A stretch of DNA of 36,076 bases. Source: Octopus bimaculoides (taxonomy: Eukaryota). The stretch lies in contig NC_068991.1 of NCBI RefSeq assembly GCF_001194135.2, forward strand, positions 19,153,216 to 19,189,291, written 5' to 3'. The translations under genes were made by a program, and so were the position numbers. The notes beneath the pieces are model-generated. The model was not told the DNA's origin and made no database searches. It was given only the letters and a program-made list of their open reading frames with translations. This document shows positions 1 through 36,076 of this stretch, one piece after another (position 1 is the stretch's first letter; every line of letters begins with the position of its first letter).

Positions 1-10473: not shown

Positions 10474-11063
10474 AATGGTTTCAAATTTTAGCAGACGGAC
10501 AGCAATTATGAGGGGAAGAGGCTTAGGGGATTACACCGACCCCAGTACTTGGCTGGTACTTTATTTTATCGATCTCAAAAGAATGAAAGGCAGAGTCAAC
10601 TTCAGTGGCATTGGAACTCAGAGCGTAAAGCTAGAAGAAATGTCGCTAAGCATTTTGTCCGGCGTGCAAACGATTCTTTTCTACTCTAGGGAGGTGGGGG
10701 CAGTCGATTACATTGAGCCAGTACGCAACTGGATGACCGGCAAAGTCGAACTCGGCGGAATTTGAACTCAGAACTTAAAGACAGGCGAAATACCGCTAAG
10801 CATTTCGTCCGGCGTGCTAACGATTCTTATTTCTGTATTGCTCACAAGGGGCTAAACACAATAGGGACAAACAAGGACAGGCAAAGGGATTAAGTCGATT
10901 ATATCGACCCCAGTGCATAACTGGTACTTAATTTATCGACCCCCGAAAGGTTGAAAGGCAAAAATCGACCTCAGTGGAATTTGAACTCAGAACGTAGCGG
11001 TAGACGAAATACCGCTAGGCATTTCACCCGGCGTGCTAACGTTTCTGCCAGCTCGCCGCCTTA
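10474..11063 (-). mobile_element. SINE family B trimer with three different tails
   Basis: Three bodies joined at 10666-10677 and 10816-10827; a single complete head at 11035-11063. Confidence 0.85.
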
Positions 11064-11878
11064 CTGTTTCAAATAACAACACCACAGNNNNNNNNNNNNN
11101 NNNNNNNNNNNNNNNNNNNNNNNNNNNNNNNNNNNNNNNNNNNNNNNNNNNNNNNNNNNNNNNNNNNNNNNNNNNNNNNNNNNNNNNNNNNNNNNNNNNN
11201 NNNNNNNNNNNNNNNNNNNNNNNNNNNNNNNNNNNNNNNNNNNNNNNNNNNNNNNNNNNNNNNNNNNNNNNNNNNNNNNNNNNNNNNNNNNNNNNNNNNN
11301 NNNNNNNNNNNNNNNNNNNNNNNNNNNNNNNNNNNNNNNNNNNNNNNNNNNNNNNNNNNNNNNNNNNNNNNNNNNNNNNNNNNNNNNNNNNNNNNNNNNN
11401 NNNNNNNNNNNNNNNNNNNNNNNNNNNNNNNNNNNNNNNNNNNNNNNNNNNNNNNNNNNNNNNNNNNNNNNNNNNNNNNNNNNNNNNNNNNNNNNNNNNN
11501 NNNNNNNNNNNNNNNNNNNNNNNNNNNNNNNNNNNNNNNNNNNNNNNNNNNNNNNNNNNNNNNATATATATACATATATAAATACATGTATGCATTTTTA
11601 CATGCACACATATATATATATATATGTATATGTGTAAATAAATATATATATATATAAATATTTATATATGTATGTGTATGTATATGTGTATGTATGTATG
11701 TATGTATGTATGTAAGCCACAATACATCTATCTAAAACCGTAAATCTCTAATCCGGCTTTATCCGTTTATTCAACCTGTTTATTTAACGGTAAAGATGTA
11801 CTTCTTTGCATGTCTGAATCCGCCTGCTTTTTTAGCTAACTTACACAACAAAAGAAGAAGGGTATTCACCATATATGG

Positions 11879-11881
<3 letters not shown>

Positions 11882-11958
<77 letters not shown>
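11882..11958. repeat. (TG)n microsatellite, about 38 units
   Basis: Direct reading. Confidence 0.97.
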
Positions 11959-11961
<3 letters not shown>

Positions 11962-11973
11962 AGCGATACTCAC

Positions 11974-11990
11974 CGCACATTAATAATTGC
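11974..11990 (-). other. Candidate 17-nt microexon
   Basis: ttttattttatcag|GCAATTATTAATGTGCG|gtgagtatc. Confidence 0.25.
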
Positions 11991-12509
11991 CTGATAAAAT
12001 AAACGTTGTGTCATTTAGACCCGTAAGCAGCCGATTAGAGGTAATGTGATTGAACGCGCCATTGGCAATAAACACCCTCTACACATCCACCGCCGTCACC
12101 ACCAGCGCCACCTCACTCTATTCTCCTCCGCCTCTGTCCCTCACCCCCCTCTCTCTCTCTCTCTCAATCTATCTCTCTGTCTCTCTATGTCCGTCACTCT
12201 CTCTCCTTCTCTGGTGTATTCTTATCCTTTTCTCGTTGACTTAGTCTTCTCATTGTTTCTGCCTCTTCTGTTCACCGACAATAATCTCTTGAGATCGAGG
12301 CCCTGTAATGTGTTGTCTATGTAAGTGTGTATATTGTGTATTGACATCTGTACGCGTGTGTATATATATTGCGTGTTCATAAGCCGAATTAGTGCCACAG
12401 CAAGTGGTCGTAACGTATAAATATATATATATACATACATGTATGTATGTATGTATGAAACTATGTATGTATGTATGTATGTATGAAACTATGTATGTAT
12501 GTATGTATG

Positions 12510-12556
<47 letters not shown>

Positions 12557-13237
12557 GCACACACAGCATATAAGTATATAATCATCCACGCATGCTGCCC
12601 ATCCAAGCAGAAATTTTCAAGTGTATTGCTATTGACATCTGTCTAACTAACTGCTTCTCTATTTCTTCGTCGTTTACATGTGTGTGTGTGTGTGTATGTG
12701 TGCATATATTTTATATATANNNNNNNNNNNNNNNNNNNNNNNNNNNNNNNNNNNNNNNNNNNNNNNNNNNNNNNNNNNNNNNNNNNNNNNNNNNNNNNNN
12801 NNNNNNNNNNNNNNNNNNNNNNNNNNNNNNNNNNNNNNNNNNNNNNNNNNNNNNNNNNNNNNNNNNNNNNNNNNNNNNNNNNNNNNNNNNNNNNNNNNNN
12901 NNNNNNNNNNNNNNNNNNNNNNNNNNNNNNNNNNNNNNNNNNNNNNNNNNNNNNNNNNNNNNNNNNNNNNNNNNNNNNNNNNNNNNNNNNNNNNNNNNNN
13001 NNNNNNNNNNNNNNNNNNNNNNNNNNNNNNNNNNNNNNNNNNNNNNNNNNNNNNNNNNNNNNNNNNNNNNNNNNNNNNNNNNNNNNNNNNNNNNNNNNNN
13101 NNNNNNNNNNNNNNNNNNNNNNNNNNNNNNNNNNNNNNNNNNNNNNNNNNNNNNNNNNNNNNNNNNNNNNNNNNNNNNNNNNNNNNNNNNNNNNNNNNNN
13201 NNNNNNNNNNNNNNNNNNNNNNNNNNNNNNNNNNNNG

Positions 13238-13277
<40 letters not shown>

Positions 13278-13412
13278 CATACATAAACATATATGCATGT
13301 TATTTCCATATATATACATAAATACATGCATATTAGTAAAAATATACATACCTAGATTTTATATATAAATATATGTATTTATATACGTGTGTATGTGAGT
13401 GTGTGCGTGTGT

Positions 13413-13457
<45 letters not shown>

Positions 13458-14086
13458 CACACATACACATGCATAGCTACATGCATACATATATGTGTGT
13501 GTGTGTGTGTGTGTATGTGTGTGGTGCATAAACTTTTGGCTAGGCTATTGGCCAATTACTCAGAGTTTTTTACGGAGTATCATACTTCTTCAGATGACCT
13601 TCATGGCAATAAAGAAAAAAACAACTATAACGACAACAGCAACAACAAGAATCCTCAACCCCCCCCCACTAATTATTTCACTGTTATTGACATCTCTCTT
13701 ATTAATTGCTTCCATCTTTATCTCCTATGTTTGTGTGTGGAATGTATGTATGTGTATATGCATGTAATTATATAGATGCATATACACATATATCTGTACA
13801 TATACTTATATGTCTAATATATATATAAATTTAGAAATACAGAGAAATATATTTATAGTTGCAGACAAATATAAGTAGGTGTGTCTGAGTGCATATGCTT
13901 AAAAATTTGAATATTAAACTAAAAATGTTGAGTATTTTGTGAGTCAATTAAATTAGAACAAAAAATATATATATATTCAGCTGTTCTCCGTTCATGCAAT
14001 CTGAACTGATCTATTCCTAATGTTTTGTTTTAATATAAGCTTATTCTTAGGGCCTGATTAAGACCCATATGATATGTAATTCGAAA

Positions 14087-14273
14087 TATCCTCTCTGCTA
14101 TAGCCACAAGGCCTGAAATTTGGGGAAGGGCAGAAGGGGTTTAATCGGTTGCATCTACCTCAGAACTCAACTGGTACTTATTTTATCGACCCCCCGAAAG
14201 GATAAAGGGCAAAGTCAACCTCGGCAGAATTTGTACGCAGAGCGTGAAGGCGGACAAAATACCGCTAAGCATT
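14087..14273 (-). mobile_element. SINE family B, 5'-truncated diverged copy
   Basis: ctggtacttattttatcgacccc..gaaagg..gcaaagtcaacctcggc; tail aaggcctgaaattt. Confidence 0.8.
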
Positions 14274-14597
14274 GCCGCTGATGAAATTTTAAATATAAAC
14301 AATAATCCTATCTATAACAGGCAGATTTTCTCTGTGTGTGTGTGTGTGTATGTTTAAAATTCATACATTTAACTCAATTCCAAATTTCTTGAATGAAAGA
14401 ATCAGAATTAATATTCTAAATACAATAAGTTAGGTCACATCGTCATTTTTTCAGTCAAAATAACTCCTAATTACGAATAAAATCCAGAAAACTACATACA
14501 AAATTACTTTGCCCCTCTAAAGTACATTTTCATTTTTTGAAATAAAACAAAACTAATAGTAAGATGGAAAATAATCTTTAGTTTTGTATACTTCCAC

Positions 14598-14630
14598 TTT
14601 ATTACCCTCGCCTTCGCTAAGGCGGAGGTT
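14598..14630 (+). mobile_element. Possible Helentron/HINE-type terminus
   Basis: ttattaccctcgccttcgctaaggcggaggt with a 9-bp bulged stem; resembles recalled TTATTACCTCCGCC..GGAGGT termini; other end not identified. Confidence 0.3.
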
Positions 14631-15114
14631 TTTGTAGGAAGTAATGTTGGCACTGGATGGGTGCCACACAATTCCTTACATAAACGTGGAAGGAAAACAG
14701 CGGAACAAGAATATCCGAACAAATAACAATATTTTATTTTTCGTCCGTACAAGCGTTACATCTTGGGACAATCAGTAGCCAGGTTATCTTGGTGTGGAAG
14801 CAGCAGAGTCGGTTTAATCACAAATGTGAAGGCATTCTTCACAGGTTAGCAGAGGCCCCAAACATGAATGACGCAGAATTTTGATGAAATTGGACAAATG
14901 TCACCGATGATCTATTTATAATGTGCAGACGACGACATCTCGGTTTTCAACTATATAACACAACAATTGTGATTGGTTAATTGTTTTATCAGATCATCAT
15001 AGTCTTGTAATGATGATTTTGATTGGCCAAACGTATGACTTCAAAATCCAAGTGCACGAAAATGTGGAAATTAAAAAAAATAATTGAAAATCTTTTTTTT
15101 AGATTTATTATTTT

Positions 15115-15328
15115 TTTACCTTTTACTTGTTACAGTCTTTGCACAGCGGCCATGCTGGAGCACTGCTTTGAAGGGTTTTGTTGAACAAATCGAACCGACG
15201 ACTTATTTTTTTAAAGCCCTGTACTTATTCTGTTGGCCTTTTTTGCCGAACCTCTAAGTTAGGGGTCGTAAATACACCTACACCAGTTGTCAAGATGATG
15301 GGAGGGACAAACACAGACACACACGCAC

Positions 15329-15374
<46 letters not shown>

Positions 15375-15537
15375 GACGGACGTCTTTCAGTTTCCGTCAA
15401 CCAAATCCACTCACAAGGCTTTGGTTGGCTCGAGGCTGTCATGGAAGACACTTGCTCAAGGTGTGTCGCAGTGGGACTGAACCCGGAACCATGTGGTTGA
15501 GAAGCAAGCTTCTTACGACATAGCCACGCCTGCGCCT
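15115..15537 (-). mobile_element. SINE family A, full-length older copy
   Basis: Reverse complement of the 4758 and 17765 copies from head to tail, with internal (AT)n. Confidence 0.9.
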
Positions 15538-15545
15538 ATAATAAA

Positions 15546-15600
15546 TATATACGACGGGCTTCTTTCAGTTTTCCGTCTACCATATCCACTCGCAAAGCTT
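15546..15600 (-). mobile_element. SINE family A internal fragment
   Basis: acgacgggcttctttcagtt..ccgtctacca..tccactc. Confidence 0.75.
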
Positions 15601-15883
15601 CCTTACTATTTGGCAATACTGTGCTCAGAGGGCTTAAATTTGCATGATTGATTAATAAAAGATATAAGAAAGGACCAAAAGAGCCACGTTGTGATAGAAA
15701 ATGATGATTGTTTCGTCATAAGTGTGGAAGACATCACCCTTATCAGTAAGAAGGAGTGATGTCCTAAGAGAACACCAGAATCAGAATATATCTTTGCAAT
15801 ACATCTTTAGAAATAAAGGATACACAAAGTGCATGAAGAGCTAGAATGAGTTCATATAAGGAATATTGGTAGAAGATTAGCAA

Positions 15884-16010
15884 AAGCACAGGCACGGGTG
15901 TGTGGTTAAAAAGGTCGCTTTGCAGCTTTGTGGTTTCGGGTTCAGTTCCATTGTGCGATAACTTCTGCTCTAGCCTTGGGCCCAGCAATGCTTTGTGATT
16001 GAATTTCGTT
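15884..16010 (+). mobile_element. Degenerate SINE family A-like head
   Basis: gcacaggcacgggtgtgtggttaa..ggtttcgggttcagttcca..tagccttgggcc. Confidence 0.55.
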
Positions 16011-16014
16011 ATTT

Positions 16015-16262
16015 TCACTGTTTCGTTTTCCTGTCTTGTTTTCTGTCCGCCACTACATTCCTCCATGGTACAAATTTAATTTGTGGTCCGTGGGAAGAGC
16101 CATTCTAACGATGCGTCCTGCTCTAACTCTTCGAAACGCCAGTGTTAGAATGGTGGCAGCTGATGAAGGAAATGTTCTCTATGTGGCCTGTGTGTTTTCT
16201 GTACTCTGTTTATCATTTTGTCTGCGTTTTGTTTGCAACGTCCTGTACCCAGATATGCATCT
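16015..16262 (+). repeat. Dispersed repeat, possibly Penelope pseudo-LTR-like (copy 1)
   Basis: 16134-16262 is closely similar to 18272-18412; contains CGAAAC and CTGATGA; 5' boundary approximate. Confidence 0.55.
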
Positions 16263-17764
16263 ATATATACATGTAGATGTAGGTATGTACATACATGTAC
16301 GTATATACGCATATACTCATTTATTATTTGTNNNNNNNNNNNNNNNNNNNNNNNNNNNNNNNNNNNNNNNNNNNNNNNNNNNNNNNNNNNNNNNNNNNNN
16401 NNNNNNNNNNNNNNNNNNNNNNNNNNNNNNNNNNNNNNNNNNNNNNNNNNNNNNNNNNNNNNNNNNNNNNNNNNNNNNNNNNNNNNNNNNNNNNGCACAC
16501 ACGCACACGCACACACACACACACATACACACACACACGCACGCGCACACACACACACACACACACACACATACATGCATACACAGCGATAGCAATGGAA
16601 GTCCAACTCTGCTCTTGCATTAGCCTCCAATACTTTCCCCTCATACCAGTCTGTCGCGTCCCCAACGTATAAATTTGTCTGTGTATGTACGTGTGCGTAG
16701 ACATGTGCGCGCGCGCGTATGTGTGTGTGTGTATGTGTGTGTGCGTGTATGTGTGTGTGTATGTGTGTGTACGTGTGTGTGCTTGTGTGCGCTGGTGGGG
16801 GTTTTATAACCTATAATCAACTGACGAGACCTACGAAGATGACAAAGACACGGCCGCCAGTCGCTCACTGGAAGTTGAAAGGGAAGACGACGACGACGAC
16901 GATGATGATGATGATGGCAGTGGTGGTGATGTGGATGATAATAATAATGATGATAATGATGATGCCGATTCTGATTGGTAGTGGGGGGGGGGGTTGGCGG
17001 TGGAGGCGATAGATTTGAAGAAGAAAAAACTATAAATATGTGTACGTGACTGCGTGTGTTTGTGCATGTGTGTATATGTGTGTGGTAGTATACATGTATG
17101 TGTATATATATATATATGTGTATATACATACATACATACATACATACATACATACACACGTGCATACATACACATATTTGCACGCACACACAAACACGCA
17201 CACACACATCATGGTAGCCAAAGGAGTTGGTGGCGTGAACAGAAGTGGGCGTGATGTAGGAGTGAGTGAGGGTGGGTGGGCTGATGTGGAGCGGCGTGTA
17301 GAAAGAAATATTGCCACAGAAATTAGAGGCAAGAAACTTAGGCCCATTAAATGCGGTAATTTACTTATCATTAAAAAATGTCTTACTAATAGGTTTTGTA
17401 CATTTATTTATTTAATTATTATTATTATTGTTGTTGTTGTTGTTATTATTATTATTGTTGTTATTGTGGTTATTGTTTTTATTTTTCATTATTGTTGTTG
17501 TTGATGTTATTATTGTTATTAACTATTTTGCTGTAATTAGCAACAAGTAGACGTTTGCTTACGTGTTTCTTTGCTATTATTTGTATTATACATATATACA
17601 GACAGACAGTCGTATATACATATCAATATATAGACACATGTACACACACACACATGCACACAAACGCACACGCACACGCACACACATATACGCATATACG
17701 TACTTGCATACACATATATACGCGCATAAGTATATAGATATACCTTTGTGTGTGAGTTTGTGTG

Positions 17765-18191
17765 TGTGTGGTAAGTAGCTTGCTTACCAGCCACATGGTT
17801 CCAAGTTCAGTCACACTGTGTGGCACATAGGGCAAGTGTCTTCTACTATGGCCTCGGGCTGACCAAAATCTTGTGAGTGGATTTGGTAGACCGAAACTGA
17901 AAGAAGCCCGTCGTATATATATATATATATGTATGTATATATATGGGAGTGTATGTGTGCGTATGTGTGTGTATGTATATTTTTGTGTGTCTGTGTTTGC
18001 CCCCTCCCCCAACTTCGTTTGACAACCGATGGTGGTGTGTTCACGATCCCGTAACATTAGCGGTTCAGCAAAAGTGACCGATAGGATAAGTACTAGGCTT
18101 ACAAAGAATAAGTCCTGCTATCAATTTGCTCGACTGAAGGCGGTGCTCCAGCATGGCCGCAGTCAAATGACTGAAACAAGTAAAAAGAAGA
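17765..18191 (+). mobile_element. SINE family A, near full length
   Basis: Head from tgtgtggtaagtagc to tail ggcggtgctccagcatggccgcagtcaaatgactgaaacaagtaaaa. Confidence 0.92.
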
Positions 18192-18271
18192 ATATTATAT
18201 ATATATATATGGAATTTTGGACACTGAAACTTTGGACTGAATTTTGTGGACACACACACACACACACATAT

Positions 18272-18412
18272 AAACGTTTAGTTTTAGAATGGTGGCAGCT
18301 GATGAAGGAAATGTTCTCTATGTGGCCTGTGTGTTTTCTGTGCTCTGTTTATGTTCTGTTATTCATTTTGCCTACGTTTTCTTGTGACGTCCTGTGCCCA
18401 GATATGCATCTC
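18272..18412 (+). repeat. Dispersed repeat, copy 2 of 16134-16262
   Basis: Shared ttagaatggtggcagctgatgaaggaaatgttctctatgtggcctgtgtgttttctgt..gtcctgt.cccagatatgcatc. Confidence 0.8.
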
Positions 18413-19437
18413 TACATACATGTACGTATATANNNNNNNNNNNNNNNNNNNNNNNNNNNNNNNNNNNNNNNNNNNNNNNNNNNNNNNNNNNNNNNNNNNN
18501 NNNNNNNNNNNNNNNNNNNNNNNNNNNNNNNNNNNNNNNNNNNNNNNNNNNNNNNNNNNNNNNNNNNNNNNNNNNNNNNNNNNNNNNNNNNNNNNNNNNN
18601 NNNNNNNNNNNNNNNNNNNNNNNNNNNNNNNNNNNNNNNNNNNNNNNNNNNNNNNNNNNNNNNNNNNNNNNNNNNNNNNNNNNNNNNNNNNNNNNNNNNN
18701 NNNNNNNNNNNNNNNNNNNNNNNNNNNNNNNNNNNNNNNNNNNNNNNNNNNNNNNNNNNNNNNNNNNNNNNNNNNNNNNNNNNNNNNNNNNNNNNNNNNN
18801 NNNNNNNNNNNNNNNNNNNNNNNNNNNNNNNNNNNNNNNNNNNNNNNNNNNNNNNNNNNNNNNNNNNNNNNNNNNNNNNNNNNNNNNNNNNNNNNNNNNN
18901 NNNNNNNNNNNNNNNNNNNNNNNNNNNNNNNNNNNNNNNNNNNNNNNNNNNNNNNNNNNNNNNNNNNNNNNNNNNNNNNNNNNNNNNNNNNNNNNNNNNN
19001 NNNNNNNNNNNNNNNNNNNNNNNNNNNNNNNNNNNNNNNNNNNNNNNNNNNNNNNNNNNNNNNNNNNNNNNNNNNNNNNNNNNNNNNNNNNNNNNNNNNN
19101 NNNNNNNNNNNNNNNNNNNNNNNNNNNNNNNNNNNNNNNNNNNNNNNNNNNNNNNNNNNNNNNNNNNNNNNNNNNNNNNNNNNNNNNNNNNNNNNNNNNN
19201 NNNNNNNNNNNNNNNNNNNNNNNNNNNNNNNNNNNNNNNNNNNNNNNNNNNNNNNNNNNNNNNNNNNNNNNNNNNNNNNNNNNNNNNNNNNNNNNNNNNN
19301 NNNNNNNNNNNNNNNNATAAATGAAATATGTAAGGATCATCTTGGCCTATTGTAATTTATTTGAATAGAAAGGCCTGGAACTACCCACTCGAATCATAAA
19401 ATCCTTGATCTGTAGAACTTATACGTTCGATAGGTCT

Positions 19438-19596
19438 CCATGTACGGAAAACAATTGTATAGTATGTAAGATGAACCCACAGGTTAACTGTAAGATTAAG
19501 AATGTAGTATATAGTTTTCGGTGTACTGAAGGACAGTGCAGAAACAAGATTCTATATATTTTTTCAATGACTGAAAGATCTCAGCTGCGTAAGAAG
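19438..19596 (+). pseudogene. Penelope-type GIY-YIG endonuclease remnant
   Basis: PCTENNCIVCK..NCKIKNVVYSFRCTEGQCRNKILYIFSMTERSQLRKK fits the C-x4-C-x2-C..C..NVVY..C..C..YIG.T.R.L..R pattern, degenerate at the YIG motif. Confidence 0.55.
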
Positions 19597-19833
19597 AATA
19601 CGATGTTTTACTTTCTTCTGATAACCTATTTTTGATCGCAAAGATAAAAAAGCAGATAAACTTCGTCAACCGTGTTCTTATGGTATGTATGTATGTATGT
19701 ATGTATGTATGTATGTATTTATGTATGTATGTATTTATGTGTGTATTGTGTATGTGTTACATATAAATATGCTTGCTTATATTATATGTATTCACATGTA
19801 TAAATTACATATAATATATATATGTGTGTGGGG

Positions 19834-20340
19834 AAGGCGGCGACTTGGCAGAAACGTTAGCTCCGTTTGTCTGTCCTTGTTTGTCCCCTCTGTGTGTAGC
19901 CCCTTGTGGGCAATAAAGAAATAAGAAACGTTAGCACACCGGCCGAAATGCTTAGCGGTATTTCGTCTACCGTTACGTTCTGAGTTCAAATTCCGCTGAG
20001 GTCGACTTTGCCTTTCATCCTTTCAGGGTCGATAAATTAAGTACCAGTTACGCACTGGGATCGATGTAATCGACTTAATCCCTTTGTCTGTCCTTGTTTG
20101 TCCCCTCTATGTTTAGCCCCTTGTGGGTATTAAAGAAATAAGAAACGTTAGCACGCCGGGCGAAATTCTAAGTGGTATTTCGTCTACCATTACGTTCTGA
20201 GTTCAAATTCCGCGGAGGTCGACTATGCCTTTCATCCTTTCGGGGTCGATAAATTAAGTACCAGTTGCATACTGAGGTCGAACTAATCGATTGGCCTCTT
20301 CTCCAAAATTTCGGGCCTTGTGCCTAGAGTAGAAAAGAAT
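19834..20340 (+). mobile_element. SINE family B array: head, 62-bp tail-only unit, full unit, terminal unit
   Basis: AGAAACGTTAGC at 19850-19861, 19924-19935 and 20141-20152. Confidence 0.92.
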
Positions 20341-21039
20341 ATATATATATATATATATACAGATGTATATATATATATATATATACGCACATTGTTTCTG
20401 TACACACGCGCACACAAGCACACGCACATGTTTATTAATAAACATGTGTGTCTATAGGCATGTAACTACGTGCATTGCTTCTGTGTATCTGTTTGTATGT
20501 TTGCATATGTATGTGAACTTTAAGACGATCTCATATTTCTTGACACTTTGACTGCTGACAACAGCCCTTGTTGCCAATATCTGCTGCTATATCTTGGTAA
20601 ACACCGAAAGCCGGCTTTCTCCAAATTACACTGTCTGTCTAATAATAATTGACCTTTCGTCAAATTGATACTTCTTCTTGTCTCTCTCTCTCTCTCCCCA
20701 GACGAAGGCCAAGTTGTGAATCTTAAATCTGAATGTCAAAGGTTACTTTCGTCAACCCTCACCGGCACTGCCGTACTACCAGCCTGGTACCTTTTGAGGC
20801 ATTTCGTTCTTCACCAGAATATTCTCACGTTTTAAGTTTTCTCCAAAATAAAAAGCAAATGAAATTTCTTTAACTTTTTGCTTTTTTCTTTGTTTTTTTT
20901 CTTCCTTTCTTCCTTTCTTCCTTTCTCCCTTTCTTGTTACTTTGGTATCGTCGTTTTAGTCGTTGTCTTCCTTGTCGCCGTCATCGTCATCGTCATCGTC
21001 AACGTCATTACCATCCTCATAATTGTCACCGTCATCCCC

Positions 21040-21129
21040 TCTTCTTCTTCTTCTTCTTCTTCTTCTTCTTCTTCTTCTTCTTCTTCTTCTTCTTCTTCTT
21101 CTTCTTCTTCTTCTTCTTCTTCTTCTTCT
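21040..21129. repeat. (TCT)n, about 30 units
   Basis: Direct reading. Confidence 0.97.
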
Positions 21130-22201
21130 ATCTATTCCACTTACTGATATATAAATACACACACATACANNNNNNNNNNNNNNNNNNNNNNNNNNNNNNN
21201 NNNNNNNNNNNNNNNNNNNNNNNNNNNNNNNNNNNNNNNNNNNNNNNNNNNNNNNNNNNNNNNNNNNNNNNNNNNNNNNNNNNNNNNNNNNNNNNNNNNN
21301 NNNNNNNNNNNNNNNNNNNNNNNNNNNNNNNNNNNNNNNNNNNNNNNNNNNNNNNNNNNNNNNNNNNNNNNNNNNNNNNNNNNNNNNNNNNNNNNNNNNN
21401 NNNNNNNNNNNNNNNNNNNNNNNNNNNNNNNNNNNNNNNNNNNNNNNNNNNNNNNNNNNNNNNNNNNNNNNNNNNNNNNNNNNNNNNNNNNNNNNNNNNN
21501 NNNNNNNNNNNNNNNNNNNNNNNNNNNNNNNNNNNNNNNNNNNNNNNNNNNNNNNNNNNNNNNNNNNNNNNNNNNNNNNNNNNNNNNNNNNNNNNNNNNN
21601 NNNNNNNNNNNNNNNNNNNNNNNNNNNNNNNNNNNNNNNNNNNNNNNNNNNNNNNNNNNNNNNNNNNNNNNNNNNNNNNNNNNNNNNNNNNNNNNNNNNN
21701 NNNNNNNNNNNNNNNNNNNNNNNNNNNNNNNNNNNNNNNNNNNNNNNNNNNNNNNNNNNNNNNNNNNNNNNNNNNNNNNNNNNNNNNNNNNNNNNNNNNN
21801 NNNNNNNNNNNNNNNNNNNNNNNNNNNNNNNNNNNNNNNNNNNNNNNNNNNNNNNNNNNNNNNNNNNNNNNNNNNNNNNNNNNNNNNNNNNNNNNNNNNN
21901 NNNNNNNNNNNNNNNNNNNNNNNNNNNNNNNNNNNNNNNNNNNNNNNNNNNNNNNNNNNNNNNNNNNNNNNNNNNNNNNNNNNNNNNNNNNNNNNNNNNN
22001 NNNNNNNNNNNNNNNNNNNNNNNNNNNNNNNNNNNNNNNNNNNNNNNNNNNNNNNNNNNNNNNNNNNNNNNNNNNNNNNNNNNNNNNNNNNNNNNNNNNN
22101 NNNNNNNNNNNNNNNNNNNNNNNNNNNNNNNNNNNNNNNNNNNNNNNNNNNNCATACAGATTTGCAACGTGTGTCTGTCTGTCCGTCCGTCCGTCCGTCC
22201 G

Positions 22202-22252
<51 letters not shown>

Positions 22253-22448
22253 GTCTGTCTGTCTGTCTGTCTGTCTGTTTTTCTGTCTGTTTTTCTGTCT
22301 GTTTTTCTGTCTGTTTTTCTGTCTGCCTGCTGTCTGTTTAGTTCTTTCTCACGCTTTATATATGTGTGTGCGTATGCGTGAGTGTATGTATGTTTATATA
22401 TATATATATGTGTGTGTATGTATGCATATATATATGTATACATATGTA

Positions 22449-23215
22449 TTGGGTCATCCCATAAATAATGCGGTTTTTTTATACTTTTATTTTTCAAAAT
22501 TAAAATGAACAAAGTTCTTTTCTAATCTAAAATTTACTCTCCTTCAATTTCTACACTACTCTTCTATCTATGTAATAGACTTACAAGGTCCTTCTTCCAA
22601 AGTTCTCTTGTCCGTAACGAAAAATACTCCTCCAGTACTGTTCTGACCTCATCTACAGAATTCATATTTTTTCCGTCCAAATGATTTTGAAGACTGCAGA
22701 ATAAATGATAATCAGATGGGGCAATGTCTGGCGAATATGGTGGGTGGGGCATCGTTTCCAATTCAATCTGCTCCAACGTCATCTTTGCTGTATGTGAGGA
22801 GTGGCTGTGTGGTAAGTAGCTTGCTTACCAACTACATGGTTCCCGGTTCAGTCCCACTGCGTGGCACCTTGGGCAAGTGTCTTCTACTATAGCCTCGGGC
22901 CGACCAAAGCCTTGTGAGTGGATTTGGTAGGCGGAAACTGAAAGAAGCCCGTCATATATATATATTCTATCGGTCTCTAAAGAGACCGATAGAATAAGTA
23001 CTAGGCTTCCAAAGAATAAGTCCTGGGGTCGATTTGCTCGACTAAAAGGCGGTGCTCCAGCATGGCCACAGTCAAATGACTGAAACAAGTAAAAGAGTAA
23101 AAGAGTAAAAGAGAGCATTATCCTGATAGAAGAACATCTTTCCTCCTGAAACCAAACATGGTCCTTTTTCTTCTAGCGCTGACTTAAGACGCTGAAGCTG
23201 CTCGCAGTAGATCTT
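22449..23215 (-). mobile_element. Decayed mariner 3' half, interrupted by a SINE
   Basis: IYCEQLQRLKSALEEK..FFYQDNA [SINE] HTAKMTLEQIELETMPHPPYSPDIAPSDYHLF; TA followed by TIR-like TTGGGTCATCCCATAAATAATGCGG at 22449. Confidence 0.92.
22797..23113 (+). mobile_element. SINE family A with an internal deletion and fold-back
   Basis: Head and tail match family A; middle module replaced by a palindrome; tail (GTAAAAGA)n. Confidence 0.92.
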
Positions 23216-23479
23216 TTTTTATCACTCTAACCACTGAGACATGCCAGCGATCTATTCCATCATCGAAAGGAGAATGAGATGTAACAGTGATCTCTTCCAC
23301 CGTGGAAAAGAGAATAGTGGAAAGCTTTGGTTTACTACTATTGTTGAGTATAAGCAGAGAAATAAGGTCATACTAAGATGACGATAGAGGCTAACAAGTT
23401 TATCAAAAGATGAATATCTAAATTGCAAGAGTTAGATGAAGATATATGAGGTGGAACGTCTAATGACAGTTTGGGTAGG

Positions 23480-23790
23480 GAGAGTGAGTGGATACTAGGT
23501 GGTCTATTGTGAAGGAATCCATTTGCAAATAGCTACGGTTAGCTATGCTAGAATAATAAAGGTTTCCGTTAGCCAGATACGTTGGGTACAGCATAAGGAA
23601 CATTTACTATTTACAGCAGTTTGGCATGGTGGTCAGCGCAATGTATGGGGGATAGAAAGGGTCGTTTTATGTTCAGGGCAGTTAAGATGTGATGTATGCG
23701 TAAGATTATAAATCATCTGACAACAATAGAGTTCAGATGTCATTGAAGGCGACTGAGATGTCTGTGTTAGTTGACAGTTACCAAAATAAA
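23480..23790 (-). pseudogene. Highly degenerate LINE (CR1/L2-like) reverse transcriptase remnant
   Basis: Broken motifs TLLLSDDL (~TLFLLFINDL), SPIHCADHHAKLL (~IHCYADDAKL) and FSIANRSYLQ (~FNxxKC); many stops. Confidence 0.3.
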
Positions 23791-23827
23791 GGAATTGTTT
23801 ATTACAATAATAAGGAATTAATATTCC

Positions 23828-23881
23828 TTATTGTCGCTGAAGAGGTCACAGGATGTGATGAAAGATTTCCAACGATAATAA
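23828..23881 (+). ncRNA. Hammerhead-like ribozyme motif (family H2, copy 2)
   Basis: TTATTGTCG CTGAAGA g GTCACA gga TGTGAT GAAA gatttc caa CGATAATAA. Confidence 0.55.
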
Positions 23882-23893
23882 ACAATAATAAAC

Positions 23894-24056
23894 AGGCGCA
23901 GGCGTGGCCGTGTGGTAAGAAGTTTGCTTCCCAAAGACATGGTCCCGGGTTCAGTCCCACTGCATGACACTTTGGCCAAGTTTCTTCTTCTATAGCCTCG
24001 GGGCGACCAAAGCCCTGTGAGTGGATTTGGTAAACGAAAACTGAAAGAAGTTCGTC

Positions 24057-24088
<32 letters not shown>
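23894..24088 (+). mobile_element. SINE family A, 5' half (enters a gap at its internal (AT)n)
   Basis: aggcgcaggcgtggccgtgtggtaagaag..ctgaaagaagttcgtcgtat. Confidence 0.88.
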
Positions 24089-25577
24089 NNNNNNNNNNNN
24101 NNNNNNNNNNNNNNNNNNNNNNNNNNNNNNNNNNNNNNNNNNNNNNNNNNNNNNNNNNNNNNNNNNNNNNNNNNNNNNNNNNNNNNNNNNNNNNNNNNNN
24201 NNNNNNNNNNNNNNNNNNNNNNNNNNNNNNNNNNNNNNNNNNNNNNNNNNNNNNNNNNNNNNNNNNNNNNNNNNNNNNNNNNNNNNNNNNNNNNNNNNNN
24301 NNNNNNNNNNNNNNNNNNNNNNNNNNNNNNNNNNNNNNNNNNNNNNNNNNNNNNNNNNNNNNNNNNNNNNNNNNNNNNNNNNNNNNNNNNNNNNNNNNNN
24401 NNNNNNNNNNNNNNNNNNNNNNNNNNNNNNNNNNNNNNNNNNNNNNNNNNNNNNNNNNNNNNNNNNNNNNNNNNNNNNNNNNNNNNNNNNNNNNNNNNNN
24501 NNNNNNNNNNNNNNNNNNNNNNNNNNNNNNNNNNNNNNNNNNNNNNNNNNNNNNNNNNNNNNNNNNNNNNNNNNNNNNNNNNNNNNNNNNNNNNNNNNNN
24601 NNNNNNNNNNNNNNNNNNNNNNNNNNNNNNNNNNNNNNNNNNNNNNNNNNNNNNNNNNNNNNNNNNNNNNNNNNNNNNNNNNNNNNNNNNNNNNNNNNNN
24701 NNNNNNNNNNNNNNNNNNNNNNNNNNNNNNNNNNNNNNNNNNNNNNNNNNNNNNNNTATATATACGTATGGAGAAATGGTTATTTCGAATGAGTCAGAAA
24801 ACTGTTGACCGTTGCTTATAACTCCATATAAATCCATATACAGCCATCTTCCAATCAAGTATTTTTTCTTGGATTGTCTTTTGGTAGAATATTCATTCGA
24901 ATAAATCATAGAGTGTATACGGGAGAGTAGAATAAGCTAGAAGATTCGGTTATTCTCTTTATTTTAACATCATAAATTACATAATCTTTATAGGTGTTTC
25001 AGTAGCGAGTACTAGTATGTCATGTTCGTGCAGTAATCGTTACATAGATGATTGTGCAATCACCTTAGAACATCGGATCTTCAGAAGAAAATAGTAATTT
25101 AATCTATCGTTAACTGCCAACTTCAGTTGGTAGGCAGAACAAAATAACTGCCTATAAATTTAGTTGAACTTTCTATATATAGCAATTAAGAAAAAGAATT
25201 TTGTTATTCCTATTTTATTGCTGAGATGAAGAAAGAAGAAAAAGGAGAATGGTTACAAACGTAATCAAGGTATTTGGAGAAAAGATGAAATTCAACGCCT
25301 AAGCTATCTTAGATCAAAGAAGCCTTTGAGTTAACGATGATAAATAGCTAAGAATTTAGTGGCATATAAAAGAGCCGGATATTGCATACTTAATCATTCG
25401 TACATACAGACGCGTGCGCTCACACACACGCATATTCCTAAATGACTACGTATTTATCTACCGGCGTATGTATATATGGCTACATCCAAGCATACACATA
25501 AATGCGTATAAGAAAGTTAATGTTCAACTACTTGCACAAATATACCAAGATTTGTTCGTCAATTTATGTATCTAAAA

Positions 25578-25785
25578 TCGGTGTTCCTGGCTTTAAAGGG
25601 TATCACGAAAGGCCTGGTTGGAGGCCCAACCATCCAAGTTCTTTTACAGGGCTTAGAAAAACTAAAGGACCGCTGCAATAAGTGAGTGAATCTGAGAGGG
25701 GAATATGTTGAATAAAATCATAATTAACTGATCCTTCTGTATTTTCTTTTATTCAAAGCCAGGAACTTTTCAGCACACCCTCGTG
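25578..25785 (+). mobile_element. Second mariner-derived MITE (left TIR partly lost)
   Basis: gttcctggcttt (25583-25594) is inverted at aaagccaggaac (25755-25766); terminus cagcacaccctcgt; encodes LQGLEKLKDRCNK*VNLRGEYVE*. Confidence 0.75.
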
Positions 25786-25810
25786 TATATGTATGTATAT
25801 ATATATATAT

Positions 25811-26010
25811 ACTTACTTAGGAAGGCTGTTGTCCACGTCGTCTGCATGCTCGTTCGTCGTCTGCACACTCGTTCGTCGTCTGCACGCTCATTCGTCATCT
25901 GCACGCTTGTTCGTCGCTGATCAGGCCGATGTGGGATTGACATATCCGACTGCAGTGATGACAGGGGTATGGTTGTTCAGTGTCTGATGCTGTAGCTGCA
26001 TTGTTTTTTC
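25811..26010 (-). mobile_element. RTE-clade LINE 3' end with a 4x19-bp tandem repeat
   Basis: RKNNAATASDTEQPYPCHHCSRICQSHIGLIS..ERACRRRGQQPS* matches the RTE ORF2 C-terminal CxxCxRxCxSxIGLxSH motif; TAAGTAAG tail. Confidence 0.75.
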
Positions 26011-26346
26011 GCTACCTGTGACTCTGGGATTGTAGTGCCTTCGGGTCCTGTGTATGAAGGTTGTAATGCATTCGTGAATTGATAGTGTAGTGCTTGAAAT
26101 TTTCCAGCATTAAACTGTATGTTGCTTATTTCGGCCCATTTGTATATCGAATTGAGGTCCCGTTGTAAACTTGCGACGTCAACTTGATTTTTTAGTGTTT
26201 GTGATAATTTTGTACCATCAGCATAGCTGATGACAGTAACTCTGCAAGAGTTCTGTTCAAGAGAGCTATTATGAACAATAATGGCCCCTGAACAGTTCTC
26301 TGATGGACGCCACTTGGGATTTGAGTTTCCTCAGAAAGGGCAACAT
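26011..26346 (-). pseudogene. CR1-type LINE reverse transcriptase fragment
   Basis: SGVHQRTVQGPLLFIIAL / VISYADGTKL..LQRDLNSIYKWAEISNIQFNAGKFQALHY, with a frameshift. Confidence 0.88.
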
Positions 26347-26449
26347 TGGCTGCAACCATATATATATATATCAGATACATATATATATTATATATAAACA
26401 CATACATATGTAGATATATATATGTATGTATGTGTGTGTGTGTGTGTGC

Positions 26450-26500
<51 letters not shown>

Positions 26501-26655
26501 TGCGTGTATCCCCAAATATAACAATATCTATTGAAACAGATATTATAGTTGGGGACAATCATCTTTTGCTAGTTAAACACAGGGAATGTATGGTATGAGA
26601 GAAGACACGTGGCACAGAAAGTCGTTGAAGAGGTCACATTTGGCATACATATATA

Positions 26656-26781
26656 CAGGCGTGGCAAAAGAGACCGATAGAATAAGTACTAACCTTACAA
26701 AGATTTGCTCGACTAAAGGCGGTGCTTCAGCATGGCCGCAGTCAAATGACAAGCAATTAAAACAGTAAAAGAGTAAAAGAA
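26656..26781 (+). mobile_element. Miniature, internally deleted SINE family A
   Basis: caggcgtggc joined to aaaagagaccgatagaataagtact..ggcggtgcttcagcatggccgcagtc..gtaaaagag. Confidence 0.75.
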
Positions 26782-26945
26782 TACATAAACACATACATAC
26801 ATACATACACACATACATACATACATACTTGCATTAGTTAAAACATTAGCTAATACGTACATTTGCTAAAACAACTTTCGCTTATGTAATATGGTTAGGC
26901 AATTCTTGTTCCGATGTAATTTGTTAATTATATATGCGTATGTTT

Positions 26946-26993
<48 letters not shown>

Positions 26994-27555
26994 TTGTGTG
27001 TGTCATGATACGGATGATAAAGACATAGATAGATGAATATGCTTATCATTGTATATCTTGGTTTTATGCATGTATATGTATGTGTGTGTGTGTGTGTGTG
27101 TATATATNNNNNNNNNNNNNNNNNNNNNNNNNNNNNNNNNNNNNNNNNNNNNNNNNNNNNNNNNNNNNNNNNNNNNNNNNNNNNNNNNNNNNNNNNNNNN
27201 NNNNNNNNNNNNNNNNNNNNNNNNNNNNNNNNNNNNNNNNNNNNNNNNNNNNNNNNNNNNNNNNNNNNNNNNNNNNNNNNNNNNNNNNNNNNNNNNNNNN
27301 NNNNNNNNNNNNNNNNNNNNNNNNNNNNNNNNNNNNNNNNNNNNNNNNNNNNNNNNNNNNNNNNNNNNNNNNNNNNNNNNNNNNNNNNNNNNNNNNNNNN
27401 NNNNNNNNNNNNNNNNNNNNNNNNNNNNNNNNNNNNNNNNNNNNNNNNNNNNNNNNNNNNNNNNNNNNNNNNNNNNNTGTATGTATATATGTATATATGT
27501 TTATCTGCATGTATGTGTGTTTATGTACATAGATATGTACTTGTGGTATGCGTCT

Positions 27556-27596
<41 letters not shown>

Positions 27597-27768
27597 AATC
27601 GTATCCTTGGATTAAGAGGGATTAAATTTGAGGTTTCTTTAATCTTATACATTATTCATTCATTCATTTATTCATTTATTTATCCTTTCATTTATGTATT
27701 TATTTATTTATTCAGATGCTTGAAAGTCCTTCAATTCTGTCAAGGTAGCATCTTCACTGCTTACTTAC

Positions 27769-27874
27769 CTTGATTGCGTTGTTGTTGTTCTTGTTGTTGC
27801 TGTTGCTGCGGCTGTTGTTGTTGTCGATGTTGTTGCTGTTGTTAGTCTGTAGATCGTCTGCATCGTTCGAACAT
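27769..27874 (-). other. Candidate 106-nt exon
   Basis: tatattttttag|ATGTTC..ATCAAG|GTAAGT; two frames open; low-complexity content. Confidence 0.3.
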
Positions 27875-28118
27875 CTAAAAAATATATACCCTGCTGTAAT
27901 ATTTGATTACCTCCCTTTACGCTCCATGTTTAACCCTTTTGACAGTCGTATTTTCAGGAAGTATTTCCTTAGCATCGATACATGATATATAATACACATA
28001 CTCGGTTTTGTGGGGGCGTTTTTTTTTCATGCACCAGAATAACATGGGACTTATGAAAGGAAAGCTTTATATTCCTCAGAGCTTAGGAAGAACGGGCTAA
28101 ATGAAAGTCTTACAACAA

Positions 28119-28363
28119 ACTCTTTACTCTCTTTACTCTTTTACTTGTTTCAGTCATTTGACTGCGGCCATGCTGGAGCACCGCCTTTAGTCGAGAAAAT
28201 CGGCCCCAGGACTTATTCTCTAGAAGCCTAGTACTTATTCTATCGTTCTCTTTTTGCCGAACCGCTATGTTACGGGGAAGTAAACACACTACCATCGGTT
28301 GTCAAGCGATGGTGGAGGGACAAACACAGACACACAAACATATATACACACATACATGTATAT
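28119..28363 (-). mobile_element. SINE family A, 3' half (head in gap)
   Basis: ctcttttacttgtttcagtcatttgactgcggccatgctggagcaccgcc..gacaaacacagac. Confidence 0.9.
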
Positions 28364-29336
28364 NNNNNNNNNNNNNNNNNNNNNNNNNNNNNNNNNNNNN
28401 NNNNNNNNNNNNNNNNNNNNNNNNNNNNNNNNNNNNNNNNNNNNNNNNNNNNNNNNNNNNNNNNNNNNNNNNNNNNNNNNNNNNNNNNNNNNNNNNNNNN
28501 NNNNNNNNNNNNNNNNNNNNNNNNNNNNNNNNNNNNNNNNNNNNNNNNNNNNNNNNNNNNNNNNNNNNNNNNNNNNNNNNNNNNNNNNNNNNNNNNNNNN
28601 NNNNNNNNNNNNNNNNNNNNNNNNNNNNNNNNNNNNNNNNNNNNNNNNNNNNNNNNNNNNNNNNNNNNNNNNNNNNNNNNNNNNNNNNNNNNNNNNNNNN
28701 NNNNNNNNNNNNNNNNNNNNNNNNNNNNNNNNNNNNNNNNNNNNNNNNNNNNNNNNNNNNNNNNNNNNNNNNNNNNNNNNNNNNNNNNNNNNNNNNNNNN
28801 NNNNNNNNNNNNNNNNNNNNNNNNNNNNNNNNNNNNNNNNNNNNNNNNNNNNNNNNNNNNNNNNNNNNNNNNNNNNNNNNNNNNNNNNNNNNNNNNNNNN
28901 NNNNNNNNNNNNNNNNNNNNNNNNNNNNNNNNNNNNNNNNNNNNNNNNNNNNNNNNNNNNNNNNNNNNNNNNNNNNNNNNNNNNNNNNNNNNNNNNNNNN
29001 NNNNNNNNNNNNNNNNNNNNNNNNNNNNNNNNNNNNNNNNNNNNNNNNNNNNNNNNNNNNNNNNNNNNNNNNNNNNNNNNNNNNNNNNNNNNNNNNNNNN
29101 NNNNNNNNNNNNNNNNNNNNNNNNNNNNNNNNNNNNNNNNNNNNNNNNNNNNNNNNNNNNNNNNNNNNNNNNNNNNNNNNNNNNNNNNNNNNNNNNNNNN
29201 NNNNNNNNNNNNNNNNNNNNNNNNNNNNNNNNNNNNNNNNNNNNNNNNNNNNNNNNNNNNNNNNNNNNNNNNNNNNNNNNNNNNNNNNNNNNNNNNNNNN
29301 NNNNNNNNNNNNNNNNNNNNNNNNNNNNNNNNNNNN

Positions 29337-29595
29337 GCAACGGTCCTCCAAGATCAGTTCATGAATTTTCGTGATGTTTTCATTCGTTCGGGAGTTCGAC
29401 GGTCTCCCTGAACACGAGGTTGGTCTTCAAGCGACAGGTGTTCATTCCTTAAGTGTGAAAAACCACTCATAAACTTGGTTTCTTTTTTTAAACTCATGGC
29501 AGCGTCCTTGTAAGCTGTTTGTAAGCATGGTAACTGTTTCGGCTGCCGTTTTTCCCAGCAAAAATGAAAATTAAAAGGCAAAATACTTGCTCGGA
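29337..29595 (-). pseudogene. Mariner transposase N-terminal HTH remnant
   Basis: FLLGKTAAETVTM / LQTAYKDAAMS / FSHLRNEHLSLEDQPR / SGRPSNSRTNENITKIHELILEDR across frameshifts. Confidence 0.85.
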
Positions 29596-29629
29596 TTTCA
29601 CACTACCAACATTGAATGCAAAACCACAT

Positions 29630-29780
29630 CACCAACACCACTAACAACAACAGCAGCAACAGCAGCAGCAGCATCAACAACAACAACAGCAACAACAGCA
29701 GCAGCAATGGCAACATCAACAACAACAGCAGCAGCAGCGACAACAAGAACAACAACAAGAACAACAAGAACAAGAACAAG

Positions 29781-29810
<30 letters not shown>
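29630..29810. repeat. Compound (AAC/AGC/AAGAAC)n microsatellite
   Basis: Direct reading. Confidence 0.95.
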
Positions 29811-29813
<3 letters not shown>

Positions 29814-30020
29814 CCTTTCTGCTATATGTGCAACACCTGAAATTTTGAGTGAGAGATTAAATCGATTACATCGACCTCAATAATGCCACCAGTACTTAAC
29901 TTATCGACCACGAAAAGATGAAAGACAAATTCGACCTCGGCGTAATTTGAACTCAGAACGATGAAACGCCACTGAGCATTTTCACCGGAGTGCTAACGAT
30001 TCCGCCTGCTCACCGCCTTA
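29811..30020 (-). mobile_element. SINE family B monomer, full-length older copy
   Basis: Minus strand reads taaggcggtgagcaggcggaatcgttagc..aaaatttcaggtgttgcacatatagcagaaaggatt. Confidence 0.85.
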
Positions 30021-30597
30021 ATGATAATGACGATGAAGGTGATGACGATGATGATGATGATGATGATGATGACAATGATGATGATAACAATAATAATAAT
30101 GGCGATAATGATTTCTTTAGATTTGGAAAAACGTTACGTAGGTTCAGTGGAAATTGCGGAGGCTGGATGTTTTCAGTCTTACCATTCTCTTTCTTCCGAT
30201 GCCAAACATTAAAGACAGATGGAACTAGAAAGAGAAATACGTTCTCTTCTTCTTCTTCTTCACTTTTGTATTGCATGTTAATATTTACCCGGATCGATGG
30301 GGAAATATTACAAAAGCAAAACGTTTGAAACGTGGAGAAGAAACGACGACAAAAGAAAATGATACGGCAAAGCATATTAAATACAGCGAACAAAGGCAGC
30401 GAAATGGAAAATTACATACAGATATAGATGCAAACAAAATTAACTAGTATCAGAAAAGATTTATGAAAAATGGAAGATCTGGTAATGGAAGACGAGTTAA
30501 AAGAAAGAATGAAAGACCAGAAACGAGGTAAGCACAAACAATTTCAAACATGGCGGATATATCTGTGTGTGTGCGTACGCGCTTATGAGTGCGTATA

Positions 30598-30630
<33 letters not shown>

Positions 30631-30961
30631 NNNNNNNNNNNNNNNNNNNNNNNNNNNNNNNNNNNNNNNNNNNNNNNNNNNNNNNNNNNNNNNNNNNNNN
30701 NNNNNNNNNNNNNNNNNNNNNNNNNNNNNNNNNNNNNNNNNNNNNNNNNNNNNNNNNNNNNNNNNNNNNNNNNNNNNNNNNNNNNNNNNGAGAAATAAAG
30801 ATTTCAAAGGTATGAACGGCATAAAACTACATTAAAGGCGTAAGCGCAATGTATTTGTCATAAATACTAGGGAAAAACGAATATCTTCCAAATGGTAAAA
30901 AAAAAAAAAGAAAAACATCTGTATCGAAGAAAACAAAACGAGAGATATCTGATATAATCCT

Positions 30962-31050
30962 TTTTACTGGCTTCCGTCATTGGAACGCGGCCATGCTTCG
31001 ACTCTGCCTTTAAGGATTTCCAGTGGTTCATATCGACCCCAGTACTTATT
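30962..31050 (-). mobile_element. Old SINE tail fragment (family A-type tail)
   Basis: ttttactggcttccgtcattggaacgcggccatgc..tcgaccccagtacttatt. Confidence 0.5.
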
Positions 31051-31242
31051 TACCTTTATTGAAAATAAAGGGAGGTAATTCAGCGTACTATATTACACAA
31101 GTAAACATAAAAACATATATACATACACACATGCATATATATAATATAATATAGTATATATATTACGGAGGTGCACTTGCATAGCAAGTGACCTGATCTG
31201 AGATCGTGTGCTGGAACGAAAACAATTGCAGCGTGGAAGATG

Positions 31243-31323
31243 TTTATAAGCCATTTAAAATAACACACAAAATCCGTTAGATTCACTTCAACATTTTGTG
31301 TGTTATTTTAAATGGCTTATAAA
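31243..31323. repeat. Perfect 31-bp inverted repeat with a 19-nt spacer
   Basis: 31243-31273 is the reverse complement of 31293-31323. Confidence 0.97.
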
Positions 31324-31473
31324 ATAATATATATATATATGCTCCTAATAATTCAAAATTTTATCTTGTTTTACTTGTGCGGTGCTGGTACACATCAGCA
31401 AGTAGACTCTACACTATTTGCTTATATACTTCAGACCAGTGATTCAAATTCGCTTCAAGGTGGCTTGAGGTAT

Positions 31474-31520
31474 ATGATGCTGACGAGCTGAAATAGCAGC
31501 GAAATATCGATATCCATCGT
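31474..31520 (+). ncRNA. Type I hammerhead ribozyme with a canonical core
   Basis: Stem I ATGATG/CATCGT; core CTGACGA (31480-31486); stem II GCTG/CAGC; GAAA (31501-31504); palindromic stem III ATATCGATAT; AUC cleavage triplet ending at 31514. Confidence 0.85.
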
Positions 31521-31659
31521 TCTCGTCCACGTATGGAGCGAGTTGTCTCGTCTGGCTTGAGGTATTCATTGTTTTTTTTTTAACACCCGGCATCATAAAG
31601 AAACGTTTCTCTCTGATGAGAATGATCAAATGTTCGTGCCGCATCAGGTGTCGAAGTGG

Positions 31660-31785
31660 TCGCAGAGCAATGTGAAATGAAGTGTTTTGCTCAGGAATAC
31701 AAAGCATGACCCAGTCTAGGAATTGAAATCACGATTTAAAGATGGTGAGTGCAGCACCCTAACCACTAAACCGTACTCCCTCATA
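31660..31785 (-). mobile_element. Older CORE-type SINE head
   Basis: gagcaatgtgaaatgaagtgttttgctcaggaatac..ggaattgaaatcacg..ccctaaccact, similar to families C and D. Confidence 0.6.
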
Positions 31786-32633
31786 TANNNNNNNNNNNNN
31801 NNNNNNNNNNNNNNNNNNNNNNNNNNNNNNNNNNNNNNNNNNNNNNNNNNNNNNNNNNNNNNNNNNNNNNNNNNNNNNNNNNNNNNNNNNNNNNNNNNNN
31901 NNNNNNNNNNNNNNNNNNNNNNNNNNNNNNNNNNNNNNNNNNNNNNNNNNNNNNNNNNNNNNNNNNNNNNNNNNNNNNNNNNNNNNNNNNNNNNNNNNNN
32001 NNNNNNNNNNNNNNNNNNNNNNNNNNNNNNNNNNNNNNNNNNNNNNNNNNNNNNNNNNNNNNNNNNNNNNNNNNNNNNNNNNNNNNNNNNNNNNNNNNNN
32101 NNNNNNNNNNNNNNNNNNNNNNNNNNNNNNNNNNNNNNNNNNNNNNNNNNNNNNNNNNNNNNNNNNNNNNNNNNNNNNNNNNNNNNNNNNNNNNNNNNNN
32201 NNNNNNNNNNNNNNNNNNNNNNNNNNNNNNNNNNNNNNNNNNNNNNNNNNNNNNNNNNNNNNNNNNNNNNNNNNNNNNNNNNNNNNNNNNNNNNNNNNNN
32301 NNNNNNNNNNNNNNNNNNNNNNNNNNNNNNNNNNNNNNNNNNNNNNNNNNNNNNNNNNNNNNNNNNNNNNNNNNNNNNNNNNNNNNNNNNNNNNNNNNNN
32401 NNNNNNNNNNNNNNNNNNNNNNNNNNNNNNNNNNNNNNNNNNNNNNNNNNNNNNNNNNNNNNNNNNNNNNNNNNNNNNNNNNNNNNNNNNNNNNNNNNNN
32501 NNNNNNNNNNNNNNNNNNNNNNNNNNNNNNNNNNNNNNNNNNNNNNNNNNNNNNNNNNNNNNNNNNNNNNNNNNNNNNNNNNNNNNNNNNNNNNNNNNNN
32601 NNNNNNNNNNNNNNNNNNNNNNNNNNNNNNNNN

Positions 32634-32668
<35 letters not shown>

Positions 32669-33114
32669 CATACACACGCATGTGTTTGTGCTTGTATGTG
32701 TGTGTAGAGAGAAAAAGTAAAGTCAAATCAATGTTACGTTCGTTTCTGTGAACGAACGCCATATATTTCATATTACATAGGAAGTTATGCAATTCCAGCA
32801 ATAAAATTAGCGTTCACTTCTTCAGATATTCTAATTTGAATCGCAGTCAACTTATGAAAGAAATTCGCAATGCATGATGAATTTCCACCGCTTCATGGCC
32901 GTGTCAACAACGAAGCAAACAGACAAACTGTAAAAGTTAATTTATCTTATGATCCCCCTAGTATATATATCATCATTTAGACATGATTTATGGCAGTTCA
33001 TCAAGATGTTTCGAACATTCTACGGTTCGAAACGTCTTTTCCATAGCAATAAGATGAAGCGCCTGGATTTTACTTGTCCTCAATTCTGTGTGTGTGCGTG
33101 CGTACGTGTTTGTG

Positions 33115-33152
<38 letters not shown>

Positions 33153-34809
33153 GGAGAGAGAGAGAGAGAGAGAGAGAGTTGCCCTTCCTCGGATATACAG
33201 AGAAAAATCCAGGGAAGTGGAAAAAGAGATAAGGAGGAAAAAAGATAAGGAAATAGAAGAAACCCAGGGGGACAAAAAAAGAGAAACGCATGCCNNNNNN
33301 NNNNNNNNNNNNNNNNNNNNNNNNNNNNNNNNNNNNNNNNNNNNNNNNNNNNNNNNNNNNNNNNNNNNNNNNNNNNNNNNNNNNNNNNNNNNNNNNNNNN
33401 NNNNNNNNNNNNNNNNNNNNNNNNNNNNNNNNNNNNNNNNNNNNNNNNNNNNNNNNNNNNNNNNNNNNNNNNNNNNNNNNNNNNNNNNNNNNNNNNNNNN
33501 NNNNNNNNNNNNNNNNNNNNNNNNNNNNNNNNNNNNNNNNNNNNNNNNNNNNNNNNNNNNNNNNNNNNNNNNNNNNNNNNNNNNNNNNNNNNNNNNNNNN
33601 NNNNNNNNNNNNNNNNNNNNNNNNNNNNNNNNNNNNNNNNNNNNNNNNNNNNNNNNNNNNNNNNNNNNNNNNNNNNNNNNNNNNNNNNNNNNNNNNNNNN
33701 NNNNNNNNNNNNNNNNNNNNNNNNNNNNNNNNNNNNNNNNNNNNNNNNNNNNNNNNNNNNNNNNNNNNNNNNNNNNNNNNNNNNNNNNNNNNNNNNNNNN
33801 NNNNNNNNNNNNNNNNNNNNNNNNNNNNNNNNNNNNNNNNNNNNNNNNNNNNNNNNNNNNNNNNNNNNNNNNNNNNNNNNNNNNNNNNNNNNNNNNNNNN
33901 NNNNNNNNNNNNNNNNNNNNNNNNNNNNNNNNNNNNNNNNNNNNNNNNNNNNNNNNNNNNNNNNNNNNNNNNNNNNNNNNNNNNNNNNNNCTCTCTCTCT
34001 CTCTCTCCCTATATATATATATATATATATATATAACAATAACCAGTTTCTCAGTCAACTAGCCATGCGTAACATTAGACTTGATTCAAGACAGACTCTT
34101 GAAGGGAAGGTAAATAGATGTGTGTGTGTGTGTATGCATATGTGTGTGAAACGGTAGTGTCAATGCGTGGATGTGTGTGTGTGCATCATTGTATTTGTGC
34201 AATTTTATGCTAGTGCTTGTGTGTGTACATCGCTGTATATCCGTGCATGTATGTATGTGTGTGTGTGTGTGTGTGTGCAAACACACATCCAATATTTATA
34301 ATGTATATCGATATCTATACATACGTGTACATATATAATATATACGCACATACACACACACACACACATACATACATATATCTGCATATTTAAAGTTATG
34401 GATACTCACATTCGTAGCTCACACACACACACACACACATACACACACACACAAAAATAATTATGCACGCACATACAACCAGCATGCGCGCAAATATAGA
34501 TACACGCTTGCATGATTACACATTGACACATTCACATCTATACACACACACATACATACATACAAGCACTTACATATATACATACATGCATACACTCTTA
34601 TACGCCTTATGAAGTGTGCCGGAGCGGCGCGTGCCCACGAAGTCAAACGTAAACGAAGAAAGGAAGAAGGAAAGAAGGGAAGAAAGAAAGAAGGAAAGAA
34701 ATGCCATAAAAAGTTCGCAGCCAGGTAAAAGTGTGGATGGAATTATAAAAGTGGGTTGTGGTGTAAGGGGTTGGTGGAGGTCTCGTGTGGTGTGGGATGG
34801 TGGAGAGAG

Positions 34810-34818
34810 GGAGATAAA

Positions 34819-34873
<55 letters not shown>

Positions 34874-35203
34874 GGTTAGAAAGAGAGATAGTTAGAGAGA
34901 GAGAGGGAAAGTGGGAGGAACTGGCGAGATAGAAAGGAGGTTGTATAGAATGAGATAGTAATAGATAGGAGAATATACATGCATACATACATACATACAC
35001 ATATATAATACTTACACACACACACACATACATACACACACAAAAATACACACACAGACATATATATATATATATAGAGAGAGAGAGAGTGAGACAGATA
35101 GAAAAAGAGAGAGAGAGAGAGAGAGAAACAGAGATAGATGGGGAGATAGATCGAGAGAAAGAGGAAGATAGATGGATAGACAAGGGAGTATAGAGAATAA
35201 ATT

Positions 35204-35264
<61 letters not shown>

Positions 35265-35450
35265 AGAGAGAGAGAAAATGAGGGAGAGAGAGGTTGATGA
35301 AGAGATGTATTGAGAAAATGGAGATAGATAGATAGATAGATAGATAGGAGTGGAAAAGAGAGAAGTAGATGAACAGATAGATAAAAAGAGAGAGTGAGAG
35401 CCAGTGAAAGTGAGAGAGAGAGAGAGAGAGGATGGAGAGAAGGGGAGAAG
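34810..35450. repeat. Long purine-rich (GA)n/(GATA)n tract
   Basis: Direct reading. Confidence 0.9.
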
Positions 35451-35467
35451 AAACGAGCAAGACTTAC

Positions 35468-35695
35468 TTATACGGCTATGGTGTCTTGTCACGCACCATT
35501 TGCGTTGAAGTCATGGCTGACCTGGCGTTTGCCTCGCTTGACAGGCGGCGGAGTGGTGGGAATGGGGGAAGGGCTGGGCGGGTGGTAGGCACGTGAATGT
35601 AGGCATTTGGTGGTAGGTATTTGGTGACGAGCACGTGTACACACACACTCAGCCACTTCGGGTATAAAGATTGGAGTGAACGGGTGGATGGATGC
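35468..35695 (-). other. Candidate 228-nt non-coding (5'UTR-like) exon
   Basis: ctatccaccctgcag|GCATCC..CGTATAA|GTAAGT; GC-rich unique island; stops in all three frames; alternative donor CAG|GTCAGC at 35522/35521 leaves two frames open. Confidence 0.35.
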
Positions 35696-35775
35696 CTGCA
35701 GGGTGGATAGGGCGTTACACTAGAGAAAGAATATTATATATATGTGTGTATAAAAAACTACGTATTGTCATACTT

Positions 35776-35813
<38 letters not shown>

Positions 35814-35905
35814 GTATGAATGTGTGTGTGTGTGGGCGTAGGCGTGTGTGTTCGTGCGTGAGTGTGTGTGTCTGTATGTAGATATACGCGCAAATATTGT
35901 TCATG

Positions 35906-35963
<58 letters not shown>

Positions 35964-36032
35964 AATCTATCTATCTACACACACACACATCCATATATCC
36001 ATACATAAGTTATATATGAACACACGTATTTA

Positions 36033-36076
<44 letters not shown>

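What the first reader, a model, noticed from the sequence alone, without database searches (positions are those of the whole stretch)
19834..20340. SINE that appears to insert site-specifically into its own A-box
Seen: AGAAACGTTAGC, part of the tRNA-like A-box region, occurs three times. The first two copies flank a 62-bp piece that is only the family's 3' tail, which looks like a 5'-truncated insertion with a 12-bp TSD. The next unit (217-bp period) resumes exactly in register, and only one 16-nt leader exists for the whole array. The tails end in sequence matching the start of the target (..AATAAGAA, ..AAAAGAAT). Inference: target-primed reverse transcription guided by 3'-end homology into pre-existing copies, with homologous 5' joining, builds arrays. 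This would be a self-homing SINE system that I do not recognise as described.
Basis: partly seen in the sequence, partly recalled or inferred. Interest (0 to 1): 0.8.

Follow-up and report, generated by a model that had tools for sequence, protein, structure and literature searches.

The report
In-register tandem SINE arrays in octopus
A short octopus retroelement (SINE) forms small head-to-tail arrays in which each inner copy joins the previous copy's tail at one fixed base of its own promoter region; this fits new copies landing in old ones, though similar arrays are known in other animals and one window cannot settle the mechanism.

Summary
At 19834-20340 a 16-nt leader and AGAAACGTTAGC are followed by a 62-bp tail-only piece, a full 217-bp unit and a third unit, all in register. 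The third unit carries a different tail. Two more arrays in the window (11062-10475 and 4664-4406, minus strand) use the same tail-to-head junction. One junction involves a second tail type whose last 5 nt (AGAAT) overlap the head.

Units within an array are not each other's closest relatives. Tail-A units cluster across arrays, and all four tail-A pieces sit on a family head. This argues against local duplication and for retrotransposition-coupled joining at head position 17.

Repeated insertion into resident heads, primed by 3'-end homology, is my best reading (about 0.4). Three alternatives remain open: reverse-transcriptase template switching, retrotransposition of read-through multimers (array U has no T4 terminator), and an assembly artefact in this gapped scaffold.

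The architecture (complete first head, head-truncated inner units) is already described for bivalve SINEs, and SINE multimers are common in rodents. I therefore rate it a new variant of a known kind. Only 60 kb of octopus DNA could be examined.

The parts
19834..19849 (+). Array U: the only 16-nt leader (AAGGCGGCGACTTGGC). It holds the first half (TGGC) of the A-box-like motif.
19850..19861 (+). 12-mer AGAAACGTTAGC, copy 1 (head positions 17-28). Upstream direct repeat of the 62-bp piece.
19862..19923 (+). U1: a 62-bp piece consisting of tail A only. It is 95.2% identical to W1's tail and 91.9% to the adjacent U2 tail.
19924..20140 (+). U2: a 217-bp unit made of 12-mer, body with B-box-like GAGTTCAAATTCC, and tail A. 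It has no leader.
20141..20340 (+). U3: 12-mer, body and tail B1 (...CTAGAGTAGAAAAGAAT), followed by an (AT)n flank. Terminal unit of array U.
10828..11062 (-). Array V, unit V1: complete leader, 12-mer, body and tail A. It has a TTTTT run inside the body.
10678..10827 (-). V2: starts at AGAATCGTTAGC in register, has an internal deletion, and carries tail B1 with its last 18 nt identical to U3's.
10475..10677 (-). V3: joined to V2's tail with a 5-nt overlap (GTAGAAAAGAAT/CGTTTGC). It is the most diverged unit and carries tail C (...AAAATTTGAAACC).
4432..4664 (-). Array W, unit W1: complete leader, 12-mer (AGAATCGTTAGT), body and tail A.
4406..4431 (-). W2: the first 26 nt of a further unit, joined in register to W1's tail and then cut by N gap 3667-4405.
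14088..14278 (-). Solo member, 5'-truncated, with tail B ending ...AGAGAGGAT.
29812..30019 (-). Solo full-length member, with tail B ending ...AGAAAGGATT, followed by (GTT)n.

Best explanation
The element is a SINE family with tRNA-promoter-like boxes, found in an octopus genome. Its younger members (tail A, and tail-B1 copies ending in ...AGAAT) were added by target-primed reverse transcription into the head of resident older members.

Proposed steps (inferred):
1. The bottom strand is nicked just 5' of head position 17 (GGC|AGAA[A/T]CGTTAGC).
2. The exposed 3' end pairs with the AGAAU-like 3' terminus of the incoming RNA and primes cDNA synthesis. The RNA may instead carry a longer stretch of head sequence, if it is a Pol III read-through transcript of an element that already sits upstream of a head.
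3. A staggered top-strand cut about 12 nt downstream leaves a 3' overhang, AGAAxCGTTAGC. This overhang is identical to positions 17-28 of the incoming element.
4. The cDNA anneals to the overhang, so the 5' junction forms in register.

Outcome: the newcomer takes over the resident leader and an intact A-box-like motif. The resident body is left behind the newcomer's tail without the first half of that motif. If reverse transcription aborts early, the 5' end is joined without homology and the 12-bp duplication becomes visible. That is the 62-bp piece at 19862-19923.

Shown: the fixed register, heteromeric arrays, cross-array relatedness of tail-A units, and the 12-bp repeats around a tail-only piece.

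Inferred: the order of events, the nick position, the annealing steps and the read-through RNA.
For: - Five of five tail-to-head junctions in three loci begin at head position 17.
- The register was reached with two tail types. Tail B1 overlaps the head by AGAAT.
- All four tail-A pieces lie on family heads. Heads make up about 5 of 229 AGAAW sites in the window (p about 1e-5 for 3 loci).
- Tail-A bodies cluster across arrays at 88.7-92.0% identity, against 89.3% between neighbours U2 and U3.
- The B units of arrays U and V differ twice as much (83.9% identical) as their A units (92.0%), Fisher p=0.04.
- Identity to the consensus falls from 5' to 3' within arrays: V1 92.7 > V2 87.1 > V3 84.5, and U2 96.0 > U3 91.3.
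- The 62-bp piece is bounded by exact 12-bp repeats and is not a copy of the neighbouring tail.
- Two solo members in O. bimaculoides have clear TSDs of 15-19 bp, so 12 bp is not far from the family's range.
- Tails A, B and C keep the same small hairpin, with a G-C/C-G flip in A. This suggests tail A is itself a working reverse-transcriptase recognition tail.
- The other SINE family in the window has 5 dispersed copies and no tandems, so the effect is family-specific.
Against: - Only three arrays could be examined, in about 27 kb of non-gap sequence.
- Two of the arrays abut N gaps.
- The age gradient is weak. Private substitutions are U2 2 against U3 6, and V1 6 against V3 6. CpG retention hardly differs between U2 and U3.
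- The '12-bp TSD' would also appear if an internal deletion happened to start 12 nt into the shared head, and V2 shows that deletions occur in these arrays.
- Solo members' TSDs start with ATT..., not AGAA, so the head site is not the family's usual nick site.
- No head-plus-leader duplication was seen, although a full-length cDNA joined without homology would produce one.
- Position 5 of the 12-mer (A,T,T in array V) needs one extra mutation under a strict TSD model.
- No partner LINE with these tails was found.
Confidence: 0.4

Rival explanations
1. Template switching within a single retrotransposition event. Reverse transcriptase copying one SINE RNA stops near head position 17. Its nascent cDNA end (...ATTCT-3') pairs with the AGAAU 3' terminus of a second SINE RNA, and copying continues. 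The whole heteromeric array is laid down at once.
For: - There is a 5-nt overlap at the B1-to-head junction and a similar AGAA overlap for tail A.
- Arrays mix subfamilies.
- CpG retention and private-substitution counts do not clearly separate the units of one array by age.
- Template switching is an accepted source of chimeric SINEs and retrogenes (for example PMC5729268 and PMC2104539, listed but not read here).
Against: - Known template jumps occur mostly at the 5' end of the template, which would keep the leader in inner units. No inner unit has a leader.
- No solo copy in 60 kb is truncated at position 17, so there is no sign of a pause site there.
- The 62-bp piece would need a second jump, without homology, from inside the tail to head position 28.
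- Old-looking tail-C RNA would have to be co-expressed with young tail-A RNA.
Confidence: 0.2
2. Composite multimeric SINE. A few arrays formed once, by any route. Because the units contain no Pol III terminator, an array is transcribed from the first unit's promoter as one RNA and retrotransposed through the last unit's tail, as with Alu or the CYN dimers and trimers. Tail A is then mainly a linker.
For: - There is no T>=4 run in the 503 nt of array U.
- Inner units lack the first half of the A-box-like motif, so only the first unit can drive transcription.
- Tail A is never seen at a free 3' end in 60 kb.
- Arrays U and V share the order A then B1, with an 18/18 identical B1 terminus.
- All four A-to-head junctions are the same and could be inherited from one ancestor.
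Against: - Array compositions differ: A-fragment/A/B1, A/B1/C, and A/?.
- The B1 halves are twice as diverged between arrays as the A halves (p=0.04).
- The B1-to-C junction shows the register arose more than once.
- Tail A keeps the tail hairpin through compensatory change, which a mere linker need not do.
Confidence: 0.2
3. A DNA-level process. Unequal crossing-over, replication slippage or gene conversion between neighbouring SINE copies creates and reshapes the tandems, as proposed for bivalve and squamate SINE tandems.
For: - The published interpretation of similar arrays is unequal homologous recombination (PMC11481361; PMC10702118).
- Direct repeats of AGAA-rich sequence at the tail end and in the head could mediate misalignment.
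Against: - Neighbouring units are not each other's nearest relatives and carry different tails.
- The same junction occurs at three unlinked sites.
- The co-resident SINE family shows no tandems.
- Arrays have only 2-3 units, with no homogenisation.
Confidence: 0.1
4. Assembly artefact. The short-read assembler joined reads from different SINE copies through shared k-mers, producing tandems that do not exist.
For: - There are 14 N gaps in 36 kb.
- Array W runs into a gap and array V starts 25 nt after one.
- No independent assembly of these loci could be retrieved.
Against: - The tail-A-to-head junction is present with four different combinations of flanking variants, so it is not one collapsed path.
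- Array U lies in 1.8 kb of gap-free sequence with unique flanks.
- Mis-joins would not respect one register or produce a tail-only piece with exact 12-bp repeats.
Confidence: 0.05

Closest known systems
Tandem-like SINE structures of bivalves, type TSD1-(SINE)n-TSD1 (Scapharca broughtonii; PMC11481361)
   Same: The first unit has a complete tRNA-related head. Inner units are truncated at one and the same head position. The last unit has a complete tail. Arrays are a few units long, and some include other families.
   Different: In the bivalve arrays the inner units are also tail-truncated and the units are highly similar. The authors suggest unequal recombination. Here the tails are complete up to a 5-nt overlap with the head, units belong to different subfamilies, and the same junction recurs at unlinked loci. 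An array-level TSD could not be verified here.
Head-to-tail multimers of mammalian SINEs (B2 about 40%, Dip about 49%, Ves 11.5% of copies; PMC8466645)
   Same: A large share of family members sits in tandems (3 of 5 loci here). The origin is openly undecided between insertion into a resident copy and retrotransposition of multimeric templates.
   Different: In the mammalian cases, per PMC8466645, one SINE is thought to integrate into the tail of another. From general knowledge, those tails are A-rich L1 targets and each unit keeps its full head. Here the join is inside the head, at one fixed base, and the tails are LINE-type rather than poly(A).
Site-specific non-LTR elements and their non-autonomous derivatives (R2 and its SIDEs in 28S rDNA, PMC3414825; Utopia in U2 snRNA genes, PMC4640811; Tx1-clade elements, from general knowledge)
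   Same: Insertion occurs at one fixed position of a multicopy Pol-transcribed sequence. The proposed use of RNA-target homology at the 3' junction and of cDNA-target annealing at the 5' junction matches what I recall for R2. That recollection was not checked here.
   Different: The target here would be the element's own family rather than a host gene. No partner LINE, no target-site consensus beyond the head itself, and no empty or filled alleles were available.
Composite multimeric tRNA-derived SINEs (Alu-type dimers; CYN-II/III of flying lemurs; Twin SINE) - named from general knowledge, and mentioned in PMC10702118
   Same: Several small-RNA-derived monomers are joined head to tail and transcribed from the first monomer's promoter.
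   Different: Composite SINEs amplify as a fixed multimer. The three arrays here differ in composition, and their halves differ in divergence.
SINE-derived satellites of squamates (PMC10702118)
   Same: These are tandem repeats derived from SINE parts, with a longer terminal unit reaching the SINE terminus.
   Different: The squamate satellites form long, homogenising arrays of up to about 1000 units from one SINE portion. Here there are 2-3 heteromeric whole units.

Membership tests
tRNA-derived SINE | Internal Pol III promoter (A and B boxes) in a tRNA-related head | tested here: inconclusive
   By eye, TGGCAGAATCG resembles TRGCNNAGTGG (9 of 11) and GAGTTCAAATTCC resembles GGTTCGANNCC, about 50 nt apart. 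ARAGORN finds no tRNA. Rfam gives no tRNA hit even at E<=10.
tRNA-derived SINE | Short dispersed copies flanked by target-site duplications | tested here: met
   There are 5 loci in the window and 7 matches (6 near-full copies and one fragment) in O. bimaculoides locus L028. Two solo copies have clear TSDs of 15-19 bp: ATTATTTCAGAGTACCAT/ATTATTTCAATGTACCCT and ATATTTTCAACGATGT/ATATTTCAATGATGT.
tRNA-derived SINE | 3' tail shared with a partner LINE | not testable with these tools
   No other sequence in the window matches tails A, B or C. The only LINE remnant (25980-26330) is unrelated. No octopus genome could be searched.
Tandem-like SINE multimer, TSD1-(SINE)n-TSD1 type | Complete head only in the first unit; inner units truncated at one head position; last unit with a complete tail | tested here: met
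   Arrays U, V and W.
Tandem-like SINE multimer, TSD1-(SINE)n-TSD1 type | One TSD pair flanking the whole array | tested here: inconclusive
   Array U lies between (AT)n/(GT)n tracts. The 3' end of W is in a gap. V shows ATTTGAAAC on both sides, but that 9-mer is also part of the tail-C end.
Site-specific (homing) retroelement | Copies occupy one fixed position of a defined target sequence | tested here: met
   Four of four tail-A pieces and one tail-B1 unit join at head position 17. No tail A occurs elsewhere in 60 kb. The sample is very small.
Site-specific (homing) retroelement | Reproducible target-site duplication or deletion at that site | tested here: inconclusive
   Only one case is visible (12 bp, 19850-19861 and 19924-19935). 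In full-length joins any TSD is hidden by homology.
Site-specific (homing) retroelement | Empty versus filled target sites among individuals or species | not testable with these tools
   No orthologous or allelic locus could be fetched.
Composite multimeric SINE | The multimer amplifies as one unit: same unit order, and equal divergence of all parts between loci | tested here: not met
   Compositions differ: Afrag-A-B1, A-B1-C, and A-?. A halves are 92.0% identical and B1 halves 83.9%, Fisher p=0.04. Three arrays are too few to exclude it.
SINE-derived satellite | Long, homogenised array of one SINE portion | tested here: not met
   Arrays have 2-3 units, different tails and 77-92% identity.
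Retrozyme or hammerhead tandem repeat | Hammerhead ribozyme in each unit | tested here: not met
   No ribozyme family matches at the gathering threshold or at E<=10.

The most novel reading that the evidence does not exclude
A SINE subfamily that propagates only by homing into the promoter region of resident members of its own family. Its units lack a Pol III terminator, so its transcript runs from tail A into the next unit's head. That 3' head sequence anneals to nicked heads elsewhere, in the way R2 co-transcripts use flanking 28S sequence. The cDNA's own head region anneals to the target overhang, so every insertion restores a full promoter for the newcomer and recreates a configuration able to home again. 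Arrays would then be a record of successive promoter captures.
Probability: 0.3. Interest if true: 0.75.

Novelty: new variant of a known kind. Interest (0 to 1): 0.5.

Why it matters
SINEs make up a large share of octopus genomes: about 4% to 11.6% in published estimates (PMC12988792, PMC13282606). They have been linked to genome reshuffling in these animals.

If a subfamily targets its own family's heads, three things follow. It would be a SINE with sequence-specific integration, which would limit damage to host genes. It would give a retrotransposition route from interspersed repeats to tandem repeats. It would also give a concrete answer to the open question of how SINE multimers arise, which PMC8466645 explicitly leaves undecided.

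There is a practical consequence too. Repeat annotators that merge or split such arrays will miscount copies and ages.

If the arrays are only composite or recombination products, the finding is an ordinary addition to the list of tandem-like SINEs.

Tried and rejected
- DNA pattern scans for the SINE. The metagenome collection gave 27 hits, all matches of 19-29 nt confined to the B-box-like motif. The viral collection gave 0 and the prokaryote-genome collection gave 0. No octopus DNA is in these collections.
- Protein route to more octopus DNA. An ORF spanning the junction had no homologue. The LINE RT remnant gave one 706-bp ENA contig. The mariner remnant gave one O. bimaculoides protein and hence one 24.5-kb locus, L028. 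L028 holds only old solo copies with B or C tails. Two long ENA contigs carrying related mariner proteins contain no copy of the family.
- Exact look-ups of two ORFs that cross the arrays found nothing on record, so the loci could not be validated independently.
- A literature k-mer search for four family 19-20-mers found no papers. Octopus repeat papers do not describe tandem SINEs.
- Retrozyme or hammerhead idea: rejected.
- Partner-LINE search in the window: no tail match.
- My by-eye reading of 19369-19632 as a Penelope GIY-YIG remnant was not confirmed by Pfam.
- Private-substitution and CpG-retention 'clocks' were too noisy to order the units of an array.
- A general direct-repeat scan was swamped by microsatellites and N runs.

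Full report
**What is there**

The window is a gap-rich scaffold: 14 N runs, 8,977 N in total, 39% G+C. It is full of microsatellites and transposon remnants.

The family in question also occurs in Octopus bimaculoides chromosome record CM046609.1, in locus L028. The window is therefore octopus or a close relative.

At 19834-20340 the sequence reads, in order:
- leader AAGGCGGCGACTTGGC (16 nt)
- AGAAACGTTAGC
- 62 nt that match only the last 62 nt of full units
- AGAAACGTTAGC, then body, then the same 62-nt tail ('tail A')
- AGAAACGTTAGC, then body, then a different tail ('tail B1', ...CTAGAGTAGAAAAGAAT)
- an (AT)n flank

TRF reports a 217-bp period with 92% matches. The 12-mer and its 1-2-mismatch variants occur 9 times against 1.6 expected.

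A profile search finds five loci of this family in the window, and three of them are arrays.
- Array V (11062-10475, minus strand) is V1 (full head, tail A), then V2 (tail B1, with an internal deletion), then V3 (tail C).
- Array W (4664-4406, minus strand) is W1 (full head, tail A), then the first 26 nt of a further unit, then a gap.

In all five tail-to-head junctions the downstream unit starts at the same base, head position 17 (AGAA[A/T]CGTT...). No inner unit has the leader.

The V2-V3 junction uses tail B1. That tail's free end in U3 is ...GTAGAAAAGAAT, and in V2-V3 it reads GTAGAAAAGAATCGTTTGC. Tail and head therefore overlap by AGAAT.

Tails A, B and C are variants of one tail. They share ...GGC-CTTGT-GCC... 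followed by a 13-16-nt A/G-rich terminus. The small hairpin is kept in 83.7% of cells and shows a G-C/C-G flip between B/C and A. The covariation score is reached by 5 of 500 shuffles, which is modest evidence on 13 short sequences.

**Is it a SINE?**

Solo members in L028 carry TSDs: two clear ones of 15-19 bp and one less certain one of about 10 bp. The dispersed short copies fit a SINE.

The tRNA relationship rests only on A- and B-box-like motifs that I read by eye. ARAGORN and Rfam do not recognise a tRNA.

The junction falls inside the A-box-like motif (TGGC|AGAATCG). Inner units therefore lack its first four bases, and only the first unit of an array should be a Pol III promoter. Array U has no run of four T in 503 nt, so read-through transcription of the whole array is possible.

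**What the arrays are not**

They are not local duplications.
- U2 is 92.0% identical to V1 and 91.3% to W1, but 89.3% to its neighbour U3.
- The 62-bp piece is 95.2% identical to W1's tail and 91.9% to the adjacent U2 tail.
- Neighbouring units carry different tails.

They are not a general property of repeats here. The second SINE family in the window has five dispersed copies and no tandem.

They contain no hammerhead ribozyme, and they are not long homogenised satellites.

**Sequential insertion, one event, or multimer?**

Several results point to younger tail-A units added upstream of older units.
- Tail-A units are the least diverged: 92.7-96.0% identity to the consensus, against 91.3, 87.1 and 84.5% for U3, V2 and V3.
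- Between arrays U and V, the B1 units differ twice as much as the A units (20/124 against 12/150 mismatches, Fisher p=0.04).
- L028 holds only CpG-decayed copies with tail B or C, and none with tail A.
- The tail-only piece bounded by exact 12-bp repeats is the classic footprint of a 5'-truncated TPRT insertion, and 12 bp is close to the family's TSD lengths.

These results are weak.
- The consensus is dominated by tail-A units.
- CpG retention is 13/15 in U2 against 12/15 in U3.
- Private substitutions do not order the units.
- An internal deletion starting 12 nt into the head would mimic the 'TSD'. Only about 8% of random deletion start points would fall in a plausible TSD range. That figure is my estimate, not a computation.

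**Specificity**

A 5-nt match cannot explain the targeting by itself. AGAAT and AGAAA together occur 229 times in the window, against about five family heads. Yet four of four tail-A pieces, at three loci, sit on heads.

There are two ways out.
- Something beyond the 5-mer guides integration. This could be an endonuclease or partner LINE specific for the head. It could also be a longer RNA-target homology, if tail-A RNAs are read-through transcripts that end in the next unit's head.
- Tail A never travels alone, because it is the linker of composite multimers.

Solo TSDs start with ATT(A/T)TT. The head is therefore not the family's ordinary nick site, which favours a homology-based route over endonuclease preference.

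**Mechanism I consider most likely (about 0.4)**

TPRT into resident heads, primed by pairing between the nicked head and the AGAAU-like (or head-extended) 3' end of the incoming RNA. A staggered second cut leaves the 12-nt overhang AGAAxCGTTAGC. The incoming cDNA can anneal to it in register, because the overhang is the element's own sequence.

This single scheme produces several observed features:
- the seamless junctions
- the single leader per array
- the visible 12-bp repeat when reverse transcription aborts early
- heteromeric arrays

It also means that each newcomer captures an intact promoter.

The rivals are template switching in one event (0.2), retrotransposition of read-through multimers (0.2), DNA-level recombination (0.1) and mis-assembly (0.05). 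They are not mutually exclusive. Arrays built by homing could later move as multimers.

**Comparison with what is known**

- Bivalves. SINEs of Scapharca broughtonii form TSD1-(SINE)n-TSD1 arrays with a complete first head, inner units truncated at one head position and a complete last tail. The authors attribute them tentatively to unequal recombination (PMC11481361).
- Rodents and bats. 40%, 49% and 11.5% of B2, Dip and Ves copies lie in head-to-tail multimers. The authors state that they cannot tell insertion into a resident copy from dimeric templates (PMC8466645).
- Squamates have SINE-derived satellites (PMC10702118).
- R2 and its non-autonomous derivatives, and Utopia, are precedents for integration at one fixed site of a multicopy RNA gene (PMC3414825 and PMC4640811, listed but not read here).

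The architecture is therefore known. What would be new is a demonstrated self-targeting mechanism and a subfamily that exists only on heads of its own family. I found no description of tandem SINEs in the octopus repeat papers that I could search.

**Limits**

Only 36 kb plus 24.5 kb of octopus sequence could be read. The genome-wide census that would decide the matter is described under next steps.

Noticed in passing
window 4760-5112 (+), 15150-15530, 17760-18060, 22801-23170, 2401-2613: A second, longer SINE family is present. It has an internal (TA/TG)n microsatellite and five or more dispersed copies, none of them tandem. It shares a module of about 45 nt with the family studied here (AAGTACYAG...CTGGGGTCGAT...TCGACTWAA). 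It also contains TGTCTGTGTTTGTCCCC, which resembles the tail-A-specific stretch TGTCTGTCCTTGTTTGTCCCC, so tail A may be a chimera. The short match is not significant on its own.
   Followed up: partly
window 11063-11087 (-) and 10479-10487 (-): The 25 nt between gap 11088-11563 and V1's complete head contain ATTTGAAAC. The same 9-mer ends tail C of V3. This is either an array-level TSD or the end of a further tail-C unit hidden in the gap that abuts a full leader, which would be a different kind of junction.
   Followed up: partly
window 14081-14090, 29800-29812, 10465-10480; L028 20960-20980, 22285-22310, 19540-19560: Solo members' target-site duplications start with ATT(A/T)TT, and copies often sit beside ATT/GTT/AT microsatellites. 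This hints that the partner LINE prefers AT-rich or (TAA)n-like targets.
   Followed up: partly
window 22567-22824 (-) and 29357-29602 (-): Mariner-type transposase remnants. The first matches SETMAR-like or Transposase_1 proteins, including one from O. bimaculoides. The second was judged by eye only.
   Followed up: partly
window 25980-26330 (-) and 25836-25916: A LINE reverse-transcriptase remnant. It has a weak RVT_1 match and is 74% identical to one ENA protein. Next to it lies a 19-bp tandem repeat of 4.3 copies. It is unrelated to the SINE tails.
   Followed up: partly
window 31447-31728 (-): An ORF with a weak Ribosomal_S21 match (E about 1e-4, below Pfam's cut-off). It may be an MRPS21-like pseudogene or exon.
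   Followed up: no
window 19369-19632 (+): An ORF just upstream of array U looked to me like a Penelope-type GIY-YIG piece (..NVVYSFRCTEGQCRNKILYI..). Pfam gives no match, so this remains unconfirmed.
   Followed up: partly
window 19850-19861, 19924-19935, 20141-20152; 11035-11046, 10816-10827, 10666-10677; 4637-4648, 4420-4431: Position 5 of the 12-mer is A,A,A in array U, T,T in array W and A,T,T in array V, while all older solos have T. The variant tends to follow the array rather than the subfamily. This is what TSD copying predicts, but one extra mutation is needed in V.
   Followed up: partly
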